38,201 nt of DNA from a virus (IMGVR_UViG_3300020181_000021:1-38201), one strand, 5' to 3'. Shown: positions 1 through 38,201, counted from the first letter of the stretch. Translations and numbers: made by a program. The notes: a model not told the origin generated them from the letters alone.

Positions 1-127
1 CCCCCGGGTGCGCGGCAGGTAAGCCAAGGCGAGGTGGACACGCGCCAGCGGTACTTGCGGGCCAACCCGAATTACGGCGGGAGCATGGGCCGCGTCACTC
101 GCACGGTTGCGAACCCCATCCTGAGCC
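1..127 (+). repeat. Terminal direct repeat, copy 1 (circular assembly overlap)
   Basis: Identical to 38075-38201. Confidence 0.97.
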
Positions 128-1620
128 AAATGGCCGCATCCCCAGTGGGGGCCTATTTCGCTTCTGCCGCCGATGCAGTTGTTCCTCTCCGCGCAATGGG
201 CGTGGAGGGGCAAGACATTGAGGCCTTGGAGGCTGCAAACCCGACCGCATCGCTGCTGGGCATGCTTTCCGGTGGCATGATGGGCGCGGCAGGCGCGGAG
301 TTTGGTCTGGCGCGCGCTGGTCTCTCCGGATTGGCAGCTACGCGCGGCGGCGATGCGCTTTACGGAGCCATCCAAGGCGCAGGAAACGCGGACGCCGGAC
401 AGGGCGTCATGGGTGGCGTCACGGGCGCTCTAGCAGGCCTAGGCGGGGGGATGGCCGGGCGAGCTGTGGCTCGAGGTGCCGGTAATTTTGCGCAGGGCGT
501 TAGCGATCCTTCCGTCCAATTCCTGCGCCAGCAGAGCATCCCCACCACGGTAGGCCAAACAGTCGGAAACTCCGGCCTCTGGGGAGGCATGGTCAAGGGG
601 GCAGAGGACAGGCTGGCGGGTGCCCCGTTCTTGGGCGATGTGGTAAACGCGCGGCGCACGGAAGGTCTGGAGGCATTCAATCGTGCGGCCTTCCAGCAAG
701 CGGCGGCACCTGGTGGGGCAGTGACCGCCTATGGTGCGCCAGGCATGCAGCAGGTGCGGCAAAGCGTGCAGGATGCTTACAGCCGCGCGCTTGATCCGGT
801 TGACTTGGATATTGCGGGCGATCCGCGGGCTCTGCTGGACATCACGAACGCTCAGCTCGCCGCCGGCAACATTCCTCAGGGCGTCGGCCAGAACGCGATG
901 GAGGCAATCGACTACCGGATTGGAGGCGGCCTCTCGTCTGAAGGCCGCATGGGTGGCCGCGACTTCCAGGAGGCCTATCGGGGTCTTGGCCGCGATCGCC
1001 GCACAGCGCCTGATCCTTACGCGGCAGAGTTCGGCGGCGCGATGCGACAAGGGCAGGAAGCCCTTGCAGACGCGCTTCAGCGGCAACAGCCAGGGCAATT
1101 CCCTCAGTTCATCGAAGCGAACGCCGCCAACCGCCGGGCTGAAGTGCTCGCCAAGGCCCTCGGCAACGGCGGTAATCAAGCGGACGAACTTGTAACTCCT
1201 GCACAGCTCAACCGCGCTGACATACAGTCCACCTCTCGCCTAGAGGGGGCCGTGCAAAGCGCATCTGGCAACCGCCCGTTCTATGACTTAGCGACTGCTG
1301 GGCAGGCGGTCCTGCCGTCGAAGGTGCCGGATAGCGGTACTGCCGGGCGTTTAGCTATGCTGGCGTTGCCTGGAGCCTTGGGGGGCGCGGGCGCTGGTGC
1401 CGATGCGCTAGGTATCGGCGGCGGGAGCGGCGGGCAGACTGGGCTTGGGTTGGGCGCTCTGATGGCCCTTGGTGGAACCCGCCAAGGCCAGCGCATCCTC
1501 TCCAGCCTACTTGCGGATCGTCCAGACTGGCTTCGTCGGATGGGGGTACAGGTCAATAATCGGGCCGCCCTCGGGGGAGTCATAGGGGCCCCGCTGCTCG
1601 TCGCGGCGGCGCAGCCTTGA
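1..1620 (+). CDS. 3' part of a large ejection/internal virion protein (starts at 37259, wraps the contig junction; about 811 aa in total)
   Basis: ORF 34..1620 is in frame with the open frame from ATG 37259 via the 127-bp terminal overlap; Gly/Ala-rich; last gene of the virion operon. Confidence 0.75.
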   Translation, partial: PPGARQVSQGEVDTRQRYLRANPNYGGSMGRVTRTVANPILSQMAASPVGAYFASAADAVVPLRAMGVEGQDIEALEAANPTASLLGMLSGGMMGAAGAEFGLARAGLSGLAATRGGDALYGAIQGAGNADAGQGVMGGVTGALAGLGGGMAGRAVARGAGNFAQGVSDPSVQFLRQQSIPTTVGQTVGNSGLWGGMVKGAEDRLAGAPFLGDVVNARRTEGLEAFNRAAFQQAAAPGGAVTAYGAPGMQQVRQSVQDAYSRALDPVDLDIAGDPRALLDITNAQLAAGNIPQGVGQNAMEAIDYRIGGGLSSEGRMGGRDFQEAYRGLGRDRRTAPDPYAAEFGGAMRQGQEALADALQRQQPGQFPQFIEANAANRRAEVLAKALGNGGNQADELVTPAQLNRADIQSTSRLEGAVQSASGNRPFYDLATAGQAVLPSKVPDSGTAGRLAMLALPGALGGAGAGADALGIGGGSGGQTGLGLGALMALGGTRQGQRILSSLLADRPDWLRRMGVQVNNRAALGGVIGAPLLVAAAQP

Positions 1621-1691
1621 TTGCCGGCGGCGGTAGATAAGCTCCAAGAGGAGAGCCTTTAGGCCGCACACCAAGGCTATTTCGAGAGGCG

Positions 1692-2063
1692 TCATTCCCG
1701 CTCCAGATTAGTGGGCACCCCTGAGCCGGGCCGGCTGACAGGGGGGACGCTCAAGCCTAGCTCGGCTTGGTATGTGCGCAAGACCAGTAACGATCCCCAG
1801 TATGGCATGGTTAGCCCCTCGCGCTCGAAGGACTCCATCGACGCGTTCCCCCTGCGGGAAAACTCAGCGACTTGTTCTGGCGATGCCCCAGCCTTCCAAA
1901 GCGAGACCTGTTGAAGAACATGCGCCATGCCCTGCGCCTCGCCCATACCCGCCAGTTCAGGTACTTGGCTTGCGATTAGCGCGGGGTCGCTGTTCATGCG
2001 AAGCGAGAGGCGGACGGCTTTAGTCCTGGCCTGTCGGTCTTGCCACCAGCGTCTAAAGCCCAT
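1692..2063 (-). CDS. Hypothetical protein, moron-like, opposite to the virion genes
   Basis: 123-aa ORF, GAGG upstream of the ATG, fills the gap between late genes. Confidence 0.6.
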   Translation of the reverse strand: MGFRRWWQDRQARTKAVRLSLRMNSDPALIASQVPELAGMGEAQGMAHVLQQVSLWKAGASPEQVAEFSRRGNASMESFEREGLTMPYWGSLLVLRTYQAELGLSVPPVSRPGSGVPTNLERE

Positions 2064-2112
2064 GCGACCTCATACCTGCTTTTGAAGCGCTCCTCAATGG
2101 GCCGGGCTTTCC

Positions 2113-2141
2113 TTGATTTGGAAACCGAAACACGCTAGCTT
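2113..2141 (+). promoter_or_regulatory. Putative sigma70-type late promoter 1
   Basis: TTGATT-N17-TAGCTT; shares CCGAAACA(C/A)GCTAGC with the promoter at 29875-29903. Confidence 0.7.
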
Positions 2142-2148
2142 GCCGCCA

Positions 2149-2230
2149 CCGCAAGCCCCAAGCGTAAGAGGGCCTCGCTCCACCGCCTGCGCATGGCGGA
2201 TTTCGCGGCGACCAAGCGAAGCGGTCGAAC
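2149..2230 (+). ncRNA. Putative structured 5' leader, copy 1
   Basis: CCGCAA-GCCC-CAAGCGTAAGA-GGGC ... TTCGC ... CGACC-AAGCGAAGC-GGTCG-AAC; homologous to 29934-30039 with compensatory stem changes. Confidence 0.6.
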
Positions 2231-2253
2231 CTAGCGATTAGGAGCGACCCGCC

Positions 2254-2754
2254 TTGGCCCTCACCGACTACTCGACCACACCGTCAAGCAACGCGAGCAA
2301 GCCTGGCATCGACCTTTCGGAAGGCATGCTGCCCGGGCTGCTGAACAACAGCATCCGCCAGATCATGGCGGACATCGCCTCTTGGCTGGCGAGCAACTAC
2401 CGCAACATGGTCGATCAGCTGACGATCACTTACGCCGGCAACGATGCGTTGACGCTCCGCTCGGACAACGAAAGGAAGATCGCGCTTCGAAATGCGGCAG
2501 GCGGCCTCCAGGGCACGCTTTCATCCAACGCCACCCAATGCCTGATCATCAGGGACAACGGCAGTGTGGACGTGGGCAGGTTCGTAAGCGGCGCCGGGTT
2601 TCAGCCTCGCGTCCTGTCAAAGTCCCTTCTGCCCGCAGCCTCCCTTGGCGCGGGCGTGATCATCTACTGCACTGACGAGTCAGGCGGAGCGGTCCCGATC
2701 TTCTCGGACGGTACGGTTTGGCGTCGAATGACTGATCGCGCGGTGGTTTCATGA
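2254..2754 (+). CDS. Short tail fibre/adaptor-like virion protein
   Basis: TTG start with AGGAG; N-terminus (YSTTPSSN..GIDLSEGM.PG.LNNSIRQIMADIA) resembles podovirus fibre anchor domains. Confidence 0.6.
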   Translation: MALTDYSTTPSSNASKPGIDLSEGMLPGLLNNSIRQIMADIASWLASNYRNMVDQLTITYAGNDALTLRSDNERKIALRNAAGGLQGTLSSNATQCLIIRDNGSVDVGRFVSGAGFQPRVLSKSLLPAASLGAGVIIYCTDESGGAVPIFSDGTVWRRMTDRAVVS

Positions 2755-3053
2755 TCCCCCTCGTCCAAACCCTACAGGCGCTCTCAGGGCTGCTGTGGCT
2801 GCTTCCTGCGGTCTACCTGCTGCCTGCTGTTGGCTCGATGTGGAGCGGCAACCAGCAGGCCGCCCTCGCCACCCCGATCCTCGCCTTCTCGTGGCTGATG
2901 GTGCTGTTTTCGGTGCGCTGGCTGATTTGGCCGGCCGCTCTGTCGGTCATGCACACCGACGAGCTCGCGTTCTGGGCCGGCCTCTACACCCTGTCGTCAA
3001 TTTGCGCCCTGGGCGTGACCTACGGCGCGTGGCTGACGCGCAGGGAGCGATAA
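2751..3053 (+). CDS. Membrane protein (about 3 TM segments), lysis cassette
   Basis: Hydrophobic 100-aa ORF, ATGA-coupled to the upstream gene. Confidence 0.7.
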   Translation: MIPLVQTLQALSGLLWLLPAVYLLPAVGSMWSGNQQAALATPILAFSWLMVLFSVRWLIWPAALSVMHTDELAFWAGLYTLSSICALGVTYGAWLTRRER

Positions 3054-3502
3054 TGGAAGTGCTTCCTATTGCCGTCCGCACAACCGCGGGTGTGGCAGGA
3101 ATCTGGGTTCTCGTTGCTGCGGTGATCGTCGTCGCGATTAAGGCGTGGCCCCTGCTGCGCAAGATGCAGCTCGAGGCCGATGGCTCGCTCAGAACCGATC
3201 TGCTTGCCCGGATCGCAGCTCTTGAGACTGCGAATGAGAAGGATCGAGCTGCCTGCGAAGAACGCATCGAGCGCAGCGAGGCCCGCTACGAAGAAGCCCT
3301 CCGCGAGATGAAGGAGGAGATCAAGTGGCTGCGGCACGAGCGCAACAACATGCGCGCGGGCTTCAACGCCATGCTCTCGATGCTGAAGCGGCCAGGCGCG
3401 GACGTGCCCACCATCATCGCCGCAGTCGAAGAGATGGTCACTCGGGGTGATGAGGTGATCGCCGTCGAGAAGGCCGCCATGGCGAAAGGAGCACACCAAT
3501 GA
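3053..3502 (+). CDS. Holin-like membrane-anchored coiled-coil protein
   Basis: ATG 3053 (TAATG coupling, GGGAG SD); one N-terminal TM then a coiled coil; directly upstream of the endolysin. Confidence 0.65.
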   Translation: MEVLPIAVRTTAGVAGIWVLVAAVIVVAIKAWPLLRKMQLEADGSLRTDLLARIAALETANEKDRAACEERIERSEARYEEALREMKEEIKWLRHERNNMRAGFNAMLSMLKRPGADVPTIIAAVEEMVTRGDEVIAVEKAAMAKGAHQ

Positions 3503-4092
3503 TTGATGTTCGACCGCTACAGCGCGCTCTCGGTGTGAATGCGGATGGCGCTCCTGGCCGCGTCACCTGGACGGCCCTCTTCCACAAGTGTGGAGCCAAG
3601 ATCGACCGCGCCGAAGAGCTGGCGCTAGCGGCCCATGTGCATTTCCCCCGCTACGGCCTGCTGGATGCCCCGCTGCGTCTGCCGCATTTCATGGCGCAGC
3701 TCAGCCATGAAAGCGGCGGCTTCCGCTACATGGAGGAAATCTGGGGGCCGACCGCTGCTCAGAAGAGATACGAGGGTCGCAAGGACCTCGGCAACACAGC
3801 GCCCGGCGACGGCTCACGGTTCCGAGGCAGAGGGCCGATCCAGATCACCGGCAGAGCGAACTACCGCTACTTCGGCCGCCTGATCGGCATCGACATCGAA
3901 CGCCATCCTGAGATCGCCGCGGTTCCGTCGATCGGCCTCCACTTGGCGCTGGAATACTGGAGCTCGCGCGACCTCAATGAGCTCGCAGACCTGGATGAGT
4001 GCGAGGCCATCACCCGGGCAATCAACGGCGGCCTCAACGGCTTCTCCGACCGCAAGGCGCGGCTCGGTCAGATGAAGGAATGGATGCTATGA
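3499..4092 (+). CDS. Endolysin, glycoside hydrolase family 19
   Basis: Motifs FMAQLSHESGG, RYEGRKDLGN, FRGRGPIQITGRANY, ITRAINGG; short PG-binding-like N-terminus (LQRALGVNADG). Confidence 0.93.
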   Translation: MIDVRPLQRALGVNADGAPGRVTWTALFHKCGAKIDRAEELALAAHVHFPRYGLLDAPLRLPHFMAQLSHESGGFRYMEEIWGPTAAQKRYEGRKDLGNTAPGDGSRFRGRGPIQITGRANYRYFGRLIGIDIERHPEIAAVPSIGLHLALEYWSSRDLNELADLDECEAITRAINGGLNGFSDRKARLGQMKEWML

Positions 4093-4340
4093 ACAGTTAC
4101 TCGACCCCAGCCCTTTCTGCCGGCGCTATGGCAGCAGTTCGCATTCTCACTCTGATGCTGGGGCCGTACCTGATCGGCTCAGGCTATGTGAATGCTGACA
4201 ACGTGGACGGCGTGATCACCGCCCTCGTGACGATCGGTGTCGCGGGCTACGGCCTGATCAAGACCTTCACCCGCCAGAAGAAGATCAACGCTGCCGAGCA
4301 GGCGCTGGGACAGCCAGCAGCTGCTCTCCTGAAGCGGTAA
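4089..4340 (+). CDS. Putative holin (2 TM segments)
   Basis: ATG 4089 overlaps the endolysin stop; two hydrophobic segments and a basic C-terminus. Confidence 0.65.
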   Translation: MNSYSTPALSAGAMAAVRILTLMLGPYLIGSGYVNADNVDGVITALVTIGVAGYGLIKTFTRQKKINAAEQALGQPAAALLKR

Positions 4341-4344
4341 GGCG

Positions 4345-4482
4345 ATGCTGATTGAGCCGACCCGCCGCCGTGACGTGTTCAAGCGCGGCTATCGCTTCCG
4401 GTCGGCCGTGACCGGACGTTACGTCTCGCGCTTGTTCGCCCTGTTGCGTCCCCGAGAAACGATCCGCGAGCGTATCAGGTGA
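4345..4482 (+). CDS. Small basic protein (45 aa, RSAVTGRYVS motif)
   Basis: MLIEPTRRRDVFKRGYRFRSAVTGRYVSRLFALLRPRETIRERIR; GTGA-coupled to the next gene; below the ORF-track size cutoff. Confidence 0.6.
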   Translation: MLIEPTRRRDVFKRGYRFRSAVTGRYVSRLFALLRPRETIRERIR

Positions 4483-4754
4483 TCCCTCGCCAGCGCCCCG
4501 GACAAAGCTTCGAGGCGCACCAGGACGAGATGGCGGCCTGGATGGGCTATCCTGATCGGGACGCCCTGAATGCCGCTCACGACCGGCTCCACGCCTCGTT
4601 CTGCAAGTGGCTGGGCGTGGAGAGCCGTTCCTTGCGGATAGGCCGTGGCGAGCGCCTGAGCGGCCCTGAGGCGCATCTGGCGGGGCTAGAGGAAGAGGCG
4701 GTGCTGATGACGCAGCGGTTTATCTGCCAAGCTGGTCTGCAGGTGCCTAAGTGA
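4479..4754 (+). CDS. Hypothetical phage protein
   Basis: 91-aa ORF coupled to the previous gene; ends convergent with the leftward genes. Confidence 0.65.
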   Translation: MIPRQRPGQSFEAHQDEMAAWMGYPDRDALNAAHDRLHASFCKWLGVESRSLRIGRGERLSGPEAHLAGLEEEAVLMTQRFICQAGLQVPK

Positions 4755-4755
4755 G

Positions 4756-5112
4756 TTAGCGTAGCAGCGACCCGAGAGCACCGCCCAAGAGCGCGCTCAA
4801 GCCGCCGCTGTTCATCGAGCCTTGATAGTTGGTCGCCTGCATCAAAGACGACTGCTGATAGGCGGCGAGCCCGTTTAGTTGGGAGGCGGCCATCTGGGCA
4901 TAGGCGTTGGCATAGGGGTTCTGCGCCATCGCTTCCCGCCTTTTACGCTCCCGCTCGGCTTGCTTCGCGCGCCACTCATCCGGCGTGGTTTCCGACAGCG
5001 GCCCCTCGGGGTGCAGCCAGAAGGCGGACGGATCATCCAGCCACATCTCGGTTGCATATTCCTCGGAGCGGCCCGCAAGAGGCATGCCGTCTGAGCCGTT
5101 CTGCATAGCCAT
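4756..5112 (-). CDS. Hypothetical protein
   Basis: Part of ORF 4756..5181; ATG 5112 chosen because it follows the upstream small ORF; start uncertain. Confidence 0.55.
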   Translation of the reverse strand: MAMQNGSDGMPLAGRSEEYATEMWLDDPSAFWLHPEGPLSETTPDEWRAKQAERERKRREAMAQNPYANAYAQMAASQLNGLAAYQQSSLMQATNYQGSMNSGGLSALLGGALGSLLR

Positions 5113-5120
5113 CGGGCCTG

Positions 5121-5237
5121 CTACCATATTCCCGAGAGAAAATCCACCACCGCCAGCACCGCAAACACCCCCAACACCCAAGCTTCCATCCGGATAGACC
5201 GATCGCTTCCGTAGGTATCGTCAGGCCAGTCCTTCAC
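5121..5237 (-). CDS. Small membrane peptide (38 aa)
   Basis: GTG start overlapping the upstream TGA; hydrophobic C-terminus WVLGVFAVLAVVDFLSGIW. Confidence 0.4.
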   Translation of the reverse strand: MKDWPDDTYGSDRSIRMEAWVLGVFAVLAVVDFLSGIW

Positions 5238-5368
5238 CGCATCAGGTTCCGCTCTTCGCCCCACCTCACTGAGCGCCACTCCCCCAGTTCAGCCAAGCTG
5301 ATAAGCCGCCGGTCCTTCGCCAGCCATCCCTTACGCGACACACGCTCCCGCTGGTTCACGACTTCCAT
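5234..5368 (-). CDS. Small hypothetical protein (44 aa)
   Basis: Strong SD AGGAGGAG upstream of ATG 5368. Confidence 0.5.
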   Translation of the reverse strand: MEVVNQRERVSRKGWLAKDRRLISLAELGEWRSVRWGEERNLMR

Positions 5369-5423
5369 AGCGAATCTCCTCCTGCCTTCGGTGGCACGGT
5401 GACCGACCTGTAGGAAAGCGGAA

Positions 5424-5438
5424 GTTCCCGCTTCGTTC
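5424..5438 (+). promoter_or_regulatory. Alphaproteobacterial LexA (SOS) box
   Basis: GTTC-ccgcttc-GTTC = GTTC-N7-GTTC, in the divergent intergenic gap 28 bp upstream of ATG 5467. Confidence 0.7.
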
Positions 5439-5466
5439 TCACCTGTGCTTCAGCCACAAGCGGGCG

Positions 5467-5688
5467 ATGTCCACGCGAGTCGTCAGATCAATCCGCGACT
5501 TCTCCCGGCACCGCATGGATATCGACGTTCAGTGCTACTGCGGCCACAAGGCGTCCCTGCCCTTTCGTCCGGTGGTGAGCCTGTTCATCCGGAACGGGTG
5601 GCCGGGAAACCTGGATGCGGCTGCCAGTCGGTTTCGCTGCTCTAAGTGCGGTAGCTGTCCGAAGTGGATAGGACCGCACTATAGATGA
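5467..5688 (+). CDS. Small Zn-ribbon protein, probably SOS-regulated
   Basis: CYCGH ... RCSKCG motifs; isolated rightward gene behind a LexA box. Confidence 0.75.
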   Translation: MSTRVVRSIRDFSRHRMDIDVQCYCGHKASLPFRPVVSLFIRNGWPGNLDAAASRFRCSKCGSCPKWIGPHYR

Positions 5689-5766
5689 TGCGGGGTGATC
5701 TGCACCGGCTCCCGCTTCCAGGCATACCCCGCGCTTGCGGCCACGGGTTTCGCCGCCTCCGCACCA
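5686..5766 (-). ncRNA. Possible structured RNA (multi-hairpin)
   Basis: Closing stem TGGTGCGG/CCGCATCA encloses hairpins CCCGTG..GCGGG, CCTG-GAAG-CGGG and GGTG-CAGAT-CACC; strand uncertain. Confidence 0.35.
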
Positions 5767-6014
5767 CTTCGCCGTTCTAGAATGGCTTGGCAGGTGCCGC
5801 CAATGAGTTGACCAGCCTACCCCTAGGATTTGCTGACAGAGCCCGCCGCTGACCGCTCGCTTCCCACCCCGGCTTCAGCTGTCAATCGCAGTCAAGCGAC
5901 CCCGCGTGGAACGCGACGACTCCTGCAATCAGACTGCCGTCACGGGCCATAGCCTCGTCCGTCAGCGACAACTCCGCGCTAGTATACTTCTCGGCGATGT
6001 GCCAGAGATATTCG

Positions 6015-6115
6015 GCTGCGGCGGCGTGGAAGGACTCGCGATGCGAGCCCCGCGCTGATGTGTTACACGACGGCGCCTTGAGAGACGGGAGCCGGTATCA
6101 AGCCCGGCCCGCGGC
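6015..6115 (+). ncRNA. tRNA-like ncRNA (non-canonical cloverleaf)
   Basis: 7-bp acceptor-like stem GCTGCGG/CCGCGGC, D-like GCGTGGAAGGAC, T-like arm GCCGG-TATCAAGC-CCGGC, expanded middle; TATACT at 5983-5988 upstream. Confidence 0.6.
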
Positions 6116-6292
6116 TTAATCCTCAGGCGGCCCGAGGATCACGTCGTTCATGCGCTGGTAGAACTCCAGCAGCACAACCGGCGCAATCCCCTCCAGATGT
6201 TCACAGACGTAGCAGCTATCCAAAGCGTCGATGACGGTCTGCTCATTCGCGGCACGGAGTTGCTTCAGCAGTTCGGCTCTGTCCGGCATCAT
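6116..6292 (-). CDS. Hypothetical protein (58 aa)
   Basis: ATGA-coupled to 6289..6486; MMPDRAELLKQLRAANEQ... Confidence 0.55.
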   Translation of the reverse strand: MMPDRAELLKQLRAANEQTVIDALDSCYVCEHLEGIAPVVLLEFYQRMNDVILGPPED

Positions 6293-6486
6293 CTCAGGTG
6301 ATCTCCGCGCTCGATAGCGTCAGCCGCTTCGTCGTAGGCATTGCGGGTCGCCAATATGCGACCTGTGTCAGACGCGGAGGTCGCCCGTTCTGCTTCAACG
6401 TCAGCAGCCTGCTCGCGCAACCATTCCACGATGCGCTCGCGCTCGAGCTCTTCAGGAGAGGCTTCATAGGTGATGGGGTTGGTCAT
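6289..6486 (-). CDS. Hypothetical phage protein
   Basis: GAGGT SD; ends AADAIERGDHLR, a common phage early-gene terminus. Confidence 0.75.
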   Translation of the reverse strand: MTNPITYEASPEELERERIVEWLREQAADVEAERATSASDTGRILATRNAYDEAADAIERGDHLR

Positions 6487-6511
6487 GGGGCACCTCTCTT
6501 TACAGCTCTCT

Positions 6512-6670
6512 CTAGGCGTCGAGTCTCGGCGAAAGACGGGCTTTAACTTGGTACCTGGAGGCGCTTCGCGCCGCGTGGCGCATCATCTTTGCCATGTCGT
6601 CGGGCTTGACGAGACGCGGTTCGTACCGGGTTTCCTCTCCGTCGCGTATCACGGTGTAGGTGACGTACAT
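6512..6670 (-). CDS. Hypothetical protein (52 aa)
   Basis: Own ATG at 6670 with GGAG SD; fused to the SNase in the ORF track only because of the frameshift. Confidence 0.55.
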   Translation of the reverse strand: MYVTYTVIRDGEETRYEPRLVKPDDMAKMMRHAARSASRYQVKARLSPRLDA

Positions 6671-6683
6671 ATTCAGTCTCCGT

Positions 6684-7042
6684 CTATTCGCACCAAGATC
6701 GGCGCTTGCCATCCCAGGTCCGCGCCAGCTTCTCGCGCACCAGCTGATCGCCAATCGACCGCCCTTGCGCGTAACCACGCGAAGCAACCTGCCATTCCTA
6801 TCACGATCCCGTCCACTGCGTACCAGCTCGAATGGACCTTCGTTGAGCAGGACCAGGAGCCGATCGCGAGCGCGGATGCCGAGCTCGTATTCAGCGCGGC
6901 ACTTCGGCTGACTGATTTCCGGCGTGTCGATGTCGGTGATGCGATACTTCTCGCCAGCAAGCCAGAAGGTGTCGCCATCATGGACGCAGTTGTCCCGTGG
7001 GTCGGGAGCGCAGAGAGTCAGGAGGGCGGCTGCTAGCAGCAT
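6684..7042 (-). pseudogene. Thermonuclease (SNase-like) with signal peptide, frameshifted by 1 nt
   Basis: DGDT, DIDTPE and DRNGR motifs; the expected C-terminus RSIGDQLVREKLARTWDGKRRSWCE* is in another frame after about 6762; span is 359 nt (3n-1). Confidence 0.8.
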
Positions 7043-7539
7043 GTTGCCCAAGCTCTAAGTGAGGCGGCGCAGAGGGCAAGCGCCGGCGTGACGGCGTGCT
7101 TCACCTCAACAAAGGCGTCGTCGCTGGCGTGCCCCCAGATCAATCGCTTGCCCATGCGGGAAGTGCTGGTTTGCTTGAGCCAAGCTCTAGAATGCGCGCC
7201 ATTCGGATCCGGCCATTCCTCCACACCCCTTACCCAACCCTCGGGCACAAGCGCGAGCGCGGCGCTTTCGTAAGCCAGCGCGCGCAACATCTTCTGGAAG
7301 GCGAACCACTCAGGGTGGTGGCAGACGATGGAGCCCTTGCGCGTCGAAAGGGGTCCCTTGATTGCCTCAAAGGCCTCTGTGAGCAGCTGTTCTTGATCGC
7401 TGCGCTCGCCTTCTTCCACCCGACCGGCGAGCTCGAGCAGTTCCGCGTTAGGGACACACGCCCGAAGGGCCGAGACCTTGGGCTCGGGCTCTGCCGAGTG
7501 GCCCGGCGGCGTAGCCGCAACGCCCTGATCTTGTGGCAT
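7033..7539 (-). CDS. Hypothetical phage protein
   Basis: ATG 7539 with AAGGAG; contains ALALVPEGW and TPALALCAASLRA motifs typical of a phage early-protein family. Confidence 0.75.
   Translation of the reverse strand: MPQDQGVAATPPGHSAEPEPKVSALRACVPNAELLELAGRVEEGERSDQEQLLTEAFEAIKGPLSTRKGSIVCHHPEWFAFQKMLRALAYESAALALVPEGWVRGVEEWPDPNGAHSRAWLKQTSTSRMGKRLIWGHASDDAFVEVKHAVTPALALCAASLRAWATCC
7445..7525 (+). repeat. Structured repeat element, copy A (inverted relative to B-D)
   Basis: GCGTT-A-GGGACAC..GCCC-GAA-GGGC-CGAGAC..GGCTCGG..CGA-GTGGCCC-G-GCGGC-GTA-GCCGC-AACGC-CC. Confidence 0.75.
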
Positions 7540-7576
7540 TATCCTCACTCCTTTCCTTGTAAGTGGGTGGGAGAGG

Positions 7577-7990
7577 TCACTGAACCAACGCGCCTTGCTC
7601 GATCTCGATGGGCGTGAACTGCGGATGCTTGTTCGCCATGTGGGCGGCCAGCTGCTGGAACGTCCGGTTGCAGCACGGGCAGACGCCGGCCTTCGCCCGC
7701 TTGGTGATGCGGGTTGCGTGCCCCTTGTAGCCGTTGGCGCGATTGCGCTCATGCTCCGCGCGCTGCTCGGCGGTGCGTATCCGGTCTTCCTTATAGGCAA
7801 GCTGCTGCTTGAGGCGGTCCCGCTCCTGCCGAAGCTTATCCGCTTCGGACTGCCCCTTGGTAAAATGCCGCTGGTGCCCGTTGGGGCAGAAGAAGGCCTC
7901 GCCATCCTCAAGGCGCTGCTTTTTCAGGGCAGCGGGGAAGCCCCACACGCAACCGCACTGGCCGCAGGTGTGCTCAACTAGCTCAACCAT
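7577..7990 (-). CDS. Zn-finger coiled-coil phage protein
   Basis: ATG 7990 with GGAGGT; CxxC, CPNGH and C-terminal CPCC..H...H motifs. Confidence 0.8.
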   Translation of the reverse strand: MVELVEHTCGQCGCVWGFPAALKKQRLEDGEAFFCPNGHQRHFTKGQSEADKLRQERDRLKQQLAYKEDRIRTAEQRAEHERNRANGYKGHATRITKRAKAGVCPCCNRTFQQLAAHMANKHPQFTPIEIEQGALVQ

Positions 7991-8005
7991 GAGCGACCTC
8001 CCAAG

Positions 8006-8025
8006 TGGTCCGCAGATGGTCCGCA
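8006..8025 (+). repeat. attP integrase arm-type sites (tandem TGGTCCGCA)
   Basis: TGGTCCGCAGATGGTCCGCA, identical to 8227-8246 on the other side of the core. Confidence 0.75.
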
Positions 8026-8102
8026 AGTGCCGCTTTGTTCGCCATTGAATCGCGCTCCGTTCCAAAAAAACTGGACAGAGATACGCATGGGTGGGGCTAT
8101 TT

Positions 8103-8146
8103 CTCTCGGTGTAAACGAGATGCTCTACCAACTGAGCTAACCGCCC
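8103..8146 (-). other. attP core: 5' half of tRNA-Val(TAC)
   Basis: Minus strand GGGCGGTTAGCTCAGTTGGTAGAGCATCTCGTTTACACCGAGAG gives the acceptor 5' strand, D arm and anticodon arm (TAC); no T arm or 3' end; 27 bp from the integrase stop. Confidence 0.88.
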
Positions 8147-8170
8147 GAACGCACTCTGTATGCCGCAGTA

Positions 8171-8199
8171 ATCCTAAGCTTCGGCCATATTTCTGGCAA
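8171..8199 (-). promoter_or_regulatory. Sigma70 promoter for the tRNA half
   Basis: TTGCCA-N17-TAGGAT, overlapping the integrase stop codon, 24 bp upstream of the tRNA 5' G. Confidence 0.7.
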
Positions 8200-9397
8200 G
8201 TGAAATCGGCTTGCCTCTTACTGGTTTGGTCCGCAGATGGTCCGCAGACCAGAGATCGGCGTGCCGCGCCACTTCCTTGAAGAAGGCCGTCAAAACCGCA
8301 ATAGCCTTGGCTGCTTTTCGAGGGTCGTAGTGGAGGTAATGGCTGCTCGTCGTGCGGGCGATTCCCCGGCTCGACGGTAGGTGTCCGGTGATGCCGCTAA
8401 GCTGCGCACCGGGCACGCCTTTGGTGTCCATGAGCGTCGTGATCGTGTGTCGGATGTCGTAGGCCTCGAGGTCTGGCATGTTCAGAACCCGCCGAGCGGT
8501 TCGCCACCAGGTCTTGCGGCTCTTGACCTTCGGGTGCGGAGATTCCTTCCAAGCCTTCAGGATCGGCTTCAGGGGCTCGATGGTTGGCACGATAGCATTG
8601 CGCTTGTCGGTTTCCTCGCGCTCAGGCTGCAGGTCGATCAAGCCGTCCTTCCATTGTGCCGCTGGATCGAACGCCATCGCCACTCCCGGCCTGCAGGCTG
8701 TGCCGACCATCAAGGCGATCTCGCGCCAGATCCCCACATCCTCCCGCGCATAGGCCCAGAGAGCCCCCAGAGCAGCCGGAGAGAGCATCTGTGGGTCAGA
8801 CCCTCCCCTTAGCTTGCGGTCCACGCTCGGCACCTTAGGCGCGCTCACACGACGCTCGCCTTCCGCGTAGTTCAGGGCTGCGCGCAGGTCTTCGATATTG
8901 CGCTGGACCGCGTGACCGGAGACCCCCGAGGAGGAATGGCGGAAAGTCTTGCCGCCCCAGTCGACTTCCCAGCTATGCGGTTTCATGCGCCACCGGCGGA
9001 AGCGATCCACAACGCCGGGGGTGATGTCTGCCACCCTCACCTGTGTTCCAAGCTCGTCTTGCATCAGGAAGCCGATCCAAGCCCGGAAGCTGCTCTTGAT
9101 GGTGTCGAGCCGGTGAATGTCGGGCCCACGCTCGCGCAGGTAGTTGAACAGGTGTGGCAGAAGCTCAGCGGTGTGCGCGTGCTGGTTCTTGCTGGTGGAC
9201 CGCTGCTGGGCCTCGTAGGCGCGTAGGACCGCCTTGGCGGCATCGAGTTCTACAGTCCGGCACTTAGTGCTGCGATAGACAACGGACCGCGACTTGTCGG
9301 CGTAGGTGGCGATTTGCCAGATGTCCGGCGACTTGCCGTCCCGTCGCTTGTCGAGCCAATATTCGCCGACGATGAGGGGGGAGTCGGCGCGGGACAT
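8174..9397 (-). CDS. int: Tyrosine recombinase (phage integrase)
   Basis: GTACRPG (catalytic R), YDIRHT (HxxR-equivalent), ITGH and TTSSHY (catalytic Y); adjacent attP. Confidence 0.92.
   Translation of the reverse strand: MSRADSPLIVGEYWLDKRRDGKSPDIWQIATYADKSRSVVYRSTKCRTVELDAAKAVLRAYEAQQRSTSKNQHAHTAELLPHLFNYLRERGPDIHRLDTIKSSFRAWIGFLMQDELGTQVRVADITPGVVDRFRRWRMKPHSWEVDWGGKTFRHSSSGVSGHAVQRNIEDLRAALNYAEGERRVSAPKVPSVDRKLRGGSDPQMLSPAALGALWAYAREDVGIWREIALMVGTACRPGVAMAFDPAAQWKDGLIDLQPEREETDKRNAIVPTIEPLKPILKAWKESPHPKVKSRKTWWRTARRVLNMPDLEAYDIRHTITTLMDTKGVPGAQLSGITGHLPSSRGIARTTSSHYLHYDPRKAAKAIAVLTAFFKEVARHADLWSADHLRTKPVRGKPISLARNMAEA
8227..8248 (+). repeat. attP arm-type sites inside the int 3' end
   Basis: (TGGTCCGCAGA)x2. 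Confidence 0.75.
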
Positions 9398-9537
9398 AGC
9401 TCTTCGGCCTCGATCTCTGATAGCAGCTTCAGGACGCCATGCTCACCGAGCAAGCGCAACTGTTCGTTGGTGAAGGTTGCCCCGGTTCCGTTCCGAATGG
9501 CACGGCGGAATTTGGAGGCGACGGCGTGTACGCTCAC
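9250..9537 (-). CDS. Small protein upstream of int, possible excisionase
   Basis: GTG start with GGAGG; position directly upstream of and overlapping int; function inferred from position only. Confidence 0.5.
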   Translation of the reverse strand: MSVHAVASKFRRAIRNGTGATFTNEQLRLLGEHGVLKLLSEIEAEELCPAPTPPSSSANIGSTSDGTASRRTSGKSPPTPTSRGPLSIAALSAGL

Positions 9538-10160
9538 CTCTGCCTCCTGTGTGGAGTATGGCGGCTAGTTACGGGCGCATCGCTTTCAGCGACCGGGCTC
9601 TCGCCTACGGCCGAGCCACTGCGTGTCTCGTCGGCTGTCGCCGCTTCGATCCCTTGCGCGGTCCGCCAGATCACAAGCACACAGCCGAAGGGCGGGGAGC
9701 TGTGGAACTTGCCCTCCGGATTGTTCGGCAAGCCGAAATTGAAGCGGCTCCGATAGAAGCGCGTTTGGATGGGGCCGCGCCCGTCGCGGAAGGGCTCTAT
9801 CAAGTCCTGCCACCAACCTTGCTCAGTCCGGTTGGCTGGCAAGAGCATCACGATTACGGCGCAGCCAGCGCGGTGCTCCGCCCATGCCTTTTCAACCCAC
9901 GGGCGGATGTCGCTATAGGGAGGATTGCACCAAACACGGTGTCCGTGCCAATCCTGTGCCAGGCCATCGTTGCTAAGGCTGAAAAACGTAGGGGTCTTGG
10001 CGTTGTTGTCGTTGGCTGCGGCGTCAAGCGTGAAGTCGAACTCCTCCATCAAAGGGCCGAATACTCTCTCCGGCGTAATGCGCTCGTCGACGGTATCGCG
10101 AGCGCCCCGCCTGCCCACCTGCTGCGGGTGGTTCTTGATCTTGAAGCCCACTAGGCTCAC
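9534..10160 (-). CDS. Phage DNA N6-adenine methyltransferase (Dam-like)
   Basis: FTLDAAA, DGLAQDW, VWCNPPY and VMLLPANRTEQGWW motifs; GTG 10160 with GAGGG SD. Confidence 0.9.
   Translation of the reverse strand: MSLVGFKIKNHPQQVGRRGARDTVDERITPERVFGPLMEEFDFTLDAAANDNNAKTPTFFSLSNDGLAQDWHGHRVWCNPPYSDIRPWVEKAWAEHRAGCAVIVMLLPANRTEQGWWQDLIEPFRDGRGPIQTRFYRSRFNFGLPNNPEGKFHSSPPFGCVLVIWRTAQGIEAATADETRSGSAVGESPVAESDAPVTSRHTPHRRQR
9573..9659 (-). repeat. Structured repeat element, copy B
   Basis: GCGCA-A-GGGATC-GAA..CGAGAC..GGCTCGG..CGA-GAGCCC-G-GTCGC-TGAAA-GCGA-TGCGC-CC. Confidence 0.8.
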
Positions 10161-10270
10161 GGCCGCCCTCCCGCGATAGGGATGCTGCCTATGGTGGAGA
10201 CGCGCAGCGGTTCCAGTGCGAAGCACCAGCAGCCCGGGGCCGTAGGGCATCGCCATAATGAAGTATTCAC

Positions 10271-10693
10271 CTACCTCTCCCCCAAAAGAGAAGAAGTACC
10301 AAGGGAAGGAGGCTCGGGAAGCGGACGCCAGTGGGTCACATCGACTGCGCGGCGATCCATTTCAGTGTGATACCATCCGGGCGAAGTATTGCCGTCGTAG
10401 TGGGCAGGACTGAACCGCTCCCCCGAAGCATCACCTACAGCCGAAGGTGGGGTATCGTCGGGAGTGTGCATTTCTACGGGCCGAACCATCGTGGCGCGCT
10501 GGCTGGCGATGCTCTGGGGCGCGTGTCCCCAGAAGAACTCGCCAGACGAGACAATGTAGGCGTCAATCCGCCCCTCATTGCTGCCGTACTCCGTCTTGAG
10601 GCAAAGCTCCCCAGCGCACATGAACAGGCCGATAGGGCACGCGGCCAAGGTCACTTCCTCCGCCTGAACGACGGGCACAAGTTCACTTGCCAT
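10271..10693 (-). CDS. Hypothetical protein with DUF551-like C-terminus
   Basis: VTHWRPLPEPP motif. Confidence 0.75.
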   Translation of the reverse strand: MASELVPVVQAEEVTLAACPIGLFMCAGELCLKTEYGSNEGRIDAYIVSSGEFFWGHAPQSIASQRATMVRPVEMHTPDDTPPSAVGDASGERFSPAHYDGNTSPGWYHTEMDRRAVDVTHWRPLPEPPSLGTSSLLGER

Positions 10694-10970
10694 TGGGAGA
10701 GCCTCCGTTGAGGGCGGGTGCTTGCTGCGAGGACCAGTTCTTGTCGAAGTCGGCCATCGCTTCAGCCATTGTCTTGCCGAAGCCCGCGCAGCCGCTCATC
10801 AGGTCATCGCCGTAGAGTGCGCAGTAGTGGTCGCCGTCGAGACTGACGGTAGGGCGATAAAGGACGCTCGGCCGCGTCTGATCCCAAGCGGCAGCCTGCC
10901 ACTCAGCGAACGCCATGCGCGCCTCATGAATGATCCCGTTGGCGGCGATCTGTGACCATTCCTCGGTCAT
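10683..10970 (-). CDS. Hypothetical phage protein
   Basis: Coupled ORF; DGDHYCALYGDDLMSGCAGFG motif. Confidence 0.75.
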   Translation of the reverse strand: MTEEWSQIAANGIIHEARMAFAEWQAAAWDQTRPSVLYRPTVSLDGDHYCALYGDDLMSGCAGFGKTMAEAMADFDKNWSSQQAPALNGGSPNGK

Positions 10971-11539
10971 GCCGTCTCTCCAATGTCCGGATTTTCATCA
11001 GCCCAAGGGGTTCCGGTGCCGTGGGCAGGGCAGGCGAGGTCTTCGCCAAAGGCTTCCATGCAGGTGCAGCTTCCCACCACCGCAGGAGCCCTCTCCCCAT
11101 CGTCGGTGGGGCGGGATGCTAGGGCGGCGAGGATGCAGTGCATTTGCTCTAAACTGACTACGCAGGTCGGCCAGCCATGAACGATGCAAGGCGTGAACCG
11201 CTCGACTACCGACTGCGCGACAGGGTCCAGCCCCTCCGCATCCCCGCTTGCTGGAACAGGAGAGGGGGTGTTGCGGGAAGTGAGGTCGCGAACGGTCTTG
11301 AGGGTGCGGATCATCGCAGCCGCTTCAGGATACTGCCGTTCGACCATTCGGGCAGCGGTTTCAGCGCCTAACGCAAAAAGTCGGTTCTGCTCATCCGCCA
11401 GCAACGCTTCTGCCGGGGGGATATGTTTGGGTATGGTCCGCCCATGTTCTGGCGAATGCCTATCGGCACCGGGGCTCTCGTGAACCGAGCCCGTTCCGGT
11501 CTCGGCCCTATCGGGCTTCGATCCCCTTTCGGTTGTCAT
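10967..11539 (-). CDS. Hypothetical phage protein (mosaic)
   Basis: ATG 11539 overlaps the NinB stop; first about 30 codons come from repeat copy C. Confidence 0.65.
   Translation of the reverse strand: MTTERGSKPDRAETGTGSVHESPGADRHSPEHGRTIPKHIPPAEALLADEQNRLFALGAETAARMVERQYPEAAAMIRTLKTVRDLTSRNTPSPVPASGDAEGLDPVAQSVVERFTPCIVHGWPTCVVSLEQMHCILAALASRPTDDGERAPAVVGSCTCMEAFGEDLACPAHGTGTPWADENPDIGETA
11451..11531 (-). repeat. Structured repeat element, copy C
   Basis: CGAA-AG-GGGATC-GAA-GCCC-GATA-GGGC-CGAGAC..GGCTCGG-TTCA-CGA-GAGCCC-CG-GTGCC-GATA-GGCA-TTCG-CC. Confidence 0.8.
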
Positions 11540-11931
11540 GCCGCTTGCCTCTCGTCTGAAAGTTGAATGCCGTGCTCGGCCGCAAAGGCGCGGATGCACT
11601 CGATGAGGTCGCTGAACTCGGCCTTCCGCAGACGGCTCGACTTGAACCCCAGCGGCACCACGCCTTGACCATCCAGCGACGGCTCAAAGGTGCAGGTGAA
11701 CCCCGCCTGGTGCATGAAGAGCGCCTTCCAGGTCTCGGTTGGCAGCACCCTTCCTCGAGGCTTGGCGCGGGCGATCTCGCTCAGCAGCGCCCACAGGAGC
11801 GCGTTCTGGTCGTTTGTGCGGCGAGCCTCTGCGATGTTGCACACCGCGCCTTCCGGAGCTCGGTCGATCAGCGACTTGGCGCGCTGCCGAGCAACGGGGT
11901 TGGACAGGATGACGGTCTGGCCGTTAGCCAT
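11536..11931 (-). CDS. ninB: NinB/Orf-family recombination protein
   Basis: RRTNDQNALLWALL, WKALF and SSRLRKAEFSDLIE..AFAAEHG motifs. Confidence 0.88.
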   Translation of the reverse strand: MANGQTVILSNPVARQRAKSLIDRAPEGAVCNIAEARRTNDQNALLWALLSEIARAKPRGRVLPTETWKALFMHQAGFTCTFEPSLDGQGVVPLGFKSSRLRKAEFSDLIECIRAFAAEHGIQLSDERQAA

Positions 11932-12322
11932 TGCGCGCCTCCCATGCGACGCGGCCGGGCCACTTGCGCCAATATTCGCCGGCAACCGCTACGGCGTTGA
12001 AGCCATACTTGAGCTCGAACGATCGCCACCCGCCCCGCTGGCGGAACTCGCCGATCTTGCCGCTTTGCTCGTCATGGTGACGTTGGCAGAGCGGCAGGGC
12101 GAAGCGATCGCTCGCCTTGGTGCCCATGCCCTTGTCGCCGCCATGGTCAACGTGCGCGGCTTCGACGGGAGAGCGGCGCGGCGGATCACCTAAGCCGCAC
12201 CCTCCTGCCCTATGCCCGTCAAGGTAGCACGCGCGACCACGCAGCCACTGGAGATAAGTCGGTGCCGACTTCTCCGCTGGCCGGGGTGCGTTGCGCCTAC
12301 GAGGGGCGACGTTGACGGGCAT
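11924..12322 (-). CDS. DUF968/HNH-like putative nuclease
   Basis: YLQWLR, EAAHV, GMGTKASD, LPLC..HH motifs. Confidence 0.75.
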   Translation of the reverse strand: MPVNVAPRRRNAPRPAEKSAPTYLQWLRGRACYLDGHRAGGCGLGDPPRRSPVEAAHVDHGGDKGMGTKASDRFALPLCQRHHDEQSGKIGEFRQRGGWRSFELKYGFNAVAVAGEYWRKWPGRVAWEARNG

Positions 12323-12325
12323 GGC

Positions 12326-12589
12326 TCAGTATGGAACCGAGTCCGCGTCGTCGCCGTAGGACGGATAGCCCTGCGACGGTTGCGAACGGCCCTGCTGCTG
12401 CCCGCCACCGCTGTTGTCGCGCGGCTCAAATAGGTTCGCGACACACCGGCCCTCCGCATCCGGCAGCGGGAGAGCGTCGAACACGAGCTGGATGCCCTTG
12501 TCGCCTTCCCACGCGGTGCCGATGCGGGTCCAGAACGTCTTATCCTTGCCCTTGCGCGGGCTCATGATGTCGTAGCGCTTGTTGGCCAT
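12326..12589 (-). CDS. Small ssDNA-binding-like protein
   Basis: KTFWTRIGTAW..IQLVFDALP core with an acidic DDADSVPY tail; adjacent to the recombinase. Confidence 0.7.
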   Translation of the reverse strand: MANKRYDIMSPRKGKDKTFWTRIGTAWEGDKGIQLVFDALPLPDAEGRCVANLFEPRDNSGGGQQQGRSQPSQGYPSYGDDADSVPY

Positions 12590-12591
12590 TG

Positions 12592-13215
12592 TCAGGCTGC
12601 CTTCTTGTTGGAATTGATGAAGCGCTGAGCTTCGGAGAGTTGTTCGTAGGTGACCTCGCGCAAGTCTTTGGGCGCCAGGTGACGCAGCAGTGCGCCGGGC
12701 TCGGCGTTCACGCTCTGAAGCTGTGCAATGAGCCAATCGCGGGTCTTGTCGTTGATCGGACCGGTGGGCCGTCCGACGCCAGCTAGAGCCTTCGCGAAGA
12801 TGTCCTGCGCCTCAGGCTTCCAGGCGCTCCACTTGTCGTTGTAGAGCTCGCAAGGGGCCCACACGTTGCCCAGGTCATAGAGATAGCGGCCGATGCCCCA
12901 CTTGACTGCGGCACGCTTGAAGGCGTCGGAAATGCCGCCTTTCTCGCCTTCGACTGCTGTGTTGCCGGCCCCATCGCTTTTTGTGATCCACTGCCCGTCG
13001 ATTTGGATGGACAGCTTGCACAGCACGCGCCCGCTCGCGCTTTCGTCATAGTAGTCTGTCCAGTTGGCAGGACCGACTGCTGCATCGAGGCGATCCATGA
13101 CATCGCGAGCGTCGAGATAGGCCAGCGCAAGAGCCTTGGTCTTGTCGCGGGTTAGCGTCTGCGCTCGCCAGTGGATGGCTTGCGGAGGGAATGGCGCGGA
13201 TAGCTTCTCGAGCAT
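12592..13215 (-). CDS. sak: Rad52/Rad22-family (Sak) single-strand annealing protein
   Basis: LAYLDARDVMDRLD and EKGGISDAFKRAAVKWGIGRYLY motifs. Confidence 0.92.
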   Translation of the reverse strand: MLEKLSAPFPPQAIHWRAQTLTRDKTKALALAYLDARDVMDRLDAAVGPANWTDYYDESASGRVLCKLSIQIDGQWITKSDGAGNTAVEGEKGGISDAFKRAAVKWGIGRYLYDLGNVWAPCELYNDKWSAWKPEAQDIFAKALAGVGRPTGPINDKTRDWLIAQLQSVNAEPGALLRHLAPKDLREVTYEQLSEAQRFINSNKKAA

Positions 13216-13922
13216 TATGCGGCTCTCTTTTCAATTCTAATTTCCACGCCTGGGAGTTCGGCCGGCAATGCCTTTTGCGCATATGCCGTCAGCCAATCGC
13301 CGAGCGCGGCAGGATCGTTGCCGGCCACCCAGTTGAGCAGCATCCGGCGATTGGTGACGGTGGCGACCTTGTAGGTGCGCAGGCTGATCGCCCGATCCAT
13401 GCCAGCCACGTGCGCCTTCTGTTTGCCGGCGTTCTGAGCAATCTTTGCGGCCCTGTCGGCCTCGCGCTCTAGCTGCTGAACGCGCGCGAGCGCTTCCATA
13501 CCGCCCGTACTGATCGCCAGTGCACGGGCGGCCTCCACAGCCTCCCGCGCCTTCACATTCGCTTCCTCGCGGGCCTTTGTCTCAGCTGCACGCTGCCGTT
13601 CTGCAAGGGCGGTTAGATATGCCGTGAGCGGACCTTGCGCCGCAGCCAGTATAGCGTCGCAGCGCTCATCAAGCGGCTTCCACTTGGCATCCACCGCGAG
13701 ACTTGCGAGGTGATGCGGGCGCTTTTCCTTCCTGCGGGCCGCATCCGCATCCTTCTTGAGCTTCCGAACCTCGCTTAGGATGCGCCCAACCTGATCGGCT
13801 TGGCCTTGCGTCTCAATGGGCGTGCCATCGAGGAAATCCTTCGCTGTGCTGTAGGCATCGTCCAGCGCCATACCGAACGTCTCGAACGGACCTGAGTTGT
13901 GGCCAAAGCCGGGCTCAGACAT
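13215..13922 (-). CDS. Coiled-coil protein of the recombination module
   Basis: GHNSGP N-terminus, coiled coil, C-terminal LPGVEI; upstream of Sak. Confidence 0.75.
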   Translation of the reverse strand: MSEPGFGHNSGPFETFGMALDDAYSTAKDFLDGTPIETQGQADQVGRILSEVRKLKKDADAARRKEKRPHHLASLAVDAKWKPLDERCDAILAAAQGPLTAYLTALAERQRAAETKAREEANVKAREAVEAARALAISTGGMEALARVQQLEREADRAAKIAQNAGKQKAHVAGMDRAISLRTYKVATVTNRRMLLNWVAGNDPAALGDWLTAYAQKALPAELPGVEIRIEKRAA

Positions 13923-14121
13923 CGGCCGCTTCCTTGATGAAGGCGCGAATGTGCGCGACATCTTCGCCCCGGCCCTCCCGGCGACTGCATTCCATCTGGA
14001 GCAGCGCGAGCGCCTTGCTCAGCGTGCGCTCCAGGTTGCGGCAGTGAGCGCGCTCCCGCTGGTATGCGCCGAAGCTGTCGAACGGCTTGATCGCGGGTTC
14101 GATGCGTTCTTGAACGGTCAA
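13915..14121 (-). CDS. Hypothetical protein
   Basis: TTG start overlapping the upstream TGA, GGAG-rich SD; start uncertain. Confidence 0.55.
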   Translation of the reverse strand: MTVQERIEPAIKPFDSFGAYQRERAHCRNLERTLSKALALLQMECSRREGRGEDVAHIRAFIKEAADV

Positions 14122-14275
14122 CGCCTCTCTCCCTTCCCTGCGCGTCCGGCTTCCTCGCTCCTGACGCGCTGTGATGGTGCAGGCGAGGCTGCGGCGGAAA
14201 CAGGTGGACGGGTGCGCGGCGTGGGATTGCTCCACTGGCCGTGTCCGGGGCGGTAGTTCCAGACGTGGGCGGCCT

Positions 14276-14515
14276 TCACGGGCGCACCCCTTCCGGGGCC
14301 GGGCTGTCGTGAACGGAGCCGCCTTCAGCGTCTCCGCCCTGACGGGCTTCCATCCCTTGCGCGATTAGATGCCGGTTCCAGCACTCGCCGCTTCCATCTT
14401 CAGTGAAGCAAGCGGGGCATCCGGTCTCCCCGTTGTCGTCCGACACCCAACGATCATCACCCCAGTTAAGGGGCTGGTTGCAGCCGATGCAGCGAAGGCG
14501 CGAGAACTTGGTCAT
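14276..14515 (-). CDS. Small Cys-rich hypothetical protein
   Basis: CxxC..CxxC; C-terminus encoded by repeat copy D. Confidence 0.65.
   Translation of the reverse strand: MTKFSRLRCIGCNQPLNWGDDRWVSDDNGETGCPACFTEDGSGECWNRHLIAQGMEARQGGDAEGGSVHDSPAPEGVRP
14280..14362 (-). repeat. Structured repeat element, copy D
   Basis: GCGCA-A-GGGATG-GAA-GCCC-GTCA-GGGC-GGAGAC..GGCTCCG-TTCA-CGA-CAGCCC-G-GCCCC-GGAA-GGGG-TGCGC-CC. Confidence 0.8.
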
Positions 14516-14958
14516 ACCGCCGCCTTCGCCATATCCTTGGCGTATTCGGCCTCAGCCCACTCGACAGACCGCTCCAGCAGTTGCTGTCCGGTTTCGGCGA
14601 ACAGCAGTTGCGTCTTGTAGTAGCCCCAGGAGAACGAAGCTCCGTTGCGATCGCTGTGCGGCTTGAACACGGGCGTGGCAGCGATCCCGAGCCAGCCTGA
14701 AACGCCCTTACGACAGGCCTCTCCGCAAAGTTCGTTGAAGGCTTCGGTGAACGTCCAACCGCGCCCGGCGAACAGCTCATCCCGCTCTTCTTCGCGCCAC
14801 TTCTCGTAGAGGGCGGCGATCGCGGCCGGCATACGATCGTCGTGATATTCGAAGGCCTCAGCCAGCTCTTCGGAGGGCTCGGAAACGGGGAATGGCCATG
14901 CCGCCTCAATGCGGACATTGCCGTCGAACATGCGCTCGTAGACTGCCGGAATAGGCAT
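14512..14958 (-). CDS. Hypothetical phage protein
   Basis: ATG 14958 (TGATG coupling, AGGAG SD). Confidence 0.7.
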   Translation of the reverse strand: MPIPAVYERMFDGNVRIEAAWPFPVSEPSEELAEAFEYHDDRMPAAIAALYEKWREEERDELFAGRGWTFTEAFNELCGEACRKGVSGWLGIAATPVFKPHSDRNGASFSWGYYKTQLLFAETGQQLLERSVEWAEAEYAKDMAKAAV

Positions 14959-15158
14959 CAGCGTTCTCCTGCGATAGCGATTGAAGTGGCGAAGCCAGCG
15001 AGACTGCTTGCAGGCTCGACCGAAGGCGAAAGCGCGGCAGCGCCGAAGGCGATGATCGCCCATGTGAAGGCAGCGGCAGCAAACCCCGCCACCTCCCTCA
15101 CCACCTCCTCAGTCCCCATAACCAGACAGCACTCAGTGATCTTGGAGAGGATGGTCAT
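14958..15158 (-). CDS. Small membrane protein
   Basis: Coupled ORF with a hydrophobic core. Confidence 0.5.
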   Translation of the reverse strand: MTILSKITECCLVMGTEEVVREVAGFAAAAFTWAIIAFGAAALSPSVEPASSLAGFATSIAIAGER

Positions 15159-15598
15159 GACCGGTCCTCCACGATCTTGAGGCCGCGCTTGGCGAGTTCG
15201 GCGCGAAAGGTGTTTAAGAACTTCGGCCCGTCTTGTTCATAAGTCGGCGCCATCTTCTTTCGCTCGTGGCCGAGGAAATCGTTCGGAATGATTCGGCGAG
15301 CTGCCGTTGCTTCCACGGCAACGCGAACGGCTTCCTCCAAGGGGTCCACCGGATCGGGTAGGATGAAGGGGACAAGCCGGGGTGCAATCTGGCCATGCCA
15401 GTGCGGCACGCTTACCAGCGCTTCTGTGGATGCCTTCGCCGCATCGCTTACCTGCTGGCAGAGGGCGATTAGGGCGAGCATCGAGGCGGGCACGAACCGT
15501 GAGCCATCAAGCTGATCGAGCTGCCAGTTGGAGGTTGGCTCTTGGGCATTCGCCAGCTCACACGCCTTGAGCTTCGCCTGTTCCGAAAACTCACTCAC
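15155..15598 (-). CDS. Hypothetical phage protein
   Basis: 147-aa coupled ORF. Confidence 0.7.
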   Translation of the reverse strand: MSEFSEQAKLKACELANAQEPTSNWQLDQLDGSRFVPASMLALIALCQQVSDAAKASTEALVSVPHWHGQIAPRLVPFILPDPVDPLEEAVRVAVEATAARRIIPNDFLGHERKKMAPTYEQDGPKFLNTFRAELAKRGLKIVEDRS

Positions 15599-15777
15599 GA
15601 CAATCCCTCCCCAATGGCATCCAACTGGACCCGGACATCTGAGATCATGTCTCGGTGGAGTTGGGCTTCCCGAGCATCGAGATCGCGGATGGCTTGCAGG
15701 CAGGCCGCAACCCGCTGGTCCCAGTCATCCTGAGGCACAGAGCCGTGGCGTTCGGTGTGCGGGGTGTAGCGGGTCAT
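15595..15777 (-). CDS. Hypothetical protein
   Basis: ATG 15777, coupled to neighbouring genes. Confidence 0.55.
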   Translation of the reverse strand: MTRYTPHTERHGSVPQDDWDQRVAACLQAIRDLDAREAQLHRDMISDVRVQLDAIGEGLS

Positions 15778-15907
15778 GCGAACCAGCCCACAACCATGTC
15801 GAGGTAAGCTATCGCCGCGAGAACGTAGCAAAGCACGGCGTAGAACCGCTCAGAGCGCTCCCACTGCATCTGCCCCATCAGCAGGCACAGAAAGCCGACC
15901 GCCCCGC

Positions 15908-16099
15908 TCACTTGCCATACTCCTGAATGAACTGCCTCACCCGGCGCGAAGTGCGCTCACCAGGCTTGCGACCATCCCTCAGCATCGGCACGAACCGAGG
16001 ATCGTTGACGGCAGACCGACCGAACCTGCTCTCAGCCATCCGTGTGCGCTGAAGGAAGGGGTCTATCTGGTTGAGGAGGTTGAGGGTGCGCGGGTTCAT
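15908..16099 (-). CDS. Small Cro-like DNA-binding protein
   Basis: FLQRTRMAESRFGRSAVNDPRFVPMLRDGR resembles alphaproteobacterial phage XRE/Cro-like proteins. Confidence 0.75.
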   Translation of the reverse strand: MNPRTLNLLNQIDPFLQRTRMAESRFGRSAVNDPRFVPMLRDGRKPGERTSRRVRQFIQEYGK

Positions 16100-16344
16100 G
16101 ATGCCACCTGCGGGATAAGGTCCGCGTGGTCGGCAATGCGCTCGATCACATAGCGGCCCTCGGCGTCCAGATGCTCGGCGATGTGTAGCGCCTGCATGCA
16201 CATGCCTGCGCCGGGCCAACCCTTTGCTATGCGGCCGATTGCGCTGAAGAACTCAGCCTGCTTGTCGCCGGTCCAGTTAGCGAAGGTGTCGGCCAACTCC
16301 TGCGGCGTGAGGTCATCCAGCTCGACTGTGCGGGTGATGGTCAT
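16096..16344 (-). CDS. Hypothetical phage protein
   Basis: Coupled ORF (LTPQELADTF..QAEFF). Confidence 0.75.
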   Translation of the reverse strand: MTITRTVELDDLTPQELADTFANWTGDKQAEFFSAIGRIAKGWPGAGMCMQALHIAEHLDAEGRYVIERIADHADLIPQVAS

Positions 16345-16544
16345 GCGAAGGTTCCAATCTCAATGTCCGCCGCCTCGACGCTGCCGAGCAGAGCATTAAG
16401 CATCATGCGGCTGTCGTGTTCGGAGTGCTGGTCGCGCATCACCGCGTCGATCAGATCGTAGGCTTGGCCAAGTCGGCCATCAGCCCAGCCTCCGGCACCT
16501 TCGTAGGTCTCGCGAGCCCAAGGCAGTTGCGGAGCGCCCATCAC
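16341..16544 (-). CDS. Hypothetical protein
   Basis: Coupled ORF. Confidence 0.65.
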   Translation of the reverse strand: MMGAPQLPWARETYEGAGGWADGRLGQAYDLIDAVMRDQHSEHDSRMMLNALLGSVEAADIEIGTFA

Positions 16545-16888
16545 CGAGCCTCCCTCGCAAACCCACGAAGACCCTTGTTCAGCAGGTCAAAGTAGCAGTC
16601 GCCGGGCCATTCGCGGCCAGTGCGGGTCTCGTAGCGATAGGCGATCGACTGACGCCGCTCTTCCTCAGCGTAAGCGTCAAATACCGCATCCAGCTCAGCG
16701 AGGTCGCCGCCATTGTCGATGGCGTATTGCGCAGCCCAGTAGGTCTCGAGGTCCTCCGCCCTTCCCGCTTCATCACGGATGCTGACGAGACAGGCGTCGA
16801 GCCAGTCAGTGGTGCGAAACTCAGCGAGGCGCTCGGGCCACGAAGCCCACTTGCTGAAATCGGGGGTGATGACGCGGTGCTCGGTCAT
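16541..16888 (-). CDS. Hypothetical protein
   Basis: Coupled ORF. Confidence 0.7.
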   Translation of the reverse strand: MTEHRVITPDFSKWASWPERLAEFRTTDWLDACLVSIRDEAGRAEDLETYWAAQYAIDNGGDLAELDAVFDAYAEEERRQSIAYRYETRTGREWPGDCYFDLLNKGLRGFAREAR

Positions 16889-17214
16889 GCCGACACCTGT
16901 TCGGCTGCGCAGTCACTAACCTCGAAGTCTGCGTTCCAAGGCATATCGACCTTGCGCTCGACTTCCTCGGCAGCGAGTTCTTCAGCCTCTTCTTCCGTCC
17001 ACGCCTCGACCGTGACGGTCTCATCGTCAGCGACGCGGTAGGTGTAATTCACCCGAACCTTGAACGAGCGCTTCTTGTCGAGCCCCTCGGGAATGGGGCG
17101 GCCCCACTCGGGATTGTAATACTTCCGCATGGCCTCAGTTGAGGCCGGAAACGGCATGGCAGCGATCTCGTGCAGAGAAGGCTTCGGCTCAGGTTCGGGA
17201 GCGGCACTTGCCAT
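16885..17214 (-). CDS. Hypothetical protein, first gene of the PL operon
   Basis: AGGAG SD; downstream of PL; acidic C-terminus. Confidence 0.75.
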   Translation of the reverse strand: MASAAPEPEPKPSLHEIAAMPFPASTEAMRKYYNPEWGRPIPEGLDKKRSFKVRVNYTYRVADDETVTVEAWTEEEAEELAAEEVERKVDMPWNADFEVSDCAAEQVSA

Positions 17215-17251
17215 CTTCGATCTCCTGCACCGCAGTGGTGCTGTGAGATCA

Positions 17252-17303
17252 GCTTTACGCTAGCTGTAAATCTCGGTCAACAGGAAATTACGTCTGCCGC
17301 AAA
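17252..17303 (-). promoter_or_regulatory. PL promoter with operators OL1 (17254-17270) and OL2 (17287-17303)
   Basis: TTGACC-N17-TAAAGC; TTTAC-N7-GTAAA and ATTAC-N7-GCAAA. Confidence 0.75.
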
Positions 17304-17660
17304 TTACCCGCCGCTTGCATTACGCTCTTCACCCTCTTCAGCCGCGCCGAGCGCCTTCAGGAAACGGGCGGTGCGCGCACGCTCGATTTCGCTTTTGCCG
17401 CGCATGGAAGCAAAAAAGTTGTCGAGCTCATCGCGCTTGAACGGATCAACGCCGATGAGTTCGTGTGGCTCGCACTCGTAGACGGTGGCTAGCGCCTCAA
17501 GGCTACGCTGGGTGTAGGACTGCTTTCCGTTCTCCAGGCGCGAGAGGCTCGCGGCGGTCGTGGGGACTCCCGGATCATCCATGAAGGCGAGCCGCTCGGC
17601 CACCTTCTCCAGCGTCATCTGACGATATCTCCGCCACTCTTTGAAAAACGGGTCAGCCAT
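17304..17660 (-). CDS. cI: CI-like repressor (XRE HTH, no S24 peptidase domain)
   Basis: KEWRRYRQMTLEKVAE..ASLSRLENGKQSY HTH; divergent from cro; about 118 aa. Confidence 0.85.
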   Translation of the reverse strand: MADPFFKEWRRYRQMTLEKVAERLAFMDDPGVPTTAASLSRLENGKQSYTQRSLEALATVYECEPHELIGVDPFKRDELDNFFASMRGKSEIERARTARFLKALGAAEEGEERNASGG

Positions 17661-17672
17661 GCCCGCGGGCAT

Positions 17673-17748
17673 TCTACATCCCGCGTAATCTCTCCATGCG
17701 GGGAGGCGCAAAATCGGTGCTTGCATCATTTTACGGCTAGTGTAAATT
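17673..17748 (+). promoter_or_regulatory. OR region: operators 17673-17689 and 17730-17746; PR TTGCAT-N16-TAAATT
   Basis: TCTAC-N7-GTAAT and TTTAC-N7-GTAAA match the OL palindrome. Confidence 0.7.
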
Positions 17749-17756
17749 GCTGGCCC

Positions 17757-17954
17757 ATGACCCTAGACGAGTATCTTCGCGGCAGCCCGGTGACCGCGGC
17801 AGCGTTCGCTGATCGCATCGGCAAGAGTTCGGCGTCTGTAACACGCATTCGGCGGGGCGAGCAGAAGCTCTCTCTTGAGCTGGCCCAGCGGATCGTGGCC
17901 GCAACCGGGGGTAAGGTCACACTGGAAGACCTTGCGATGGCGCAGGCGGCCTAA
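17757..17954 (+). CDS. cro: Cro-like repressor
   Basis: MTLDEYL..AAFADRIGKSSASVTRIRRG..ATGGKVTLEDL; 65 aa; probably leaderless. Confidence 0.85.
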   Translation: MTLDEYLRGSPVTAAAFADRIGKSSASVTRIRRGEQKLSLELAQRIVAATGGKVTLEDLAMAQAA

Positions 17955-18196
17955 TCGTGAGCGGACTGTTCACTCCCCGGCTTCGGTGGCCGCAGGTTAG
18001 CCAACCGTTTCCGGCCGGCGCCTTCTGCCTGGTCAAGCAGGGCCAGCGCGATGTGACACCCGTTGCGGCACTTGTGGAAGCTCGCCGAGTAGGTGTGTCG
18101 CTTCTGTCCACTGACGCAGGTGAACTGAACGCGGTCGCCCACGATGGCAACTTCGATTGGTTCGGTGATCTCGATGACGGTGCCGTCGTTGGGCAT
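17951..18196 (-). CDS. Small protein encoded antisense within the PR operon
   Basis: ATG 18196 with GGGAG SD; protein-like composition; converges on cro. Confidence 0.55.
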   Translation of the reverse strand: MPNDGTVIEITEPIEVAIVGDRVQFTCVSGQKRHTYSASFHKCRNGCHIALALLDQAEGAGRKRLANLRPPKPGSEQSAHD

Positions 18197-18339
18197 TGCA
18201 ACACTCTCCCGCTGGCTGGTTTGCACCAGTCTGAGAGTGGCTCGGATACAACGTATGTTGTTGAGGGACGTTCCTTTCCTGGCGGCGTCAAGCCCTCGCC
18301 GGCCAACGATGACGGCATGTGCCCGACAGGGGGTGCGGC

Positions 18340-18942
18340 GTGAGGGTCCTGGTCGCCTGCGAATACAGTGCCACCGTGCGCGACGCCTTCCGTGCTCGCG
18401 GCTTCGATGCGTGGTCCTTGGACCTCCTTCCGACTGAGGGTGATCCTCGCTGGCACATCAAGTTCGGGTTCGAGGAGTACGTCAAGGCGGGTGGCTATTA
18501 CTACGGGTGGGACCTGCTTATCGCCCATCCGCCGTGCACCGACCTCGCTGTCAGCGGAGCTCGGCACTTCGCTGCCAAGGTAGCAGACGGACGACAGGCC
18601 CGCGCGCTGGAGTTCGTGCAGCGCCTTCTGGACGCGCCCATTCCGCACATCGCGCTTGAGAACCCGGTCAGCATCATCAGCTCGCGCATCCGCAAGCCCG
18701 ACCAGATCATCCAGCCCTGGCAGTTCGGGCATGGGGAAACGAAGGCAACCTGTCTCTGGCTCAAGAACCTGCCCAAGCTGGCGCCGACCAACGTCGTTGA
18801 CGGCCGGTCCGACCGCATCCACAAGATGCCCCCCGGGCCGAACCGCTGGAAGGAACGCTCGCGCACCTACCCCGGCATCGCTGCCGCCATGGCCGAGCAG
18901 TGGGGCGACTTCCTCCTGAGCCAGCACAGGGAAGCCGCCTAG
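18340..18942 (+). CDS. Phage DNA cytosine methyltransferase-like protein
   Basis: VLVACEYS, AHPPC (catalytic PC), ENPV, TKATCLWLK and RSRTYPGIAAAMAEQW motifs. Confidence 0.85.
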   Translation: MRVLVACEYSATVRDAFRARGFDAWSLDLLPTEGDPRWHIKFGFEEYVKAGGYYYGWDLLIAHPPCTDLAVSGARHFAAKVADGRQARALEFVQRLLDAPIPHIALENPVSIISSRIRKPDQIIQPWQFGHGETKATCLWLKNLPKLAPTNVVDGRSDRIHKMPPGPNRWKERSRTYPGIAAAMAEQWGDFLLSQHREAA

Positions 18943-19121
18943 ATGGCTCCCCTCCCCCGCTTCGAATGTCTCGACTGCGGCTTGGCTGTCGATGAGCCCT
19001 GCTTCGGCAGCCAGTGCGAGCTCAGACCGCTCCAGCACGCCTCTAACCGCATCCCCGATGCTGACCCAGCCCGTGCGCTGCTGAAGTTCGGTGCCCCTGT
19101 TCACGCCAGCGGAGATAGTCT

Positions 19122-19568
19122 GTGACCTCGCCGACAATCGCGGGGAAACGCCCCGTCTATTCCGACTTGAACGCGCTCGAAGCTCTCGGACGCGCCCTTC
19201 ACGAGATCAAAGCTCAGGACGGCCTCACTTGGACCGACATCGGCAAGGTGCTCGGCGTCAGTGACGATCAGGCGGCCAAGTACGCGAACGGTATGGCGCA
19301 GATGGGCGCTGCCACACTCGGCCGCGGCAAACGCGAATGGAACGGCAGGTTCACCGGCTACTTCGACCGCCTGTGCGTCGATAGCAGGCCCGGCAAGGTC
19401 GATGACCGCCAGTGCCACACCTCGCTTCTGGAGGCTGCCCTGGCCTTCTCCGTAGCCCTCCAGGATGGCGACTTCACCGCTGAGGAAGTGCGGCAGAACC
19501 GCCAAACTCTCGAGAACGCTCGCGATGCCATTGATGCGGTCCTCGGTAAGCTGAGGCCGGCAGCATGA
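19122..19568 (+). CDS. CII-like HTH regulator
   Basis: LTWTDIGKVLGVSDDQAAKY HTH; A(L)QDG.FTAEE C-terminal motif; position in the PR operon. Confidence 0.6.
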   Translation: MTSPTIAGKRPVYSDLNALEALGRALHEIKAQDGLTWTDIGKVLGVSDDQAAKYANGMAQMGAATLGRGKREWNGRFTGYFDRLCVDSRPGKVDDRQCHTSLLEAALAFSVALQDGDFTAEEVRQNRQTLENARDAIDAVLGKLRPAA

Positions 19569-19762
19569 CCCGGCCCGCAAATCCCTATCCCCAAGAGTTC
19601 TCCGATGCCGAGTGGGCGCAGATCGAAGCTGCCTCACGGAACCGCCAGCAAGAGGACGACAAGCCCTCTGGCGCACTCATTGGCATTGCACTGGCCCTCT
19701 ATGCTCTTGGTGGGGCGATGTTCGGCTTCCTGGCGGGGCTGCTGGCCGGGGGCGGTTGGTGA
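19565..19762 (+). CDS. Small membrane protein
   Basis: C-terminal TM; coupled. Confidence 0.65.
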   Translation: MTRPANPYPQEFSDAEWAQIEAASRNRQQEDDKPSGALIGIALALYALGGAMFGFLAGLLAGGGW

Positions 19763-20187
19763 TGGACCTGAGCCCCGCCCAATTCCGCGCGCAGATCGCG
19801 CAGCTGGTTACCGACCCTGACTTCATCGAGCGGGCGGTCAGTGACTACGCCCGCACTTGGCGGAAGGCCACCAAACCCAAGCCCGCCGAGAAGATCGGTG
19901 CGCCCGGTCAGCCAAGTAGGCCTGCCGAAGTTACGCACGAAGAGGACATGGAGCGCGGGTCCTCCGAGTTGTTCGAGGCCATCAAGCTCGCCCGCCTGCG
20001 TCAACCCACCGGAAGCCGGCAGCGGCTCATCTGGCGCACACGCACGGGGCTGGACTCTGGCTTCTGCGCGGGCGGGTCTGGCGTGTTTCAAGCACATACG
20101 TTCGATCGCCCGCCTGCCCGCGACCCCTGCCCTTACTGCGGCACCCGTCAGGACCTCGGCTGCAAGCACATGCGGAGGTCTGCATGA
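19762..20187 (+). CDS. Hypothetical protein with C-terminal Zn motif
   Basis: ATG 19762 (TGATG); RDPCPYCGTRQDLGCKH. Confidence 0.7.
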   Translation: MDLSPAQFRAQIAQLVTDPDFIERAVSDYARTWRKATKPKPAEKIGAPGQPSRPAEVTHEEDMERGSSELFEAIKLARLRQPTGSRQRLIWRTRTGLDSGFCAGGSGVFQAHTFDRPPARDPCPYCGTRQDLGCKHMRRSA

Positions 20188-20591
20188 CCCCTCCCTTCAT
20201 AGCCGATCTGGAAGCCGAAGCCGCGGAGACGCCGCGGTTCCGCAAGTACGGCGCCAAGCGCACCGAGTGTGGTCAGGCTCACATCCACGACAGCAAGGCA
20301 GAGGCCCAGCGCTGCAACACTCTGCACGCGCTCCAGGAGACCGGCAATATCAGCCGCCTCGAGATGCAGCCCGAGTTCCCGATCGCGATCGATGGCAAGC
20401 ACGTCTGCACCTATCGCGGAGACTTCGCGTACTTCGTCGCTGACTGCCGCATCGTAGAGGATGTCAAAGGGGTCCTGACGCCCGTCTACCGGCTCAAGAA
20501 GAAGCTGGTCGAAGCGGTCCACCCCGGTGTCGTCATCACCGAGTATCCGCCCCGCAAGCGCAAGGCGCGCAAGTCGAGGAAGGCTGCCTGA
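20184..20591 (+). CDS. DUF1064-family PD-(D/E)xK endonuclease
   Basis: KYGAKRT, DSKAEA, YRGDFAY, VEDVKG and YRLKKKL motifs. Confidence 0.88.
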   Translation: MTPPFIADLEAEAAETPRFRKYGAKRTECGQAHIHDSKAEAQRCNTLHALQETGNISRLEMQPEFPIAIDGKHVCTYRGDFAYFVADCRIVEDVKGVLTPVYRLKKKLVEAVHPGVVITEYPPRKRKARKSRKAA

Positions 20592-20893
20592 TGGCTATGT
20601 CCCTCACCCACGCCCAAGCCAATCTGCTCGCCTTCATCGAGCGGTATCAGGCTGAGAACAACGGCGTGTCGCCCAGTTTCGATGAGATGCAGCAGGAGTT
20701 GGGTCTTCGCGGCCGAGGTGCCGTGCATCGCTTGCTGGTCAAACTCGAGGAGCGGGGCCGCATCCGGCGCGAGTTCGGGTGCGCCCGAGCGATCGAAATC
20801 ATCCCTGACACAAGCGTCCTGGCATCATTCCCTTCAACTGCACTGATTGCTGAGCTGGCACGCCGTGCTGACGAGAGGCGGGCTGCTGCGTGA
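20591..20893 (+). CDS. LexA DNA-binding-domain-only protein
   Basis: LT..Q..LL.FI..GVSPSFDEM..LGL....VHRL...LEERG.IRR..ARAIEI; no C-terminal peptidase domain. Confidence 0.85.
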   Translation: MAMSLTHAQANLLAFIERYQAENNGVSPSFDEMQQELGLRGRGAVHRLLVKLEERGRIRREFGCARAIEIIPDTSVLASFPSTALIAELARRADERRAAA

Positions 20894-21222
20894 GCCCGGT
20901 GACTCGGCCTTCAAGCGCTTGGCGCAAGAGGATGTTCAAGCGCATCGCTCAGCGTGACGGGGCCGTGTGCGCGCGATGCGGCGAGCCAAACAGGAAGCTT
21001 TGTGTAGCTGCCGGGCAGAACCAAACCGAAGACGGCCATCGCTTTAGCTGGGTCTATTTTCGCACGAGCCTGGAGTTGGAGCACGTCATTCCGCTGCACC
21101 TTGGCGGCGACAATGAGATGGACAACCTGCGCCTGCTGTGCGGGCCATGCCATCGCTCCAAGACATCGGCTGAGCAGTCGGCAAGACTGAAAGCGCTTGG
21201 CGCTGGGCGCAACGCCCGGTGA
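20890..21222 (+). CDS. HNH endonuclease
   Basis: RDGAVCARC, LEHVIPL..GG.N..DNL.LLC..CH motifs. Confidence 0.9.
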   Translation: MSPVTRPSSAWRKRMFKRIAQRDGAVCARCGEPNRKLCVAAGQNQTEDGHRFSWVYFRTSLELEHVIPLHLGGDNEMDNLRLLCGPCHRSKTSAEQSARLKALGAGRNAR

Positions 21223-21986
21223 GTAACCACCTCATCTCGGAAGCCTATAAGCGGCAGCTAGGCAGCATGGCCCGCAATGCGGTCATGGTGCTGCTTGCCG
21301 ACAAAGCGAGCGATGACGGCACAGGTATCTGGGCATCTAAGCAGCGCATGGCAGAGGAGCTTGGGACCACCAAGCAGACGGTCATCACCACGATCAAGGC
21401 GCTGGTTGCTGATGGGCTGCTTTCCGAAGCTGGGCAACGCAAGTGCGCCAACGGGTACACAGTGGAATACCAGATTAATGTCTCGGCATTGCAAGCACTT
21501 CCGCTTGTAGCATCACACCAGTCAAATAGCGTAACCGGTCAAGCAGCTAGACCGGTAAAGCCTCATAAGCTGACCGGTCAAGCAGCTAGACCCAAACCCT
21601 CCGGAACCCCCCATAACGGTTTAGCTAACGCTAAACCTAGTGCGCGCGGGCAACTCGCCAAACCGGATGATGTCAGTGAGGTTGTTTGGCGCGACTTCAA
21701 GCGGCAGCGCAAGAAATCCATCACCGACACCGCCCTGCGAGGGATCAAGCGAGAGGCCGCAAAGGCAGGCTGGTCGCTGGAAGCTGCCTTGGAAGAGGCG
21801 ACGACTAGGGGTTGGGAGAGCTTCAAAGCGGATTGGGTGAAGGACCGGGCAAATGGACAATTCAGGAACGGCAACACTCCGGCGCGCGACCTCGGGATGC
21901 AGCTCGCGGAACGACGCCAACGAAGCGCTGGCGACAGCCTTGTTGACCTCCTGCCTAGCCCTCGTGCGGCCGGTGGGTATGGGTGA
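21219..21986 (+). CDS. Replication initiator (HTH)
   Basis: N-terminal LADKASDDG..WAS HTH; internal iterons; C-terminal W.DF..QRK domain. Confidence 0.85.
   Translation: MSNHLISEAYKRQLGSMARNAVMVLLADKASDDGTGIWASKQRMAEELGTTKQTVITTIKALVADGLLSEAGQRKCANGYTVEYQINVSALQALPLVASHQSNSVTGQAARPVKPHKLTGQAARPKPSGTPHNGLANAKPSARGQLAKPDDVSEVVWRDFKRQRKKSITDTALRGIKREAAKAGWSLEAALEEATTRGWESFKADWVKDRANGQFRNGNTPARDLGMQLAERRQRSAGDSLVDLLPSPRAAGGYG
21517..21592 (+). repeat. Iterons/replication origin within the initiator gene
   Basis: ACCGGTCAAGCAGCTAGACC at 21534 and 21573; variants ACCAGTCAA at 21517 and ACCGGTAAA at 21551. Confidence 0.8.
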
Positions 21987-22332
21987 CGGCGAGGCGGTGG
22001 ACTGGCTGAGCGTCGCACTGGGCGAAGTGAACCATTACCCGGCGGATGTCCTTGACTACGCGACTGCCGAAGCTCGGCGGACCTGCACCCACCACGCGCA
22101 GATCGTGCCGGCAGTCATCGCAGCTGCCGAGGAGCGCATGGCTCACCGTCGTCGCATGGCCGAGCTGTCCGCGCCGATCGACCTGCCGAAGCTACCCGCC
22201 CCTCCGCTGCTGAGCGACGAGGAGTTCGACCGGATCGTGTCCGAACGTGGGCTTGCGCTGTCGTCCCACCTGGACCGCGGTGTGATCATCTCGAACGGCG
22301 ACGGCACCTTCCGCCGCAGGGAGGCACCATGA
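21853..22332 (+). CDS. Putative helicase loader/replication accessory protein
   Basis: Follows and overlaps the initiator; AGGA SD; function inferred from position. Confidence 0.6.
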   Translation: MDNSGTATLRRATSGCSSRNDANEALATALLTSCLALVRPVGMGDGEAVDWLSVALGEVNHYPADVLDYATAEARRTCTHHAQIVPAVIAAAEERMAHRRRMAELSAPIDLPKLPAPPLLSDEEFDRIVSERGLALSSHLDRGVIISNGDGTFRRREAP

Positions 22333-22357
22333 CCCTCCCCAACAACAGGATAGCCTG

Positions 22358-22588
22358 ATGGCCCTCCACATCACACAGCACGCGGTGGAGCGCTATCAAC
22401 GCCGAGTTGAGGCTGTCTGCGAGGCCGAGGCCATTCGCCGGCTGAGCAGCCCGTCGATCGAGCGAGCGGCGTCCATCGGAGCATCGTCGGTCATCCTCCC
22501 CAGCGGACACAAGGTCATCCTCATTCGGCACAGCGTGATCACGGTGAAGCCGAAGCACAAAGACAAGCGGAGGGTACATCGTGGCTAG
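22358..22588 (+). CDS. Hypothetical protein (ITQHAVERY motif)
   Basis: 76-aa ORF; HA.ERY..R and VITV motifs. Confidence 0.7.
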   Translation: MALHITQHAVERYQRRVEAVCEAEAIRRLSSPSIERAASIGASSVILPSGHKVILIRHSVITVKPKHKDKRRVHRG

Positions 22589-22805
22589 AGGCAGACCCAA
22601 GCTCGTCATGACGCATCGCCGGCAGCAGGTGCTGGATTGCCTTGCGGAGAGTGCCGCCAGCGGGAAGAGGATCACGCTCGGACAGCTCGTTCGTCAATGC
22701 GGCTTCTATCAGCGGGAAGATGCGAAACGGGTGCTGCGCGATCTCAGGAAGATGAAGCGCACGGCTAATTTTTGCATACTGCCGGAGGGCGCGCGGAACC
22801 TATAA
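22581..22805 (+). CDS. Small winged-HTH protein, possible late regulator
   Basis: MTHRRQQVLDCL..ITLGQLVRQCG; last early gene before terS. Confidence 0.6.
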   Translation: MARGRPKLVMTHRRQQVLDCLAESAASGKRITLGQLVRQCGFYQREDAKRVLRDLRKMKRTANFCILPEGARNL

Positions 22806-22817
22806 CTGAATGGCCGC

Positions 22818-23276
22818 ATGGCAGGCGGCCGTCCCACCAAGTACGATCCAGACTTCGCGCGCCAAGCGCTGAAGCTCGCGGAGCTTGGCGCAACCGACCA
22901 GGAGATGGCGGACTTCTTTGAGGTTGAGGTTCGCACCCTCTACCGCTGGAAGCATGACCACGACGAGTTTTGTCAGTCCCTAAAGACAGGCAAGGAAGTT
23001 GCGGACGAGCGCGTCGAGCGCAGCCTCTATCAGCGAGCCATTGGCTACGAGCAGGAAGAGGTCAAAATCTTCATGCCCGCCAATGCGGAGGCGCCGGTCT
23101 ACGCGCCGTTTCGAGCCAAGATCGCGCCGGACACAACGGCAGCCATCTTCTGGCTGAAGAACCGTCGCAAGAACGACTGGCGCGACAAGCAGGAGATCGA
23201 ACACTCCGCGAGCGACACCCTCGCGCAAGCCATCTTCGCCGCCCGCCAGCGCACCGAGGCAGACGATGCTCGCTGA
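22818..23276 (+). CDS. terS: Terminase small subunit
   Basis: GRPTKY, GATDQEMADFFEV, PDTTAAIFWLKNR and WRDKQE motifs. Confidence 0.92.
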   Translation: MAGGRPTKYDPDFARQALKLAELGATDQEMADFFEVEVRTLYRWKHDHDEFCQSLKTGKEVADERVERSLYQRAIGYEQEEVKIFMPANAEAPVYAPFRAKIAPDTTAAIFWLKNRRKNDWRDKQEIEHSASDTLAQAIFAARQRTEADDAR

Positions 23277-24738
23277 GGTGGACCAGATGCTCGCCGAAGA
23301 CATGGCGGGTTTCTACGCAAATCCGCTTGGGTTCGTGCTCTACGCCTTCGACTGGGGCAATGGTGACCTGTCCGGTTGGGATGGCCCTGACGAATGGCAG
23401 CGCGAGTTCCTGACTGAGCTCGGTGAAGCGATCCGTAATCGCGAAGAAGGCGACGTGATCCGCATGGCCGCCAAGACCGGCCGTGGCCCTGGCAAGACCG
23501 CAGTCGAAGCGTGGCTGATACTGTTCTTCATGAGCACCCGGCCGCACTTCGCCGGCATCGCTACGGCTAACACCGGCGATCAGCTCGATACCAAGCTCTG
23601 GCGCGAACTGAGCCTGTGGCACCAGCGCGCGATCAACAAGCATTGGTTCCAGTGGACAGCAACCCGGTTCTTCCACGTCGAAGCGAAGTCCACCTGGGGT
23701 GTGGACGCGATGAAGTGGTCGGAGCATAAGCCCGATGCGTTCGGCGGCCTGCATAACAACGGGCGCGGCCAATGCGCGATCCTGGATGAGGGGTCGGGTA
23801 TCGCGGACAGCATCTACGACGTGGTTGACGCGACCATGACGGATCCCGACAGCTTCGTGTTCGTGTTCGCCAACCCGATCCGCAAGCGCGGGCGGTTCTA
23901 CGAGATATTCACCCGCTTCCGGCACCGCTGGCTTCTGGGAACGGTCGATACACGTAAAGCCAAGGCGGCAAACCAGAAGCAGATCGAGGACATGATCGAG
24001 GACTGGGGCCTCGCCTCGGATCACGTTCGCGTCAACGTTCTGGGCGAGTTCCCCGAAGTCGATGCCGACACGCTCATTCCGCTGCACCTGCTAGAGAGCG
24101 CGAAGTCGCGGGAAGTCGGCATCGACGCCATCGCCCGCGTCAAGCCGATCTGGAGTGTGGACGTGGCACGCTTCGGCGATGACCGGACCACGGTGGCCAA
24201 GCGCCGCGGGCGTGCGCTGATGGAGCCTGTGATCGCCTGGCGCGGGCTCGACACCATGCAGACCGCCGGTCGCATCAAGGCGATGTACGAAGACACGCCT
24301 CGCGACGAGCTGCCGAGCCATATCGTGGTGGACGTGATCGGTATTGGCTCGGGCGTCGTGGATCGGCTGCGTGAGCATGGTCTGCCCGTGGTGGCGCTGA
24401 ACGTGTCCGAGAGCCCGGCGATCGATGGCAAGTTCGCCAAGCGTCGCGATGAGCTGTGGTGGAATGCGCGCAAGTGGTTCGAAGGGCTGGACGTGTCCAT
24501 GCAGGACGACGCGCTCGCCGCTGAGCTGAGCGACGTTCTGTATGGCTACACCAGCAACGGCCTGATCAAGATCGAGCCGAAGCACGAGACCAAGGAACGC
24601 CTTGGCCGGTCCCCTGACTTGGCTGACGCCTTCATCGGCACGTTCGCCGTCACCCCGGTTCTGATCGAGCGTGAGCGTGACCGATACGAGCGCGCACGGA
24701 TGCGGTCACAACCTCAAGCAAGCGCGTGGGCGGCATAA
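23266..24738 (+). CDS. terL: Terminase large subunit
   Basis: Walker A GRGPGKT, Walker B ILDEGS, nuclease VDVARFGDD and SPDLADA. Confidence 0.95.
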   Translation: MLAEVDQMLAEDMAGFYANPLGFVLYAFDWGNGDLSGWDGPDEWQREFLTELGEAIRNREEGDVIRMAAKTGRGPGKTAVEAWLILFFMSTRPHFAGIATANTGDQLDTKLWRELSLWHQRAINKHWFQWTATRFFHVEAKSTWGVDAMKWSEHKPDAFGGLHNNGRGQCAILDEGSGIADSIYDVVDATMTDPDSFVFVFANPIRKRGRFYEIFTRFRHRWLLGTVDTRKAKAANQKQIEDMIEDWGLASDHVRVNVLGEFPEVDADTLIPLHLLESAKSREVGIDAIARVKPIWSVDVARFGDDRTTVAKRRGRALMEPVIAWRGLDTMQTAGRIKAMYEDTPRDELPSHIVVDVIGIGSGVVDRLREHGLPVVALNVSESPAIDGKFAKRRDELWWNARKWFEGLDVSMQDDALAAELSDVLYGYTSNGLIKIEPKHETKERLGRSPDLADAFIGTFAVTPVLIERERDRYERARMRSQPQASAWAA

Positions 24739-24983
24739 TGGCTACCGAACCTCCCCAAGAGCCCGCAACTAACCCGTGGGCCGATCTGCGCCAGCTATGC
24801 GTCGATCACGGCTGCACGCCCGTGTTCCGCGCGGAGACCATCGGCACACAGGTTCGCTACTCGCTGGCCGCCAAGAAGCGGGTCGAGGTCGTCTACGACA
24901 TCCGCCTGAACCGCGAATGGAACGACGCTGCCGGCGCGCCTGAGGCGATGCTTGATCAGGCGCTCGCGGGGTGGTGGCAGTGA
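24738..24983 (+). CDS. Hypothetical protein
   Basis: TAATG/TGATG-coupled between terL and the portal gene. Confidence 0.65.
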   Translation: MATEPPQEPATNPWADLRQLCVDHGCTPVFRAETIGTQVRYSLAAKKRVEVVYDIRLNREWNDAAGAPEAMLDQALAGWWQ

Positions 24984-26956
24984 TGGCCAGCCTCCCCATC
25001 ATCCCCGTTGAAGCGGCACCGGACGAGAACAAGCCGACCGGCCCGGATGAGGACGGCGCGCTGTTCACCCGCCTCAAGGGCTGGACACAGGCTGGCATCG
25101 AGCACCTCGCCGAATGGCGCAAGGAAGCCGAAGAGTCTTACGCCTTCTACAGCGGCGAGCAGTGGACGCCTGAAGAACGGGCGGCATTCGAGAGCGACCA
25201 GCGAGTGGCGCCGGTGTTCAACCTGGTGGCGATCAACGTGGACGCGGTGTGCGGGCTTGAGGTCAACAACCGGCTCGACGTGAAGTACCTCCCTCGCACG
25301 CAAGGCGACGTGAAGGTCAACGACCTGCTGTCCTCAGTCGCGATGTGGGTCCGTGATCAGGCGCAGAGCGAGGACGAGGAATCCGACGCTTTCCGCGATG
25401 CCACGATCACCGGCATTGGCGTCACCGAGACGCGAAAGGCCGATCCCGAGACGATCACCGTCGATCGCCGAGACCCCACCGAGTGCTTCTACGACAAGTC
25501 CGCGAAGAAGCCCAACCTCGTGGACCGCAGATATGGCGGGCGCGTCGTGTGGATGGACACCGACGAAGCCGAGGGCATGTTCCCCGGGGTCGAGCCTGTT
25601 GCGCTGAACGCAAAGTGGGCGTTGCTCGGGACCAAGACGAGCGACAAGGACAACACCGAGAAGCTAGACTACCCCGATCACCAGCGCGAGGGTGTCGGCA
25701 TCCCGAACAACCGGCCGAAGAAGGTCTGTCTGGTCGAGATCGAGTGGTACGATTGGGAGGGCGGCCAGAAGGTCTACAAGCAGGCGTTCCTCGGCAACAG
25801 CGGTGTGCTGGAGGTCAACGAGCTCGACAGCTGGGCCTACAACTTCCTGACCGGCAAGCGCGATCAGCGCAAGAACACCTGGTACGGCATCGTGCGGGCG
25901 TTGAAAGACCCGCAGAAGATGATCAATAAGTTCCTCGCGACGTTGACCCATATCCTGGCGACGAACGCGAAAGGTGGGCTTCTCTACGAGCGCGGAGCCT
26001 TCACCGACCAACGGGCCGCTGAGAAGGACTGGTCCAACCCGCAGAAGAACATCGAGGTCGCGGAAGGTGCGCTGGCAAGCGGACGCATCCAGCCTCGCGT
26101 GGCCCCTCCCCTGCCCGCCGGCGCGATCCAGCTCATGGACTTCGCGGTGACCAACATTCGCTCCGTCTCTGGTGTGAATGTGGAGCTGCTGGGCGCCGCC
26201 GATCGCGATCAGCCTGCTAGCTTGGAATTGCAGCGCCGCCAGTCGGCAGTGACCATCCTCGCCAGCCTGTTCGACAGCAAGCGCCGCTACCACAAGGAGC
26301 AGGGCAAGACCTTGCTCGCCCTCATGAAGACGCTGCCGCCCGACATGCTTGTGCGGATCACGGTGGATATGACCGACCCGGCGCAAATCGAGCCGCTGGT
26401 TCGCGCTTCAGCCCCTCCTGGGACGCCACCTGAAGCTATCCAGCAGGCCGTGCTTCAAGCTCAGCAGCAGGCGGCCGAACAACAGGAACGTGAGATGTTC
26501 GTGCAGTTCGCGCTTGTGGCGCAGGCGCTCAACGACCCAACCGTCAAGTACGACGTGATCGTGGACGAAGCCCCGAGCAGCCCGAACCAGCAGCAGGAAG
26601 TGATCGCCAAGCTCCAAATGCTGGCCAGCCAAGGGATGCAGTTCACCCCTGAGATGCAGGCGGTGGTGCTGAAGAACATCGGCCTTCCCTCCACTCTCGC
26701 GGACGAGATGGCGCAGTCGATCAACGGCGGCGGCGAAGGCAATGCCCAAGTCCAGCAGCTCACCCAGCAGCTTCAGCAGGGCGCTCAGATACTCCAGCAG
26801 ACGCAGAGCGAGCTGGAGGGCGTCAAGATGGACAAGACGCTCGAGGCCGAGAAGCTGCGGATCGACGCCTTCAGCGCAGAAACTGAGCGGATGAAGGTCG
26901 AGGGCGAGCTGATCGCACGACGAGAAGCGCCCTTTGCGCAGGCGCTAGGCCAATGA
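24983..26956 (+). CDS. Portal protein (P22-like)
   Basis: FYSGEQW, YGIVRALKDPQKMINK and KYDVIVDEAPSSP motifs; Gln-rich C-terminal barrel; position after terL. Confidence 0.93.
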   Translation: MASLPIIPVEAAPDENKPTGPDEDGALFTRLKGWTQAGIEHLAEWRKEAEESYAFYSGEQWTPEERAAFESDQRVAPVFNLVAINVDAVCGLEVNNRLDVKYLPRTQGDVKVNDLLSSVAMWVRDQAQSEDEESDAFRDATITGIGVTETRKADPETITVDRRDPTECFYDKSAKKPNLVDRRYGGRVVWMDTDEAEGMFPGVEPVALNAKWALLGTKTSDKDNTEKLDYPDHQREGVGIPNNRPKKVCLVEIEWYDWEGGQKVYKQAFLGNSGVLEVNELDSWAYNFLTGKRDQRKNTWYGIVRALKDPQKMINKFLATLTHILATNAKGGLLYERGAFTDQRAAEKDWSNPQKNIEVAEGALASGRIQPRVAPPLPAGAIQLMDFAVTNIRSVSGVNVELLGAADRDQPASLELQRRQSAVTILASLFDSKRRYHKEQGKTLLALMKTLPPDMLVRITVDMTDPAQIEPLVRASAPPGTPPEAIQQAVLQAQQQAAEQQEREMFVQFALVAQALNDPTVKYDVIVDEAPSSPNQQQEVIAKLQMLASQGMQFTPEMQAVVLKNIGLPSTLADEMAQSINGGGEGNAQVQQLTQQLQQGAQILQQTQSELEGVKMDKTLEAEKLRIDAFSAETERMKVEGELIARREAPFAQALGQ

Positions 26957-27228
26957 GCGGCATTACCACCAACGCCAACGGGACCGAGGTGTACACGCTC
27001 GATCTGCCGGTAGGCGTTGGCATCGGCGTCAATGCGGATGGGGCTGAGATTTACCGGCTGAACCTCCCCACCGGCCCCGGCGGCATGATCACCACCGATG
27101 CTGATGGCCGTGAGGTCTATCTGCCTGGGATCGCGGGAGCCGTCACGCCAACCCTCGACAACATCCTGCTCGATGACGACGGCAACTATTTGACCGACGA
27201 CGACGGCAACTACCTGGAGGCCGCATAG
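26953..27228 (+). CDS. Small repeat-containing acidic virion-associated protein
   Basis: Three xxx(N/D)A(N/D)GxE(V/I)Y repeats and tandem DDDGNYL. Confidence 0.7.
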   Translation: MSGITTNANGTEVYTLDLPVGVGIGVNADGAEIYRLNLPTGPGGMITTDADGREVYLPGIAGAVTPTLDNILLDDDGNYLTDDDGNYLEAA

Positions 27229-28562
27229 TGGCGAACACCTTCTTCACGGAAAGCAAGTGGGGCAAGCGGCTTGCAGGAGCGGTAGGTCGTTCGAAGCTCA
27301 CGCTGGCGACCCTTGGCGAGAGTCACGGCACCTATCTCTATGTCGGCGAGGCGATCGGCTATGCGCTCCAGCGCTACTACCCTGCAGACATCATCTACGA
27401 CTATCGCACATACGACCCTGAGGAGCCTGCCGAGGGCGGGCAGAGCTTCGCGGTCGGTGCCACCACAATCGATGAGGACACGCCCGGACAAGAGGGCCTG
27501 CAGTCGCAGGTGACCAACTGGTTCCCGAACCGACCGGCAGACATCTGCATCGTGATGGCGGGGTGGAACGACTGCGAGCTGGCTGACAGCGCTGCGACAA
27601 TTCTCGGCCGCCTAACCGCGGCGATTGACGACTTGTTCGCGCAGGGAGCGCTGCATGTCATTGTCGGCGGAATCGGCCCAAGCGGAGGTGCGGCGGGAGC
27701 TGGCGGGACGATCAAGCGCGAGTTGCTGAACATCCTGATCCGGGACTACTGCCGGGCAACCCCGTACGTCCACTTCTGGGATGTGTATTCGGTCCTCGGT
27801 GGGGGCAATGACTCGAGCAACCCGCGGCTCTTTGCGACCCCGACGAACAGGTGGCTGACCAGTGACAACACGCACTGGAGCGCGCTCGGTGGACGGGAAA
27901 TGGCCCCATCGCTCGCGGCTATTTTCCAGAATATCGGCTTGCCGCTGCGCAGTCCGCGCCGGCTTGCGCCGCTTGGCGCCTATGATCCGGTCAACCGTCC
28001 TTACACGAACATGCTCGGCGATCTCGGTGCGATGCTCGGGACTTCGGGCATCGGCCCGGGTGGCGGCTTTGACGGGACGACAGCCGGCACCGGCGCAACC
28101 TCGCGATTGGAGGTAACCGACACCGGCGGGCTGACGGCCGCAACCTCGATCATCACCGACGCCAAGGGCATCCGCAAGCAGCGCTTCACGATGAGCGGCT
28201 CGGGCGACGGCAATCTCCTGCAGGTGACCTTCCGCAACGGGATCAGTGCGGCGGATGGCGGCGTGGCGGGCCGCTTCATGGAACTCGAAATGTCCGTGGA
28301 CTTGACGGCTATGGTCGGGCTGACGGCGCTCTACGTCAGTGCGAACGGCCACAACTCACCGACGCGGATCAGTCAGAACAGCAATGATGCGGAGCTGCAC
28401 GGGGCGCGAACTGAAACGTTGCTGCTGCGGACGACTTACCCCATCCCCGTCCCGGCCGGCTCGCTCGATTATGGCATTAGTCTGACGGCAGCGTTTGGCG
28501 GTGCATCCCCGAGCGGAACCCTCGACGTCTACAACGCGACAGCAGCGCTGGTCGAAGAATGA
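27228..28562 (+). CDS. SGNH/GDSL hydrolase-domain virion protein
   Basis: LGES (block I), MAGWND (block III), DNTHW (block V); beta-rich C-terminal domain. Confidence 0.78.
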   Translation: MANTFFTESKWGKRLAGAVGRSKLTLATLGESHGTYLYVGEAIGYALQRYYPADIIYDYRTYDPEEPAEGGQSFAVGATTIDEDTPGQEGLQSQVTNWFPNRPADICIVMAGWNDCELADSAATILGRLTAAIDDLFAQGALHVIVGGIGPSGGAAGAGGTIKRELLNILIRDYCRATPYVHFWDVYSVLGGGNDSSNPRLFATPTNRWLTSDNTHWSALGGREMAPSLAAIFQNIGLPLRSPRRLAPLGAYDPVNRPYTNMLGDLGAMLGTSGIGPGGGFDGTTAGTGATSRLEVTDTGGLTAATSIITDAKGIRKQRFTMSGSGDGNLLQVTFRNGISAADGGVAGRFMELEMSVDLTAMVGLTALYVSANGHNSPTRISQNSNDAELHGARTETLLLRTTYPIPVPAGSLDYGISLTAAFGGASPSGTLDVYNATAALVEE

Positions 28563-28858
28563 CCTTCACGCGCTCCGACATCCAGCACGTCTCCGACATG
28601 CGCCTGATCGCGCTGTCGCTGATGACGCTGTGGCGGGGCGATCCCGATCGCGTTCCGGGTGTAATCGCGATGCGCAAGACAGTGGACTTGTGCGACCCGC
28701 TGATCCGCAGCGGCCCACCTGAGTTTCAGCATGTGCTGGCCGAGACGACGCCGCGCGAGATCATCGAACGGGAGCTGCGGCAAGCCGTATTCGGACGCAG
28801 CCCACCCAAGAAAAATCCAAGCTCTGAACCAGGAGAACACCAATGGCCGATGATCTAG
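28559..28858 (+). CDS. Hypothetical protein
   Basis: Coupled ORF. Confidence 0.55.
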   Translation: MTFTRSDIQHVSDMRLIALSLMTLWRGDPDRVPGVIAMRKTVDLCDPLIRSGPPEFQHVLAETTPREIIERELRQAVFGRSPPKKNPSSEPGEHQWPMI

Positions 28859-29694
28859 CACTTCCGATGGACAAGGTGGATGAAGCTCCACCGCCCCAGC
28901 AGGAAACCGAACAGCAGCAGCAGGACCGCGCCCGCGACGAAGCCGGTCGCTTCGCCAAGACCGACGCCGAGCAGCAGCAGCCGCAGCCGCGCGGCAAGCC
29001 CGACGAAGCCGCTGCGCGCCGTCGTGAAGCGCAGGAGCGCGACGAAGCACGGCGCGAGGCCGCCGATGTGAAGGCCAAGTACGACGCGCTCCAGAAGCGA
29101 CTGGATGACATGGCATCGCTCGCGCGCGGCGAGACGCCGGAAGATGAGAAGCCAGACCCGATCGCGAAGCTGACGGAGAAGGTCGAAGGCATCGGTCAGC
29201 AGCTCACCGCCCGCCAGGAGCAAGAGCGGGACGCCGCCGCCATGCAACAGGTTCGCGCCTTCGCCGACCAGGACGAAGCGCGGTTCACGGAGAAGACGCC
29301 TGACTTCCCCAACGCTGTGCAGCACTACATCGGCTCGCGTATCGGCGAGATGCAAGCGCTGGGCCTTCCCGATGAGCAGATCGCTGGCGTGTTGCAGCAG
29401 GAGGCCTCCACGCTGCTGATCCAGTGCGCTCAGCACAACCGCTCGCCCTCAGAGGCCATCTACGCGATGGCGAAGGCTCGCGGGTACTCGGGTGGCGGGA
29501 TGATGCTGCAACAGTCTCAGGCGCGGCCCCAAGCCAACGCAGGCGGCCGTTCGTTCGGCACCGGCGGCGGTGCGGCTGCAACTGGCGGGATGACAGCTGC
29601 TCAGATCGCTGCGCTGCCCGAAGAGGACTACATGGCCTTTCGTGCCACCCCTGAAGGACGCCGGGCTATTGCTCGTGCGCAGGGTGCAGCGTGA
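28843..29694 (+). CDS. Capsid scaffolding protein
   Basis: RDEAGRFAK motif, charged coiled coil, upstream of the MCP. Confidence 0.8.
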   Translation: MADDLALPMDKVDEAPPPQQETEQQQQDRARDEAGRFAKTDAEQQQPQPRGKPDEAAARRREAQERDEARREAADVKAKYDALQKRLDDMASLARGETPEDEKPDPIAKLTEKVEGIGQQLTARQEQERDAAAMQQVRAFADQDEARFTEKTPDFPNAVQHYIGSRIGEMQALGLPDEQIAGVLQQEASTLLIQCAQHNRSPSEAIYAMAKARGYSGGGMMLQQSQARPQANAGGRSFGTGGGAAATGGMTAAQIAALPEEDYMAFRATPEGRRAIARAQGAA

Positions 29695-29900
29695 TGGATA
29701 AGGACGCGAAGATCGCTCAGCTGGAGGCGCTCCAGAAGAAGGCAGAGGACATTCTGCGCCTTTTCGACCTTAAGTGGGAAGCACTTGGCCTCGCAGCGAA
29801 CTTGGGCGAACCCCCTGAGGAGGTCGTCCGTCGCGCTGACATATACTTCCAGTTTCTAATCCGCCCCGAGGAACTTGCAACGGCGGCCGAAACAAGCTAG
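29694..29900 (+). CDS. Hypothetical protein
   Basis: TGATG-coupled to the scaffold gene. Confidence 0.6.
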   Translation: MDKDAKIAQLEALQKKAEDILRLFDLKWEALGLAANLGEPPEEVVRRADIYFQFLIRPEELATAAETS

Positions 29901-29903
29901 CGT
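29875..29903 (+). promoter_or_regulatory. Putative late promoter 2 (capsid)
   Basis: TTGCAA-N17-TAGCGT; contains CCGAAACAAGCTAGC, shared with 2113-2141. Confidence 0.7.
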
Positions 29904-29933
29904 TCATCTCGCGAACGCATCCGTGCGCTCGCC

Positions 29934-30039
29934 CCGCAAGCTCCAAGCGCAAGAGAGCAGGCCCGGCGCACCTCACGCGCCCTCGGACACTCCCGCCGGA
30001 TGGGAGTTCGCCTCAGCCAAGCGAAGCGGCTGATCGAAC
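29934..30039 (+). ncRNA. Putative structured 5' leader, copy 2
   Basis: CCGCAA-GCTC-CAAGCGCAAGA-GAGC ... ACTCCC..GGGAGT-TCGC ... TCAGCC-AAGCGAAGC-GGCTGA-TCGAAC. Confidence 0.6.
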
Positions 30040-30063
30040 TCAACCCATCCACGGGAGCCGATC

Positions 30064-31152
30064 ATGGCCTACACCGAATATCCCACGGGACACGCGCTCT
30101 CCCCGACCATCTGGGAGCGCGAGCTTTACGCCGAAGCCATCCAGCAGACCTACGTCTGGAGCTTCATGGGCAACAGCAACAACTCGCTGCTGGTGCGCAA
30201 GGACGACTTCTCCACCAAGGCCGGCGACACGATCATCATGGGCCTTCGCGCTCAGCTGACCGGGCGCGGCACCACTGGTGACGACACGCTCCACGGCAAC
30301 GAAGAGGCGCTGGTCACCCAGACCGACAGCTTCAAGATCAACCAGCTTCGCCACGCGGTCATTTCCAAGGGCCGCATGTCCGAGCAGCGCGTGCAGTTCA
30401 ACATGCGCACGGAAGCGAAGGAAGGGCTCGCCGACTGGTTCGCCACCCGCTTCGACACCTGGTTCTTCAACCAGATCGGCGGCGCAACCTACCAGACCGA
30501 CGTTGCCTACACCGGCTTCAATGCCGTCGCGGCTCCGGATGCCAACCACATCCTGCGTCCGAACGCGAAGTCGGCCGACGAATCCCTGACCACGGGCGAT
30601 GAACTGACCCTCGTTCAGCTCGACCGCCTGGCGGCTCGTCTGCGGCAGGGCACGTTCGCCTCTACCGGCGTCATGCCGATCCGTCCCATCCGGATCAGGG
30701 GCGGCAATTACTACGTCCTGTTCGTCCATCCCAACCAGGTCCAGCAGCTCCGCTCGCAGACCTCCACGGGCCAGTGGGCAGACATCCAGCGCGCTCAGAT
30801 CCAGGGGGGCAACAACGATGTCCCGCTGATCACCGGGGGCGATTACGTCGGCACCTACAACGGCATCATCATCCACCAGTCGGAGAAGGTGCCTTACGGC
30901 GTCAACTCGACCACGGGGCTGGCCGTTACCAACGCTCGCCGTGCGATCCTCTGCGGCGCGCAGGCCGCCATGTTCGGCATCGGCGGCGACACTCCCGACG
31001 ACACCCGCAAGTTCAAGTGGATCGAAGAGCGCTTCGACTACGAGAACCAGCTCGGCGTCTCGGGCTACACCATCGCCGGGCTGAAGGCTTCGCGGTTTGC
31101 TTCGGCGAACTTCGGCACCTTCATCCTCCCCACCTACGCACCGCTGGCCTGA
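30064..31152 (+). CDS. Major capsid protein (N4-gp56/DUF4043-like)
   Basis: AGDTI, L.GNEEAL, INQLRHAV, G.YNGIII, RAILCGAQA and EE.FDY.N motifs; 362 aa. Confidence 0.93.
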   Translation: MAYTEYPTGHALSPTIWERELYAEAIQQTYVWSFMGNSNNSLLVRKDDFSTKAGDTIIMGLRAQLTGRGTTGDDTLHGNEEALVTQTDSFKINQLRHAVISKGRMSEQRVQFNMRTEAKEGLADWFATRFDTWFFNQIGGATYQTDVAYTGFNAVAAPDANHILRPNAKSADESLTTGDELTLVQLDRLAARLRQGTFASTGVMPIRPIRIRGGNYYVLFVHPNQVQQLRSQTSTGQWADIQRAQIQGGNNDVPLITGGDYVGTYNGIIIHQSEKVPYGVNSTTGLAVTNARRAILCGAQAAMFGIGGDTPDDTRKFKWIEERFDYENQLGVSGYTIAGLKASRFASANFGTFILPTYAPLA

Positions 31153-31164
31153 GGAGACTGAGCC

Positions 31165-31569
31165 ATGGGCAATGCACGTCAATATGAGCTCCAGGCGACG
31201 CACTACCTGCGCCGCACGGTCAACTACAACGACGCGGGCGTGGCGGCCGGGCTCCTGATCGGCACTGTGCCGGCAGGGGCCAAGCTGTCCAACGTCAAGG
31301 TCTGGGTGGATACGGCATTCAACGCCGCGACCACCAACGTCCTTGTCGCGGGCACGACCGGCACTGGGACCAACCTCGTGGCGGCCTCGGATGTCACTGA
31401 GGGCACCATCGGGGTCTACACGCCGGCCAACGCCGCCAACCAGGGCCTTGGCCTCGTGTTCGCGGCCGATACCGACCTGTTCGTCAGCTACACCCAGAGC
31501 GGCACCGCCGCGACTGCGGGCGTGGCGACGATCGTGGTCGAATACGTCCCCATCGGCAACGGAGGCTGA
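31165..31569 (+). CDS. Capsid decoration/cement protein
   Basis: Beta-rich, IGTVPAGA, TAFNAATTN, ATAG...VVEY; follows the MCP. Confidence 0.75.
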   Translation: MGNARQYELQATHYLRRTVNYNDAGVAAGLLIGTVPAGAKLSNVKVWVDTAFNAATTNVLVAGTTGTGTNLVAASDVTEGTIGVYTPANAANQGLGLVFAADTDLFVSYTQSGTAATAGVATIVVEYVPIGNGG

Positions 31570-31570
31570 C

Positions 31571-32119
31571 ATGGCGAAGGTTGAGTTCGTAACCACCCCG
31601 AAGGCTGCCTACGAATGGGCGGAAGTGACTGGCGGCGGCTCGATGTCCGACGCTCAGCGCGCCGCCCTGCTCGATGAGTTCATCGAAGAGCATGGCCTTG
31701 TCCCGGTCGAAGCCGCTTTTCGCGGTGAGACGCCGATCCACAAGTACGGGCGCTACAAGGCGGCTTTCGCCGTCGCTTCGGCGCTGCCGACTGCCCTGCC
31801 CAATCGCGAAAGCGATTTGAACAAGGCGAATGAGGAGCGGGACGCGCTTCGGGCAGAGAACGCCCGCCTCCTGGCGCAACTCGGCAAGGCGAAGGGAGCC
31901 AAGATGGCGGATGACGACGATGCGATCGACAACCAGCGCGGCGACAGCAGCGGCGGTCCCCAGACCACCGACGATGCCCGCGCTGCTCTGTCCGAGAGCC
32001 TGCCGGGCGATCAGACGGTCGGCACCTCCAGCGACCCCCGCCGGAACGTCGCCGACAACGACAAGTCGGACGACAACCCGCCCGCGAAGGCGAAGCCCGG
32101 CCCCAAGCCGAAGGCGTGA
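31571..32119 (+). CDS. Hypothetical virion-assembly protein
   Basis: ATG 31571 with GGAGG; coiled coil with a low-complexity tail. Confidence 0.7.
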   Translation: MAKVEFVTTPKAAYEWAEVTGGGSMSDAQRAALLDEFIEEHGLVPVEAAFRGETPIHKYGRYKAAFAVASALPTALPNRESDLNKANEERDALRAENARLLAQLGKAKGAKMADDDDAIDNQRGDSSGGPQTTDDARAALSESLPGDQTVGTSSDPRRNVADNDKSDDNPPAKAKPGPKPKA

Positions 32120-32122
32120 GGC

Positions 32123-32746
32123 GTGACGTTCGGGGCCATCAAGACCCGCATTGCGGATGAATTGGTGCGCCCCGATCTCGCGTCTCAAATCGCCCTGGCG
32201 GTGAATGACGCGATCAAGGAGGCCGCGAGCTATCGTTTCTGGTTCAACGAGGTCCGCGGCCTCACCTTTCCCCTCGTCCAGGGGCAAAGCTTCTACGACA
32301 GCACTACCCTCGCCAGCATCCCGTGGCTCGGCAAGATCGACGCACTGTGGATCACCGTCAACGGGCAGCGACGCAACCTGACGCTCGCTAGCGCCCTCAC
32401 CATCGACAGCTGGAACGAAGGCTCAGCCATGACCGGTGAGCCGGCCTATTACGCCCGACAGGCGAACGGGCTCGTGTTCTACATGCCGCCGAACGCGGCC
32501 TACACGGTGACGATCGACGGCACGACGCGGTTTGCCGAGCTCGTCAACGACAGCGATGACAACGCCTATCTCACCGAAGGCGAGAAGTACGTCCGCGCGC
32601 TGGCGAAAGCACAGGTGCTCGAGGATGTGATCCGCGACTTTGACGAAGCTGATCGCCAGTGGGCTATGGCATCTCGTCAGCGGGCCATTCTTAGCGCAGA
32701 GAGCGGGGGCAGGACCGCCACGAACCGCAACGAGGCATTCCTGTGA
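32123..32746 (+). CDS. Head-tail adaptor (tail tubular A-like)
   Basis: MTFGAIKTRIADEL.RPDL, GEPAYY; size and position. Confidence 0.78.
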   Translation: MTFGAIKTRIADELVRPDLASQIALAVNDAIKEAASYRFWFNEVRGLTFPLVQGQSFYDSTTLASIPWLGKIDALWITVNGQRRNLTLASALTIDSWNEGSAMTGEPAYYARQANGLVFYMPPNAAYTVTIDGTTRFAELVNDSDDNAYLTEGEKYVRALAKAQVLEDVIRDFDEADRQWAMASRQRAILSAESGGRTATNRNEAFL

Positions 32747-34218
32747 CCCGCCCTGTCCCGATCACCTTCGGTGCGTGGGAGCCCGATAAGGCGACGTTCC
32801 AGTCAGATGCTTTGGTGGACGCGCTGAACGTGCTTCCCGTCGCAGGTGGGTATGGCCCGATGTCGGGGTTCTCGCTGGTTGACGGCGCCAGTCTGGCCAC
32901 CCCCATCACTGGGGCAACGGTGCTCTCGGATTACACCGCCAGCACCAGCATCTACGCTGGTTCGGATGACGACGTTCACCTCAGCCTCAACGGCGCGGCC
33001 TTCGTCTCCGTCTACTCGCATGGCTCCGCCCTCGATCCGCTTAACCGCTGGAGATACGCCCGCTTCGTCGGCAAGGTCATTGCGGTTCATCCCGAGGTCG
33101 CGCCGATCGCCGATGACTTGGGCTCCACGACCGGGATGACGGGTTTGGGAGGCACGCCGCCTGCCGCTAACGCAATCGGAGTGGTCAGTAACTTCCTCGT
33201 CCTGGGCAATCTGGACGATGGCATTGACGGCCTTCGACCTAACCGTATTCGCTGGTCGGGCTTCAATGACCCGGATGCATGGGGCACGGACCCCGGCACA
33301 CAAGCCGACTTCAACGACATGCCCGACGAAGGCGGCGCGGTCCAAGCGATCATCGGACGCGAGTTCGGAACCGTCTTTCAGCGCTACTCGGTCAGCCGGA
33401 TGGAGTATGTCGGGCCGCCCACCGTGTTTGCGTTCGGAGTGGTGGAGAAGAAGCGCGGCGCAATCGCTCCTGGCGCGGTGATCGATGCGGGCCTGGTCGC
33501 GTTCTACATCGCGGACGATGGCTTCTTCCTGTGGGATGGGACCAGCTCGACCCCGATCGGTGCGGGGCGCGTGGACGAATATTTCCGCCGCCGCCTTTAC
33601 CCGGGCTCTGCGGATATGATCGTGGGCGCGTTCGATCCGCTCTCTTCCTCAGTGATGTGGGCTTACCCGACCGACAGCTCGGGCACGTTGAGCGAGGCGC
33701 TGATCTACTCGTTCACCGAGAACCGCTGGACCCGTTCCGATCTCCGCTCCTCCTGGCTGATGTCAGGCTTCGACGTGGGGCAGACCCTGGAGGACATGGA
33801 CGCCTATGGCTCGCTCGAGGCGATCCCCTTCAGCTTCGATGACCCCTCTCTGTTGGGCGGCAATCAGACCGTCGTCGGCTTCGATGAAGATGGTAACTAC
33901 GGCAGCCTGAACGGGGCCACCCTCCCGGGTGTTCTGGAAACGGGGGACTGGCAGGCGGCACCCGGGATGCGGGCCTTCGTCAATGCGGTGCGCCCCATTG
34001 TCGATGCCAACACGGTGACGTGTGCTGTCGGCGTTCGCCAGCAGTCCATGGCCGACCCAATCGTCTACAGCAGCGAGAGTTCGCGGGCGATCGACGGGCG
34101 CTGCCCCCTTCGCGCTTCCGGTCGATTGATGCGCATTCGCCAGACCATCGCGGGAACGCAGTCATGGACCCGCGCCACGGGCGTTGAGGCCTCTGTGGCG
34201 GCGGAGGGGCGGCGATGA
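32743..34218 (+). CDS. Tail nozzle/stabilization protein (tail tubular B or P22 gp10-like)
   Basis: 491 aa, beta-propeller-like (RIRWS...P..W); follows the adaptor. Confidence 0.8.
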   Translation: MTRPVPITFGAWEPDKATFQSDALVDALNVLPVAGGYGPMSGFSLVDGASLATPITGATVLSDYTASTSIYAGSDDDVHLSLNGAAFVSVYSHGSALDPLNRWRYARFVGKVIAVHPEVAPIADDLGSTTGMTGLGGTPPAANAIGVVSNFLVLGNLDDGIDGLRPNRIRWSGFNDPDAWGTDPGTQADFNDMPDEGGAVQAIIGREFGTVFQRYSVSRMEYVGPPTVFAFGVVEKKRGAIAPGAVIDAGLVAFYIADDGFFLWDGTSSTPIGAGRVDEYFRRRLYPGSADMIVGAFDPLSSSVMWAYPTDSSGTLSEALIYSFTENRWTRSDLRSSWLMSGFDVGQTLEDMDAYGSLEAIPFSFDDPSLLGGNQTVVGFDEDGNYGSLNGATLPGVLETGDWQAAPGMRAFVNAVRPIVDANTVTCAVGVRQQSMADPIVYSSESSRAIDGRCPLRASGRLMRIRQTIAGTQSWTRATGVEASVAAEGRR

Positions 34219-34358
34219 AGCAGCTCCCGTATCTCAAGAAGAATGAGGACCCAGTTCAATGGGCCTCACGGCTCGTAACTGCCTTGAACGCTCGCGACGC
34301 CGAGATTGAGAGGCGCCTGGCCGATGCGGAAGCGCGTCTGACGGCGGGCGGGCTATGA
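34215..34358 (+). CDS. Small coiled-coil tail protein (47 aa)
   Basis: MKQLPYLKKNEDPVQWASRLVTALNARDAEIERRLADAEARLTAGGL; ATGA-coupled at both ends. Confidence 0.6.
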   Translation: MKQLPYLKKNEDPVQWASRLVTALNARDAEIERRLADAEARLTAGGL

Positions 34359-34774
34359 GCGGGATGGACACCCCCGGCGTCACCTTCGGCTGCGTCCGAC
34401 CGCCGCTGGGCGTTGCGGAGGGTCCGGTGCGCGAACTCCTTGCACGCTCGGTGGCACGCGATCCGGACGAAAGCCTGCCCGCTCTCATGAACGAGATTGA
34501 GCGCGGGGATGTGCAGCTATGGGTCGCGCATGACGGCCCTGAACTGTTGGCCGCTTGCATCACTCAGGTCCTCAAGACCGCTTCCGGCAGGCAATGCTTC
34601 ATTCGCCACTGCGCCGGAAAAGCGATGACGGATGGCATCCGCTTTCTCCCGATCATCGAGGAGTGGGCCAAGTCGGAGCGCTGCAAGTCGATGAAGCTAG
34701 TGGGGCGCAGTGGGTGGGCGCGAGCCCTTCCCGGCTTCAGGCAGGTTGCCGTCGTCCTCGGGAAGGACCTGTAA
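34355..34774 (+). CDS. GNAT-like virion assembly protein
   Basis: G.VQLW, IEEWAK..C..M.LVGRSGWAR.L motifs; located between tail and ejection genes. Confidence 0.75.
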   Translation: MSGMDTPGVTFGCVRPPLGVAEGPVRELLARSVARDPDESLPALMNEIERGDVQLWVAHDGPELLAACITQVLKTASGRQCFIRHCAGKAMTDGIRFLPIIEEWAKSERCKSMKLVGRSGWARALPGFRQVAVVLGKDL

Positions 34775-36354
34775 TGAGCTCCAAAACAACCTCCAAGACG
34801 AACCAGCAATCCAGTCAGGTCAATAGCCTGCCGAATTGGTTGACTGCTCCATACCAAGCCGCGTTGGGCCAAGCTCAGCAAACGATGACGCGCCCCGCCA
34901 TAGGCGCGAATACGCAGCAGGCGCTCAATAACCTGACGAACGGCGTGGCTGCGGGTACAGGGGCCATCCAGGGCGCAATGGGCAGTTTGTCCGGCATGGC
35001 GCAGGGGAACTTTGGGACCACGGCGCTCACGAAAGCGGCGAATGGCGATTACCTGAACCCCTCCGTATCGGGCGCGCTGAGCGGCTTTGCGGCGAACGGC
35101 GGCGGAACCCAGACCTCAGGTGCCTTGGATGCCTACCGCAATGGCGGACAGCCAACTGCTGTGTCGGGCGCGCTATCTCAATTTCTCAACGGCGGCAGTC
35201 CGCAAGCCATGTCCACCGCCTTGAACGGGTTTGCGGCGAACGGCGGTGGGTCGGCCCTGCCCGCGAGTTTGGCGCAGTTTGCAGAGAACGGGCGGCTCGA
35301 CACGTCCTACATCGCAGACATCATGGGCGGCTACCGGCCCGATGCCGACACTAGCTATTTGAGCAACTCCGGGCTCAACCGCACTGCAGCCGGCGAATAC
35401 CTATCGCCAGACTCGAACCCCTTCATCAAGAGCATCGCCGATCGCTCCGCCAGTGCTGCGCAAGCACGGATAAATAGCCAGTTTGGCTCGGCCGGAAGGT
35501 CGAACGGGTCCGGCTTGTACGCGAAGCTATTCGGCGAGGGCATCGCAAACGCCTCCAACGATGTCTACGCCAACAATTTCGCAACCGAACGGCAGCTTCA
35601 ACAGCAGGCTCAGGGCACGTTGCTCGGCGCAGGCCAGAATGCCTCGGAGGCTTCCGCCAATCGCCTGCTCTCCAGTCTCGGAACCCGTCTCGGCGCGGAA
35701 AGTGCGGCGCGTGAGAACGCCCTTTCTCGCCAATTTGGAGCGGGCACGGCCGAGAATGCCAACCTGCAGGCGGCCCTTGGGCGGCAATACGGCGCAGCAG
35801 GGTCTATCTTCGGCGCAGAGAACCAGCTGGGGTCGGAAGCCCTTGCCCGTCAGTACGGCGCATCGACCGCTCAATTCGGAGCGGAGAACGCCGCGAACGA
35901 AAACGCCGCGGGCCGTCAGTATGGTGCGCTGTCGTCCATCGCCTCGGGCGAGAACGCGGCGATCCAGAATGCCCTCGCACGCCAGCAGGCCGCCGCCACG
36001 AACGTATTTGGCGCGGAAAATCAGGCTCAGGAGGCGGAGCGTACTCGCCAGCAGGCGGCGGCAAGCGGACTCCTAAGCAGCCAGCTTGGGGCCTCTAGTC
36101 AGCTTCCCGGGCTTCTCAGCTCCATGGTGAGCGGCCAGCAGGCGGCGGTGGGCGCCGGACAATTCGAAGATCAGGCGGAGCAGTTGCAGCTCGCGCGCTA
36201 CCTCCAGCTGCTGACCCAGATCGCCAGTCCCTTCGGCATGAGCAACGGAACGCTGACCGGCACGAACACTCAGAAAACTTCCGGGCTCGGAAACGCGCTG
36301 AACGTCTGGGGTAATTTCATGGGCAACATGGCTAGCGCGGCAGGAGGGGCCTGA
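34774..36354 (+). CDS. Ejection/internal virion protein 1
   Basis: ATG 34774; S/T-rich N-terminus, NPFIKS and FGSAGR.GSG motifs; Ala/Gly/Gln-rich repeats. Confidence 0.78.
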   Translation: MSSKTTSKTNQQSSQVNSLPNWLTAPYQAALGQAQQTMTRPAIGANTQQALNNLTNGVAAGTGAIQGAMGSLSGMAQGNFGTTALTKAANGDYLNPSVSGALSGFAANGGGTQTSGALDAYRNGGQPTAVSGALSQFLNGGSPQAMSTALNGFAANGGGSALPASLAQFAENGRLDTSYIADIMGGYRPDADTSYLSNSGLNRTAAGEYLSPDSNPFIKSIADRSASAAQARINSQFGSAGRSNGSGLYAKLFGEGIANASNDVYANNFATERQLQQQAQGTLLGAGQNASEASANRLLSSLGTRLGAESAARENALSRQFGAGTAENANLQAALGRQYGAAGSIFGAENQLGSEALARQYGASTAQFGAENAANENAAGRQYGALSSIASGENAAIQNALARQQAAATNVFGAENQAQEAERTRQQAAASGLLSSQLGASSQLPGLLSSMVSGQQAAVGAGQFEDQAEQLQLARYLQLLTQIASPFGMSNGTLTGTNTQKTSGLGNALNVWGNFMGNMASAAGGA

Positions 36355-36355
36355 G

Positions 36356-36997
36356 ATGGGACTGCTAACCGATCTGGGCCTCGCAGGTGGCACGAGTGGC
36401 AAGAAGGGCGGCGGAGTGGGCGGCATCCTCTCCGGGCTAGCTGACTTCGCCATGTACGGTCCTGCTATGGGAGTAGCTCGCCAGAACCGTGCACGCCGTC
36501 AGCGGCGGGACGAGATGGAAGAAGCCCGTTTCAATGCTGAGACGGCGAAACTTGGGCGTCCGAGGATCGAGCAGGTGGGCAGTAGCATCGGCATCGTGGA
36601 TCCCGAAACTGGAGCCTTCCAGCCTACTTACAGTGCGCCTCAGCAGCCCGGCCCGCTTGCGCAGAAGGTCGCGGACCTCAAGGCCAACGGCGCGACCCCG
36701 GACCAGATAGCGAGCTTCATCGCCGCCGAAACCAATCCTATGGCGGCGACTGAGGTCATCGGGCCTGACGGACTCCCGCGGCTTCAATTCTACCCTCGGA
36801 ACGGCATGATCGGTGGCATCCCGGCGCAGACGAACAAGCCGGCGGGCCCGCCTCAGGCAGCCATCGACGCGCTGCGCGCCAATCCTGATCGGGCTGGAGA
36901 GTTCGACGCCAAGTTCGGCGCAGGCTCCGCCGCAACCATCTTGAAGACAGGAGGTTCGGGGTCCGCAGCTCCGACCACCTTTCCGGTCCAGTTTTGA
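36356..36997 (+). CDS. Ejection/internal virion protein 2
   Basis: MGLL.. start; PPQAAIDALRANP...EFDAKFG motif. Confidence 0.75.
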   Translation: MGLLTDLGLAGGTSGKKGGGVGGILSGLADFAMYGPAMGVARQNRARRQRRDEMEEARFNAETAKLGRPRIEQVGSSIGIVDPETGAFQPTYSAPQQPGPLAQKVADLKANGATPDQIASFIAAETNPMAATEVIGPDGLPRLQFYPRNGMIGGIPAQTNKPAGPPQAAIDALRANPDRAGEFDAKFGAGSAATILKTGGSGSAAPTTFPVQF

Positions 36998-37259
36998 GCA
37001 TGGAACGCTCACCAGTGGACGGCGCACCACTGAGGGAAATCGTCTCGTCGGCGGCGTGCCTAACTCCTGGCACGTCACGGGAGAGGCTGCGGACTATGAC
37101 GGCCCGGACCTCAATGCGTTGCTCGGTGAAGTCCGGAGCCACTACGGCCCAGAAGCCAAAGTATTCATCCACAACGGTCACGTGCACGCTCAGAAGCGCG
37201 GGCTCGGTGCACCCTTCTATGGAAAGCGCGGCACGACCGGGCTGAAAGGCGGACGATAA
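36945..37259 (+). CDS. Peptidase M15-like (Zn D-Ala-D-Ala/LAS) domain in the +1 frame, probable frameshift extension of 36356..36997
   Basis: Frame open from 36945: TSGRR..GNRLVGGVPNSWHVTGEAAD...HNGHVH; no ATG/GTG/TTG before the motif begins. Confidence 0.72.
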   Translation, partial: RQEVRGPQLRPPFRSSFEHGTLTSGRRTTEGNRLVGGVPNSWHVTGEAADYDGPDLNALLGEVRSHYGPEAKVFIHNGHVHAQKRGLGAPFYGKRGTTGLKGGR

Positions 37260-38201
37260 TGGCTGCGCCTAACTTCTTCGACCAGTTCGACAGCCCTTCA
37301 ACCGGAGGAACGGCGCCCGTTGTAGTCGGCGGCATGCCCTCAATCCCGCTAGGTGCCGACCCCGCGCGGCAGCTCGACAGAGTTCTGAAGCAGCAGCAGA
37401 TCGAAGCGAACAACCGCGACATAGGTCAGTCGGGCCTGGACGCGCAGATCAAGCAGCAGCAGATCGTCAATGCCCAGCTCGAAGAGGAAAAGAAGCGCCG
37501 GGATTTGATCGGCGGCCCTACTGCCAATCCGGAAACTATCGGCGCTGCTCAGGCCAAGATCGCAGCCGCTCGCCAGCTCCAGGACCAGCTCAGCACGGTC
37601 GAGCGGATGTTCACTGAGCGCTTCGAGGGTCGCCGCTCCCTCGGCGAATATCTTCCAACAGCACCCAATTCAGAGTTCGATGCTGCCGTGGGCGGGCTCA
37701 TGCCTCTTATCCGACAGGCATTTCGAGTGCCGGGATCGGGCTCAGACACGGAGAAAGAGGCCCAGTACCTTGAGAACCTGATCCCCAATCGCTGGTCCTA
37801 TGATGAGAGCAATCGCCAGCGCATTGACCAGCTCAAGGACATGATCGGTTCCGTCGAGCGTGAATATGCGCCGATTGCTGGGGAGCGCCGCCGCGACGAT
37901 CCGGCGGTGGTGGGCGGGCCCGTGTCTCCGGTAGGCGGTGGGCGGGCGGGCGGCGGCACACCTATGGGCCTCGCATCGGGCGGAACGCGCGAGGAAGTAG
38001 ACGTGGCCCTTTCAGGCCAAGTCGATCGCATGATCCGCGAAGGCGCTACGGCGGACGAGATCAACGCCATCCTCCCCCCGGGTGCGCGGCAGGTAAGCCA
38101 AGGCGAGGTGGACACGCGCCAGCGGTACTTGCGGGCCAACCCGAATTACGGCGGGAGCATGGGCCGCGTCACTCGCACGGTTGCGAACCCCATCCTGAGC
38201 C
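37259..38201 (+). CDS. 5' part of the large ejection protein (continues at 1..1620)
   Basis: ATG 37259 (TAATG); MAAPNFFDQFD; no stop before the contig end. Confidence 0.8.
   Translation, partial: MAAPNFFDQFDSPSTGGTAPVVVGGMPSIPLGADPARQLDRVLKQQQIEANNRDIGQSGLDAQIKQQQIVNAQLEEEKKRRDLIGGPTANPETIGAAQAKIAAARQLQDQLSTVERMFTERFEGRRSLGEYLPTAPNSEFDAAVGGLMPLIRQAFRVPGSGSDTEKEAQYLENLIPNRWSYDESNRQRIDQLKDMIGSVEREYAPIAGERRRDDPAVVGGPVSPVGGGRAGGGTPMGLASGGTREEVDVALSGQVDRMIREGATADEINAILPPGARQVSQGEVDTRQRYLRANPNYGGSMGRVTRTVANPILS
38075..38201 (+). repeat. Terminal direct repeat, copy 2
   Basis: Identical to 1-127. Confidence 0.97.

Follow-up and report, generated by a model that had tools for sequence, protein, structure and literature searches.

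A conserved, strand-specific sequence of about 85 bases with a predicted branched single-stranded DNA fold recurs in a viral window of 38,201 nt (IMGVR_UViG_3300020181_000021:1-38201, the whole stretch of DNA analysed) and is also found in tailed phages, microviruses, conjugative plasmids and ICE-like loci. We tentatively favour, at somewhat below an even chance, an explanation in which the element is a single-strand initiation (ssi/sso-type) signal that would be read by a host enzyme, prompting it to begin complementary-strand synthesis on the DNA 5' to the element.

Copies of the element in the window

Six intact copies (A-F) and one probably decayed copy (G) were identified, Table 1. The initial annotation had described A to D, and all four were found where it placed them, with the helices it listed: P0 is GCGTT:AACGC in A, GCGCA:TGCGC in B and D, and CGAA:TTCG in C; P1 (our P1b) is CAC:GTG in A, TC:GA in B and C, and TG:CA in D; P3 is CGAG:CTCG or GGAG:CTCC. 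Both peptide tags quoted for the Dam-like methyltransferase and for ORF 14276-14515 are present in those ORFs. The count of four was too low, as two further intact copies (E and F) and the probable decayed copy G had been overlooked, and the stem layout omitted a further short hairpin, P4, which gives a four-way junction. The training alignment of the search model took in copies A-E, not F. A core pattern matched the four places of A-D in the window, compared with a mean of 0.12 (maximum 2) in 100 Markov shuffles.

Table 1. Element copies and associated genes in the window. Gene calls are from a simple in-house caller, checked against the VSN-002 annotation only.
Feature	Position	Strand	Score	Context
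Copy G, probable decayed	7070-7156	-	9.4 bits, E 3.3 (alone not significant)	Near the 3' end of ORF 7033-7539
Copy A	7445-7525	+	60 bits	Antisense, within the N-terminus of ORF 7033-7539
ORF of 168 aa, putative cargo	7033-7539	-		Between G and A; without assigned function
Copy B	9573-9659	-	74.5 bits	Sense, translated into the C-terminal tail of the Dam methyltransferase
Dam-family methyltransferase gene	9534-10160	-	PF05869, E 8e-26	Cargo of B-F
Copy F	10173-10254	+	35.7 bits, E 9.5e-6	Antisense, immediately 5' of the Dam ribosome site
Copy C	11451-11531	-	67.4 bits	Unpaired; sense, N-terminus of ORF 10967-11539, right after the NinB stop
NinB, DUF968 HNH, Erf-like ssDNA-annealing protein, exonuclease-like gene	11536-13922	-		Context: ssDNA-generating recombination module
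Copy D	14280-14362	-	85.9 bits	Sense, C-terminus of ORF 14276-14515
Two ORFs, cargo of D-E	14276-14515, 14512-14958 (span 14276-14958)	-		Without assigned function
Copy E	14971-15061	+	54.5 bits	Antisense, in the tail of ORF 14958-15158

The Dam gene, whose start is most likely the GTG at 10160 just inside copy F, is bracketed by B and F from its start to its last codon. Homologues with 73-75% amino acid identity lack both elements, and the similarity to them is confined to the stretch from start codon to last codon. Copy E lies just 5' of the ribosome site of the gene that starts at 14958 (ORF 14512-14958). Copy G, with its weak score, would be the partner of A; its outer stems alone fold. 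A relative of the G-A cargo gave one weak locus only. Neither ORF 7033-7539 nor the two D-E cargo ORFs matched a PHROG or Pfam family. The slot 3' of NinB has different content in each of the seven closest relatives. Contigs from the one run that contains the window, and that is possibly its source, span 6500-16000 with an even depth near 30 and no joint at any element.

Covariation and DNA character of the predicted fold

The predicted fold combines a three-way and a four-way junction, and 24 of its 25 pairs show compensatory two-sided changes among 141 model-aligned copies. In a structure-blind alignment of 69 copies, 91.4% of cells are paired, compared with 74.8% when shuffled and 30-46% when slid. 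These data bear out the earlier proposal that selection acts on the nucleic acid fold rather than on the translated peptide. To our knowledge, natural multi-junction DNA folds that covary this strongly have rarely been described. Junction bases are invariant, with an A·G in P3 in 141/141 copies. A consensus computed with RNAalifold from four copies was partly wrong and was set aside. A search of Rfam 15 with the whole window, a check already suggested in the initial annotation, returned no match to the element, a tRNA fragment being the sole hit at E<=1.

Several features favour a DNA over an RNA fold, as had been suspected. Triloops of the cGNAg type occur 388 times on the element strand and six times on the opposite strand (258 copies), and G·T pairs make up about 1% of paired cells (13/1403 and 32/2991, two junction positions excluded). 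Triloops and GNYA loops dominate the hairpins, with 115 GNRA and three TTCG loops; an opposite-strand reading as UNCG tetraloops was rejected because the stems covary in the triloop register. When A-D were folded as RNA, the P1 helix formed in none of the four. Folding energies are unremarkable (mean z of -1.55 as DNA and -1.22 as RNA, 40 copies). The 3' flank of the element is poor in G (15% versus 31%), as would be the case for an open tail. According to a published account, GNA mini-hairpins are stable as DNA, poorly bound by SSB and nuclease-resistant, and occur in G4, RSF1010 ssiA and N4 signals (PMC13037366).

Placement in phages, microviruses and plasmids

Tailed phages carry 3-13 copies each; Sphingopyxis phage VSN-002, for instance, has four. 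Placement at gene junctions is non-random, as the initial annotation had anticipated: 147/185 copies sit at gene boundaries, against an expectation of 34%. Neighbouring copies form 65 divergent (outward-facing), 30 convergent and 23 tandem pairs, the divergent ones with a median gap of 409 nt, so that each strand of a cassette carries the fold at its own 3' end. Cargo is unrelated among cassettes (Acb3, methyltransferases, RNA ligase, SPFH) and mostly of unassigned function. Copies run in frame at gene ends, 38 of 62 cassettes being stop-free through both. By orientation, 97 of the 185 copies are antisense and 80 sense, and 57 of the 97 antisense copies are intergenic. The two ends of a cassette differ: P1a is GGG in 32/35 upstream copies versus 15/47 downstream copies, which mostly have GCG, and in the loci found with a less biased pattern the figures are 7/9 and 2/17 (p 0.0016). 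Coding constraints could account for some of this polarity.

Pair partners are 67.2% identical, compared with 67.3% for random copies (maximum 76%), and any target duplication is at most 3 nt in 47/53 pairs. Among the relatives and Dam homologues compared, no clean case was found of an empty site with both flanks conserved. No protein family is linked to the element, the best occurring in 28 of 227 loci. Integrases near it are of the ordinary phage type, their two largest clusters occurring in 20 and 11 of the 227 loci screened. The pattern used on the genome collection lacked specificity, since a real copy was present in 30 of the 120 loci it gave, and the 5,400 stretches it estimated are not an element count. 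Matches in mycobacteriophage tail genes were treated as chance.

Microviruses carry the element on the capsid-coding strand in 8/8 cases, a count that leaves out seven small viral records that proved non-microviral and that rests on element-based searches; the eight may not be independent. Each of the seven microvirus records searched whole holds a single copy. One copy occupies the gap 3' of the major capsid gene, and the annotated complementary-strand origin of G4 occupies that same gap. No additional microviruses were found among the metagenome loci. The microviruses with the element measure 4-6 kb.

On plasmids, a blastn search with copy D matched 4,063 of 72,556 records, 3,040 of them conjugative. 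The same approach gave no match for copy B in plasmids or for copy C in E. coli genomes; single-copy blastn is variant-dependent. The element is found in the leading regions of F, IncN and NAH7 plasmids, and all 23 leading-region copies from seven plasmids lie on the template strand of the leading genes, opposite ssb/ard-type genes. Together with the 8/8 microviruses, this places the fold on the strand that is single-stranded during the life cycle, as expected of an ssi/sso signal. One of the 23 copies lies directly 3' of stbC, where no leading gene is oriented such that the copy could act as its promoter. The two copies in F (58089-58175 and 63477-63563) adjoin Frpo2 and Frpo1 respectively. 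In ICE-like loci the element is upstream of ArdC and on the opposite strand in 10/10. Five bacterial genomes, with 150 candidates scored in each, gave at least 1-4 matches apiece.

Interpretation and comparison with known systems

A general ssDNA signal, as opposed to a phage-specific shuffling site, is indicated by the single coding-strand copies of microviruses and the template-strand copies at plasmid leading genes. Its reader would be host-encoded, because microviruses of 4-6 kb carry the element and no protein family tracks it. The element would make a primer, probably through host RNA polymerase rather than primase or PriA. This route is favoured, and priming by primase or the primosome disfavoured, by published data on F: rifampicin abolishes the early conversion seen at loci 5' to the two copies, an effect ascribed there to Frpo transcripts (bioRxiv 10.64898/2026.01.09.698686). 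The same study describes ssp2, the F roadblock, as a promoter stem-loop beside yffB/yfgB, and on that description we do not equate ssp2 with the element. In tailed phages, a pair would equip both cassette strands with a 3'-terminal conversion signal; recombination by exonuclease and annealing protein would release ssDNA, which would then be converted to duplex form, be expressed and become captured at gene junctions. Priming alone explains neither the GGG-upstream, GCG-downstream bias of P1a nor the exact bracketing of genes. A broader proposal, which we regard as possible but doubtful, is a host-read ssDNA signal common to the whole mobilome: outward pairs in phages, with a priming or recombination signal 3'-terminal on either strand, would make self-converting cassettes from which single accessory and anti-defence genes (Dam, Acb3) could be copied out and exchanged among phages with no integrase of their own. 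On entry, ICEs and F-like, IncN and IncP-9 plasmids would use the same signal, and microviruses would have in it a further type of minus-strand origin.

A rival reading is a folded-ssDNA recombination site, in which outward pairs are the ends of a portable cassette, inserted or exchanged at gene junctions by a recombinase of host or phage, with attC-like chemistry in an inverted layout. The preference for boundaries, the closely spaced divergent pairs, the unrelated cargo, the bare Dam homologues with similarity confined to the gene, the variable slot after NinB and the polarity of P1a are all consistent with it, and this cassette-like layout is the part of the earlier shuffling proposal that stands. 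Single microvirus copies and same-strand plasmid copies, however, require no cassette ends; partners resemble each other no more than random copies do and lack appreciable target duplication, no recombinase family tracks the element, neither a clean empty site nor a joint in the one run was seen, and the polarity may partly stem from coding. We consider such a site rather unlikely. The position of the fold at the 3' end of each cassette strand, the resistance of GNA mini-hairpins to nucleases and SSB (PMC13037366) and the anti-defence neighbours (ArdC, Acb3, methyltransferases) would also suit a protective or decoy structure that holds off 3' exonucleases and the loading of SSB or RecA, or absorbs a host ssDNA sensor, so that incoming or recombining single strands survive. 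This is unlikely, as the strands of microviruses are circular and thus offer no end in need of protection, and the invariant P3 A·G suggests specific recognition over a mere block.

If the element were an ssDNA promoter of a new class, or assisted a promoter, giving early mRNA from the template strand, this would account for the copies that in F, IncN and ICE-like loci precede the leading operons, for the intergenic antisense phage copies and for the proximity to Frpo1 and Frpo2. This reading is improbable: the coding strand carries 80 of the 185 phage copies and all eight found in microviruses, the stbC copy would give an antisense transcript, the consensus lacks an AT-rich -10-like box, and in F the true Frpo intervenes between element and genes. 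In-frame insertion at gene ends and the many copies per phage might point to a selfish miniature element (REP-, SRM- or MITE-like) inserting at gene junctions, one of the possibilities raised in the initial annotation. Its likelihood is very low given how strictly the element keeps to one strand in plasmids and microviruses, the absence of the SRM motif (PMC11893778) from all 475 copies, the small number of matches scored per bacterial genome, the 67% identity of partners and the lack of target duplication. Least credible is a structured RNA, either a put-like antiterminator or a processing signal. Copies do lie in an early operon and 115 loops are GNRA, but both orientations occur, the loops are of DNA type, G·U would be about 1%, P1 is unformed as RNA in A-D and in plasmids it is the template strand that bears the element.

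A single DNA fold thus connects three kinds of mobile element whose one common trait is a single-stranded stage. The element lies unannotated in thousands of conjugative plasmids including F, whose establishment is actively studied, and its presence in F makes it immediately testable in E. coli K-12. The fold is a candidate for the second-strand start in some gokushovirus-like phages, and offers a handle on single-gene exchange exactly at gene boundaries in phage early regions. Our literature search, whose reach excluded the older F ssi and IncN CUP papers, found no earlier description.

Integron attC sites and the DUF1874 motif are likewise folded ssDNA with variable hairpins at cassette boundaries (PMC5737381), but attC forms direct-repeat arrays; the element forms inverted pairs or single copies (65 divergent, 30 convergent and 23 tandem) and has no linked integrase family among the 227 loci, so that the attC-like array envisaged earlier is not supported. 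SRM/NTS and REP-type repeats are also small ssDNA hairpin repeats beside genes, although SRMs are single hairpins of 20-50 nt tied to GIY-YIG Ssn genes (PMC11893778). The near-identical ends and target duplication of MITEs and TIR elements are absent. The IncN CUP repeats (pKM101/R46) have been described as promoter repeats under ArdK control (PMC5371602). R46 has three diverged element copies that share a strand. Two of them are found past the long upstream repeats of the ccg/ard operons, at distances of about 135 and 90 nt, and the third is 3' of stbC, distant from those repeats. The element adjoins the long repeats, as detected here and not by published CUP boundaries, and is not within them. 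Signals of the sso type have been described from Firmicutes, and we know of none in inverted pairs around phage genes. The sso of rolling-circle plasmids and ICEBs1 sso1 are stem-loops that host RNA polymerase or primase recognises (PMC4595007); they resemble the element, by description and not by sequence, in placing several stem-loops on a single strand of an ICE or plasmid.

The phiX174 PAS and the G4 primase origin likewise consist of one structured viral-strand element in an intergenic gap, with GNA/GNNA mini-hairpins (PMC9865509), yet these gaps fold as a series of simple hairpins, unlike the branched topology described here. Searches with the model found no match at E<=2 in the phiX174 and G4 genomes, a best match of E 0.15 in ColE1 and none in M13. 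Closest in setting is Frpo/ssiD of F (Frpo1 and Frpo2, class 1 ssDNA promoters together with ColIb-P9 ssi1-3), which has the strand, the leading region and a duplicated block in common with the element. The element is not a member of that class: it lies about 95 nt outside the 351-nt ssiD of F, is missing from the listed ssiE and ColIb ssi1-3 sequences in a by-eye comparison, and ColIb-P9 holds no copy. Frpo is a long stem that rebuilds -35 and -10 sequences, whereas the element is a compact, GC-rich multibranch fold that occurs in phages without Frpo.

Copies and fold of the element

The gene content of the 38.2-kb contig is that of a temperate tailed phage: besides the integrase it encodes Dam MTase, NinB, HNH, an Erf-like annealing protein, repressor, O-like initiator, terminase, portal and capsid. 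The four copies of the initial annotation (A–D) and their helices are as it described them, and their number far exceeds chance (4 vs 0.12 in 100 shuffles). A covariance model of the kind it proposed (R1), trained on 69 copies from the window and the viral loci of the first pattern search, gave six copies at E<1e-5: D, B, C and A, and the additional E and F; the next match had E 0.19. Copy G looks like a decayed seventh. The copies sit in the leftward early region in the order G(-) A(+), B(-) F(+), C(-), D(-) E(+), with outward-facing pairs G–A around ORF 7033-7539, B–F around the Dam gene and D–E around ORFs 14276-14958; C, after NinB, is unpaired. Two identical 20-nt tandem-motif repeats (8007-8026 and 8227-8246) either side of a tRNA fragment look like integrase arm sites.

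Coordinates of features in the window and in IncN-type plasmid backbones
Feature	Position	Strand	Remark
Integrase	8174-9397		
Copy E	14971-15061	+	R1, E<1e-5
Copy F	10173-10254	+	R1, E<1e-5
Copy G	7070-7156	-	weak R1 match
tRNA fragment, attP-like core	8093-8146	-	adjoins integrase end
Second DNA methyltransferase	18319-18942	+	no bracketing element
Chitinase-like endolysin	3499-4092	+	no bracketing element
stbC-following copies	L486:22077-22166; NZ_CP024853.1 17343-17430; NZ_CP026025.1 7481-7568		

P0 (GCG.. : ..CGC) is the closing stem of a three-way junction whose other arms are P1 and hairpin P5, and it is followed by CC and a tail poor in G. P1 comprises G[G/C]G, A·G and two pairs, followed by GA facing GA; it in turn closes a four-way junction from which hairpins P2, P3 and P4 branch. 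P3 consists of SGAG, A·G and a variable hairpin, its A and G unchanged in 141/141 copies. The suggestion that selection acts on the fold held up in a structure-blind MAFFT alignment, where 91.4% of cells are paired (74.8% shuffled, 30-46% with slid partners) and two-sided changes number 244 vs 86. Among 141 model-aligned copies, an alignment that leans towards structure, 24 of 25 pairs carry two-sided changes. The Rfam search that had also been proposed returned no match to the element at E<=1.

Placement and putative cassettes in tailed phages

Placement was counted for 185 copies in 87 loci, using genes from our own caller. The gene-junction placement first noticed in the window recurs in these loci: a boundary lies within -20 to +40 nt in 147 copies, against 34% at random positions, with the 3′ (CGCCC) end turned towards the junction. 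Copies are antisense (97), sense (80) or unclear (8) relative to genes, and neighbours are divergent (65, median gap 409 nt), convergent (30) or tandem (23). Reading is stop-free through both copies in 38/62 cassettes. The cargo is heterogeneous (PHROG in 14/61 ORFs, Pfam match in 5/64) and includes Acb3, Dam, RNA ligase and SPFH; the Acb3 anti-CBASS gene (PF25187, E 3e-78) lies within an outward-facing pair at L075:4088-5005. The element is not tied to any protein family; its most frequent neighbour, DUF968 HNH, occurs in 28/227 loci.

Dam homologs that are 75%, 73% and 81% (partial) identical carry no element; their similarity to the window runs through 9654-10163, beginning at the start codon and ending at the last codon within copy B. 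In one bare homolog, L322 (L322:2990-3010 compared with window 9660-9680), GCGCAA just before the stop equals the first six bases of copy B. This may be a microhomology where the cassette meets its inner edge, seen in a single case. The gene after NinB differs in each of the seven closest relatives, none with the element there, and Sphingopyxis phage VSN-002, with four copies, has a full pair in that slot. Five tailed phages searched whole hold 3-13 copies each. One 51-kb phage (G020, the contig behind L015) has 13 (5042-26303), 12 within 12 kb, and is the best candidate for study of cassette arrays.

Microviruses, plasmids and ICE-like loci

Two pattern searches yielded 49 and 127 viral loci, with a profile match in 49 and 86 of them; the profile also matched 113/122 metagenome and 30/120 genome loci. 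The 30 include loci of Alpha-, Beta- and Gammaproteobacteria and of Bacteroidota; outside these groups, a plasmid of Sporomusa (Negativicutes) has a near full-length match (NZ_CP146992.1 55274-55365). The element lies in the VP1-VP2 gap of Gokushovirus WZ-2015a (64 bits) and between VP3 and VP4 in Microviridae sp. SD_MC_78 (41 bits). Six IMG/VR microviruses have it too; its strand is the capsid-coding one in 8/8, and the seven genomes searched whole hold a single copy each.

Of 72,556 plasmid records, 4,063 match copy D; the match spans most of copy D in 3,533, and 3,040 are conjugative. With a microvirus copy as query, 819 match, Pseudomonas, Xanthomonas and Burkholderia plasmids among them. 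Leading-region copies lie opposite ssb/ard-type genes in 23/23 cases (F, pLAO102, R46, NAH7 and three other plasmids), on the strand that, in the list of Samuel et al. (PMC11541004, Supplementary Table 2), also holds F ssiD; ColIb-P9 has no copy. In IncN-type backbones a conserved copy directly follows stbC, the first on that strand past the stb operon. Two copies of NZ_CP026025.1 (40462-40553, 45427-45504) lie beyond the leading region examined, on the other strand, perhaps in a second backbone. Both F plasmid copies are followed on their 3′ side by a long tract rich in pyrimidines, or in purines on the element strand (L302:22960-23080, 28330-28480). In ICE-like loci the element lies upstream of ArdC on the opposite strand (10/10); it is also opposite DUF932 (5/5) and long ParB (14/14 ORFs).

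Candidate functions and known systems

The RNA role offered earlier as an alternative is scarcely credible. G·T pairs make up ~1% of the element helices, a low share for an RNA family; in copies A–D, P1 forms in 0/4 under RNA parameters and the P0/P1a/P5 scaffold in 4/4 under DNA parameters, and folding z-scores are modest with both. Across 258 non-redundant copies, 2,217 loops were counted on the element strand, 1,510 of them other, largely incidental, hairpins; the remainder are DNA-type cGNAg triloops (388, vs 6 on the opposite strand), other GNA (74), GNYA (88), GNRA (115), cTTg (39) and TTCG (3). PMC13037366 describes GNA/GNNA mini-hairpins as stable in DNA form and resistant to both nucleases and SSB, with examples in G4, RSF1010 ssiA and N4 signals. 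A protective or decoy fold is nevertheless improbable.

Most likely, if tentatively, the element is a putative ssi-type signal, because of a layout common to the microvirus genome, the transferred strand with its leading operons, and either strand of the phage cassette: the DNA to be copied is single-stranded and the element lies 3′ of it. Microviruses need a complementary-strand signal (PMC9865509, in part), and in plasmids and ICEs host RNA polymerase, primase or primosome sites serve conversion (PMC4595007, in part). Against this stand the lack of likeness to phiX174, G4, ColE1 or M13 origins, and the rifampicin sensitivity of early F conversion, credited to Frpo transcripts in the accessible part of bioRxiv 10.64898/2026.01.09.698686, which leaves an RNA-polymerase route open and disfavours primase or PriA. 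On this reading, cassette ssDNA made in tailed phages by the exonuclease and the Erf-like protein would be converted to double strand and then captured at junctions. An ssDNA promoter is less probable still than a protective fold. The F plasmid copies lie ~95 nt 3′ of ssiD, within the Frpo1/Frpo2 duplication and outside the promoter, and two low-certainty Frpo* windows end in the element, on which the available table of PMC11541004 makes no remark.

A recombination site is unlikely, yet less so than these two; P1a GGG is favoured in upstream and GCG in downstream copies (p 0.0016, less biased loci), which speaks for cassette identity. The suggested analogy to integron attC (PMC5737381) fails in layout, as attC sites form direct-repeat arrays and the pairs here are inverted. 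That the pairs form a new cassette system is only slightly less doubtful. A selfish repeat is very unlikely. The miniature mobile element suggested at the outset is not supported as a transposon, as pair partners are 67.2% alike, no more than random copies, and 47/53 lack a duplication >3 nt.

The element is a real, widespread ssDNA structure family, apparently undescribed so far: we found no description in the literature covered, including available parts of PMC9849209, PMC7736820 and PMC12672017 (Nomura 1991, Masai and Arai 1997, Bates 1999, and Delver and Belogurov 1997 were outside its scope). It falls outside Frpo, the PAS/G4/M13 origins, MITEs and, from the available part of PMC11893778, SRM. 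It may overlap the IncN CUP element (PMC5371602); in R46, two of its three copies lie outside but next to long repeats upstream of the ccg/ard operons. If the ssi reading holds, it works like the ssi/sso class.
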